UHGV virus genome: UHGV-0299546
Length of the DNA stretch: 35,363 nt
Source of the DNA: a virus
Strand: one strand, 5' to 3'
Position 1 is the stretch's first letter. The number at the start of each line of letters is the position of its first letter. A program made the translations under genes and the position numbers. This document shows, in pieces, positions 1-35,363 of the stretch. The notes below the pieces were generated by a model, which had not been told where the DNA came from, made no database searches, and saw only the letters and a list, made by a program, of their open reading frames with translations.

Positions 1-173
1 CTGCACCTCCTTAAGTTATACAAAGTATAACTCACGGTGCTACAGGCAACGTTTTACCCCTGCGCATTTGTGAACGCCAGCAGAGTTTTTTATGCGTTAA
101 TAGATATGGAAAGCGGCTCGGAGAGAAAAGCAAAAGGTGAGGGAATTACAAAACAGAATGCGAGTCGTCTCGC

Positions 174-211
174 AAAAAACAACGCCACCCGAAGGTGACA
201 TGAAGGTGGCC
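174..211 (-). terminator. Hairpin (GCCACC...GGTGGC) followed by a T-run on the minus strand, downstream of int; overlaps the candidate att core
   Basis: Inverted repeat 184-189/205-210; A-run 174-179 on plus strand = U-tract on the minus-strand transcript. Confidence 0.4.
183..197. repeat. Left copy of 15-bp direct repeat CGCCACCCGAAGGTG (right copy 35245-35259); candidate attL core
   Basis: Exact 15-mer found at both window ends, about 100 bp from the int stop codon. Confidence 0.35.
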
Positions 212-290
212 GAACATACCGGCCTCCCTTTGATATATCAATTAGTTACATTAATATACATAGTCTTAAGTCGGCTTATTTAGTCCTATT

Positions 291-1286
291 TTATGGGCAA
301 TATCTGGACAACTCAGCCACAGGATTAAAACGCACAGCATCCTGCAAATAATCCGGTGCAAAATGGGCATAGGTCATCGTCTGCTGAATAGTGCTATGTC
401 CAAGTATTCTCTGCAAAGTGATGATATTCCCACCATTAATCATGAAGTGAGTGGCAAAGGTATGCCGTAAAACATGTATCGACTGCCCTTCAGGAAGATC
501 GGGCCTCACCTTTCTGATAGCCGTTCTGACAGCAGAATAACTTGGATAAATTAAACGACCAGTGGCCTTTGTTTTAATCATGCACTCCAGTTCTGACGAT
601 ATAGGTATAACGCGACGCTTCCCATTTTTGGTTTCCATAAAAATGACTTTGCCGCTAATAACATGCTCCCCCTTGATATTTGCAACTTCACTCCATCTTC
701 CACCTGTTGCCAGACACAACAAGACGGCTTTTAATTCATCACCAGATAACAACTCCAGTAATCGTGGAATATCTTCATGATACAAATAAGCCATTTCAGG
801 CTGTTTGATATTAAGTTTTTTCACATCATGAAACGGATTAGCCCCAGAATATTCCTCTGCGTCAATTAGTTTTGTGAAAAAACCACTCATCATTGCGCAA
901 TAACGATTAACCGTGGATTGTTTTATTCCGCGGTTAAGCAACAATAACCGATAATTAATTATGTTTTTACGAGTAAGTTGATCACTGCGTGTAACATTAA
1001 TACTTTCAAGATCACTAATGACCGCAGCAATACGCACTCGCTCCATCGCACCGTAAGGATGATTTTTACCGTGATACAACCACCAACAATCCAGCAGCTC
1101 CCTCAGCGAGCGCCGTTCTGTTGGCTTATCAACCCAGCCTTTGTCGTGGTAATGCTGCAATACATGACGCTCATACAAAACAGCCTCACCACGAGTATCA
1201 AATCGCCGCCTGAATCTCTTTCCTTCTGATCCAGCTGGCCGCACGTCCACACAAAATTTGCCATTAGCGAGCTTCTTAATCGACAT
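291..1286 (-). CDS. int: Phage integrase, tyrosine recombinase (P2 Int-like)
   Basis: Translation resembles P2 Int along its length (C-terminal HxLRHTFATHFMINGG...TLQRILGH...YAHFAP block). Start moved to ATG at 1286 (MSIKKL...), which has a GGAGG RBS 10 nt upstream; the ORF-track start at 1322 has none. Confidence 0.93.
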   Translation of the reverse strand: MSIKKLANGKFCVDVRPAGSEGKRFRRRFDTRGEAVLYERHVLQHYHDKGWVDKPTERRSLRELLDCWWLYHGKNHPYGAMERVRIAAVISDLESINVTRSDQLTRKNIINYRLLLLNRGIKQSTVNRYCAMMSGFFTKLIDAEEYSGANPFHDVKKLNIKQPEMAYLYHEDIPRLLELLSGDELKAVLLCLATGGRWSEVANIKGEHVISGKVIFMETKNGKRRVIPISSELECMIKTKATGRLIYPSYSAVRTAIRKVRPDLPEGQSIHVLRHTFATHFMINGGNIITLQRILGHSTIQQTMTYAHFAPDYLQDAVRFNPVAELSRYCP

Positions 1287-1352
1287 AAGGAAGCCCTCCA
1301 ATGAAAACATCATTTTGATCACAGCTCTGGGAAATAAATGCCTGGTGAACCG

Positions 1353-1646
1353 TTAACCAGTTTTCTTGCCGGAGCGGGATAATTCCGCTTCGTTTTGCCC
1401 AATGTGTGCGAGAGCCGGTACAACCTGCCCGGCCTTAGGTTCAACTTCATCAAACAAAAACCAGTCGCGATATTTAGAAAATCTTGGGTGCTTGAAAAGC
1501 TTGATAGTGATCTCAAGGCCAGGAAGGTTACGACCATACTCATAACTGGTCAGAGCAGAATAAGAAATCCCAATCATATCAGCGAATTCCCGCTGAGTGA
1601 GATCTTCAGATTTACGCATGACGCGAATTTTTTGAGGAATGTCCAT
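1353..1646 (-). CDS. C: Immunity repressor C (P2 C-like)
   Basis: 98 aa from ATG at 1646 (MDIPQKIRVMRKSE...); resembles P2 C along its length, including the C-terminal PALAHIGQNE...SGKKTG; lies between int and cox as in P2. Confidence 0.85.
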   Translation of the reverse strand: MDIPQKIRVMRKSEDLTQREFADMIGISYSALTSYEYGRNLPGLEITIKLFKHPRFSKYRDWFLFDEVEPKAGQVVPALAHIGQNEAELSRSGKKTG

Positions 1647-1688
1647 TTGACAAACTCCTACATATGTGTAGATTAACACCACATATGA
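1647..1688 (+). promoter_or_regulatory. Candidate early promoter Pe with candidate C-repressor operator repeats
   Basis: Consensus -35 TTGACA at 1647-1652, 16-bp spacer, -10-like TAGATT at 1669-1674; direct repeat ACATATG at 1660-1666 and 1681-1687 (21 bp apart) flanking the -10. Confidence 0.4.
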
Positions 1689-1760
1689 ACAGCAAACAAA
1701 TGTTCTAAGTGGTTCCAACTAGTGCCAGTTAGAAAAAGCACCAATAGCGGAGGATATCAG

Positions 1761-2186
1761 ATGCAAGAAAGCACTCAAAACGCGCCTGAGTCACTTTGCG
1801 GAACACGATGCGATCACCTGTCAGAAATGCCAGAAGGTGAGCATCAAAAAACAGGACGCAAAGCACGTGAACGTGAAGAAATTCGACTTTCAGAAAATCC
1901 CTCGCATCTCCTGTCAAAAGAAGGATTTGCGATGTATATCGGAAAGACCGTTGATGCCATCGTAAGCATGGCAAAAGCAGGAAAGCTACCTGCGGTGTAT
2001 ATGGCGGACCCTCTCAAGCCAGGCGGAAACGCTGAACTCTACATCAACAGAAAAGCGTGGGATGAAGCATGCGATCGCCTCATCGAAAACGCACCTCAGG
2101 AATGGCACGACTGGGAAAACCGTCTGTTTTTGTTTAAGCCAACAAGTGGCAGACGAAACAGAAACATCAGCGGTAAAGCAGCATAA
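1761..2186 (+). CDS. cox: Cox-like excisionase / early transcriptional regulator
   Basis: Segment FAMYIGKTVDAIVSMAKAGKLPAVYMADP...ELYINRKAW resembles P2 Cox; GGAGGA RBS at 1749-1754 before ATG 1761. Start is uncertain (in-frame ATGs also at 1722, 1827, 1932). Confidence 0.6.
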   Translation: MQESTQNAPESLCGTRCDHLSEMPEGEHQKTGRKAREREEIRLSENPSHLLSKEGFAMYIGKTVDAIVSMAKAGKLPAVYMADPLKPGGNAELYINRKAWDEACDRLIENAPQEWHDWENRLFLFKPTSGRRNRNISGKAA

Positions 2187-2223
2187 CTCAAACCATAATT
2201 CATTTTAGACGGAGTATTTTGAT

Positions 2224-2574
2224 ATGAAGGAGCGGCGTAATTCTCCACAGCAGCGCTTCCGCAACGGTGCAGAACGCCATGCTAACCGTTTCGCTACCAG
2301 TGCATCACGCAGCAACTCTCGCTACAGCCTGAGCGAAACACACGCAACGCCGGATGGCTACCCCGTAAAACAAATCGGCGAGCACACCTGGCTGATTGAG
2401 AAAGCTGGAATCGTGGTCCACAAATGCCCACGCAATCCGTTTACCGGAAACCGCATTTTTGCATTGAGCTGCGGCGACAATCAGCTCGGACAGGATTTCA
2501 CATTGTACGAAGCACTACGCACGGTTGATCGTCTGCTTCGCGGGCAAGGTTTTATTAAACAGGCTGACTTATAA
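2224..2574 (+). CDS. Hypothetical early-region protein
   Basis: 116-aa ORF with GGAG RBS 9 nt upstream; position corresponds to the P2 early operon. Confidence 0.55.
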   Translation: MKERRNSPQQRFRNGAERHANRFATSASRSNSRYSLSETHATPDGYPVKQIGEHTWLIEKAGIVVHKCPRNPFTGNRIFALSCGDNQLGQDFTLYEALRTVDRLLRGQGFIKQADL

Positions 2575-2584
2575 CAGGTGATTT

Positions 2585-2872
2585 ATGACCAAAGACTATG
2601 CACAAGGTGTATTTATCCGCTTTATTGATTTTCGCGGTGAACTGTTATTACGCGCATCCGCTATTGATGGAGTGACTCCGGCGGGTAAAAACGGAGCCGC
2701 CGAAGCCACTTACGTTTATCTGAACGGCACACGACTGCTTGTGGAACTTCCGTACCAGAGCGTACGAGAAATCATTAACGAAGCTGAAAAGGCACGTCAG
2801 GTTAATGGCGATAAACCCTATATCGAAATTATTTGTATGGATTCAGAAGCAGAAATCCAGAAGGCAGATTAA
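2585..2872 (+). CDS. Hypothetical early-region protein
   Basis: 95-aa ORF, AGGTGA RBS, tightly packed with neighbours. Confidence 0.55.
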   Translation: MTKDYAQGVFIRFIDFRGELLLRASAIDGVTPAGKNGAAEATYVYLNGTRLLVELPYQSVREIINEAEKARQVNGDKPYIEIICMDSEAEIQKAD

Positions 2873-2882
2873 AGGGTGTGCG

Positions 2883-3125
2883 ATGGACAAAGAATATAAA
2901 GCTCTCGTCAATAAAGCACTTGAGCGTTTTCATTTTCGCTTAAACACATCAGGGCTTCACGCCGAACACGCAGCCCATGATTCATTAGCAAGGGCAATCA
3001 GAAGCCTTTATGACGTGGCCTTTTACGCTGACGATTTGGATGCAATTAACGAACTTTCCGAACTCGTCTGCGCTGCAGAATGCGGGGATCGCATTGAACC
3101 ATATAAACTGGGGAATATCGCATGA
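2883..3125 (+). CDS. Hypothetical early-region protein
   Basis: 80 aa from ATG 2883 (MDKEYKALVNK...), in frame with ORF-track entry 2739..3125. Confidence 0.5.
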   Translation: MDKEYKALVNKALERFHFRLNTSGLHAEHAAHDSLARAIRSLYDVAFYADDLDAINELSELVCAAECGDRIEPYKLGNIA

Positions 3126-3235
3126 GTATATTTATGTCATGGATTGTTCTGATTATTTCGGTGGCCTGCGCAATCGGGATTATGCGAATTATTCATTCAG
3201 TGAAAAAGATTGAGCGTTTTTTCTCTGACGAATAA
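3122..3235 (+). CDS. Possible 37-aa hydrophobic small membrane protein
   Basis: Hand-translated MSIFMSWIVLIISVACAIGIMRIIHSVKKIERFFSDE; ATG overlaps the upstream stop (ATGA); below the ORF-track size cutoff. Confidence 0.3.
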   Translation: MSIFMSWIVLIISVACAIGIMRIIHSVKKIERFFSDE

Positions 3236-3328
3236 CAGCACAAATAAAACACCAGATTAAATAAGAAAACGTGAAAACCATCCGAATTAGCGGAGGCATT
3301 CACACACGTAAATAATGGAGATACAAAA

Positions 3329-3739
3329 ATGAACGCAAAAGAAAAAGGCATTGTAACTGCGCTAAAAAATATATCGAAGACCGCAAACAAAGCCATTCAG
3401 GATGCAACAAATGCAGGAATGATTGGGCCTGCCACCACAGCCATGATGATAGCAAGAGTAACCGCCGAAGCAGCCGAAATTATCGAAAAACAGGATGCTG
3501 AACTAACGGTTCTCAGAACACAACCAGTCACCGGACTGGATTTGTCTAACACCGGACGCCTTATTTACACAATTGGCTCGGAGCCACAGCAATACACCAT
3601 TATCGCCGGATTACAGGATAAATACCTGATCACTCCTCACCCCATAAGGGAATCAGAAATTCTGACAAATCTCCGCCTGATAGAGCGCTCTCAAGTCGCA
3701 TTCATTGATGGCGCGCAACGTGCCGTATTTAACGCATAG
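3329..3739 (+). CDS. Hypothetical early-region protein
   Basis: 136-aa ORF with GGAG RBS. Confidence 0.55.
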   Translation: MNAKEKGIVTALKNISKTANKAIQDATNAGMIGPATTAMMIARVTAEAAEIIEKQDAELTVLRTQPVTGLDLSNTGRLIYTIGSEPQQYTIIAGLQDKYLITPHPIRESEILTNLRLIERSQVAFIDGAQRAVFNA

Positions 3740-3762
3740 GGCTATTGGGCAAAGAGAGCGTA

Positions 3763-3966
3763 ATGGCAATTAAGCATTTTCCCGTCGTTCGCTTTACCTC
3801 CAGAGGACGCGAATACGAGGTCGACGAACGCCTGATTACCACTATCGACAAACACCGTTCAGAAAAGGATGCACATCACATCTATCTCACTGACGGCACT
3901 TACTTCTGCGCCACGAATGTGGTGCGGGTGAACCTTATCCGACAGGCACAGGAGTCACGCAGATGA
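3763..3966 (+). CDS. Hypothetical early-region protein
   Basis: ATG 3763 (MAIKHF...) preceded by AGAGAG; alternative start at 3745. Confidence 0.45.
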   Translation: MAIKHFPVVRFTSRGREYEVDERLITTIDKHRSEKDAHHIYLTDGTYFCATNVVRVNLIRQAQESRR

Positions 3967-4208
3967 CCATTCTGGACTACATCGCTGCCAATCCGGGTTG
4001 TAGCGGTGGAGAAATCGCCGCAGCACTGAATACCCCAACCACAACCATTAATGCGGAGTTACGCCGACTCTGGCGCGACGGCTTAGTCATCAGAGAAGAA
4101 CGCAAAACAGGCGGTCGGTTCTCTTACCAGGTAAACCCGATGCCGTTCGGGTGTGGCAACCCACTTACTCACATGTTTAACCAGCTACTGAAGGAAGCCA
4201 GAGCATGA
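3963..4208 (+). CDS. Small putative winged-helix DNA-binding protein
   Basis: 81 aa; translationally coupled (ATGA overlaps at both ends); the winged-helix call is judged by eye from the translation. Confidence 0.5.
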   Translation: MTILDYIAANPGCSGGEIAAALNTPTTTINAELRRLWRDGLVIREERKTGGRFSYQVNPMPFGCGNPLTHMFNQLLKEARA

Positions 4209-4504
4209 GCACCATCAACCACCAGGAACTACGCGAACTGGCGACTGACCTGCAACGAATGGCAACGCATCAAAAATTACTGGCGTTTCGCGCAATGCTC
4301 TCGCCATCTGCCGTGCTGGCACTGCTGGATGAGCTGGAGCACGCCAGAACCATGGCTCCTGCCATTCGTCTGACGCTCCATCATGAAATCAAGGATTTCT
4401 GCGCACAGCTGGAGTCACCTGGTGAATCAGAAACACCGGAAGCAATGCAGCAAGAGCCGCTGCAACGCATCGACAAGGTTTTTGATTTTTTCCTTAACCA
4501 GTAA
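4205..4504 (+). CDS. Hypothetical early-region protein
   Basis: 99-aa ORF, AAGGAAG RBS, start overlaps the upstream stop. Confidence 0.5.
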   Translation: MSTINHQELRELATDLQRMATHQKLLAFRAMLSPSAVLALLDELEHARTMAPAIRLTLHHEIKDFCAQLESPGESETPEAMQQEPLQRIDKVFDFFLNQ

Positions 4505-4518
4505 GGGAGTAAATCACA

Positions 4519-5070
4519 ATGAAACTCAAACCAATGAGTACACCTGGTGTGGCTCCGGCACATGTAAAACCATGGACACAGCAGGAGGATGAACTTTTAG
4601 CCACGTTATACCACACCCACACAGCGCCGGAGCTGACCAAGCACCTTCAGAGAACCGAGTCAGCAATACGAAGCCGCATTCGTCTTTTGCTCTCTCAGGG
4701 GGTTATTCACGCCAAACGCCCCCACCTGAGCACAAAAGAACTCAGCATGCTCATCAGGAATCGCCACACAAAAACTATCCGGGAACTCGCGAATGAGCTG
4801 GGGCGCTCGCCATCCACAGTGGAACTGAACCTGAGAAAAAGAGGGTATCGGTTCAGGAAATACGGGGAACTCCACCACAGAACCAGATACAGCGATCACC
4901 TGGTGGAGTTGGTAACTGAACTGCGTGATGAGAAGGGGATGACATTCAGCGAAATCAGGAAGCACATCCGGGACACAGCCGGGATATCCCTTAAAAGATG
5001 GGTCCCCGCCCGGCTTTACGCACGATATACCGCCGCTGACACCGTGCTTTGCGAACTACTACCGGACTGA
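4519..5070 (+). CDS. Hypothetical basic protein, possibly DNA-binding
   Basis: 183 aa, AAGGGAG RBS; Arg/Lys-rich with HTH-like segments (judged by eye). Confidence 0.55.
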   Translation: MKLKPMSTPGVAPAHVKPWTQQEDELLATLYHTHTAPELTKHLQRTESAIRSRIRLLLSQGVIHAKRPHLSTKELSMLIRNRHTKTIRELANELGRSPSTVELNLRKRGYRFRKYGELHHRTRYSDHLVELVTELRDEKGMTFSEIRKHIRDTAGISLKRWVPARLYARYTAADTVLCELLPD

Positions 5071-5190
5071 GTAACCACTATGTACACACAAAAAAACCGC
5101 TTGCCATGCCGCAATCAGTCAGGTTACATTTCCGCTGCACCTCATAAAACGGGTGCCGGGATTTCCACCCCGCTGACAACTACAGCGCAC

Positions 5191-5210
5191 AACCGCGCCA
5201 GCGGTTTTTT
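5191..5210 (+). terminator. Candidate intrinsic terminator
   Basis: 6-bp stem AACCGC/GCGGTT with GCCA loop (5191-5206) followed by T7 (5204-5210). Confidence 0.4.
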
Positions 5211-5229
5211 TGTGCGTACTGTATCGCCA

Positions 5230-5390
5230 CGTCTTTTTCGCACACGAATTATGGTGGGGCGTACGGGGCCGACTTCGGTCGGGCCGGGTTCTGTAGTTGC
5301 CGGTTGTGGAAACCCTGTACGTCTCACCACCCCGAGTTTTCCACCTCTGGATGGTGAGTTTTCAAAACTTGCAACTACAGAGGCCACACC
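5230..5390 (+). other. GC-rich structured non-coding region (candidate sRNA or cis-regulatory leader)
   Basis: Hairpin GGCCGAC-TTCG-GTCGGGCC at 5265-5285 (UUCG tetraloop); inverted repeats CTCACCA/TGGTGAG (5323-5329 / 5351-5357) and CTGTAGTTGC/GCAACTACAG (5291-5300 / 5371-5380), the latter adjoining the RBS of the 5391 ORF. Confidence 0.3.
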
Positions 5391-5621
5391 ATGGCAAACC
5401 GCAAACAGCACCGCGCTATCGCGGAGCGTCGTCACATCCAGACTGAAATCAACCGCAGACTTTTCCGCGCATCACGCGTCGCGCAAATCATGCACATCAA
5501 TATGCTGCATGAGCGCAGCCACGCACTATCAAACATCTATTCCGCCGCTGTTTTCAGCTATCTGGCGGATGATCTGCACGAGCTTCAACAGCTCATCCAG
5601 CAGCAAAACAAACTCCATTAA
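5391..5621 (+). CDS. Hypothetical small helical protein
   Basis: 76-aa ORF with AGAGG RBS; composition looks protein-like, unlike the overlapping 205-aa frame. Confidence 0.5.
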   Translation: MANRKQHRAIAERRHIQTEINRRLFRASRVAQIMHINMLHERSHALSNIYSAAVFSYLADDLHELQQLIQQQNKLH

Positions 5622-5693
5622 TTCCTGTTCCGGGCCTTTCCTGCACCTTGCGGCGGGAGGCCTTCGCACATCTGTAACAAGAGGATTGCCGCA

Positions 5694-6059
5694 ATGATTC
5701 TCGCCAACGACTTTCTTGAATACCTGCTCAACACAGAACGTGATCTTGCCGCTCGCGTGCGTGAACGTTATGACATGTACCTGAAATCCCTGCCTGTACC
5801 GCAGCTCGCTGACGGAAAGATTGTTATTGATGGTCGCTACATGATTGACAGCCACGAGGGAAATTACAGGCTTTACCGCATTGAAGGTGGCACCCCGTCC
5901 GTTATTGGCATTTACCAGCGCCCATCCTCTGCAATCGTCGATGTGATTGCCGACAGCATCCGCATCACACATCGCCATGCCGACACAGAAGACACCGTGC
6001 TGGAAATTCAGCGGCTGGCTACAGTCTGCCGCGACACCCTGAATGGCATGACGAAGTAA
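5694..6059 (+). CDS. Hypothetical protein upstream of A (orf83-position)
   Basis: 121-aa ORF immediately preceding the replication gene. Confidence 0.55.
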   Translation: MILANDFLEYLLNTERDLAARVRERYDMYLKSLPVPQLADGKIVIDGRYMIDSHEGNYRLYRIEGGTPSVIGIYQRPSSAIVDVIADSIRITHRHADTEDTVLEIQRLATVCRDTLNGMTK

Positions 6060-6065
6060 ATCACT

Positions 6066-8831
6066 ATGACGGCAGAGTACATCAGGGACTGGCAACAACC
6101 GCGCCACGCAGTGGGGCGTGAAGGAACGGGGATCCCCGCTCCTGAATCCGCGCTTTCCTCCTGGCTGGATGCCTACCGGGCAGAGAACGAGCGCCGCCAG
6201 GAAATGGCTGATGCGGCGTTCTCCGCCACGCCGCTGGGCAACCTGATTAATAAAAGCCTGGACGCACAGGAAAAACAGGACAAAACCATCACACTGGCAG
6301 GAGACGCCAGAAAACAGGCACGCGGCGCGGTGGATGAAGCCATGGCCTCGCTGCGCCTGCTGCCGTCCTATCTGCGCGATCCGCTTATTCGCCACCTCTC
6401 CTTCCTTCGCAAAAAACAGGAAGCCGATCGCCGGAAAGGCAAAAAGAGCTGGCAGGCGGAACGCTATGCACGCGGAACCCTGCGCAAAATATTCGAACGT
6501 CTGGATCGCACTGACGGACGCTGGCTGACACCGGGTTATCGCTCCCTTGCCGGACGCGAACGCCTGGACGATTTGCTTTACCTGCCGCAGCTCAACAAAC
6601 ACCAGATACAGACGCTGGCCACCATGACGGCGGCGATGTTCAGCAGCACCTTCGAAAAGCTCTGCGATGGCTTTGGCGCGACTGATGGCGAGCTGACCAT
6701 GGATGTAACACTGAAGGCGTATCAGATGCTGGCCCGCATGGCGTTACACCTGCACGCTATGCCTCCACATTATGACGCTCTGACAACAGACAAAGACCGG
6801 AGGAACGAACCGGACACGGAGCTGCTGCCGGGCGCAATCCTTCGCCTGACCTGTGCGGAATGGTGGAAACGCAAACTGTGGCTGTTACGTTGCGAGTGGA
6901 GAGAAGAACAACTCCGCGCCGCCTGTCTGGTTTCCAGAAAAACATCGCCCTATCTGAGTCAGGACGCATTAAGTGAATTTCGCGCACAGCGCGAGAAAAC
7001 ACGCGATTTCCTGAAAAGTTTCATGCTGGAAAATGAAGACGGGTTCACGATTGATCTCGAGACGGTGTATTACGCGGGAGTAAGTAACCCGGTCCACCGT
7101 AAGGCAGAAATGATGGCCACCATGAAAGGGCTGGAACTTCTGGCCGAAGCCCGTGGCGACAAAGCGGTGTTTCTGACTGTCACCTGCCCGTCAAAATACC
7201 ACGCAACAACGGAGAACGGTCATCCGAACCCCAAATGGAACGGGGCCACCATGCGCGACTCCAGCGATTACCTGGTTAACACGTTTTTTGCGGCGGTCCG
7301 CAAAAAACTGAACCGCGACGGTCTGCGCTGGTATGGCATCCGCACGGTGGAGCCTCACCATGACGGCACCGTGCACTGGCATATGATGGTCTTTGCACAC
7401 CCGGACGAGATTGAAACCATCGTGTCCCACGTCTGCGATATTGCCATTCAGGAAGACCGCCACGAGCTGGGCGATGACATAACTCCGCGTTTTAAGGCGG
7501 AGTACGTAGACGGCTCAAAAGGCACGCCAACCAGCTACATCGCCACCTACATCGGAAAGAACCTGGACAGCCGCGCCGTGGATGGCATCGACCCGAAAAC
7601 GGGCAAGCCACGCATTGACCACGAAACAGGTAAATCAATGGCCGAGAGCGTGGAGCGCGCCATCGGCTGGGCGCGCCTTCACCGGGTCCGCCAGTTCCAG
7701 TTCTTTGGCATTCCCTCCCGTCAGGTGTGGCGTGAACTCCGCCGCCTTGCCAGCCAGATGGCACGCAACCCGGAAGGCCCGCAACGGCTGAAGGATGACG
7801 CAATGGATGCGGTTCTTGCTGCCGCTGATGCCGGGTGTTTTGCCACCTACATTGAAAAACAGGGTGGCGTACTTGTTCCGCGCAAGGACTACCTGATTCG
7901 CACCGCCTACGACCTCGCAGATGAGCTGAACGATTACGGCGAACAAAGCGTACAGATTTACGGGATCTGGTCGCCACTCATCGGGGAATCCTCCCGTGTG
8001 TGCACGCATCCGGATAACTGGAAGCTGGTAAGACGCAAACCGGAAGCGGAAGACAGCGCCCGCGAAAATGGTTTTGACCTTCAGGGCGGCCCTGCCGCCC
8101 CTTGGACTCGTGGCAATAACTGTCCCCGTGTACAGGAAACGGACAACAACGGGACAGAACAGCAGGAAGAACGGCCAGCACTGTGGCCGCAGCTTCCTGA
8201 CGGCGTTGATGTGGATGAATGGATGCGCTCACTGAAACGGCACGAACGCCGGGCGCTGATGCGTTCGCTTCGTGACAAACAGGCAAAAAACAGCAGTGAT
8301 GAAATGCAGAGCTGGACACAGAGCCGCAAACAGCAGCGGCCTTTGCCTGATAACCACGAATTACTCGCTAAAGAATGGCGGGAATCTGCCGAATCTCTCG
8401 GCCTGCATATCGGTGAACAGCAGATGCAGCACCTGTTACGAGGCGGCAGTCTGTACGTTGACGGCAGCATCATTGCACCGCAGGGATTTGAAATTGTACG
8501 CAAACCAGATACCCGACCGGACAGCCGAATCACGCAGCTCTGGCAGCGCCTGAGCCGTAATCACGGCGTAAACAGCACGGAAATCCGCCATAACCCGGTT
8601 TCCAGCTATCTGAAACAGCTCGAGGCATCAGACCCTGAAGCCGCTGCACGCCTGGCATCCACAATTCAGCAGGACCAGAACACCATGAAAACTCCCGTTA
8701 CCGTGCTTTCTGACATGCTGCGCGCCATCCGTGACGCAGAGCACGCACAGAGAATCAATGAAACCACTGAACGCGCACGTCACAAGGCGGGTCTGTTGCA
8801 GGACAAAGGCAATAGCGAGAAGAAAAAATAA
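6066..8831 (+). CDS. A: Replication initiation protein gpA (rolling-circle HUH endonuclease)
   Basis: 921 aa; HUH-type motif TVHWHMMVF and paired catalytic tyrosines in YIATYIGK, typical of the P2 A family. Confidence 0.9.
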   Translation: MTAEYIRDWQQPRHAVGREGTGIPAPESALSSWLDAYRAENERRQEMADAAFSATPLGNLINKSLDAQEKQDKTITLAGDARKQARGAVDEAMASLRLLPSYLRDPLIRHLSFLRKKQEADRRKGKKSWQAERYARGTLRKIFERLDRTDGRWLTPGYRSLAGRERLDDLLYLPQLNKHQIQTLATMTAAMFSSTFEKLCDGFGATDGELTMDVTLKAYQMLARMALHLHAMPPHYDALTTDKDRRNEPDTELLPGAILRLTCAEWWKRKLWLLRCEWREEQLRAACLVSRKTSPYLSQDALSEFRAQREKTRDFLKSFMLENEDGFTIDLETVYYAGVSNPVHRKAEMMATMKGLELLAEARGDKAVFLTVTCPSKYHATTENGHPNPKWNGATMRDSSDYLVNTFFAAVRKKLNRDGLRWYGIRTVEPHHDGTVHWHMMVFAHPDEIETIVSHVCDIAIQEDRHELGDDITPRFKAEYVDGSKGTPTSYIATYIGKNLDSRAVDGIDPKTGKPRIDHETGKSMAESVERAIGWARLHRVRQFQFFGIPSRQVWRELRRLASQMARNPEGPQRLKDDAMDAVLAAADAGCFATYIEKQGGVLVPRKDYLIRTAYDLADELNDYGEQSVQIYGIWSPLIGESSRVCTHPDNWKLVRRKPEAEDSARENGFDLQGGPAAPWTRGNNCPRVQETDNNGTEQQEERPALWPQLPDGVDVDEWMRSLKRHERRALMRSLRDKQAKNSSDEMQSWTQSRKQQRPLPDNHELLAKEWRESAESLGLHIGEQQMQHLLRGGSLYVDGSIIAPQGFEIVRKPDTRPDSRITQLWQRLSRNHGVNSTEIRHNPVSSYLKQLEASDPEAAARLASTIQQDQNTMKTPVTVLSDMLRAIRDAEHAQRINETTERARHKAGLLQDKGNSEKKK

Positions 8832-9011
8832 CCAAGAAAGAAATCATCAATTGTATGAAGGTAGAGTTTAGACATGGTAAGGACGTTCCATGAGGCACAC
8901 TGTAATTTCATATAGTATTCCTCTTCCCTGTTTGATAAAAAAGTGCAATACTATAAATAGTCCAGTTAAATGCTTTTTCAATTCACTTAAAATCAAGAGG
9001 TTACAGTTAAG

Positions 9012-10133
9012 ATGGGCGACTTAGGTGGTATTCAGTCAGATTTAGCCCAACTAGTTAGACTGGTAATAACTGAACAGTATGATGACGTTCGGTTATATGT
9101 CGCTCGCTTGGTGCGTAAATATCGGGAAACTATGCCTGCTCTATCCGAGCAGCTTGATCTTTATCTACGAAATAAACCGCAAAAGCCTGCACAAAGCCTG
9201 CGTAAGGTTACCGCACCAAAACAAGCGCTGCCTCAAACCATGCCTGTGGACGAGGAGTCAAGGCTTACCTTGCTTAAAGCACCAAATGAAAAGATTGTGA
9301 GCAAACCTCTACTGTCCAGTCAGATAGAAGACTCACTGGATCAAATTATTCTTGAGCGGAAGCACATCGATCGCCTCAAGACTCTCGGCTTACAACCAAC
9401 ACGCTCTGCCATTTTTGTTGGCCCTCCGGGTGTAGGTAAAACACTTACGGCAAGCTGGTTGGCTCAGAAATTAGGGGTTCCTTTTTACGTTCTTGATTTA
9501 ACGGCAGTAATGAGCAGCTATCTGGGCAAAAGCGGAAATAACCTTCGGGCAGCTCTAGATTTTGCGAAGAAAGGGCCGTGCGTTCTTCTGTTAGATGAAA
9601 TTGATTCAATCGCCAAAAAGAGAAGTGATGATTCTGATGTTGGAGAATTAAAAAGACTTGTTACCGTGATACTCCAGGAGGTTGACGAATGGCCGTCTTC
9701 TAGTTTGCTACTTGCTGCAACTAACTTCGCTGAGTTGATTGATCCAGCACTATGGAGACGTTTTGATTTAGTGCTCAATTTTGAGAAGCCAGATAGCGAA
9801 AGTATTAAAGAAGCAATTAAACGCTTTTCAGGTCCCGACTACGCGATTTTTGCACGTTGGATAGATCTACTGGCTATTATGTTCAAAAATGAATCTTTTA
9901 GTAATATTGAGCGTTCTATCAACAAATTCCGACGTTCGGTCGCTTTAGGTATTTCCTCAGATGAAGAGTTGATTGGGTCGTTCATTAAAGATGGTTTATC
10001 AGAATTAGACAGGAATGAACGTAAAGAAATTGCAGTTACTCTAAAAAGAAATTCTAAATTATCCCAGCATGCCATATCAGACTTAACCGGAGTCAGTAGG
10101 GATACAATTAGAAAATACAGTCAAAAAATGTAA
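9012..10133 (+). CDS. AAA+ ATPase with C-terminal HTH-like tail (IetA-like?); first gene of hotspot cargo
   Basis: Walker A GPPGVGKT (nt 9420-9443), Walker B VLLLDEID, sensor AATN; AT-rich relative to flanking phage genes; AAGAGG RBS. Confidence 0.85.
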   Translation: MGDLGGIQSDLAQLVRLVITEQYDDVRLYVARLVRKYRETMPALSEQLDLYLRNKPQKPAQSLRKVTAPKQALPQTMPVDEESRLTLLKAPNEKIVSKPLLSSQIEDSLDQIILERKHIDRLKTLGLQPTRSAIFVGPPGVGKTLTASWLAQKLGVPFYVLDLTAVMSSYLGKSGNNLRAALDFAKKGPCVLLLDEIDSIAKKRSDDSDVGELKRLVTVILQEVDEWPSSSLLLAATNFAELIDPALWRRFDLVLNFEKPDSESIKEAIKRFSGPDYAIFARWIDLLAIMFKNESFSNIERSINKFRRSVALGISSDEELIGSFIKDGLSELDRNERKEIAVTLKRNSKLSQHAISDLTGVSRDTIRKYSQKM

Positions 10134-10156
10134 TACAGCATAGATAAGGAGTATGT

Positions 10157-12382
10157 ATGGCGAAAACTAATTTTCTGATTGGACGCGGCGAATTATTAAC
10201 CAGCGATATTCCTGGTCCTAAAAGAGTGCCCGGAAAAGCTGAGGTTTATTCTCTTTACGAATCGAAACAACGTTTATTGCCGCAAATTGCATCTACTATA
10301 GAAAATTTTGATGATTTACCCAGTCAGGCATGTCCTTATGATTATGCTGTGGCTAAGTTGACGTTGAATCCGAGCTATATTGCACGCTCTTTTTTTCCTG
10401 CAAAAATGCTTAAGTCTACCGGGTTAACGTCTATTGGCAGCAGGACGGTAAAAATTACGCCTCAAAGCTGGAAGCGAAAAGTTACTGTGTCAGAAGTAAC
10501 TACGACACAAATGTTTGTTGCTGGTAAAAGAGAATCCTTCAAAGAGTTACCTCATTGGGTGTCAGGACTCAAAGAGTTTTCTGACGAAGCGATTGATTTT
10601 GCACGCATAGAACGGTTCGATGCCTATTTACCCGAAGAGCGTATTATTACCATTGGTGAGCAGGATTCTTCGTATTTTGAGGTTGGTGTTCATTTACTGC
10701 CAGATAATGAACAAGACTTGGTTCAGCAACAATTTGTTCAGTTTGCATCAAATTTGAACATCAAAGTACATACTTCATTAGCTTTTACCGCTGGTACATT
10801 ATGGTTCGTGCCAATCCAGGCCGATAGAATTACTATTAGTAAGCTTGCGAAATTTACATTTGTACGAGTCATAAGACCGGTTCCAAGATTGCGTGGGATT
10901 AGACCAATACAAAGGAACTACGGTCCTTTAGCTCAGTGTAAATTGCCTGCTGAGGGCCCCGTATCTTCAGAAATAAAAGTTGCGATTCTTGATGGTGGTT
11001 TACCATCAGAGCACGCTATATCGCCATGGTTAAAATCCTATAGAGTTTTGGACGATCATGCAGAGGATGATCCAGACGGTTTAGAGCATGGTTTAGCTGT
11101 GTCTTCAGCCTTTTTATTTGGACCAATAAGTAATAAATCGGAAGCGAAAAGACCATACTCTTATATTGATAACTTAAGAGTTTTGGACAACAAGACCTGC
11201 CAAGAAGATCCGCTGGAACTATATCGAACTTTGGGCTTTATTGAAGAGGTATTGTTGTCTCGCCAGTATCAGTTTATCAATCTAAGTTTAGGTCCAGACC
11301 TACCAATTGAAGATACGGAAGTTCATGCATGGACTTCCGTTATTGATGATTTGTTAAGTGATGGTGAAACATTAATGACTGTTGCTGTTGGCAACAATGG
11401 AGAAATGGATCGCAAGTCTGGTAATGCAAGAATTCAAGTACCAGCCGATTGCGTTAATGCTCTTGCTGTTGGTGCTTGTGATACAGTTAATGATACGGAA
11501 TGGAAACGAGCACCATATAGCGCCATTGGGCCAGGCAGAAGTCCTGGCGTGATGAAACCGGATTTAGTTGCGTTTGGTGGTGACACAGACGAGTACTTTC
11601 ATGTTTTAGGTAAAGGTAAGAAGCCTGTAATCATACCCCAGCTAGGAACAAGCTTTGCCTCTCCTTACGCCTTACGAGCAGCTGTTGGTGTTCGGGCAAT
11701 TTTAGGGAACGATTTGAGCCTACTAGCAATCAAAGCTTTGTTAATTCATGCGTCAAAACAGCTTGATCATCCTTGTACAGAAGTTGGCTGGGGAAAACTT
11801 CCTGAAGACTTGAACGACATTATAGTCAGCCCTGATGGTGTTGCCCGTATCGTCTACCAAGGTGAATTGAAACCAGGAAAATACTTACGCGCTCCTCTTC
11901 CAATACCTGAAGGTGGCTTGAAAGGTAGAATAAACTTAGCGGCAACTTTCTGTTATGCAACAACCACTGATCCACAAGACCCAGCTTCCTATACAAAAGC
12001 TGGTTTGGAAGTGACATTCCGGCCAAATGATTCAAAAATCAAAGACGGAAAACAAAATGCTGAAACCAAGGGATTCTTTGAACTGGCCAAATATTCAACT
12101 GAAAGTGAGCGACGTTCTGACATGGGCAAATGGGAGACCGTCTTACATAATTCGAAGAACATGCTAGGTTCAACTCTAAAAAATCCTGTATTTGACATTC
12201 ATTATAACGCTCGTGAGGCCGGTGCAAGCATAGCCAGCCATAAGGCAGAAAAAATCAAGTATGCTCTTATAATTACCATTAAGGCATCAAAGCACCAAGA
12301 CCTGTATAACGAAATTTTACGTACTTATAATCAGGTGCTCGTGCCAATTCAACCGCAAACATCAATTCCTATTCGTTCGTAA
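10157..12382 (+). CDS. Subtilisin-like serine protease, peptidase S8 family, with ~265-aa N-terminal domain of unknown function (IetS-like?)
   Basis: Catalytic triad motifs in D-H-S order: VAILD279GG (nt 10991-10993), EH311GLAVSS, GTS499FASP (nt 11651-11653); oxyanion VGNNGE; AAGGAG RBS; 23 bp after the ATPase stop. Confidence 0.88.
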   Translation: MAKTNFLIGRGELLTSDIPGPKRVPGKAEVYSLYESKQRLLPQIASTIENFDDLPSQACPYDYAVAKLTLNPSYIARSFFPAKMLKSTGLTSIGSRTVKITPQSWKRKVTVSEVTTTQMFVAGKRESFKELPHWVSGLKEFSDEAIDFARIERFDAYLPEERIITIGEQDSSYFEVGVHLLPDNEQDLVQQQFVQFASNLNIKVHTSLAFTAGTLWFVPIQADRITISKLAKFTFVRVIRPVPRLRGIRPIQRNYGPLAQCKLPAEGPVSSEIKVAILDGGLPSEHAISPWLKSYRVLDDHAEDDPDGLEHGLAVSSAFLFGPISNKSEAKRPYSYIDNLRVLDNKTCQEDPLELYRTLGFIEEVLLSRQYQFINLSLGPDLPIEDTEVHAWTSVIDDLLSDGETLMTVAVGNNGEMDRKSGNARIQVPADCVNALAVGACDTVNDTEWKRAPYSAIGPGRSPGVMKPDLVAFGGDTDEYFHVLGKGKKPVIIPQLGTSFASPYALRAAVGVRAILGNDLSLLAIKALLIHASKQLDHPCTEVGWGKLPEDLNDIIVSPDGVARIVYQGELKPGKYLRAPLPIPEGGLKGRINLAATFCYATTTDPQDPASYTKAGLEVTFRPNDSKIKDGKQNAETKGFFELAKYSTESERRSDMGKWETVLHNSKNMLGSTLKNPVFDIHYNAREAGASIASHKAEKIKYALIITIKASKHQDLYNEILRTYNQVLVPIQPQTSIPIRS

Positions 12383-12395
12383 TCCTTCAAGACAT

Positions 12396-12426
12396 AATGC
12401 CCCTCAATTTGAGGGGCATTTCTTTG
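12396..12426 (+). terminator. Intrinsic terminator ending the cargo operon
   Basis: Stem TGCCCCTCA/TGAGGGGCA (12398-12406 / 12410-12418) followed by TTTCTTT. Confidence 0.65.
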
Positions 12427-12450
12427 CACAAAAGTGCACAAATTTGCACA
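12425..12450. repeat. Three direct TGCACA(A) repeats at 10-bp periodicity
   Basis: TGCACA at 12425, 12435 and 12445; lies between the cargo and the expected cos site. Confidence 0.5.
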
Positions 12451-12824
12451 ATTTTTTTGAACGACTTTTTGCCCTTCCGGCCCGCATGGCGGCTGGATCC
12501 GTCAAGGATCCGTGCGTGCACAAAAAAACGCGCTTTTTCTGCGCGCAGGTGACGGGGGAACAGCCCGCGTTTCAGGGGGTAAATAGCGTTCCCTTAACGA
12601 TGTCGCAGCGACACGACAGAATGGCCGTATTTCTCACGCTGAGCGTGAAAAATACGTGAGGGATTCTGGTTTGATGGGGTGAAAGGTAAGGCCGTCAAAA
12701 TCGCACTGAGGCGGCGAGAACATGCAGTCAGCGCAGTGGGATTGCGTAAGAATCTGACCGTCGATGATGGCAATAAGCAGGAAAGCGTCGTGAAATTATC
12801 TGACTGATACAGGAGCTGGAGAGT

Positions 12825-12849
12825 CGGGGCATAAATTTTTTATGCCCCG
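12825..12849. other. Perfect 11-bp-stem hairpin downstream of the portal gene
   Basis: CGGGGCATAAA-TTT-TTTATGCCCCG; no U-tract follows on either strand, so function is unclear. Confidence 0.4.
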
Positions 12850-12875
12850 GCGAAGCAGCAGACAAGCGAAGCGCG

Positions 12876-13922
12876 TCAGGATGTGGGCTGGGTATCTAAC
12901 AGTGCGTAAGGGTTAAAGCGGATCACCTCTTCGCCAAGCCAGTCATTGATGTGCTTCATGGCCTCCATGACGGGCATCAGCTCGTTAATTGCGTAAACCC
13001 GCGCGGCCTTCTCCACATCACCAAACGCACTTTTTTCGCCCGGCATCGCCCCCATCAGTTGCGGCGGAACGCGGTGCGCAGCCAGCACATCATCACGGGA
13101 TGCCGCCTTAACATTCATGAACTCATCCTTTGCGGTGATCTGCTGGAACGGCAAAATTTGCACCCCCTCTTTGCCCCCGTTGGGCGCATGAATGAGCACG
13201 TTTTTAAACGCACCACCACCACGTGCCCCCTGTAGCGTTTCTTTCAGGGAGTCCATGCTTTCGCGGTTTACCTGCGCTGCACCGATGTAGATGATGCACC
13301 CGGCGTGGGATCCGTTGTCGTAGTACAGTTTTCTGAACATGTCCGCCGAATGAGAAAGGCTGGCCGAGAGTAATGCGCCAAGATATTCCGGCATGCCGTA
13401 GATTTCCTGGTTAATATCCGGATTCATCAGGTGGCACACTTTGCCAGGACGAAACTGGAACGCGTCCTTGCCATCCTGCACATACCACCATGATTCAAGA
13501 TCGCTTCCGCGTCGCATGTATTTCGCCAGTGCGTGCCGTAATTTAAGCGGTTCGCCGAGCATATTGCTCCGAAGCTCAAGGAATGCGTTACCGAACACAA
13601 ACCAGTCCAGCGCCAGCGCCGAGAAATCCTGCCGGGAAAGCAGCGGGTGCGGGATGTAGCAACCGAGTAATACATTGCGCTTAAAGTAAAGCGCAGACTG
13701 ATGCCAGGACGTTTGCCGGGCAGCTCTTGCCAGACCGTACCAGTCCACCGGGGTTTCATACCACCGCCCGTTATCAGCACAGTACATATTGTCCAGCAGA
13801 TCATGCCCGGTCAGGCGATAAGGACCATCAAATGTGAATGCACTGAGCGATGATTCTTTCCTGAGCGCATCAGCGAGATCAATGCGTGAACTCATGCGCA
13901 CTTTTTTATTTTTTCTGCTCAT
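12876..13922 (-). CDS. Q: Portal protein gpQ
   Basis: 348 aa, P2 Q-like by length and position; start overlaps the P stop (ATGA). Confidence 0.93.
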   Translation of the reverse strand: MSRKNKKVRMSSRIDLADALRKESSLSAFTFDGPYRLTGHDLLDNMYCADNGRWYETPVDWYGLARAARQTSWHQSALYFKRNVLLGCYIPHPLLSRQDFSALALDWFVFGNAFLELRSNMLGEPLKLRHALAKYMRRGSDLESWWYVQDGKDAFQFRPGKVCHLMNPDINQEIYGMPEYLGALLSASLSHSADMFRKLYYDNGSHAGCIIYIGAAQVNRESMDSLKETLQGARGGGAFKNVLIHAPNGGKEGVQILPFQQITAKDEFMNVKAASRDDVLAAHRVPPQLMGAMPGEKSAFGDVEKAARVYAINELMPVMEAMKHINDWLGEEVIRFNPYALLDTQPTS

Positions 13923-15673
13923 CAGAACTCCATAACCGTGAAACGCTCGTTTTCTCCTTCGCCGCCAATCGGTTCGTTAATGACAGCAAGCATGGTTGCC
14001 CACGCAAGGTCGCCGTGGCTGATCCCCCTCGCGCGGTCCGTTTCGTAAGTGATAAAGCCGCCCGGTGTTTTCACCTTACGCACGGCGTTAAAGGCCGCGA
14101 CCAGCTCGCGTTCGGCGCGATCGTATTCCCACCGCCCGGCACGCATTATTTGCAGCATTTTCAGTACCAGCGACCGTTTTGATGACAGCGTGAAGGTGTA
14201 CGGAATAGCAGCAGGGAAAAACCGTTTCACTATCTGATAAACAGCCTCCCCGTTCCCGCCCGTCACATCAATGCCGATGTGTTCCACGTTGTAGCGATAC
14301 GTGAACTCTTCAATGACTCTGGCCTGTTCTTCAAACTCCAGCCCCTGAACGCGTCGCGTCTCCACCGTTCGAAAACGGCCACCAGGAACAGCCGGAGGAA
14401 CCACCACGGACACAGCGCCGCTGTCGCCGTTGCCACTGCTGCCGTTTGCGTCATACCCAATCCATACCGGACGATTCCCCATCGGGCGGGGAGCAAAAGG
14501 TTTCCAGTCTTTCCAGTCGTCGTATCCGTCAACACCGCAGCCAATCAGGATATTCAGGTTAAATGCCGATTCCCCTTCGCGAACAAACTCACACATATAG
14601 AGATTGAGGAACTCGTCTTCGGTATTTTCATCACGAATTTCGTCGATATCGGTGTGTTTCCAGCCGTGATTAACCACATCTTCCAGCGTGACAATTTGCC
14701 GCCACGTCCGGTCAGGGCAGATAAGCCCGTTATGCAGCGTTTTCCAGTCCACAGAAAAACGCTGGCGTTTATGCGAGGCCTTTTTCTCGTTCCAGCGGTC
14801 GCCGTTCCAGTAGGCGTATGCCTCGTGCGTTTCGGTGGATGGCGTGGAGAAGTAGGTGCGCCGCAGTCCGCTGAGGGTTGCCATAGCGCCAGCCACCTTG
14901 CGCAGTTCAGCAAAGCGACTGACCCAGAAAAATTCATCAAAATAAAAATTGCCCGTATAGGACTGTGCCGACGCAGCAGAAGTGCCGAGAAAATGCAGCT
15001 CTGCGCCGTTGGAGAGGATGATTTTATCGCCCCCTTTCAGCTCCACATCAACTTCAGCCGCGGCCTTCTGAATAATGCTTTTAAACTGGAACGCCTGACG
15101 ACGCGACGCAGACAAAAAAATCTGGTTACGCTGGTAAGGTTGCGCCACATCGTCACGCAGCGCCATCAGCAGTGCTTCCTGTGCAAAATACCAGGTCGCC
15201 CCAATCTGTCGGGATTTCAGGATCATCCTGTTACGTATCCCGGCTTCCCTGCAAAGGGTCAGGGAGTCAAACCAGCCCCGCTGATGCCACTCCAGCCTGC
15301 TGATGATTTTTTCCCGCAGTGCGGCAATCTGTTCCTGCGTGAAATGATTTTTGAGTTTTTTCGCCCGGCCTTTCTTTCCTGCGGCCATCACATCCGGCTG
15401 GCCATCATGCAGCTTTTTAAGCTGCCGGGTCAGCAGGTCTATTTCCTTAAAGTCACCGCCTGTTTTATTCTGTTTTTCAGTAAGCTGGATGAGGCGCGCA
15501 TCGATGGACTGCGTGACACGCTGCACGGGTGGCGTTTCATCCCACTGGTCACGTTTTTTCCACGCATAAATCGTGTTCGGGTTTATTCCCATCAGACGTG
15601 ATATTTCTGCGGGCGGATAACCCTGCCAGTAAAGTTGCCGCGCACGCTGGCGCACAAAAGCGTCCTGAATCAT
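13922..15673 (-). CDS. P: Terminase large subunit gpP
   Basis: 583 aa; P2 P-like by length and position; GGGGGAG RBS. Confidence 0.93.
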   Translation of the reverse strand: MIQDAFVRQRARQLYWQGYPPAEISRLMGINPNTIYAWKKRDQWDETPPVQRVTQSIDARLIQLTEKQNKTGGDFKEIDLLTRQLKKLHDGQPDVMAAGKKGRAKKLKNHFTQEQIAALREKIISRLEWHQRGWFDSLTLCREAGIRNRMILKSRQIGATWYFAQEALLMALRDDVAQPYQRNQIFLSASRRQAFQFKSIIQKAAAEVDVELKGGDKIILSNGAELHFLGTSAASAQSYTGNFYFDEFFWVSRFAELRKVAGAMATLSGLRRTYFSTPSTETHEAYAYWNGDRWNEKKASHKRQRFSVDWKTLHNGLICPDRTWRQIVTLEDVVNHGWKHTDIDEIRDENTEDEFLNLYMCEFVREGESAFNLNILIGCGVDGYDDWKDWKPFAPRPMGNRPVWIGYDANGSSGNGDSGAVSVVVPPAVPGGRFRTVETRRVQGLEFEEQARVIEEFTYRYNVEHIGIDVTGGNGEAVYQIVKRFFPAAIPYTFTLSSKRSLVLKMLQIMRAGRWEYDRAERELVAAFNAVRKVKTPGGFITYETDRARGISHGDLAWATMLAVINEPIGGEGENERFTVMEF

Positions 15674-15827
15674 TGCTCCCCCTGAGTAATTACAGGAAGA
15701 TTACCCGCGCGCGAAACCGTTCTCCTTAACCCCCTGTTCTGACCGTTTTCTTACAACAAAAGCCCTTTGTATCAGCCTGTTACGCTTTGCCATCATGACT
15801 GAAGAACCAGTCAGAGGGGCAAAAACT

Positions 15828-16664
15828 ATGGCTAATGAAAAAAAGACATCCCGCAAAAAGTTTCGCGTGGCTGTCTCCGGATCAACTGTTGATGGCCGTG
15901 AAATCAGTCCGGTGCATCTGCGTGAAGCCGCCGAGAACTTCAACCCGGATGTTTACGCTGCCCGCGTGAACGTTGAGCACTATCTCTCGCCATGCCCGTC
16001 AAGCGAATTTTCCGCAATGGGCGATGTCACCGCACTGAGTACGGAAGACATTACGGAAGGTCCGCTGGCCGGACGTACTGCGCTGTATGCAGAAATCGAA
16101 CCGACCGAGCGCATGAAGCAGCTTGTCGCGGACGGCAAGAAAATCTATTCCAGTATCGAACTGCACCCGCAGTTCTCCGTTAACGGGCGCGCCTATCTGG
16201 TCGGGCTGGCGATGACCGACACCCCGGCAAGCCTGGGCACTGAGCGCCTGAAATTCACGGCACAGCAACGTCAGGCGGTGATGACGTTCAACAGTATCCA
16301 GGGTGAAGCGCCGCTTATCTCCGAAGCCATCGAGTCTGAAATCATCGAAATGGCAGAACAACGCCAGGAAGAAGGCACCCAGTGGTTTAACCGCGTAATG
16401 GGGATTATTGGTCGTGGCCGCAAAGCGGATGACGCCAGTTTCTCCCGTATTCAGGAAGCGCTGGAAGGCGTCGCAACGTCACAGGCCGACATTATCGACC
16501 GTTTTAATGTGCTGGAAACCCGCCATCAGCAGGACAGCCAGAAAATCACGTCACTGACCACAGAGCTGACAGCATTGAAGGAAAAACTGCGCACGCAGGA
16601 CGGCGATCCGCAGAACCGGTTCACCGCAACAGGTGCAGCCTCCGACCAGCTGGCTGACTTCTGA
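15828..16664 (+). CDS. O: Capsid scaffolding protein gpO
   Basis: Resembles P2 O from ATG 15828 (MANEKKTSRKKFRVAVSGST...); GAGGGG RBS; divergent from P. Confidence 0.88.
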   Translation: MANEKKTSRKKFRVAVSGSTVDGREISPVHLREAAENFNPDVYAARVNVEHYLSPCPSSEFSAMGDVTALSTEDITEGPLAGRTALYAEIEPTERMKQLVADGKKIYSSIELHPQFSVNGRAYLVGLAMTDTPASLGTERLKFTAQQRQAVMTFNSIQGEAPLISEAIESEIIEMAEQRQEEGTQWFNRVMGIIGRGRKADDASFSRIQEALEGVATSQADIIDRFNVLETRHQQDSQKITSLTTELTALKEKLRTQDGDPQNRFTATGAASDQLADF

Positions 16665-16687
16665 TAAGACAAAGGAGCAAATTTTTT

Positions 16688-17740
16688 ATGAATCTGGTGA
16701 TGTCAGATATTACCCGCAACAAGCTGGGTTGCTATATGGCGCAGCAGGCGTCGCTTAACAATATCCCGGTTTCTGCACTGGTATCGCGATTTACCGTGGA
16801 ACCCGCGGTGCAGCAGCGTTTTGAAAACGCCTCAAAGGAAAGTACCGAATTTACGAAAAGAATTAACGTGATCGGCGTGACCGACCAGAAAGGCGAAAAA
16901 ATCCTCCTGGATACCACAGGACCGATTGCGCGCACGAATACCAGTTATGACGGCACAAAACGCCGTAACCCGAATAACGTGGTTGATCTGAAAAACCGCA
17001 AATACCAGTGCGAACAGGTGAACTACGACACGTTTATTTCGTATCCGCAGCTTGATGCCTGGTCGGCACACCCTGATTTTCAGTCCCGCATCAGCGCACA
17101 GATTGCCCGACAGGTGGCACTTGACCGCATCATGATCGGTTTCAACGGCACGTCTCACGCGGATGAGTCCAACTTCAGCACCAACAAGTTGCTTCAGGAC
17201 GTTAACGTGGGGTGGCTGAAGCACATCAGAACCAACGCCAGCGAACGCGTTATGAATGACGTGACGCTGACCTCCCGTAACATGGACAACACCGTGGCGC
17301 ACGCGGGTAAGTATGCGAACGCTGATGCACTGGTACAGGACGCGCGCTCATCCCTGCTGGATGAATGGCACAAGGAAGCTGACGACCTCGTGGTGATTAT
17401 GGGGCGCAACCTGTTTAACTCGCTGCGTCTGCCCGTGCTGAACAGCATCAGCGGCCAGAATCCCAATGCGGAATTACTTGCCGGGCAGCTCATTCTGTCA
17501 TCGCGCACCATTGGCGGGCTGGGCGTGTTCCTTGCGCCGTTCTTCCCGGATGCAACGATGCTGATCACCTCGTTCAACAACCTGTCGATTTACTGGCAGA
17601 AAGGTTCAATGCGTCGCCTGATGAAAGACGAGCCGGAATACAACCGCATCGCCACCTACCAGTCCATCAATGACGCTTATGTCGTTGAAGACTATGGCAA
17701 GTGCGCGATGGTCACTGGCTTGAAGTTCGCCGACAGCTAA
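16688..17740 (+). CDS. N: Major capsid protein gpN
   Basis: 350 aa; P2 N-like motifs (FTVEP, GEKI, YxCEQ, DYVVEDY); AAGGAG RBS. Confidence 0.93.
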   Translation: MNLVMSDITRNKLGCYMAQQASLNNIPVSALVSRFTVEPAVQQRFENASKESTEFTKRINVIGVTDQKGEKILLDTTGPIARTNTSYDGTKRRNPNNVVDLKNRKYQCEQVNYDTFISYPQLDAWSAHPDFQSRISAQIARQVALDRIMIGFNGTSHADESNFSTNKLLQDVNVGWLKHIRTNASERVMNDVTLTSRNMDNTVAHAGKYANADALVQDARSSLLDEWHKEADDLVVIMGRNLFNSLRLPVLNSISGQNPNAELLAGQLILSSRTIGGLGVFLAPFFPDATMLITSFNNLSIYWQKGSMRRLMKDEPEYNRIATYQSINDAYVVEDYGKCAMVTGLKFADS

Positions 17741-17749
17741 TCAACTCAC

Positions 17750-17768
17750 GGCGGGCATCATGCCCGCC
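17750..17768 (+). other. Stable stem-loop between N and M
   Basis: GGCGGGCA-TCA-TGCCCGCC; no U-tract follows. Confidence 0.3.
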
Positions 17769-17785
17769 TGTAACGGAGAGAAAAA

Positions 17786-18586
17786 ATGATTACTCCTGCA
17801 CAGCAACACTGGCAGAACGTGATGGCACAGCGCGCAGGCCGGGCGAATGAAGGCGTGGACCACGCCGCGCGTACCGCGCATGAAGAGGTGCTGTATCGTC
17901 TGCGTCTGGCACAGGCCCGGCTTAAGGGCGTACAGGCCAGAAGCGCCAAAGCCGCCATCAAAAAAGAGTTGTTGCCGGACTTTTCCGGCTGGATTGAGGG
18001 AACACTGGAGGCTGACGGCGGGCAGCAGGATGAAGTGATTGCCACGCTGATGGTGTGGGCGATTGACTGCGGCGATCTTCCGCTGGCACTGCGTATTGGT
18101 GCATATGTGGTCCGTCACAACCTCATCATGCCGGATAACTTTGGACGTACTGCTGCCACGGTACTGACCGAAGAAATCTGCAACCCGGTACTGACGCAGG
18201 CCGGGACGGATGCCGACGCGGATTTGTCCGCCTTTATCGAACCACTGGATACCCTCCGGGAGATTGTCACCGACCAGGACATGCCGGACGAAGTGCGCGC
18301 CAAATTATGCAAGGCGTGCGCCTTTGCCCGCCGTGGCCTGACCGATGCGGACAGCATGGCCTCATCACTGAAGCTGCTGCGCGAAGCGATGCACCTGAAC
18401 CCGAACGCAGGTGTGAAACGCGAGATTGCAACCCTTTCCCGCGCTCTGAAAAAAGCCGATTCCGCAGCCGCACCAGAAGATGCCAGCACACCGCAGGCGC
18501 AGGACGAAAGCAGCAAAAGTAAAAAGACAACGCGGAAGCCTGCAACACGAAAAACCACCGCGACGCAGAAGGCGAAGCGCGGTTAA
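17786..18586 (+). CDS. M: Terminase small subunit gpM
   Basis: 266 aa; N-terminus and internal blocks (KKELLP, PDEVRAKL, AGVKKEI) resemble P2 M. Confidence 0.88.
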   Translation: MITPAQQHWQNVMAQRAGRANEGVDHAARTAHEEVLYRLRLAQARLKGVQARSAKAAIKKELLPDFSGWIEGTLEADGGQQDEVIATLMVWAIDCGDLPLALRIGAYVVRHNLIMPDNFGRTAATVLTEEICNPVLTQAGTDADADLSAFIEPLDTLREIVTDQDMPDEVRAKLCKACAFARRGLTDADSMASSLKLLREAMHLNPNAGVKREIATLSRALKKADSAAAPEDASTPQAQDESSKSKKTTRKPATRKTTATQKAKRG

Positions 18587-18687
18587 CGACTGACCCCGTC
18601 AGCGGGCGGCGTGCGCGGTGTTCCGGTTTGACTCCGTGACCGTTTACACCGCGCACCCACCGCCCGATTTTTTCAGGAGTGAACCCC

Positions 18688-19182
18688 ATGAGTATGGTTG
18701 CCAGAACCAACCCCGGACCCGCAGAGGACGACATCACCGATACCGATGATGGTGATACCCGTATTTCAGCGGGTGCATTCTGGCCGGATATTGTGCTGCG
18801 TGAGCTGCGTCTGGCGGTACGACTGCCGGGGCGCGTGACCACCTCCCGCCTGCTGCATACCGCCACCGGAGCTGTGGCACACGTTACCCGCGAGCTGGAA
18901 GCATGGCAGCAGGAACAGCAGGCGGCTGGCCATCAGACGCTGGCCGATGTTCCGGCACCCGTAATTAACGGAGAAAGCGTCAATCTCTGGCACTGGCGCA
19001 ATGCTGTTTATACCGCCACGCGCGCCCTGATTCTGGAGCGTTATCGTGATGCAGACACAACGGACAAGGGCGACCGCCGGGCGGACGCACTGGATATACA
19101 GACATCGGATTTGTGGCGTGATGTGAGCTGGGCCATCTCTGACATTCTGTGCCGCCCACGAATCTTTGCGGATTTGTGCTGA
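18688..19182 (+). CDS. L: Capsid completion protein gpL
   Basis: Resembles P2 L (ADVP...DGES, LWRD); ATG 18688 has a CAGGAG RBS, whereas the ORF-track GTG at 18679 has none. Confidence 0.85.
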   Translation: MSMVARTNPGPAEDDITDTDDGDTRISAGAFWPDIVLRELRLAVRLPGRVTTSRLLHTATGAVAHVTRELEAWQQEQQAAGHQTLADVPAPVINGESVNLWHWRNAVYTATRALILERYRDADTTDKGDRRADALDIQTSDLWRDVSWAISDILCRPRIFADLC

Positions 19183-19382
19183 TGAAAGTTAAGGCACTGG
19201 AAGGCGACACCGTGGATTCGCTCTGTTTCCGGTACTACGGCACGACGCAGGGCGTCACCGAAAAGGTGCTGGATGCCAACCCCGGACTCTGTCAGCAGGT
19301 ATTTCTGGACGCCGGGCAGGAAGTGGAGATGCCGGAGCCGGAGAAGAAGAAACGAGAAATGATTCAGTTGTGGGGGGAGTAG
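19182..19382 (+). CDS. X: Tail protein gpX
   Basis: MKVKALEGDTVDSLCFRYYG...ANPGL...LWGE resembles P2 X; start overlaps the L stop. Confidence 0.85.
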   Translation: MKVKALEGDTVDSLCFRYYGTTQGVTEKVLDANPGLCQQVFLDAGQEVEMPEPEKKKREMIQLWGE

Positions 19383-19384
19383 CA

Positions 19385-19708
19385 GTGAGCACCATTCAAA
19401 CAGGGATCACAGAGCAGGTTATTGCGTGGCTCTTTGACCACCTGCCAACGGTGTATGCAGTAGGCGCGGCGGTCAGCATTTCCGCGCTGATGAGTCTTTA
19501 TGACGGACGAACACTGGTTCAGACCGTAACGGGATCGCTGGCGTGCGGCGTTCTTGCCATGGCCGTGGCCGGGTCGTTGCGCTTCTTCGGGTTTCCTGAA
19601 GATGCCGTGACGTTTATCGGCGCATCAATCGGTTTTATGGGTGCAGAGAAAGCACGCGACAAGGTTATTGCGGCCTTTAATCGCAGGGTGAAGGAGAAGG
19701 ACGAATGA
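19385..19708 (+). CDS. Y: Holin (gpY-position)
   Basis: Hydrophobic 107-aa product with predicted transmembrane segments; GTG start with GGAG 6 nt upstream; precedes the endolysin. Confidence 0.65.
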   Translation: MSTIQTGITEQVIAWLFDHLPTVYAVGAAVSISALMSLYDGRTLVQTVTGSLACGVLAMAVAGSLRFFGFPEDAVTFIGASIGFMGAEKARDKVIAAFNRRVKEKDE

Positions 19709-20097
19709 GCAACACATTTAAATTCAGCAGCCGGAGCGAAAAGAATTTGCAGGGCGTAAATCCTGATCTGGTGAAAGTGACACGACGGGCACTGGAAATC
19801 TCGGAAGTGGATTTTGGTATCACCGAAGGGTTGCGCAGCCGTTACCGCCAGAAGCAACTGGTGGCCACGGGTAAGAGCCAGACCATGAACAGCCGCCACC
19901 TTACGGGGCATGCCGTGGATGTTGTGGCTTATATCGGCAGCCAGGTGTCATGGGAATGGCCGCTGTACGAAAAAATCGCTGCAGCATTCAGACAGGCCAG
20001 CCGGGAACTGAATATTCCGGTGGAATGGGGCGGCGACTGGAAGACCCTGAAAGACGGACCGCATTTTCAGTTACCACACGGAGCCTATCCGGCATGA
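19705..20097 (+). CDS. Endolysin, peptidase M15 family (not the T4-lysozyme type of P2 gpK)
   Basis: M15 zinc-peptidase motifs SRHLTGHAVD and WGGDW...DGPHFQL; sits between holin and spanins. Confidence 0.82.
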   Translation: MSNTFKFSSRSEKNLQGVNPDLVKVTRRALEISEVDFGITEGLRSRYRQKQLVATGKSQTMNSRHLTGHAVDVVAYIGSQVSWEWPLYEKIAAAFRQASRELNIPVEWGGDWKTLKDGPHFQLPHGAYPA

Positions 20098-20501
20098 AGC
20101 TCTGGCCCACGCTGGGCGTCGCTTTCCTTCTGATTGCCGCATGGGGAACATCCATGCGTCTGTCGTGGTCGCTGGGCCGGGAGAACGCCAGAAACGAAGC
20201 GCAGGCCAGCGCCCTGAAAAGTACCGTCGACACACTGAATATCATCAGTGCCGGGGTACAGGATATGCAGCAGGTGCTGGCGCAACTCCGCGTGGAAAAT
20301 CAACAGCGAAATCAGGACGGAGAGGCCAGACGTGAACAGCTACGCAACGATATTGCAAAAGATGAATGCGCCCACGCTTTGCCTGACGCTCGTTTTACTG
20401 ACAGGTTGCGCAGGCACGCAGAACGCGCCACGGCCAGCGCCGTCAGTCCGGCTTATACCGCAGACGCTGACCATCCCGGTAACGCCGCCCCCCTTCCCTG
20501 A
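20094..20501 (+). CDS. lysB: LysB / Rz-like inner-membrane spanin
   Basis: N-terminal transmembrane segment MKLWPTLGVAFLLIAAW, then a charged helical region; ATG overlaps the endolysin stop. Confidence 0.7.
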   Translation: MKLWPTLGVAFLLIAAWGTSMRLSWSLGRENARNEAQASALKSTVDTLNIISAGVQDMQQVLAQLRVENQQRNQDGEARREQLRNDIAKDECAHALPDARFTDRLRRHAERATASAVSPAYTADADHPGNAAPLP

Positions 20502-20652
20502 CCCTCCCACATGGGGAAATCTCGGTATATGGGGCGACCGCCTTCTGGATGCACTGGAAACCTGTAACGCGGATAAACGGGCCATTGAATTACTGGAACA
20601 GCGCAGGCTGCAACGACTGAACAACGAGGACAACAACCATGCTGAAAACTGA
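20362..20652 (+). CDS. lysC: LysC / Rz1-like outer-membrane lipoprotein spanin
   Basis: MNAPTLCLTLVLLTGCAG lipobox, proline-rich; +1 frame overlapping the 3' part of lysB. Confidence 0.65.
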   Translation: MNAPTLCLTLVLLTGCAGTQNAPRPAPSVRLIPQTLTIPVTPPPFPDPPTWGNLGIWGDRLLDALETCNADKRAIELLEQRRLQRLNNEDNNHAEN

Positions 20653-21106
20653 TTCCCTGCGTGAAGCCATGACCCGTTCATGCCGATGGTGTCAGGCCAA
20701 CCCGGAAAAATTCACCATTTTCGTGGAGAGCGGCAACATTGAAACGACCGGAGAAACGCCCTCGTTTGTTTACCGCTATCAGATGGTGATGTTTGTCATG
20801 GATTACGCCGGGGAGCTGGACGACCTCACGCTGCCGCTACTGGCGTGGTTATCCGAAAATCAGCCGCAATTGTTGCTCAATCCGGAGCGTAATCAGGACA
20901 TCAAATTCTCCGCCGTTATCAATGACGATGACAGCGCCGATCTCCTGTTTACGCTCCCTCTGCGGGAACGCGTTCGCATCACGCGCAGCAGTCAGGGGAC
21001 ACCGCAGGCAGAACACCTGCCGGAGCCAAAACCCCGTCTGCCATCTTCCGAAGGCGACTGGTCGCATGTATTCCAGGATGTGACGTGGGGTGAAAGCGAT
21101 GGATAA
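20639..21106 (+). CDS. R: Tail completion protein gpR
   Basis: 155 aa; MLK.DSLR...LAWL.ENQP resembles P2 R. Confidence 0.85.
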   Translation: MLKTDSLREAMTRSCRWCQANPEKFTIFVESGNIETTGETPSFVYRYQMVMFVMDYAGELDDLTLPLLAWLSENQPQLLLNPERNQDIKFSAVINDDDSADLLFTLPLRERVRITRSSQGTPQAEHLPEPKPRLPSSEGDWSHVFQDVTWGESDG

Positions 21107-21734
21107 GGCATTCACCCGCGTGGATGAAACCTTTGAGGCTATCCGCGACAGCCTGAATCAGCAGGCCATCAATAACATCGCCAGAAAGCTGGCACAGGAT
21201 TTACGTCGCGCCCAGCAGGCACGTATCCGGTCACAGAAAGCGCCGGACGGGACTGCATGGACACCACGCAGACGCCGCGTAACCCGGATACAGGAGCGTA
21301 TTCGCTTTATCTGGAATAACGAAGCACGCACGCTGAAAAACTGGCATCACGACACGGGGAAATACGGGCGAACCATCACCGGGTGGGATGAGGATAAAAA
21401 CAGCATCCGCACGTTTTACCGGGATGACATCGACCGCTTTCTGGAAATACGCACCCGGCGCATCAACCAGGACAGCACAAAGCGCGTCCCCATGTTCGTA
21501 AAACTGCGCACCGCCCGCTACCTGAAAGCCCGTGCAGATGCTTCCGGTGTGACGGTGGGTTACAGCGGCGTGGCCGCACGTATTGCACGCGTTCATCAGT
21601 TCGGTGAGCGCGATCAGGTTGCGCCGGGCATTTTCACCGATTACCCGGTACGTGAGCTGTTGGGCATCAGTCAGGCAGATGAACGCCTGATTTATAACAC
21701 GGTGCTGGGCCGGATTGCGGAGGCTGTACGGTGA
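21099..21734 (+). CDS. S: Tail completion / virion morphogenesis protein gpS
   Basis: Assigned by position between R and V; ATG 21099 overlaps the R stop. Confidence 0.7.
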   Translation: MDKAFTRVDETFEAIRDSLNQQAINNIARKLAQDLRRAQQARIRSQKAPDGTAWTPRRRRVTRIQERIRFIWNNEARTLKNWHHDTGKYGRTITGWDEDKNSIRTFYRDDIDRFLEIRTRRINQDSTKRVPMFVKLRTARYLKARADASGVTVGYSGVAARIARVHQFGERDQVAPGIFTDYPVRELLGISQADERLIYNTVLGRIAEAVR

Positions 21735-22312
21735 GCGCAGAACTCATGCGACTGCTGAGCAATATCATCCGCACCGGGATCATCTCTGAAGTTGATGAGA
21801 AGTCCTGGCGCGTGCGCGTTCGCAGCGGCGAACTGGAAACAGGCTGGTTGCGCTGGAACACCACGCGCGCGGGAGCCTTCAATGTGTGGCTGCCGCCATC
21901 ACCAGGCGAACAGGTGGTAATTGCCTGCATTGGCGGCAACCCGGAAACCGCCATGATAATTGGCAGCCTGTGGAGTGATGCCAGTCCGGCACCCGGCAAA
22001 AGCCTGAAAGAAATCGTGATCAGCGCGCCGGACGGCGCGGTGTTCCGCTACGACGCGGACGCAGGCGCACTGAGCGCCAGCGGCATGAAAACGGCCACTT
22101 TACAGGCATCCGTCAGCGTGAAACTGGATACGCCCGTCGTGGAATGCACAAACCTTCTGAGAACGGCGACGCTTGACGTCACAAAAGGAGGAAAGATGAG
22201 CGGCAATATCACGCACAGCGGCGGCAACTTCACCTCAAACGGCATTACCGTGCATACGCATAAACACGGTGGCGTGAAAGGCGGCAGCGATTCGACAGGA
22301 GGCCCGCAGTGA
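21731..22312 (+). CDS. V: Baseplate spike protein gpV
   Basis: C-terminal GNITHSGG...SNG..VHTHKH..GG resembles P2 V. Confidence 0.9.
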   Translation: MSAELMRLLSNIIRTGIISEVDEKSWRVRVRSGELETGWLRWNTTRAGAFNVWLPPSPGEQVVIACIGGNPETAMIIGSLWSDASPAPGKSLKEIVISAPDGAVFRYDADAGALSASGMKTATLQASVSVKLDTPVVECTNLLRTATLDVTKGGKMSGNITHSGGNFTSNGITVHTHKHGGVKGGSDSTGGPQ

Positions 22313-22659
22313 CAACCCGCTACACAGGAATGAATCCGGACGGGACGGGAAACCTGAACGATATGGAGCACCTGAAACAGTCAGTCAGGGACATCCTGAC
22401 CACCCCGCTGGCAAGCCGGGTTATGCGACGGGAATATGGCAGCCTTGTGCCTGATTTGATTGACGAACCCATGAATAACACCACGCGTCTGCAATGCATG
22501 AGTGCTGCCGTGATTGCGCTGACACGATGGGAACCCCGCATTGCCCTGGATGCCATCGACGTTGTCTGGAAAGCGGGAGGCCGCGCCGGGGTGACGCTGT
22601 CGGGCACTGTCATGCAGACCATGCAGAATGTTGAATTAACCATCACGCTAAGGGAGTAA
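22309..22659 (+). CDS. W: Baseplate protein gpW
   Basis: MTTRYTGMN...RVMRREYGSL...WEPR resembles P2 W. Confidence 0.9.
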   Translation: MTTRYTGMNPDGTGNLNDMEHLKQSVRDILTTPLASRVMRREYGSLVPDLIDEPMNNTTRLQCMSAAVIALTRWEPRIALDAIDVVWKAGGRAGVTLSGTVMQTMQNVELTITLRE

Positions 22660-22662
22660 ATC

Positions 22663-23559
22663 ATGCCCGCCGTTGACCTTTCACAGTTACCGGACCCCGC
22701 CATCATCGCGGAGCCTGACTTTGAGGCAATTCTGGCTGACACAAAGGCCATGATGATTGCGGCTTATCCCGCCGAACAGCGTGAAGCCGTTTCCGCCGCG
22801 CTGGAGCTGGAATCGGAACCCCTTAACGTTATCGCTCAAACCATGTCGTTTCGTGAAATGCTGTTACGCCAGCGGGTTAACGAGGGTGCACGCGCCTGCA
22901 TGTTAAGCCACAGCGCCGGGACAGACCTGGACAACCTCGCGGGCAATATGAACACAAAGCGCCTGGTTATCACTCCGGCAACGGATACCACCGACGCGGT
23001 GATGGAAAGCGACACCTCGCTGAGACTGCGGGCGCAACGGGCGTACGACGGCCTGAGTGTTGCTGGCCCGTCAGGTGCATACGAGTATTTTGCCCGCAGC
23101 GCCAGCGGTCTGGTGCGTGATGCGCGGGCTATCAGTCCGTCTCCGGCAAATGTGACGGTTTCCATCCTGTCCACTGAAGGCGACGGCACAGCAACGGAGG
23201 CGTTGCTTAATACCGTTCGCGCCGTTCTGAATGCAGAGGATACCCGCCCGGTGGCCGACCGCCTGACCGTACAGAGTGCCAGAATCGTGACATGGCGGCT
23301 GAATGCAAAACTGTACTTTTACCCCGGCCCGGAATCCGAACCTATTCTGGCTGCGGCGGAATCGTCGTTCAGGAAGTGGCTGGCTGAGCAGGGGCTTATC
23401 GGTCAGGACGTGGCGTTGTCCGCCATTGCTGCCGCACTGCATGTGCACGGTGTGCAACGCGTGGAGATAATCGAACCCACACAGAATATGGCCATCAGCG
23501 ACATACAGGCGGCGCGCTGTGAGTCGTTCACCATCAGCGAAGGTGGGCGCAATGAGTAA
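22663..23559 (+). CDS. J: Baseplate protein gpJ
   Basis: 298 aa, in P2 J position. Confidence 0.88.
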   Translation: MPAVDLSQLPDPAIIAEPDFEAILADTKAMMIAAYPAEQREAVSAALELESEPLNVIAQTMSFREMLLRQRVNEGARACMLSHSAGTDLDNLAGNMNTKRLVITPATDTTDAVMESDTSLRLRAQRAYDGLSVAGPSGAYEYFARSASGLVRDARAISPSPANVTVSILSTEGDGTATEALLNTVRAVLNAEDTRPVADRLTVQSARIVTWRLNAKLYFYPGPESEPILAAAESSFRKWLAEQGLIGQDVALSAIAAALHVHGVQRVEIIEPTQNMAISDIQAARCESFTISEGGRNE

Positions 23560-24082
23560 TTCACTGTTACCGCCATCAGCCAGCAGTTTCATGCGTTGTG
23601 CCGAAGCTGTCGGAACGCGCATTACAGACATCCCGGTAGACCTCAACACACTGTGGTCGCCGGATACCTGCCCGGTGCATCTGCTGCCTTATCTCGCCTG
23701 GGCATTTTCCGTTGACCGCTGGGATCGCAACTGGCCGGAAGAGACAAAGCGACAGGTTATTCGTGATGCATGGCTGATACACCGACACAAAGGGACCATC
23801 AGCGCACTGCGCAGGGCCATTGAACCACTGGGATACCTCATTCGCGTGTCTGAGTGGTGGGAGTTCGGCGGAGAACCGGGAACATTTACCGTTGAAGTCG
23901 GCACGCTGGACAGTGGCGTGACGGAGGAAATGTATCTGGAAATGGAGCGGTTGATTGCTGATGCCCGCCCGGTCAGCCGCCACATGACAGGGCTGAATAT
24001 CATTCAGGAGATTCAGGGAGATATTTTCGCGGCGGCAGCAACTTACGACGGCGAAGTCATTACCATTTATCCAGGCGATTAA
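23552..24082 (+). CDS. I: Baseplate protein gpI
   Basis: ATG 23552 (MSNSLLPP...) overlaps the J stop. Confidence 0.82.
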   Translation: MSNSLLPPSASSFMRCAEAVGTRITDIPVDLNTLWSPDTCPVHLLPYLAWAFSVDRWDRNWPEETKRQVIRDAWLIHRHKGTISALRRAIEPLGYLIRVSEWWEFGGEPGTFTVEVGTLDSGVTEEMYLEMERLIADARPVSRHMTGLNIIQEIQGDIFAAAATYDGEVITIYPGD

Positions 24083-24084
24083 GT

Positions 24085-26256
24085 ATGAGTACCACAACAC
24101 GAAAATTTAAAACCGTTATCACCGATACGGGTGCAAAAAAATTAGCTCAGGCAGCCGCGCCAGATGGTAAGCCTGTCCGCCTGACTCATATGGCCGTGGG
24201 CGACGGTGGCGGCACGTTGCCCACACCAGACAGTAAGCAGACCCGTCTGGTGCATGAGGTGTGGCGACACACTGTTAATCGCGTCATCCTGGACGCAACA
24301 CATCAGAACCGCATTATTGCGGAGCTGGTTATTCCTCCTGAAACGGGCGGATTCTGGATCCGGGAAATTGGTGTATTTGATGAGCACGGCGATTTAATCG
24401 CGGTGGGCAATACTGCCGAAAGTTACAAACCAACCGTTGCCGAAGGGTCCGGACGTGCACAAACATTTCGCACCATTCTGACCGTATCCAGCACTGCCAC
24501 CGTGGCGCTTACCGTGGATAACACCATGGTGATGGCCACAGTGGATTACGTGGATGACAAACTGAAAGAGCATGAACAGTCACGACGTCACCCGGATGCC
24601 TCGCTGACCGCAAAAGGCTTTGTTCAACTCAGTAGCGCCACTAACAGCGATTCTGAAACGCTGGCTGCAACGCCGAAAGCGGTTAAGGCCGCGTATGACC
24701 TGGCTAACGGAAAATATACCGCTCAGGACGCCACGACGGCACGAAAAGGGATAGTCCAGCTCAGCAGTGCAACCAACAGCACGTCTGAAACGCTGGCAGC
24801 GACACCAAAAGCTGTTAAGGCGGTAATGGATGAAACGAACAAGAAAGCGCCCTTAAACAGTCCTGCGCTGACCGGAACACCAACAACACCAACTGCGCCA
24901 AAAGGTACTAACAATACTCAGATCGCAAGCACGGCTTATGTTATGGCTGCGATCGCTGCCCTCGTGGACTCGTCGCCTGACGCACTGAATACGCTGAACG
25001 AGCTGGCTGCGGCGTTGGGCAACGACCCGAATTTTGCGACCACCATGACTAACGCGCTTGCGGGTAAGCAACCGAAAGATGCCACCCTGACGGCGCTGGC
25101 CGGGCTTGCTACTGCGGCAGACAGGTTTCCGTATTTTACGGGGAATGATGTTGCCAGCTTGGCAACCCTGACAAAAGTTGGGCGGGATATTCTTGCGAAA
25201 TCGACCGTTGCCGCCGTTATCGAATACCTCGGTTTACAGGAAACGGTAAACAAGGCTGGTAACGCCGTTCAGCGTTCCGGCGATAAAATGACCGGAGAAC
25301 TGAAAATTGGCACGATGAATGCGCTGCGAATTTTTAATGATGCCTTCGGTCTTATTTTCCGTCGTTCAGAAGAGTACCTTCATTTCATCCCTACGGCTGA
25401 AGGACAAGGCGAAAACGGTGATATCGGCCCATTAAGGCCATTCGCTATAAATCTGAGAACAGGTGCTATATCTGTCAGCCACGGGGCCAAAATTGATGGT
25501 GGGCTGGCGCTTGGTACAGATAACGCACTGGGCGGTAATTCCATTACTCTCGGAGATAACGACACTGGTATTAAACAGGGCGGCGACGGTGTCCTTTTAT
25601 TCTATTCAAATGGACAACTGGCATTTGGGCTTCAACCCGCATCTGCTGATTTTTATAAGCGGGTTGCATATATTCATCAGGGAATAATTCCTGATGGAAG
25701 TGGCGCATTTGCAGACCAGTTGAATAATGCCACCGCGCCTTTTGTTCAGACGCAGTTTGCCTGGAATCCCACTCCTGGTGGTCATTACGTGCCGATAGTT
25801 AAGGGCTTGTCCATTCGCAATGGACAGGGCTATCCCGGCGCGGTCAGCTTTGGGTATTTACTGACAGAACAGTATGGATTTCCGGTTCCATGTATTCATA
25901 TGCGTGGCGATGGCGGTAATGATGCTTTATGGCAGTTTAACCCGAACGATAAATCCTTTATTTCACCGGGTGCTCTTATTGCGGGTGGCGTCCATTATAA
26001 CACCGATGGAAATATATTTGGTGGGTGCTGGGGTTCAAACTTAAATGATTACCTGAATAGTTCTTTTATCAGAAATGTGCGTCTGGGAGGCAGACGTTCT
26101 GACGTATTATATCGCGGAGGACTTTGCGAACCAGGTAATGGTCATGTGACAACAGGATTGCAAATTATTGGTGAGGTTGATGGAGATGACTGGATGGTGT
26201 CACGACCACTACAAAAATACATTTCTGGTAACTGGTATAACGTTGAACAGGCATAG
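24085..26256 (+). CDS. H: Tail fibre protein gpH
   Basis: 723 aa; conserved P2 H-like N-terminus; internal phage tail-fibre repeats; variable C-terminal receptor-binding region. Confidence 0.9.
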   Translation: MSTTTRKFKTVITDTGAKKLAQAAAPDGKPVRLTHMAVGDGGGTLPTPDSKQTRLVHEVWRHTVNRVILDATHQNRIIAELVIPPETGGFWIREIGVFDEHGDLIAVGNTAESYKPTVAEGSGRAQTFRTILTVSSTATVALTVDNTMVMATVDYVDDKLKEHEQSRRHPDASLTAKGFVQLSSATNSDSETLAATPKAVKAAYDLANGKYTAQDATTARKGIVQLSSATNSTSETLAATPKAVKAVMDETNKKAPLNSPALTGTPTTPTAPKGTNNTQIASTAYVMAAIAALVDSSPDALNTLNELAAALGNDPNFATTMTNALAGKQPKDATLTALAGLATAADRFPYFTGNDVASLATLTKVGRDILAKSTVAAVIEYLGLQETVNKAGNAVQRSGDKMTGELKIGTMNALRIFNDAFGLIFRRSEEYLHFIPTAEGQGENGDIGPLRPFAINLRTGAISVSHGAKIDGGLALGTDNALGGNSITLGDNDTGIKQGGDGVLLFYSNGQLAFGLQPASADFYKRVAYIHQGIIPDGSGAFADQLNNATAPFVQTQFAWNPTPGGHYVPIVKGLSIRNGQGYPGAVSFGYLLTEQYGFPVPCIHMRGDGGNDALWQFNPNDKSFISPGALIAGGVHYNTDGNIFGGCWGSNLNDYLNSSFIRNVRLGGRRSDVLYRGGLCEPGNGHVTTGLQIIGEVDGDDWMVSRPLQKYISGNWYNVEQA
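24613..24825 (+). repeat. Intragenic tandem repeat in H, two ~44-aa units
   Basis: GFVQLSSATNSDSETLAATPKAVKA and GIVQLSSATNSTSETLAATPKAVKA, 132 bp apart. Confidence 0.6.
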
Positions 26257-26271
26257 CCATCAGGAGAATAT

Positions 26272-26799
26272 ATGCAACATCTGAAAAATATTACCGCCGG
26301 AAACCCCAAAACCATTGAGCAGTATCAGCTTACGAAAAAAGCTGGCGTTATCTGGCTATATACAGAAGACGGTAAAAACTGGTATGACGAATTAAAAAAC
26401 TTTCAGGATGATACTTTAAAAATAGCTTATGACCAGAAGGGGATTATTCGTTGTATTGAGAAAGACGTATCAATGCTTAACCCTGACGGGTTAAGTGTTG
26501 TTGAGTTACCGAATATAACAGCCAACCGTCGCGCCGATATCTCGGGAAACTGGAAGTTTCTGGATGGTAAAGTAGTAAAGCGGGAATATACAAAACAGGA
26601 ACTGCAACAGCAGGCAGAGTTACAAAAAGCCGCTTTGCTTTCCGAAGCGGAGTCTGTGATTCAACCGCTGGAACGTGCTGTCAGACTGAATATGGCAACT
26701 GATGAGGAACGCACACGACTGGAATCATGGGAACGCTACAGCGTTATGGTCAGCCGTGTGGATACTGCAAAGCCTGAATGGCCACAGAAACCAAAATAA
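26272..26799 (+). CDS. G: Tail fibre assembly chaperone gpG
   Basis: 175 aa following H; AGGAG RBS. Confidence 0.85.
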
Positions 26800-26808
26800 C
26801 AACAAATT

Positions 26809-26830
26809 AAGGCCCGTACGGGCCTTTTCT
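26809..26830 (+). terminator. Intrinsic terminator after the tail fibre operon
   Basis: AAGGCCCG-TA-CGGGCCTT followed by TTCTT. Confidence 0.6.
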
Positions 26831-26862
26831 TATTCTGGTGGTTCCGGGAATGTTACAGGAAG

Positions 26863-27018
26863 AACCAAATAGCAAGGCTGATCAAAAACGGTCATGACAG
26901 GAAACAACTGGCGATCATTTACGACATCGGCATATCGACGATTTATCGTTATCACCCTGTAGGCGATATACAGGCTGAAGAAACAACCAGGCAGACTCAG
27001 GAAAATGAAAACCGCTAA
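26863..27018 (+). pseudogene. C-terminal fragment of a serine DNA invertase (Hin/Gin/Pin family), no start codon
   Basis: Frame reads ...NQIARLIKNGHDRKQLAIIYDIGISTIYRYHPVGD...*, resembling the HTH domain of Hin; no ATG/GTG/TTG start (the frame opens at the G stop codon) and no catalytic domain. Confidence 0.5.
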
Positions 27019-27035
27019 TCTGACCATTAGCGGTT
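27005..27035. terminator. Bidirectional hairpin between the invertase remnant and the end of U
   Basis: AAACCGCTAAT-CTGACC-ATTAGCGGTTT with T-rich flanks on both strands. Confidence 0.5.
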
Positions 27036-27044
27036 TTGCGTTAA

Positions 27045-27539
27045 TCAAAACAGCCCTTTAACGGAGCTGGCCGCGCTGTTAAGGGATGATGTGACCTTAT
27101 CTTTGAAGCCGGACAGCATATCACTGAACGATGAGGATTGCAGGCGCTCCCGCAAATCCTCATCACAGCGTTCAAGGGTCAGTGAAAATTCTATCTTTTT
27201 CGCCTTACCGTAGCGATCAAACTCGGAGCGGGTCGTATTCGTTTCAGTCAGTACATACATGCCGTAAATCTGCCCGACACCATCAATCAGAGGCCAGGGG
27301 CGTCCTGTATATGCCTGCGTGGTCAGCAACGAAAGCGACACTTCGCCACCTGTAATTTCAGGATAAAGCACACCAGAAAGAACGATGCGATCATCACCTG
27401 CACCGATATACTGCCAGCTTGCTGAACGGTTAACGCGTTCATTTTTCACATGCCGCCAGCTTTTGTTTTGCTGTAACTGCTGATGCGGCAGCGTGCGCAG
27501 CTCAAAAACAAACATGCCGTAGATCATCATCATGACCAT
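27045..27539 (-). CDS. U: Tail protein gpU
   Basis: 164 aa, P2 U-like by position and length; start among a run of Met codons is uncertain. Confidence 0.85.
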   Translation of the reverse strand: MVMMMIYGMFVFELRTLPHQQLQQNKSWRHVKNERVNRSASWQYIGAGDDRIVLSGVLYPEITGGEVSLSLLTTQAYTGRPWPLIDGVGQIYGMYVLTETNTTRSEFDRYGKAKKIEFSLTLERCDEDLRERLQSSSFSDMLSGFKDKVTSSLNSAASSVKGLF

Positions 27540-27545
27540 GACTCC

Positions 27546-30362
27546 TCAATCTTTATCGTAAAAACTGCCACGCCCGGCACGGGCGCGCCGTTCCATTTCT
27601 GCCCTGACCATTTCACCGACCAGTTTCGCCAGTTCGCGGGGATTCTGTGTAACAACGTTATGCAGATGAACATGAATTTCACCGCCAAATCCGGAGGCAA
27701 CAGGCTCCCGGTTACGGGAAGTTGCAGGAACTGATGCCACTGGAGATCGTATGGCCTCTGCCACCGGGCGGGAGCTGGCCGCAACAACAGGGACCAGCGC
27801 CGGAGGCAGCGGAGCCGGAACCACAGGTGTGATATTAATTGCGGGGGCAGGCTTACTGACCTGCGCAATCTTCCGCTCCTGCCACTCCCCACGAACGGCA
27901 AGTGCGCGGGGCAGGTTCTTAAAGACAATATCGCCGGGGCCAATACGTTTTTTCGTCTCATCAACCAGCTTACCTGTGTTATCAGCAATTTTGCTGAGTC
28001 TGCGTAGCGTACCGGTATTGCTGTCTGTGAGCGGTTTATTGTCTTTGGTTTTATCACCTCCGGTGCCATTGCCATTTTCCGCAGACTTCGGCGGATTGAT
28101 TTTCGCAATGTCTCCCTGAAACAGAGCAACCTTGTCCTGAAGAATGGCCGCACGCTGTGCGTCTTCGATTTTCTTTCTCGCCCTTTCCGCTTCATCCGGA
28201 AGCACACCGAGTTTTTCAAGTATCCACGCCAGCGTATCCAGCAACATTTTTGCGGGCGTCAGAACAAGCTGTAACGCACCGCCAAGAACGTTACCGAATA
28301 TCTCGCCAGCACTGGTACATTTATCCAGCGTTTCCTTGCTGGACTCCATCGGTGACAGCAGCGATTTAAACCAGTTAAACACCTGACTTATCCCGCTTCC
28401 GATTGCGTCAAAAACAGGACCAAACCGTTCAAAGGTTTCGCGTAACGGGGCCAGCCGCTCCATAATCCCGCTGAACACCCCGGCATAAAACGCCTTGATG
28501 GGTTCCCAGTATTTCCAGATGAGAACTGCCGCAGCCACAAACGCAGCAGCAATCAATCCGACCGGGCTGAACAGCGCCCCGATAGCGCCCCCCAGTAACG
28601 AAACGGAACCCGTCACCATTCCCCATAGTGCTGGCAGGAGCCTGACAGCATTCATTGATCCGGTCAGGAGAGAAAAACCAAGACGCAACGTGGCCAGCTT
28701 CCCGTGAAGCACTCCAATAACCAGCGACAACGAGCCAACCGTTGCAGTCATTGCCAGCAGCGCACCGCCTGCTATCAGTAACTGGCGCGTCAGTACCGGA
28801 TGGGCCTGTGCCAGCGCCGTCACCTTTGAGACCACCCGCGTGAGCCACTGCGTGACAGAACGCAGCGGACCATCAATCAGATCTGCAATGCGGATACGCA
28901 GCCCTTCCCATGCACTGCCGAGTGATTTCAGGTCGCCATCAAGGTTATTGGCCATAACCTTTGCCGTGCGTTCAGCCTCACCGCGTGCGCCCTCAAGTTC
29001 TTTTCTCAGTTTGGGCAGGGAGCCGTCACCCGCCGCATCAACGAGAGCCATAAACGACGTGAAAGCCTCTTCCCCGGCAATGTCCTTAAAGAACGATACC
29101 CGGTCAACTTCCCCGTATTTACGGGTGGCTTTATAAAGGTCGGCCAGCACATCTTCCATCGGGCGCATTTTGCCGTTCGCATCAGAGACGGACACACCCA
29201 GCTCTTTCAGCGCTTCTGCTGCCGCCTTTGGCGGTGATGCCAGACGAGCCAGGCTGGCACGCATTGCCGTCCCGGCATCACTCCCTCTGATACCCATATT
29301 CGCCAGCACGCCCGCCATCGCTGCGGCCTGCTCCAGCGATATTCCCAGCTTACCCGCCACCGGACCTGCATATTTCATGGTTTCGCCCAGTGCGCGAAGG
29401 TCAGTGTTAGTACGGGTAAACACTGCTGTAAGCGTGTCACCGACCCGGTCCATCTGGTCAGCGGAGAGGCCGAACTGCGTCAGGATATTTGAGCCAATAT
29501 CTGCCGTCTCGCCAAGGTCCATACCGCCAGCCGTTGCCATGCTCAGCACGCCGGGAAGCGCAGCCTGAATGGCCTGCGGTGTGAAGCCAGCCATTGCCAG
29601 AAATGCCTGCCCACTGGCGGCATCGCCTGCGGTGAACTGCGTTTCAGAGCCAAGTTTTAACGCCTGCTCACGCAGCGCCTTAAACTGCGGGCTGTTTTTG
29701 TCGATTCGCGTCAGTGCCTGAACGCGGGACATCTCTTTCCCGAACCCGATCGCAGGCTGCAAAAAACGCCCGGCAGCATAGCTGCCAGCCGCTGTCGCAC
29801 CAATTGCCAGCGCACCACCTGTTTTCAGTTTTCCCGCGGTTTCCTGCGCGCGCGAATACCGCTCACGCGCACGTGTTACACGCGCAAGCGCCTGCCGTTC
29901 GCGTTCAAGCTGGTTGTTGTACTGTTCGGTGCGTCTGATGGCCTGCTGGATGGTGTTATCGCTGCCTGTCAGGGAAATGCCGTGGCGTTTCAGCTCTCCG
30001 CCAAGCTCCCGCATTTTCTGAATTTCCCGTGTACGCGATTCATTCAGGCGTTCAAGCCGGGTGCTTAACTGCTGCATCAGCTTTTGTTGTTTTTCGCTGA
30101 GCACTGTACCCGTGCGTTGTAACTGATTAAGGGCGTTAAGCTGGCGTCGTGCTTTCACGATGCCCGCATCCGCTTTACTGACAGCGTCACGGGCGCGCTC
30201 AAATGAACGCGCCTGACGCTCGAGATTTTTGATCGCCCCCTGCGTTCGCTGGATGGAGTCACCAAACTGCCCCATCAGGCGGCGGGCGTTTTCGGCAGGC
30301 CGGGTCAGCCTGTCAACGGCGCTGAAAGCGACCCGGATATCAAGAGTCTTCATTGTCTGCAT
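27546..30362 (-). CDS. T: Tail tape measure protein gpT
   Basis: ~940 aa, Ala/Gly-rich with coiled-coil N-terminus and hydrophobic central region; start set at ATG 30362 (GTG 30389 or ATG 30353 possible); overlaps the end of E'. Confidence 0.9.
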   Translation of the reverse strand: MQTMKTLDIRVAFSAVDRLTRPAENARRLMGQFGDSIQRTQGAIKNLERQARSFERARDAVSKADAGIVKARRQLNALNQLQRTGTVLSEKQQKLMQQLSTRLERLNESRTREIQKMRELGGELKRHGISLTGSDNTIQQAIRRTEQYNNQLERERQALARVTRARERYSRAQETAGKLKTGGALAIGATAAGSYAAGRFLQPAIGFGKEMSRVQALTRIDKNSPQFKALREQALKLGSETQFTAGDAASGQAFLAMAGFTPQAIQAALPGVLSMATAGGMDLGETADIGSNILTQFGLSADQMDRVGDTLTAVFTRTNTDLRALGETMKYAGPVAGKLGISLEQAAAMAGVLANMGIRGSDAGTAMRASLARLASPPKAAAEALKELGVSVSDANGKMRPMEDVLADLYKATRKYGEVDRVSFFKDIAGEEAFTSFMALVDAAGDGSLPKLRKELEGARGEAERTAKVMANNLDGDLKSLGSAWEGLRIRIADLIDGPLRSVTQWLTRVVSKVTALAQAHPVLTRQLLIAGGALLAMTATVGSLSLVIGVLHGKLATLRLGFSLLTGSMNAVRLLPALWGMVTGSVSLLGGAIGALFSPVGLIAAAFVAAAVLIWKYWEPIKAFYAGVFSGIMERLAPLRETFERFGPVFDAIGSGISQVFNWFKSLLSPMESSKETLDKCTSAGEIFGNVLGGALQLVLTPAKMLLDTLAWILEKLGVLPDEAERARKKIEDAQRAAILQDKVALFQGDIAKINPPKSAENGNGTGGDKTKDNKPLTDSNTGTLRRLSKIADNTGKLVDETKKRIGPGDIVFKNLPRALAVRGEWQERKIAQVSKPAPAINITPVVPAPLPPALVPVVAASSRPVAEAIRSPVASVPATSRNREPVASGFGGEIHVHLHNVVTQNPRELAKLVGEMVRAEMERRARAGRGSFYDKD

Positions 30363-30869
30363 TCCCGCTGCGAAGTGCCGCCCGCTCACGCCAGCTAACC
30401 ACTTCGCCGGGCGTCATCATGAAGATTTCGGCGGGCGACCAGTTAAAAATAACGGCAATATCTGCCACAAAGTCTTCTATGTGCTCAAAGCACACAACCG
30501 TGATCAGGCTTCCGTCGCCTGTTCGTTCTTCCCGCCAGAGTCCGCACCGCTCAAAAAATTTACGGCAACCACACATAACTGAATAAAGTCACAGGATGCC
30601 ATTTTTTTGATCGTCACTTCATCCAGTCGCGGTGATGTCACGCGTGACAGCAGCGTAAACATGGATTCCGCTTTCAGATTCAGCACATCAGACAGCGACA
30701 AATCTCGCAGAGATCCAGCCTGCTCAATAGCTCCGGTGATCTCCACATACGTGATTTTTTCGCCGCTTCGCTCAATTGGTTGGGTAAGTTTTACGCCACG
30801 CTCACTGGTTTCTTTCACAGTGTCAGCAACGACCGTGTTTTCGTTATCGATGTTTTTCGTCTCTTTCAT
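30340..30869 (-). CDS. gpE+E' fusion made by programmed -1 ribosomal frameshift (about 175 aa)
   Basis: The E frame contains the heptamer T_TTT_TTG (minus strand, 30558 to 30552); the -1 frame is open from there to the stop at 30340; same arrangement as lambda G/GT and P2 E/E'. Confidence 0.6.
30504..30869 (-). CDS. E: Tail assembly chaperone gpE
   Basis: VTSPRLDE...FLSG resembles P2 E. Confidence 0.85.
   Translation of the reverse strand: MKETKNIDNENTVVADTVKETSERGVKLTQPIERSGEKITYVEITGAIEQAGSLRDLSLSDVLNLKAESMFTLLSRVTSPRLDEVTIKKMASCDFIQLCVVAVNFLSGADSGGKNEQATEA
30552..30558 (-). other. Slippery heptamer T_TTT_TTG for the E to E' -1 frameshift
   Basis: Hand-translated: zero frame ...V N F L S G..., -1 frame ...F F E R C G L W... 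Confidence 0.6.
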
Positions 30870-30923
30870 CAGGAAACTCCTTTCAGTCAGAGGCGACGCA
30901 CTGCGCCGCCTGCATATTACTTA

Positions 30924-31436
30924 TCAGCCAAGCCCAAGCGCGGAACGGATGCGATCGGGCACAATGTCCTTGCCGTCCTTCCGGTAAATGAAGTTCAGCA
31001 GGTCAATCTCCCACAACGGGCGATCGTTAACACTCAGCTTGTAGTAGGTGTTTTTAATGGCGTAAGTGTGTGATGTGGCTTCGCCCTGTTTGGCTTCCCC
31101 CATATCAATTTCCGTCACACGTCCGCGCATTTCGACTTCATACAGGTCGCTTTCTGCATCGGTGTAGTATTCACCCGCAAAACGCAGCAGCGTGCCGTCA
31201 ATCGTGCCGCCATACTTAAGGAACAGCTCACGAACTGCGCCCCCCATGACAAAGCTCGCATCAAGCGCGGAGTCGTCCAGACCGAGATCAATACTTACCG
31301 CACCCATCATGCCGCCCCCCCGGTAGCTGTCGGTTTTGCGCGTCAGTTTGGGCAGAGTGACGGACGTCACCTTACCCACTTCGTTTTCACCATCCACAAA
31401 CAGCGTAAAAAAGCGAAGATGTTTTGGCACAGCCAT
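30924..31436 (-). CDS. FII: Tail tube protein gpFII
   Basis: 170 aa, P2 FII-like by length and position. Confidence 0.92.
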   Translation of the reverse strand: MAVPKHLRFFTLFVDGENEVGKVTSVTLPKLTRKTDSYRGGGMMGAVSIDLGLDDSALDASFVMGGAVRELFLKYGGTIDGTLLRFAGEYYTDAESDLYEVEMRGRVTEIDMGEAKQGEATSHTYAIKNTYYKLSVNDRPLWEIDLLNFIYRKDGKDIVPDRIRSALGLG

Positions 31437-32620
31437 CAGGCACCTCCCAGCACCGCAAATGCGGGTTCAAAGTATTCATCAGTAAACGTCTGGTAAAGCT
31501 CCATGTCTTCCAGTGGCGGAACGGGCGTATATTTGTAGCGAATACGCACACGCCCCTGACGTAAATCCGTGGTGCTGTTATCCACCACGTCATACCAGCA
31601 CTCCGCACCAATCAGTTTCCCGGCAGTAACCAGTGAATCCAGTTTTGCCCTGATGGCACTGATAACATCCTTCACGTTCGCAGGCGTCAGTGGACTGTCG
31701 ATGGTTTCAAACTGCGCTTCCGCAATTGAATCAGCCAGCACCTGTGCGGTTCGGGTATACACCTCAAAGATGTAGGCGTTCGTTTCCGGTGTGCGGTTGC
31801 CCCAGAAGCGGAACCCGTTGCGACGAATAATGGTCGTGATTTCTTTGTTGTTAAGGCTGTTGGCATCACTGTCTTCGGCCTGCAACGACCAGAACACATG
31901 CCTGGACATCCCCAGCACATTTTTAACCGGAACGTTGGACAGCGATTTGTGCCAGCCCTGCTCATGGTCAATGTACGCACGAAGGCCGCACGCATAGGCA
32001 GGCGCGGGGAACGTTTCGTTTTTGCCACTTTTCGGGTTGTAGGCGATGAAGTCCGGCCATAAGAGCATCACCTCACGTTCGTTGAATTTCTGGCGGTAGG
32101 TAATCGCCTCAGCCATCGTGTTACAGCCGTGACATGAGGCATACACAAACGCGCGCAGTTTACCCGCAATCACGCACAGGGATTTTGTTACCGCCTCCGT
32201 GTCCAGCTCCGGCGCGGCCAGAATACGCGGACGGTATCCGATGCTTTCATCCTGCTCTGCAACAAGCAGCGCATACATCCCCGTATAGCTGCCGTCAGAT
32301 TCAGAACCACCGATAACCAGTTGATCCTGCGTTTTTCCGTCTTCTTCTTTGTGTTCAGCCACGCGAACGACGATCACCTTTGTGCTCACCTGGTCTGCGA
32401 TGGCCTTAAGCGCACGATAAAGCGTCCCCGTTGTCCCGCATTTTCCCAGCACGTCATTGACGCGGGTCAGCAGTGTGGGCTTGTTCAGCGGGAACAGCTT
32501 CGCGTCCGCATCATCCGCCGTTGCCACGATACCGATAACGCTGGAATCAACATCGTTAATCGCTGTTACCAGGTCGGTATTTTCCGTAACACGGGCACCA
32601 TGAAAACGAGTTTCACTCAT
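31436..32620 (-). CDS. FI: Tail sheath protein gpFI
   Basis: 394 aa; resembles P2 FI in several blocks (FPLNKP, KLRAF, WPDF, QGWHK.LSNV, RRNGFRFWGNRT, YTRTAQV, YTPVPPLE). Confidence 0.95.
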   Translation of the reverse strand: MSETRFHGARVTENTDLVTAINDVDSSVIGIVATADDADAKLFPLNKPTLLTRVNDVLGKCGTTGTLYRALKAIADQVSTKVIVVRVAEHKEEDGKTQDQLVIGGSESDGSYTGMYALLVAEQDESIGYRPRILAAPELDTEAVTKSLCVIAGKLRAFVYASCHGCNTMAEAITYRQKFNEREVMLLWPDFIAYNPKSGKNETFPAPAYACGLRAYIDHEQGWHKSLSNVPVKNVLGMSRHVFWSLQAEDSDANSLNNKEITTIIRRNGFRFWGNRTPETNAYIFEVYTRTAQVLADSIAEAQFETIDSPLTPANVKDVISAIRAKLDSLVTAGKLIGAECWYDVVDNSTTDLRQGRVRIRYKYTPVPPLEDMELYQTFTDEYFEPAFAVLGGA

Positions 32621-32777
32621 AGCTTCAGCCCCTTGTATCCGTTAAATGATTCGGCAACAATCATCACCCACCACGCGCGCAATCTCACCCCTGCGCCATT
32701 CTCCCGCCACGGCGACAACAAAAAGCAGTAACCCCCTCCGCACGCACATGCGACCATGCCACACAGGGAGGGAGCAG

Positions 32778-33887
32778 ATGACCGACACCACCATGCAATT
32801 GCTCAGTCAGGGCACAGACCCCGTGAAAATGCCGGATTTTGATATTCTCGCGGAGGGTAAAACGCTGTCAGGCGTGGCAGAACGCCTGATGAGCCTGTCA
32901 CTGACCGACAACCGGGGATTTGAGGCGGACCAGCTCACCATCATGCTGGATGATGCGGATGGTCAGTTGCAGCTACCGCAACGGGGCGCGCGCCTGACGG
33001 TTCTCATTGGCTGGAAGGGAGAACCGCTGACAGAAAAAGGCACTTACATTGTTGATGAAATCGCTCACGAAGGACCGCCGGACAGGCTGACTGTTTCAGC
33101 CAGAAGCGCAGATTTTCGGGATGAATTTAACGTTAAACGTGAGGTGTCCTGGCATGATGTGACCGTTGAGCGTGTGGTATCCGCCATCGCTCATCGGTAT
33201 GGTCTGAAACCGCAAATCAGCGAAATGCTGATGGATATCGAAATCGACCACGCCGACCAGACCGAAGAAAGCGACATGTCCTTCCTTACGCGCATGGCGG
33301 AAATGCTGGGCGCAATCACCACGGTAAAAAGCGGCAATCTGTTATTCATCATGCCAGGTGGTGGCGTGAACGCACAGGGCCAGCCGTTGCCCTCGTTCGC
33401 CATTACACGCAGCAGCGGCGATCGCCATCAGTTCCGCATTGCTGACCGCGAAGCGTATACGGGGGTACGCGCCTACTGGCTTGATCTTAATTACGGGAAA
33501 AAGAAAAAAGTCAGCGTGAAACGCCGTAAACCGCCAAAACCCAAAAAGGAGAAAAGCAGCAGCCGTGAAGGTGATTATATGGAAGGCGCGGAAGGCAATG
33601 TGTTTGTGTTACGCAAGACTTATCAGAACGAGCAGGCAGCAAGACGCGCAGCGGCGGCAAAGTGGCAGCAACTACAACGCGGAGCCGCATCATTCTCCAT
33701 CACGCTGGCGCGTGGACGTGCAGAACTCTACCCCGAAATGCATGGCACGGTAACAGGATTTAAAAGCGAGATTGATAATCAGGACTGGATCATTGCAAAA
33801 GCCGAGCACACCATTGATAACAGCGGCTTTACCACGCAGCTTGAGCTTGAGGCAAAAATCCCGGAATGGATAGCGGAAACAGAGTGA
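32778..33887 (+). CDS. D: Tail protein gpD
   Basis: ATG 32778 with GGGAGGGAG RBS; P2 D-like by length and position. Confidence 0.88.
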   Translation: MTDTTMQLLSQGTDPVKMPDFDILAEGKTLSGVAERLMSLSLTDNRGFEADQLTIMLDDADGQLQLPQRGARLTVLIGWKGEPLTEKGTYIVDEIAHEGPPDRLTVSARSADFRDEFNVKREVSWHDVTVERVVSAIAHRYGLKPQISEMLMDIEIDHADQTEESDMSFLTRMAEMLGAITTVKSGNLLFIMPGGGVNAQGQPLPSFAITRSSGDRHQFRIADREAYTGVRAYWLDLNYGKKKKVSVKRRKPPKPKKEKSSSREGDYMEGAEGNVFVLRKTYQNEQAARRAAAAKWQQLQRGAASFSITLARGRAELYPEMHGTVTGFKSEIDNQDWIIAKAEHTIDNSGFTTQLELEAKIPEWIAETE

Positions 33888-33929
33888 GCAACTTAGAATA
33901 GCGGCAGCACCACGTTAAGGGAGGTCGCT

Positions 33930-34190
33930 ATGTTCCGTTGTCCGCTTTGTGGCGCATCTGCCCGTATCCGCACCAGTCGTCCGGAAAATGATTCAAACAC
34001 CGTGCGGCAAAAGTATTACCAGTGTAACAATCTGGAATGCGGCGTATGCTTCTCAACACTGGAAGCTTTCCATAAATTCACATCAAAACACGCCTCCGGC
34101 GTTCACTCATCAGAAGGTATCCCGTGGCATGATCTGCCAGCTTCACACAGGGGAAACAATCAGATGAGTTTGCCTTTATCTCAGAATTAA
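33930..34190 (+). CDS. ogr: Late transcription activator, Ogr/Delta zinc-finger family
   Basis: MFRCPLCGASARIRTSR...YYQCNNLECGVCF resembles P2 Ogr, including the four Cys ligands. Confidence 0.88.
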   Translation: MFRCPLCGASARIRTSRPENDSNTVRQKYYQCNNLECGVCFSTLEAFHKFTSKHASGVHSSEGIPWHDLPASHRGNNQMSLPLSQN

Positions 34191-34199
34191 CAGGCAGAA

Positions 34200-34228
34200 T
34201 TGCCGGAGTAACAAAAAAGCGATAGATT
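34200..34228 (+). promoter_or_regulatory. Candidate sigma70 promoter for the mok/hok-like locus
   Basis: TTGCCG (34200-34205), 17-bp spacer, TAGATT (34223-34228). Confidence 0.3.
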
Positions 34229-34250
34229 ACGCGCGGGTGCCTTTCGGCTG

Positions 34251-34463
34251 ATGGTCGGAGGGAATACCCGAAGGCCGGATGTGGAAAGGCCCCGGAAAAC
34301 ATATCTGTTTAACCGAGGCCCTAACCGCATTACCTTGACAAGTGAAAGGTTAGCGCCTCTCCGGAAAAGGAGCAAGTGCTATGTCGCAAAAATCGCTTAC
34401 GGCCATCACGTTCTGCGTGACGGCAATCCTCATCATCTGGATGCTGCACGGTTCGCTGTGTGA
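34251..34463 (+). CDS. mok-like overlapping reading frame (70 aa)
   Basis: ORF starting upstream of, and overlapping, the hok-like gene in another frame, as in hok/mok/sok loci. Confidence 0.35.
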   Translation: MVGGNTRRPDVERPRKTYLFNRGPNRITLTSERLAPLRKRSKCYVAKIAYGHHVLRDGNPHHLDAARFAV

Positions 34464-34521
34464 AATACGGATGAGTTTCTGGGGAGCGGAGTTTGCGGCG
34501 TTCTTACAGTGTAAGCAGTAA
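34381..34521 (+). CDS. hok: Hok/Gef-family type I toxin (46 aa)
   Basis: Hand-translated MSQKSLTAITFCVTAILIIWMLHGSLCEIRMSFWGAEFAAFLQCKQ: transmembrane helix, then SLCEI and AAFLxCK motifs as in HokA; AAGGAG RBS 7 nt upstream. Confidence 0.7.
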   Translation: MSQKSLTAITFCVTAILIIWMLHGSLCEIRMSFWGAEFAAFLQCKQ

Positions 34522-34610
34522 GGAAACCGCGACGGGGGAGCAATCCCCCGTCAATCGGTTGCCAGGGTAAGGTCGATAAGGTACCCTATCTCACAGACAC
34601 GAACAACAAA

Positions 34611-34632
34611 CCCGCAGCGTAAAGACTGCGGG
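34611..34632 (+). terminator. Intrinsic terminator after the hok-like gene
   Basis: CCCGCAG-CGTAAAGA-CTGCGGG followed by a T-rich tract. Confidence 0.55.
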
Positions 34633-34633
34633 T

Positions 34634-34669
<36 letters not shown>

Positions 34670-34674
34670 AACAA

Positions 34675-34698
34675 AATAGTTAATTAAAATTAACTATT
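34675..34698. repeat. Perfect 11-bp inverted repeat AATAGTTAATT-aa-AATTAACTATT
   Basis: Overlaps the stop codon of the minus-strand ORF; AT-rich palindrome. Confidence 0.7.
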
Positions 34699-34971
34699 AT
34701 GCTCTTGTCTCCATTGCCTAACCATTTCATCAGTAACATCACTCGCATAACAAATCACGTTATATCCTCCGCTACGGCTGTACGCACTACGCCCACCGCA
34801 TCGACTTCCATTTCTTGCATGATTATAAGGGCATGCACAATTTCCGGGATAAGATTCAATAGATTCCCTGATTATTTCTTGTTTAATTTGACTGTCAGAT
34901 TTATTAGTCTTTGCGTACCCCAACACAGACACAAAACAAAGACACATCCCAATAAAAATTTTAACTTTCAT
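34690..34971 (-). CDS. Small signal-peptide protein (93 aa), AT-rich moron-like gene
   Basis: ATG 34971 with AGGGAG RBS; N-terminal MKVKIFIGMCLCFVSVLGYA signal-like segment; Cys/Gly-rich mature part. Confidence 0.55.
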   Translation of the reverse strand: MKVKIFIGMCLCFVSVLGYAKTNKSDSQIKQEIIRESIESYPGNCACPYNHARNGSRCGGRSAYSRSGGYNVICYASDVTDEMVRQWRQEHNS

Positions 34972-35243
34972 ATAAAGCTCCCTGTTAAAAACCAGCAATA
35001 AAATTACTACCAAGTAGTAATGGGAATTTCTGGAACAAAGATCACAAAACAAAACAGCTAATATAAAAGCTATATAATTTTTAATTCCTATAGAAAAAGC
35101 CCAACAACCACGCGACGACACCAAGCAGCCATCACCACATAAACAAAGCCCGCATTAAACAGTGCGGGCTTTAAATCGCTATGGCAATAAGTGGACAACA
35201 CAAAAAATAATCCATTATTTTTCATTGTGTTATGCGGATTTTC

Positions 35244-35273
35244 GCGCCACCCGAAGGTGGCGTGCTTTTATTA
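35244..35273 (+). terminator. Hairpin GCGCCACC-CGAA-GGTGGCG followed by a T-rich tract; contains the right copy of the 15-bp repeat (candidate attR core)
   Basis: Stem-loop 35244-35261, then TGCTTTTATTATT. Confidence 0.4.
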
Positions 35274-35363
35274 TTACTTATCCCTGTCTAACCAGTCGCC
35301 GCTTTCAATTAGCTTTAATCCATCGACGGGTCGTTGATAAACGTACATCCATGCACTCCCGTA

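Follow-up and report, generated by a model that had tools for sequence, protein, structure and literature searches.

The lambda G/GT and P2 E/E+E' pairs are the established models for the roles of phage tail assembly chaperones. In P2, E+E' arises by a -1 frameshift at TTTTTTG within the FETUD operon (Christie et al., 2002, J Bacteriol 184:6522, as given in PMC3091744 and PMC3931495); E' there lacks a ribosome binding site, and the product on record is the fusion, annotated as an essential tail protein (PMC3931495). In the P2 genome record, NC_001895, E+E' is likewise entered as essential and as made by a -1 frameshift at TTTTTTG. In lambda, G is joined to T by a shift that is also -1, with G_GGA_AAG as the heptamer (work of Levin et al., 1993, and of Xu et al., 2004, 2013 and 2014, summarized in PMC5009743).

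The window analyzed here is a stretch of 35,363 nucleotides (UHGV virus genome UHGV-0299546) from a phage or prophage of the P2 family that is like P88 (Xuanwuvirus, Peduoviridae), and in this region it is 99% nucleotide-identical to Escherichia phage P88. The late operon, FI-FII-E-E'-T-U, is encoded by the minus strand, with gene E and a -1 open reading frame placed between the tube gene FII and the tape measure gene T. The last 14 nt of E' overlap T, which starts at ATG 30353 (Table 1). Gene E matches PHROG 103 "tail protein" (9e-34) and, weakly, Pfam PF10109 Phage_TAC_7, the chaperone domain of P2 E and Mu gp41 (residues 26-106; 14.8 bits, with the cut-off at 25; E=0.03), a profile against which P2 E scores 47.8; this weak match spans positions 2-78 of the 79 in the profile and stops exactly at slip-site residue 106. 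Homology of E to P2 E is established separately by BLASTP (3e-25) and PHROG 103. The E' part matches PHROG 1756 (2e-39), and Pfam PF06528 is found in the fusion with 45.4 bits (cut-off 23, E=5.5e-12) over profile positions 1-36 of 37. E codons 1-106 together with the 70 codons of E' make up a 176-residue E+E'. A search by sequence for solved structures found none, and no exact match to an Ogr-type TGT-N12-ACA site was present upstream of FI. A terminator-like hairpin within E' (30468-30452) was taken as chance, the search giving 2 hits against 1.0 expected.

Table 1. Features of the E-E' locus and its neighbors (positions in the window)
Feature	Position	Strand	Details
Gene T, tape measure protein	27546..30353	-	PF10145 PhageMin_Tail, 3.9e-59
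E' part, -1 frame	30340..30552	-	70 codons, ERCGLW...NEDS; G 30552 read twice; stop TGA 30342-30340
Pfam PF06528 Phage_P2_GpE	30361..30468	-	Fusion residues 135-170, in the -1 frame
Gene E, tail assembly chaperone	30504..30869	-	121 aa; ATG 30869, AAGGAG Shine-Dalgarno; stop TGA 30506-30504
Slippery decamer A_AAT_TTT_TTG	30552..30561	-	E codons 103 (third base) to 106; position kept in 118/118 distinct relatives
-1 frame TGA	30589..30591	-	Upstream bound of the -1 ORF
A7 run	30602..30608	-	E codons AAA AAA A-TG; out of X_XXY_YYZ register; -1 stop 30591-30589 downstream
Gene FII, tail tube protein	30924..31436	-	PF04985 Phage_tube, 7.5e-47; directly upstream of E
Gene FI, tail sheath protein	31436..32620	-	PF04984, PF22671, PF17482; first gene of the operon

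The original prediction was that a -1 shift at T_TTT_TTG, in the register of E and with the -1 frame open as far as the stop at 30340, joins E to E'. The register and the open frame are both confirmed in the sequence. Minus-strand positions 30558-30552 read TTTTTTG in the register T_TTT_TTG (X_XXY_YYZ), with base 30558 as the last letter of E codon 104 (AAT) and codons 105 and 106 being TTT (30557-30555) and TTG (30554-30552); from 30558 the -1 frame reads FFERCGLW...NADNEDS up to its TGA. This -1 ORF occupies 30340-30588 and overlaps E by 82 nt. Because of the TGA at its upstream bound, a productive shift is confined to 30588-30507. The A7 run is excluded as a shift site, as the original prediction had also held, since the -1 stop would end any shift there at once and the register is also wrong. 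A second canonical in-register heptamer, A_AAT_TTT at 30561-30555, overlaps T_TTT_TTG, and these two are the only in-register heptamers in the whole of E. The joining of E to E' is supported, and the naming of T_TTT_TTG as the site is supported only in part, given the overlapping A_AAT_TTT. After TTG, E continues for 15 further sense codons (SGADSGGKNEQATEA) before its stop. This had been called unusually far, at about 16 codons, a figure that includes the stop; the distance is typical of the clade, in that, P2 and Wphi apart, the E stop lies 15-22 codons past the site in every relative sampled, and it exceeds the mean of 26 nt given for SEA-PHAGES (PMC10885494).

When 26 long ORFs of the window are scanned, an XXXYYYZ heptamer in register is found at 0.32% of codons, a rate that gives a chance of about 8%, for a single sequence, of finding at least one in the 27-codon overlap. 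Thus, the heptamer in one sequence alone is only suggestive. What takes the slip site beyond chance is its conservation, as each of the 118 distinct relatives has an in-register heptamer, of varying sequence, at this Phe codon, even where protein identity to the window falls to 31-33% (P2). A tblastn search with the fusion returned two frame-shifted pieces in Peduoviridae from many hosts. Just past the slip site, the -1 frame has an amino-acid identity of 0.58 and the 0 frame one of 0.37, and nucleotide conservation is lowest at third positions of the -1 frame; from the slip site on, the overlap thus behaves in evolution as coding sequence of the -1 frame. In one relative from IMG/VR (L093), the run is T7 and E+E' is read without a change of frame. 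Four further relatives (L010, L011, L012 and L092) have E or E' disrupted by an indel, presumably through sequencing error or prophage degradation.

Synteny, homology to P2 E+E', the GpE domain, the conserved slip position, the -1 coding constraint and the lack of a Shine-Dalgarno sequence for E' all point to the joining of E and E'. We consider it about 90% probable, reasoning from sequence, that a low-frequency -1 slip on the decamer A_AAU_UUU_UUG, unaided by a stimulator, yields E+E' in this P88-like phage. Most ribosomes translating E would stop at 30504 and give the 121-residue E, and a small fraction would slip back by one nucleotide on the decamer (30561-30552) and read the -1 frame to 30340, giving the 176-residue E+E', which would have its first 105-106 residues in common with E. 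Two routes may be envisaged: tRNA-Asn and tRNA-Phe could slip on AAU-UUU (A_AAU_UUU), giving the junction ...VNFFER, or tRNA-Phe and tRNA-Leu could slip on UUU-UUG (U_UUU_UUG, the P2 site), giving ...VNFLER. Tandem slippage at U_UUU_UUG would leave the tryptic junction peptide MASCDFIQLCVVAVNFLER, and slippage at A_AAU_UUU or a P-site-only slip would leave MASCDFIQLCVVAVNFFER; peptide MASCDFIQLCVVAVNFLSGADSGGK would represent unshifted E. By analogy with the known systems, the E domain would coat the tape measure protein T, the rare E' domain would recruit the tube protein FII and so start tube polymerization, and neither E nor E+E' would end up in the virion.

The slip would proceed with neither an RNA hairpin nor an upstream Shine-Dalgarno stimulator. 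The suggested search for a downstream stimulatory structure yielded no supported or conserved structure by folding or by RNAalifold: the proximal 62 nt downstream of the site fold worse than shuffled sequences (z=+1.64), folds of 62, 112 and 241 nt give distant hairpins and a fortuitous A7:U6 pairing and nothing else, and RNAalifold on 14 diverse relatives gives 0 conserved pairs downstream. An upstream Shine-Dalgarno stimulator is missing in the window clade (anti-SD duplex -2.7 kcal/mol); such a sequence is present in P2, where its spacing is too short for a stimulator, and in a few T6-only relatives, and it is absent from the large KSP20-like group that has T6G only. Stimulated bacterial -1 PRF (dnaX, IS911 or IS3 type) is recognized by a Shine-Dalgarno-like element upstream and/or a hairpin or pseudoknot 5-9 nt downstream, and neither was found here. 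With no stimulator, the frequency is expected not to exceed a few per cent and to be set by the heptamer alone, and the efficiency of E+E' production could be very low.

The two overlapping heptamers differ in what is known of their efficiency. In E. coli, motifs of the H_HH.U_UU.Y class rank with the most efficient, and the chief rule is that re-pairing in the A site be cognate (UUU to UUU), whereas U_UUG is a weak A-site motif, giving 1.8-3.6 fold over background even with a pseudoknot, and U_UUU_UUG falls outside the top efficiency class (PMC4066793). A sister Xuanwuvirus lineage (phiSM, 520873 and P884B11), about 87% nucleotide-identical over this region and including an active phage, phiSM (PMC6456863), reads GTA AAT TTT ATG, with A_AAT_TTT as its sole heptamer and no T6G; an exact 66-mer of this allele occurs in 524 complete E. 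coli chromosome or plasmid records. Reipiviruses have C_CCT_TTC alone, in the same register as A_AAT_TTT. Because A_AAT_TTT is the only heptamer in the sisters and belongs to the more efficient class, either heptamer could, by sequence, serve at the slip codon here. It is nearly as likely as not that P88-like phages slip at A_AAU_UUU, with the Phe codon in the A site or with P-site-only slippage of tRNA-Phe, rather than at the U_UUU_UUG of P2, the P2 family toggling between two overlapping registers at a fixed slip codon with at least one retained. Among 30 distinct contexts, the class with neither heptamer has 0 members versus about 2.8 expected; this complementarity of the two heptamers is suggestive only, and the comparison is confounded by phylogeny. 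If this reading were true, the textbook description of a conserved T6G would be incomplete, and the decamer in the window would be a redundant dual site.

It is also possible, though less likely than not, that the shift occurs solely at T_TTT_TTG as in P2, giving the junction ...NFLER and leaving A_AAT_TTT irrelevant. T_TTT_TTG is the experimentally established site of P2, which lacks an upstream alternative, and T6G or T6A is the sole heptamer in many relatives, among them KSP20-like and SEN5-like phages and P2; however, the sister allele and the Reipiviruses dispense with it, and the efficiencies measured in E. coli favor the upstream register.

A different origin of E' would be its own initiation, as a separate protein of 51 residues from GTG 30495 or 78 residues from ATG 30576; a separate small protein is what GenBank and RefSeq annotate. 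The -1 frame does contain these start codons, and a separate CDS named "tail protein" or "GpE family phage tail protein" is annotated in P88, PhiR44_2, 520873, P884B11 and PGAP-annotated E. coli genomes. However, neither start has a Shine-Dalgarno sequence (-3.5 kcal/mol for the GTG and -2.1 kcal/mol for the ATG, with -8.2 to -13.8 kcal/mol for E, FI and FII), and no promoter-like site for E' was found. Furthermore, the -1 coding constraint begins at the slip site, upstream of the GTG, with a conserved ER.GDG linker; the ATG is replaced by GTG or missing in relatives; and in P2, as described above, it is the fusion that is on record. Separate initiation is thus very unlikely.

Transcriptional slippage, in which RNA polymerase adds one U within T6 and the edited mRNA encodes E+E', would suit a homopolymer run of six T, and the relative with T7 shows that the outcome would be coding-competent. 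However, E. coli RNA polymerase slips appreciably only from about 8-9 residues or more, a length that T6 falls short of, and relatives keep the heptamer with only T3 (C_CCT_TTC) or T4 (A_AAT_TTT_ATG), so that it is the codon register that is conserved and not the run length. These short runs rule out polymerase slippage as a general mechanism, and for the window we regard it as extremely unlikely. That the heptamer is a chance or non-functional remnant and only E is made, as the single-sequence chance of about 8% and the lack of a stimulator might suggest, deserves next to no credence, given the 118 relatives, the intact Pfam domain and the constrained -1 ORF.

Overall, frameshifting on the decamer makes E/E+E' here an ordinary, known P2-family tail-chaperone -1 frameshift, and the understanding of tail assembly and of frameshifting is unchanged. 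The main value lies in the annotation of a very common prophage family, as the E-E'-T region occurs in 1374 of 5426 complete E. coli genomes. In every annotated record examined (four Xuanwuvirus phages, P88, PhiR44_2, 520873 and P884B11, and 11 sampled E. coli genome rows), E' is listed as a free-standing 51-residue ORF and not as a ribosomal-slippage join; E' is unannotated in the phiSM record, and the paper on P88 does not mention a frameshift. Since E' is annotated as a separate ORF, the 176-residue E+E' is missing from proteomes derived from those records. In addition, the A_AAT_TTT_TTG, A_AAT_TTT_ATG, C_CCT_TTC and T6G-only alleles, which occur in otherwise homologous contexts lacking stimulators, provide a natural test bed for the motif-efficiency rules of E. 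coli.

Finally, this locus can be set beside known systems. The signals of dnaX and of IS911/IS3 reach tens of per cent frameshifting; they share with the locus a tandem-slippage heptamer in E. coli, but the upstream Shine-Dalgarno sequence and/or downstream hairpin or pseudoknot that they carry is absent here. Lambda G/GT resembles it in lying between the genes for the major tail protein and the tape measure, and presumably in the logic of a fixed chaperone ratio, but there is no detectable sequence similarity, the heptamer is another one, and the tail here is contractile, with the tube protein FII and not gpV as the presumed partner of E'. The phages phiSM, 520873, P884B11 and the Reipivirus ST16-OXA48phi5.4, whose E-E' has 52% protein identity to that of the window, have the same genes, the same slip codon and 15-17 codons to the E stop, but differ in having only the upstream-register heptamer (A_AAT_TTT or C_CCT_TTC) and no T6G. 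From P2, the window differs in having an E of 121 rather than 91 residues, with an N-terminal extension of about 20-25 residues; a Pfam TAC_7 score for E under the cut-off; an FI-U block inverted relative to D and ogr; the extra overlapping A_AAT_TTT, for which P2 (GTC GGT TTT TTG) has no counterpart; no SD-like AAGGTGG just upstream of the slip site; and an E that runs 15 codons past the site versus 6 in P2, because of a 10-codon indel directly after the slip site (a gap in P2). In common with P2, T_TTT_TTG lies at the same Phe-Leu codons, E/E' is flanked by FII and T, E' extends over the start of T, a downstream hairpin is lacking in both, the E stop is at the homologous position, and the 176-residue fusion is collinear through the junction with P2 E+E' at 31% identity (BLASTP E=3e-25).

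The locus is confirmed as a P88-like phage's version of the frameshift already known for P2-family tail chaperones, and the original prediction of a -1 frameshift joining gene E, a tail assembly chaperone, to the -1-frame ORF E' is right in substance, with a dual heptamer and an ordinary stop distance as corrections. TTTTTTG lies at 30558-30552 on the minus strand, where 30558 closes codon 104 (AAT) and codons 105 and 106 are TTT and TTG, giving the predicted T_TTT_TTG register needed for tandem -1 slippage. As had also been predicted, the -1 frame from this site, FFERCGLWREERTGDGSLITVVCFEHIEDFVADIAVIFNWSPAEIFMMTPGEVVSWRERAALRSGNADNEDS, is open to the TGA at 30342-30340. Upstream it is closed by a TGA at 30591-30589, and therefore no productive shift is possible at the A7 run (30608-30602; codons AAA AAA A-TG), which is out of heptamer register and had rightly been set aside. 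Because the codon preceding the T run has GTA before it (GTA AAT TTT TTG), a second canonical in-register heptamer, A_AAT_TTT (30561-30555), is present, sharing four bases with the first; E contains no other in-register XXXYYYZ motif. Such motifs occur in register at 0.32% of codons in 26 long ORFs of the window, and about 8% is the chance expectation for a heptamer in the 27-codon overlap; given this chance rate, the slip-site evidence from the window by itself is suggestive, not decisive.

Coordinates of E and neighboring genes
Feature	Coordinates	Strand	Remark
D	about 32780-33887	plus	
ogr	33930-34190	plus	
FI, sheath	31436-32620	minus	
FII, tube	30924-31436	minus	PF04985
E	ATG 30869 to TGA 30506-30504	minus	121 aa; AAGGAG seven nt before ATG
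T, tape measure	ATG 30353 to 27546	minus	PF10145

The 801 bases around the site are 99% identical to Escherichia phage P88 (Peduoviridae, Xuanwuvirus) and 86-87% identical to phages 520873, 503458, P884B11, and Citrobacter phage phiSM, and over the window's first 25 kb, about 80% of the sequence has a P88 match, at 96.6% identity. In the conceptual 176-aa fusion of E and E', residues 135-170 match Pfam PF06528 Phage_P2_GpE (45.4 bits; cut-off 23), and the E and E' parts match PHROG 103 and PHROG 1756, respectively. E alone scores 14.8 bits against PF10109 Phage_TAC_7, below the cut-off of 25, with nearly the whole profile covered and the match ending precisely at the slip codon, residue 106. 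The fusion aligns with P2 E+E' (BLASTP, E=3e-25, 31% identity), collinear across the V-x-F-L junction; the P2 record gives E+E' as a joined CDS ("-1 frameshift; essential tail protein") with the shift directly after TTTTTTG. Work citing Christie et al. 2002 describes P2 products of 91 aa (E) and 142 aa (E+E'), a P2 E' without a ribosome binding site, and the absence of any structure downstream of the P2 shift (PMC3091744, PMC3931495).

Among 118 distinct E-E' sequences from two scans of IMG/VR plus GenBank phage records, all 118 have one or more in-register heptamers at the homologous Phe codon, none lacking both registers. In addition to the window type, with both heptamers, there are relatives with A_AAT_TTT only (GTA AAT TTT ATG; phiSM, 520873, P884B11), C_CCT_TTC only (Reipivirus), T_TTT_TTG or T_TTT_TTA only (P2, Wphi, SEN5-like, KSP20-like), and C_CCT_TTT plus T_TTT_TTG. 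Therefore, the slip codon is fixed, and the heptamer switches between two registers spaced by one codon. Among complete E. coli chromosome and plasmid records, 708 contain an exact match to the window-type 66-mer and 524 to the phiSM type. In one relative, L093 (IMGVR_UViG_2565956773_000017), the slip site (about 1440) reads T7 rather than T6, so that E and E' run together as a single uninterrupted ORF (...IVPFFDAYGLW...) and E is not encoded separately; L122, nearly identical to L093, has T6. The T7 is probably a homopolymer sequencing error; if real, L093 would represent a naturally "pre-fused" mutant.

The proposal of T_TTT_TTG as the site holds in that this heptamer is present and in register, but the overlapping A_AAT_TTT is also available, and exclusive use of T_TTT_TTG in the window is rather doubtful. 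In P2 (GTC GGT TTT TTG), U_UUU_UUG is functional without an upstream alternative. Because phiSM, reported as a spontaneously active phage (PMC6456863), has A_AAT_TTT only, this heptamer alone appears sufficient for the shift. A systematic study in E. coli places H_HH.U_UU.Y, a class that takes in A_AAU_UUU and C_CCU_UUC, among the most efficient motifs, and the U_UUG tetramer just 1.8-3.6 fold over background (PMC4066793). The products of the two slips differ at residue 106 only, which would be Leu after a P2-type slip and Phe after an A_AAU_UUU slip or a P-site-only slip.

Independent initiation of E' matches database annotation: E' is a separate 51-aa CDS with no ribosomal-slippage join in four of four Xuanwuvirus records (NC_026014 P88, PV340564 PhiR44_2, NC_049344 520873, NC_049391 P884B11) and 11 of 11 sampled E. 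coli genome rows from RefSeq, under the names "tail protein" or "GpE family phage tail protein," and is not annotated at all in the phiSM record. This explanation is contradicted, as no SD or promoter-like site was found for E' and constraint on the -1 frame begins upstream of the annotated start. Over the 45 nt past the slip site, 14 diverse relatives have a mean pairwise amino acid identity of 0.58 in the -1 frame versus 0.37 in the E frame, and nucleotide conservation is lowest at the third position of the -1 frame; therefore, this frame is translated from the slip site, not from the databases' GTG 30495. Transcriptional slippage is contradicted by relatives with T3-T4 runs only, which still keep register, and a chance heptamer by the 118/118 conservation. 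Of 5426 complete E. coli genomes, 1374 carry the region, and the practical point is that the E+E' join is missing from public annotations of a very common prophage. A stretch of 34 nt in the E'/T overlap (30385-30418) matches at 100% a spacer of E. coli GmM066 (NZ_CM183652.1), in a type I-E CRISPR array adjoining cas1e-cas2e; CRISPR immunity against this phage family is therefore present in at least one E. coli strain.

E had also been described as continuing unusually far past the site, which does not hold: its 15 sense codons past TTG fall within the 15-22 of all sampled relatives save P2 and Wphi (6 each). Alignment A1 places a 10-residue gap in P2 right behind the junction, and in the two phages E terminates at homologous codons of E' (...GDGS-LI in the window, ...ELGA-V in P2); therefore, the longer run is a clade-wide 30-nt linker indel, not an anomaly of this phage. 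The mean reported for actinobacteriophage tail chaperones, 26 nt, is shorter than the window's distance (PMC10885494).

With regard to stimulators, the 62 nt after the site fold worse than shuffled controls (z=+1.64), longer downstream folds add only distant hairpins, RNAalifold found no conserved base pairs among 14 relatives, and the 27 nt upstream of the window site hold no SD-like sequence (-2.7 kcal/mol). We infer an unstimulated shift of low frequency; absence of stimulators is likewise reported for P2 and Burkholderia P2-like phages (PMC3091744). In P2 (L005 2160-2185), in contrast to 30562-30588 of the window, an SD-like AAGGTGG stands upstream of TTTTTTG, with its end 4 nt from the heptamer and a duplex energy of -8.9 kcal/mol with the anti-SD. 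SD-like upstream sequences also occur in several other T6-only relatives, the KSP20-like T6G-only group being an exception, whereas neither the window clade nor any relative that carries an X_XXT_TTY heptamer has them.

From the FII stop to the E start there is a 54-nt spacer, which contains a GC-rich hairpin without a T-tract, AGGCGGCGCAGTGCGTCGCCT (about 30890-30920, minus). This hairpin may serve in mRNA processing or stability, or may act as an attenuator setting E below tube levels. The T gene (27546-30389, minus) has in-register GGGAAAA and TTTTTTG heptamers at codons 185 and 208, probably by chance. Elsewhere, 5137-5211 and 5247-5334 (plus) match the Rfam isrK Hfq-binding RNA (63.6 bits) and C4 antisense RNA (80.5 bits) above gathering score, which makes a P1/P7-style C4 antisense module within a P2-family phage.

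Finally, the T start lies 14 nt within the E' end (30340-30353, minus) and has a weak SD (-4.3 kcal/mol); in P2, it also overlaps the E' end, by 8 nt. Ribosomes finishing E terminate about 150 nt upstream of the T start, and, speculatively, T translation could be coupled in part to termination of rare frameshifted ribosomes. D and ogr diverge from FI over about 160 nt, and this divergent region has no exact TGT-N12-ACA Ogr-type site. Overall, gene order (window 27045-33887) is not that of the P2 FETUD operon, as FI, FII, E, the -1 ORF E', T, and U follow one another on the minus strand with D and ogr on the plus strand, and phage P88 shares this layout.

Follow-up and report, generated by a model that had tools for sequence, protein, structure and literature searches.

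A probable hok/sok-type toxin-antitoxin module, apparently without mok, in the cargo of a P88-like prophage

Near the right end of the virus genome UHGV-0299546, whose full 35,363 nt form the window analyzed here, a short hok-like gene lies between the phage gene ogr and the right attachment site. Does this gene stand alone, or does it encode the toxin of a complete type I toxin-antitoxin module, and how might such a module be controlled? We consider it probable that the region holds a complete hok/sok-type module, which a P88-like (P2-family) prophage carries as cargo and which works along the lines proposed below.

The toxin frame lies at 34381–34521 on the plus strand and encodes 46 residues, MSQKSLTAITFCVTAILIIWMLHGSLCEIRMSFWGAEFAAFLQCKQ. 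It shows the layout of Hok/Gef proteins, with a hydrophobic stretch at about residues 7–23, SLCEI at 25–29 and QCK at 43–45, and agrees with the conserved L30/C31/E32 and C/Y48 of the Hok logo. The signature by which a first-pass annotation of this DNA had recognized the frame is indeed present (SLCEI; AAFLQCK, residues 38–44), and Pfam PF01848 (HOK_GEF) matches with 29.9 bits against a cut-off of 22, aligning residues 7–44 to profile positions 5–42 of 42. The peptide scores 80.6 bits with PHROG 251 (‘MokW-like host killing’), a label that phage records also give it; it corresponds to gp52 of phage P88, and its RefSeq entry is WP_000078916.1, ‘Hok/Gef family protein’. In NCBIfam, the best match is chromosomal HokA of E. 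coli (NF007290), with 34 bits far below the equivalog cut-off of 89, and the Hok subfamily NF007279 reaches 21.6 bits against a cut-off of 73; consequently, the peptide is neither HokA nor an R1-type Hok as NCBI defines it. Both cysteines are hard-coded in HokA and in the 46-residue peptide (SLCE..., ...CK), so that TadA editing should be unnecessary. The column entropy of the frame by codon position (0.55/0.28/0.75) is a coding signature, 31% of its codon differences are synonymous, compared to 9% in the frame of an overlapping 70-codon ORF, and it is intact in 67 of 69 unique variants. The strong ribosome-binding site noted earlier corresponds to a Shine-Dalgarno sequence, AAGGAG, at 34367–34372, 8 nt before the ATG, which can pair with CCUCUCC at 34356–34362. 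Judged by its sequence, 34381–34521 is a Hok/Gef-family type I toxin gene.

This toxin is not new. It falls into ‘cluster 72’ of a preprint survey of Hok proteins (Escalera-Maurer et al., 2026; bioRxiv 10.1101/2025.08.07.668861) and is identical to 72_1621, cloned for the toxicity assay (plasmid LRP137), which Table S2 includes among the homologs assayed by overexpression; whether called 72_1621, WP_000078916.1, PHROG 251 or P88 gp52, the toxin shows no difference from the peptide described here. According to the text of the preprint, 42 of 45 Hok homologs were toxic, and the three non-toxic exceptions named there do not include 72_1621. We infer toxicity from this exception list, not from a per-construct result. 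The first-pass annotation would have given up its assignment if overexpression were harmless and similarity to the Hok_Gef family lacking; the Pfam match and the exception list, as far as the preprint text goes, speak against both. The same text states that mok, Sok and mRNA structure were deliberately left out of the survey, that several chromosomal hok loci are considered inactive and, in its introduction, that the E. coli chromosomal hok loci gave no post-segregational killing (bioRxiv 10.1101/2025.08.07.668861). Because of the latter, toxin-antitoxin-like anatomy is no guarantee of toxin-antitoxin behavior. Since the toxin family, this very peptide, the toxicity reported for it and the prophage enrichment of hok genes are on record, the discovery value of the locus is small; what we add is the assignment of a predicted sok promoter and the apparent absence of mok, neither of which the survey covered, and what value remains is of a practical and mechanistic kind.

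The module belongs to a P88-like E. coli prophage and is located at its right end, between ogr and attR, from which it is separated by about 725 bp. A repeat search combined with the chromosome junction places the direct repeat CGCCACCCGAAGGTG at 183–202 (attL) and 35245–35264 (attR core), and precisely at 35245 the sequence passes into universal E. coli chromosome (ytfP), which confirms that the module is enclosed by the att repeats. Along 80% of 24.8 kb, the prophage shares 96.6% identity with P88. Deposited records of the phages P88, Chuche, 500465-2 and P884B11 show the ogr-hok arrangement as well, with 95–98% nucleotide identity in the module, and so do 98 of 121 scorable IMG/VR copies, in line with the earlier suggestion of phage cargo. 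From its position inside the att repeats, its presence in related phages and its own predicted promoter and terminator, the hok module is, at the level of sequence, prophage cargo (a ‘moron’) of a P2-like phage. It shares the variable cargo slot beside attR with another small accessory gene, and no PADLOC model matches either the 46-residue peptide or the neighboring 93-residue protein. Of 5,426 complete E. coli genomes, about 1,750 (about a third) contain the 375-nt module, which reaches up to 9 copies per genome, forms an array of three beside serS in the multi-copy strain JNEC-KY172, and is found in several different phage contexts as well as on plasmids; phages of the Sp5 type carry a cluster-72-type hok copy after lom in addition to hokW-sokW at another place. 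When homologs were sought by pattern, the 15-nt pattern GGGTGCCTTTCGGCT yielded only chance matches from unrelated phyla among genome contigs, while a 29-nt degenerate pattern worked on viral contigs. We also looked at HokST of Salmonella SL1344 as a possible relative from a P2-like (SopE-phage) context and ruled it out, as it is plasmid-borne, on pCol1B9, in an unrelated context.

If the gene is part of a complete module, an antisense RNA should be encoded opposite its leader. The first-pass annotation could not locate a sok promoter; we find a predicted one on the minus strand at 34375–34347, with TTGCTC as −35 (34375–34370), a 17-nt spacer and TAACCT as −10 (34352–34347), in a position homologous to the promoters of sokW and R1 Sok. 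Its −35 element overlaps the hok Shine-Dalgarno sequence on the opposite strand, and its layout compares with TTGCCT-17-TAACCT at the hokW locus and TTGCGC-17-TATCCT at an R1-type locus. Among 67 variants, 65 have the −10 hexamer TAACCT, and all have TTGNNN at a spacing of 17–18 nt. At the hokW-sokW locus of the Stx2 prophage Sp5, a promoter mutant of sokW (primers YO-421/YO-422) had lost all antitoxin activity (Takada et al., 2021; PMC8621323); as we read the primer sequences, the mutation, TAACCT to GAGCCT, hits the hexamer homologous to the predicted sok −10. The corresponding hok promoter is predicted at 34200–34228 on the plus strand, with TTGCCG (34200–34205), a 17-nt spacer and TAGATT (34223–34228); all 37 distinct upstream variants have TAnnnT at its −10 position, and in most of them, across genomic contexts, TTGNNN lies 17 nt upstream of it. 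The assignment of both promoters rests on conservation and on homology with the hokW and R1-type loci. A default sigma-70 scan of 34000–34800 called no promoter on either strand, and both are weak relative to the consensus (6 of 12 positions for sok), which counts against the modular interpretation.

The predicted Sok-like RNA would comprise about 59 nt (34341–34283, minus strand, both ends putative) and consist of a free, variable 5′ tail and a long hairpin, GGGCCUCGG...CCGGGGCC, with a UUUCC end. Its fold has an energy of −24.9 kcal/mol (z = −4.15). The lower stem of the hairpin is kept in 27 variants, with no double-compensated pairs in an RNAalifold analysis of the Sok alignment, and the upper stem exists in two self-complementary versions that MAFFT was unable to align in register. 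At least 29 different 5′ tails occur among the 67 variants, and their targets in the leader diversify along with them, as expected of copy-specific antitoxins in genomes with up to nine copies.

On the toxin strand, transcription is predicted to start at G 34235, where position 1 of Rfam RF01794 aligns. The resulting mRNA would begin with a tac-like 5′ end, GGGUGCCUUUCGGCU (34235–34249), which is nearly invariant in the 67 variants and, in the minimum free energy (MFE) fold, pairs with a complementary fbi-like segment near the 3′ end, AGGUCGAUAAGGUACCC (34570–34586); conservation among homologs collapses immediately past 34590. The tac × fbi duplex amounts to −27.4 kcal/mol, compared to −13.0 ± 3.0 kcal/mol for shuffled 3′ segments (34 representatives). 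Both MFE and ensemble folds close the ends of the transcript (folding z = −6.2), so that the tac/fbi closure of hok/sok loci is found here together with a stable 3′ stem-loop upstream of fbi. As the tac/fbi columns are invariant, the predicted closure is supported by conservation and energy, not by covariation, and the same holds more generally: most of the conserved helices are invariant, such that covariation neither supports nor contradicts the structure.

Within this closed transcript, RNAalifold on the 34 representatives retains the tac/fbi ends, the tac stem (with 34281–34290 as an alternative partner of the 5′ end), the GAGGC/GCCUC stem of the leader, the sequestration of the AUG and the 3′ stem-loop. 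The leader stem, GAGGC-CUAACC/GGUUAG-GCCUC (34315–34359; 11 pairs, 98% canonical), encloses the variable target loop of the Sok tail and occupies the position of the mok-SD stem-loop of canonical hok mRNAs, albeit with no mok start codon. The start codon region (34381–34389) pairs with UUGCGGCGU (34493–34501; 9 pairs, 99% canonical), a segment that is nearly invariant even at its synonymous codon positions. The 3′ stem-loop (34530–34553; the first-pass annotation had placed hairpins at 34533–34554) has arms GACGGGGGA and UCCCCCGUC at 34531–34539 and 34544–34552, and its 9 pairs are 100% canonical, four of them with compensatory double changes. By analogy to the last stem-loop of the truncated R1 hok mRNA (PMC9841398), it is likely the stop point of 3′ trimming, and once its 3′ end is truncated, the transcript is predicted to form a tac hairpin and the target stem-loop 34315–34359. 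The terminator postulated earlier is equally found: a Rho-independent terminator, AAACCCGCAG...CUGCGGGUUU plus U-tract, spans 34608–34642, with its stem at 34608–34635 followed by a T-run; it is common to P88-type copies and missing from Stx-phage copies. While the flanks diverge, hardly any variation is seen in the two promoters, the tac/fbi ends or the sok terminator.

Of the two database searches that had been suggested as a check, Pfam places the peptide above its cut-off, as described, and Rfam falls short. At gathering thresholds, Rfam reports nothing in the module region; only a permissive search of 651 nt brings up RF01794, which is named ‘sok’ but models the hok-sense leader, with 45.8 bits (E = 4.7e-9) against a gathering score of 59. 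The same model gives 113.5 bits for hokW and 87.2 bits for an R1-type locus and matches the hok leader in the same orientation.

These results outline a locus with many parallels to known hok/sok systems. hokW-sokW is likewise prophage-borne (Takada et al., 2021; PMC8621323) and shares the 5′ GGGUGC start, the position of the predicted sok −35 over the hok ribosome-binding site, the predicted sok −10 TAACCT within a GGTTAG box, and a 3′ end with a stem-loop and a segment complementary to the 5′ end; its antisense RNA acts as an antitoxin that depends partly on RNase III and Hfq (PMC8621323). The HokW peptide is longer, however (51 residues compared to 46), with 31% identity over 35 residues. 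Plasmid R1 hok/mok/sok, whose Hok/Gef toxin is 39% identical to the 46-residue peptide over 31 residues, has the tac/fbi closure, the GAGGC...GCCUC stem, the position of the predicted antisense promoter and the terminator after fbi in common with the prophage-borne locus.

The main difference concerns mok. R1 requires mok translation for Hok synthesis, and its Sok acts on the mok initiation region (PMC9841398); hokW is preceded by a 70-residue mok (orf74) that starts 57 nt upstream behind a GAGG Shine-Dalgarno sequence; and for hokA, a mokA with the same 3′ end is annotated. We searched all three frames for a Shine-Dalgarno sequence and start codon about 57 nt upstream of hok, opening an ORF across the hok initiation region, with hokW and an R1-type locus (both with GAGG and ATG at −57) as positive controls, and found no such arrangement shared by the 67 variants. 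An in-frame N-terminal extension of hok was not assumed; that mok is always such an extension holds for hokW orf74, K-12 mokA and the IncFII copy that we examined, but for R1 the numbering in PMC9841398 points to an offset of 1 nt. In all 67 variants, a stop codon at −18 or −30 relative to the hok ATG closes the hok frame. An upstream start with an ORF crossing this ATG exists in only 26 of them, and none is common to the variants. In P88 and the majority of the other variants, each of the three frames is interrupted by a stop between −46 and −30, with no start codon afterwards. A conserved ATG at 34279, which follows GAAGG, was considered as the start of an alternative leader ORF and rejected, as the length of that ORF ranges from 1 to 78 codons among the variants.

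The first-pass annotation had assigned the mok-like role to a 70-residue frame at 34251–34463 (plus strand). Such an ORF exists, in a frame other than that of hok and spanning the hok start, and a part of it, ..RLAP.., has its counterpart in the mok frame of hokW, directly before the hok ribosome-binding site. That it is a mok equivalent, with its translation coupled to hok, nevertheless seems to us highly improbable: its ATG is present in merely 10 of 67 unique variants, falls within the invariant tac stem at a distance of 16 nt from the 5′ end of the mRNA and has no Shine-Dalgarno sequence, the stops just described interrupt every frame in most variants, and the low synonymous share speaks against coding. 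We have excluded it as a conserved gene. By sequence, the 46-residue Hok subfamily appears to have no conserved mok frame, unlike the R1, hokW and hokA loci, which is so far undocumented, and hok is probably translated from its own AAGGAG site directly, uncoupled from mok.

How, then, could an antisense RNA silence the toxin? The predicted Sok pairing region lies upstream of the hok ribosome-binding site and stops about 27 nt short of it, which, with no mok in between, leaves the mode of repression unexplained and counts against the modular interpretation. Given an antisense RNA that does not cover the ribosome-binding site and no leader ORF to block, control would have to proceed by RNase III cleavage or decay, or by a refolding switch. 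A tentative extension, to which we give slightly less than even chances, is that the ‘cluster 72’ loci form a mok-independent branch of hok/sok, widespread in P2-like and Stx prophages and controlled purely in one of these two ways, in which the diversification of Sok tails keeps the copies orthogonal.

For the module as a whole, we propose the following course of events. The weak promoter at 34200–34228 would give rise to a hok mRNA of about 400 nt, reaching from 34235 to the terminator at about 34642. In its full-length form, this RNA is predicted to be locked, with the conserved tac-like 5′ end paired to the fbi-like segment 34570–34586, the ribosome-binding site in a small hairpin and the AUG paired with the conserved segment 34493–34501. 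As in R1 hok, slow 3′ trimming back to the stem-loop at 34530–34553 would allow the 5′ end to refold and expose the leader loop at 34327–34347. The conserved antisense promoter at 34375–34347 would meanwhile supply the Sok-like RNA of about 59 nt, whose variable 5′ tail may pair with this loop, leading to RNase III cleavage and/or an untranslatable mRNA. Once the renewal of Sok stops, the stable hok mRNA would be translated; loss of the prophage, transcription shut-off by an infecting phage and prophage induction are possible triggers, the latter having been shown for hokW-sokW. The peptide would then insert into the inner membrane, a target suggested by its family, and kill or arrest the cell.

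A module of this kind could serve its phage in different ways. It is possible, though rather doubtful, that it acts as a lysis or release helper, where induction ends the supply of Sok and Hok damages the inner membrane before holin and endolysin, resulting in more and earlier phage release. In Sp5, sokW RNA is gone after mitomycin C treatment, HokW appears about 1 h before endolysin, and deletion of the locus halves the number of released phages (PMC8621323); Sp5-type phages moreover have the cluster-72-type copy after lom, and in the 98 of 121 viral copies mentioned above, the module is located where the late/tail region ends, beside ogr, which is a late activator gene. The characterized hokW is, however, a different locus with a 31% identical peptide, and the module has its own promoter and terminator, with no visible wiring to late transcription. 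A role in abortive infection or exclusion, or in prophage stabilization by post-segregational killing, where superinfection shut-off or prophage loss depletes the short-lived Sok and releases Hok, strikes us as a similarly speculative option. In its favor, hok genes are four-fold enriched in prophages, the module resides in a variable cargo slot with another accessory gene, and R1 hok/sok on a high-copy plasmid is cited as having lowered T4 plating by 42% and given smaller plaques. Yet the PADLOC defense models did not match, the preprint reports that hok is not enriched near defense systems (bioRxiv 10.1101/2025.08.07.668861), and the lack of post-segregational killing in the earlier tests of chromosomal hok loci, as cited there, also counts against this option.

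The locus might also be a silenced or decaying remnant, whose ORF is intact but became untranslatable with the loss of mok, and which persists by hitch-hiking on successful prophages. The missing mok would fit this explanation, seeing that R1 needs mok translation up to the hok ribosome-binding site to make Hok (PMC9841398), and so would the several chromosomal hok loci that the preprint mentions as considered inactive. Still, we find a remnant improbable: the ORF is intact in nearly all unique variants, its codon-position pattern and excess of synonymous changes indicate selection on the peptide, the promoters, tac/fbi ends and sok terminator have stayed nearly invariant amid diverging flanks, the module has spread into several phage contexts and plasmids, and the joint diversification of Sok tails and their targets is hard to explain if the locus is dead.

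As a hok/sok-type module, the locus has consequences for annotation and for the study of its relatives. Automated pipelines and Rfam miss sok because the leader scores below the gathering score of RF01794, and annotations can gain the predicted sok gene together with its promoter. Stx phages of the Sp5/933W type carry a second, uncharacterized hok locus of the 46-residue subfamily beside hokW-sokW, for which experiments with hokW-only deletions should allow. Finally, the apparent absence of mok in such a common subfamily provides a natural test of whether coupling to mok is obligatory for the control of Hok.

A P2-family prophage lies in the window; 80% of positions 203-25000 align at 96.6% identity with Escherichia phage P88 (genus Xuanwuvirus). 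A direct repeat, CGCCACCCGAAGGTG, occurs at 183-202 and 35245-35264, and since ytfP-end DNA common to each of the 5,426 complete E. coli genomes restarts exactly at 35245, these copies are attL and attR. The late genes D (32646-33887) and ogr (33930-34190; Pfam Ogr_Delta, 52.4 bits) lie upstream of the hok/sok-type module studied here. Its relatives were gathered by a degenerate 29-nt pattern scan of IMG/VR and by hand-picking E. coli loci at 73-99% identity, giving 69 unique module sequences (variants), 67 of them with an intact toxin ORF, and 34 representatives at ≤96.5% identity. In this set, conservation starts at ~34200 and collapses after ~34590, in good agreement with the limits proposed in the first-pass annotation (34200-34632). 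The module had also been suspected to be phage cargo, and indeed it lies inside attL/attR and directly follows ogr in 98 of the 121 IMG/VR copies with enough upstream sequence; eight of these copies follow lom, one gpJ and two another hok copy. Further contexts are a plasmid and a triple tandem array adjoining serS; the latter, in E. coli JNEC-KY172 (L009:1510-2760), consists of three modules with a leader each and differing Sok 5' tails.

The prophage has other features of note. Adjoining Rfam matches above the gathering score, isrK (63.6 bits; 5137-5211, + strand) and C4 antisense RNA (80.5 bits; 5247-5334, + strand), form a P1/P7-type antisense immunity RNA pair within this P88-like prophage. 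Between the hok terminator and attR, a second cargo gene (34690-34971, - strand) in AT-rich DNA encodes a 93-aa protein with a signal-like N-terminal segment (MKVKIFIGMCLCFVSVLGYA...); PHROG 27544 (unknown function) matches it, whereas Pfam and PADLOC give no match. P88 has unrelated DNA at this position, and a query with 34560-35363 was matched over at least 80% in only 9 of the 5,426 genomes. A 9-nt tandem repeat, TTTCTTTTA, with ~4 copies at 34634-34668, starts within the hok terminator's U-tract, at the exact point where the similarity with P88 stops.

Every element that had been listed for the module is present: a 46-aa ORF at 34381-34521 (+ strand; MSQKSLTAITFCVTAILIIWMLHGSLCEIRMSFWGAEFAAFLQCKQ) whose ATG follows an AAGGAG ribosome-binding site at a distance of 8 nt, a GC-rich hairpin (34530-34553), a rho-independent terminator (34608-34642), and a 70-aa ORF in a different frame (34251-34463) that overlaps the hok start. 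The 46-aa peptide is a member of the Hok family: it passes the Pfam HOK_GEF model (29.9 bits, cut-off 22), the search proposed in the first-pass annotation, and matches PHROG 251 'MokW-like host killing' with 80.6 bits. Its scores with NCBIfam models fall well short of the cut-offs, at 34 bits against HokA (cut-off 89) and 21.6 bits against the R1-type Hok subfamily (cut-off 73), and it is 39% identical to R1 Hok and 31% to HokW (BLASTP). Across the 34 representatives, column entropy at codon positions 1/2/3 of the hok frame is 0.55/0.28/0.75, and synonymous changes make up 31% of codon differences in the hok frame versus 9% in the overlapping frame; therefore, the 46-aa frame is the one under selection. 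The module thus harbors a genuine and correctly identified Hok-type toxin carried as phage cargo.

This toxin is already annotated and catalogued. As WP_000078916.1, it bears the RefSeq name 'Hok/Gef family protein' in many genomes, one of which shares 99.8% identity with the window, and phage records list it as 'MokW-like host killing' (e.g. P88 gp52). Of 5,426 complete E. coli genomes, 1,750 contain the 376-nt module, some of them as many as nine times, and protein homologs are found in Escherichia, Shigella, Salmonella and Klebsiella oxytoca. According to a 2026 preprint surveying Hok diversity (bioRxiv 10.1101/2025.08.07.668861), hok is four-fold enriched in prophages, and the identical peptide, 72_1621, cloned as LRP137, belongs to one of the high-abundance 60%-identity clusters. 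Its text reports 42 of 45 Hok homologs as toxic on induction, and 72_1621 is absent from the three exceptions it names. Lack of toxicity and lack of Hok_Gef similarity, which would have spoken against a Hok toxin, are therefore both answered in favour of Hok, the former by the text of this preprint.

In Stx phages, the module has a match of ~81% nucleotide identity right after lom. That this copy is the published hokW-sokW locus can be rejected: in VT2-Sakai (AP000363.1), the hokW deletion-primer sequence lies at ~57.5-57.8 kb, ~13 kb from the module copy at 44532-44906. Sp5-type phages consequently carry two different hok loci, and the window module belongs with the uncharacterised one. Sp5/933W-type Stx phages combine hokW-sokW with a copy of the 46-aa subfamily just after lom (L003:2021-2375), and the published hokW-sokW deletion phenotypes were obtained with this second hok locus still in place.

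The sok promoter, which the first-pass annotation had expected but failed to locate, can be assigned to the - strand, with a predicted -35 (TTGCTC, 34375-34370) and -10 (TAACCT, 34352-34347) separated by 17 nt. The hokW and R1-type loci have their Sok promoters, TTGCCT-17-TAACCT and TTGCGC-17-TATCCT, in the same place; with the window included, each of the three -35 hexamers overlaps a hok ribosome-binding site, and each -10 is part of a GGTTAG/GGATAG box. TAACCT is found in 65 of 67 variants, the other two reflecting a mis-anchored pattern search rather than an altered hexamer; all 67 have TTGNNN as the -35, with a spacing of 17-18 nt. A 'pro-less' sokW promoter mutant (primers YO-421/YO-422) lost antitoxin activity, and sokW in trans partly restored growth (Takada et al., PMC8621323); by our reading of YO-421, its changes would fall in the -10 hexamer. 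The predicted Sok RNA (~59 nt, - strand) starts at ~34341-34339, and ends at ~34283 after a hairpin and UUUCC. Its fold leaves the 5' tail unpaired beside a long hairpin (-24.9 kcal/mol, z = -4.15), whose lower stem is retained in 27 variants. No part of the module varies more or evolves faster than the tail/target region, the 67 sequences having at least 29 versions of the tail; this diversity would prevent cross-reaction among copies within one genome. We consider the sok gene and its promoter a well-supported prediction.

For hok, a promoter is predicted with -35 TTGCCG (34200-34205), a 17-nt spacer and -10 TAGATT (34223-34228), 7 nt before GGGUGCC at 34235; TAnnnT is kept in 37 of 37 distinct upstream variants, even with different flanking genes. 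Position 1 of Rfam RF01794, which models the hok-sense leader despite its name 'sok', aligns to 34235. In the Rfam search that had been suggested, the window stays under the gathering score of 59 with 45.8 bits on the sense strand, as does the Stx copy (33.1), while hokW (113.5) and the R1-type locus (87.2) exceed it. In the predicted fold of 34235-34645 (z = -6.2), the 5' segment GGGUGCCUUUCGGCU pairs with the 3' segment AGGUCGAUAAGGUACCC (34570-34586), a duplex averaging -27.4 kcal/mol in the 34 representatives versus -13.0 ± 3.0 with shuffled 3' segments. RNAalifold retains further helices: 34239-34248 can form an alternative hairpin at the 5' end with 34281-34290; 34315-34326 and 34348-34359 make a GAGGC-CUAACC/GGUUAG-GCCUC stem; nucleotides 34381-34389, around the start codon, pair with 34493-34501, a segment nearly invariant including synonymous positions; and 34531-34539 and 34544-34552 close a 3' stem-loop in which four pairs are doubly compensated. 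When the 3' tail is removed in silico, the 5' end turns into a local hairpin and the GAGGC/GCCUC stem-loop forms. This predicted arrangement corresponds to the tac/fbi, tac stem and mok-SD stem described for R1 (PMC9841398). With most of the helices invariant, it is conservation and energy that speak for them rather than covariation; both the hok promoter and this architecture are predictions that are conserved among the variants.

The counterpart of mok is a different matter. In our controls, hokW and the R1-type locus, a GAGG Shine-Dalgarno precedes an ATG at -57 that reads across the hok ATG; K-12 mokA has a 3' end in common with hokA, and in R1, Hok is synthesised only if mok is translated as far as the hok ribosome-binding site (PMC9841398). 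Among the 67 variants, an ORF reading over the hok ATG from an upstream ATG, GTG or TTG is present in only 26, and none is common to them; a TAG at -30 in 55 variants, and a TAA at -18 in the other 12, shuts the hok frame upstream. In P88, every frame meets a stop between -46 and -30, after which no start codon follows. The conserved ATG at 34279 was discarded as a leader ORF start, the resulting ORFs ranging from 1 to 78 codons, and the GAGG box is kept, but just as one side of the conserved stem. The 70-aa frame proposed to be mok-like does not hold up, with its start in 10 of 67 variants and its low synonymous share; we conclude from these comparisons that it is fortuitous and that the subfamily appears to lack a canonical mok. 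As for R1-type copies, mok in IncFII plasmid pMTY1886 (L005:444-659) starts 57 nt upstream of hok, in frame, and the R1 coordinates (mok ATG 116-118, hok ATG 174-176; PMC9841398) imply a 58-nt offset, out of frame, which points to a 1-nt indel between such copies. In that case, nothing would constrain the reading frame of mok beyond the hok start.

The module is most likely a hok/sok-type type I toxin-antitoxin system. A stable, self-closed hok mRNA would be produced continuously and, by analogy, refold upon 3' trimming to the 34530-34553 stem-loop. Short-lived Sok would pair with the exposed leader loop, so that the mRNA is cleaved, possibly by RNase III as in related systems, or held closed. 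Once Sok is no longer replenished, translation of Hok would begin at its own strong ribosome-binding site, and the toxin would, like its relatives, presumably damage the inner membrane. The predicted pairing region of Sok ends ~27 nt upstream of the ribosome-binding site, which does not by itself account for a repression of hok without mok.

Three roles are candidates. By analogy with Sp5 hokW-sokW, for which a role in lysis and release has been shown and whose deletion halved phage yield (PMC8621323), the module may help with lysis and release on induction. It may likewise exclude superinfecting phages, as R1 hok/sok is reported to act against T4, although no PADLOC model matches the 46-aa peptide. 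Prophage stabilisation is a further candidate, against which stands the survey's statement that chromosomal hok loci tested earlier mediated no post-segregational killing (bioRxiv 10.1101/2025.08.07.668861).

Since the survey explicitly leaves mok and Sok unanalysed (bioRxiv 10.1101/2025.08.07.668861), and a literature search found no paper describing mok-less hok loci, the apparent absence of mok is new, though modest. That a very common Hok subfamily is apparently independent of mok is the sole non-trivial residue of this analysis.
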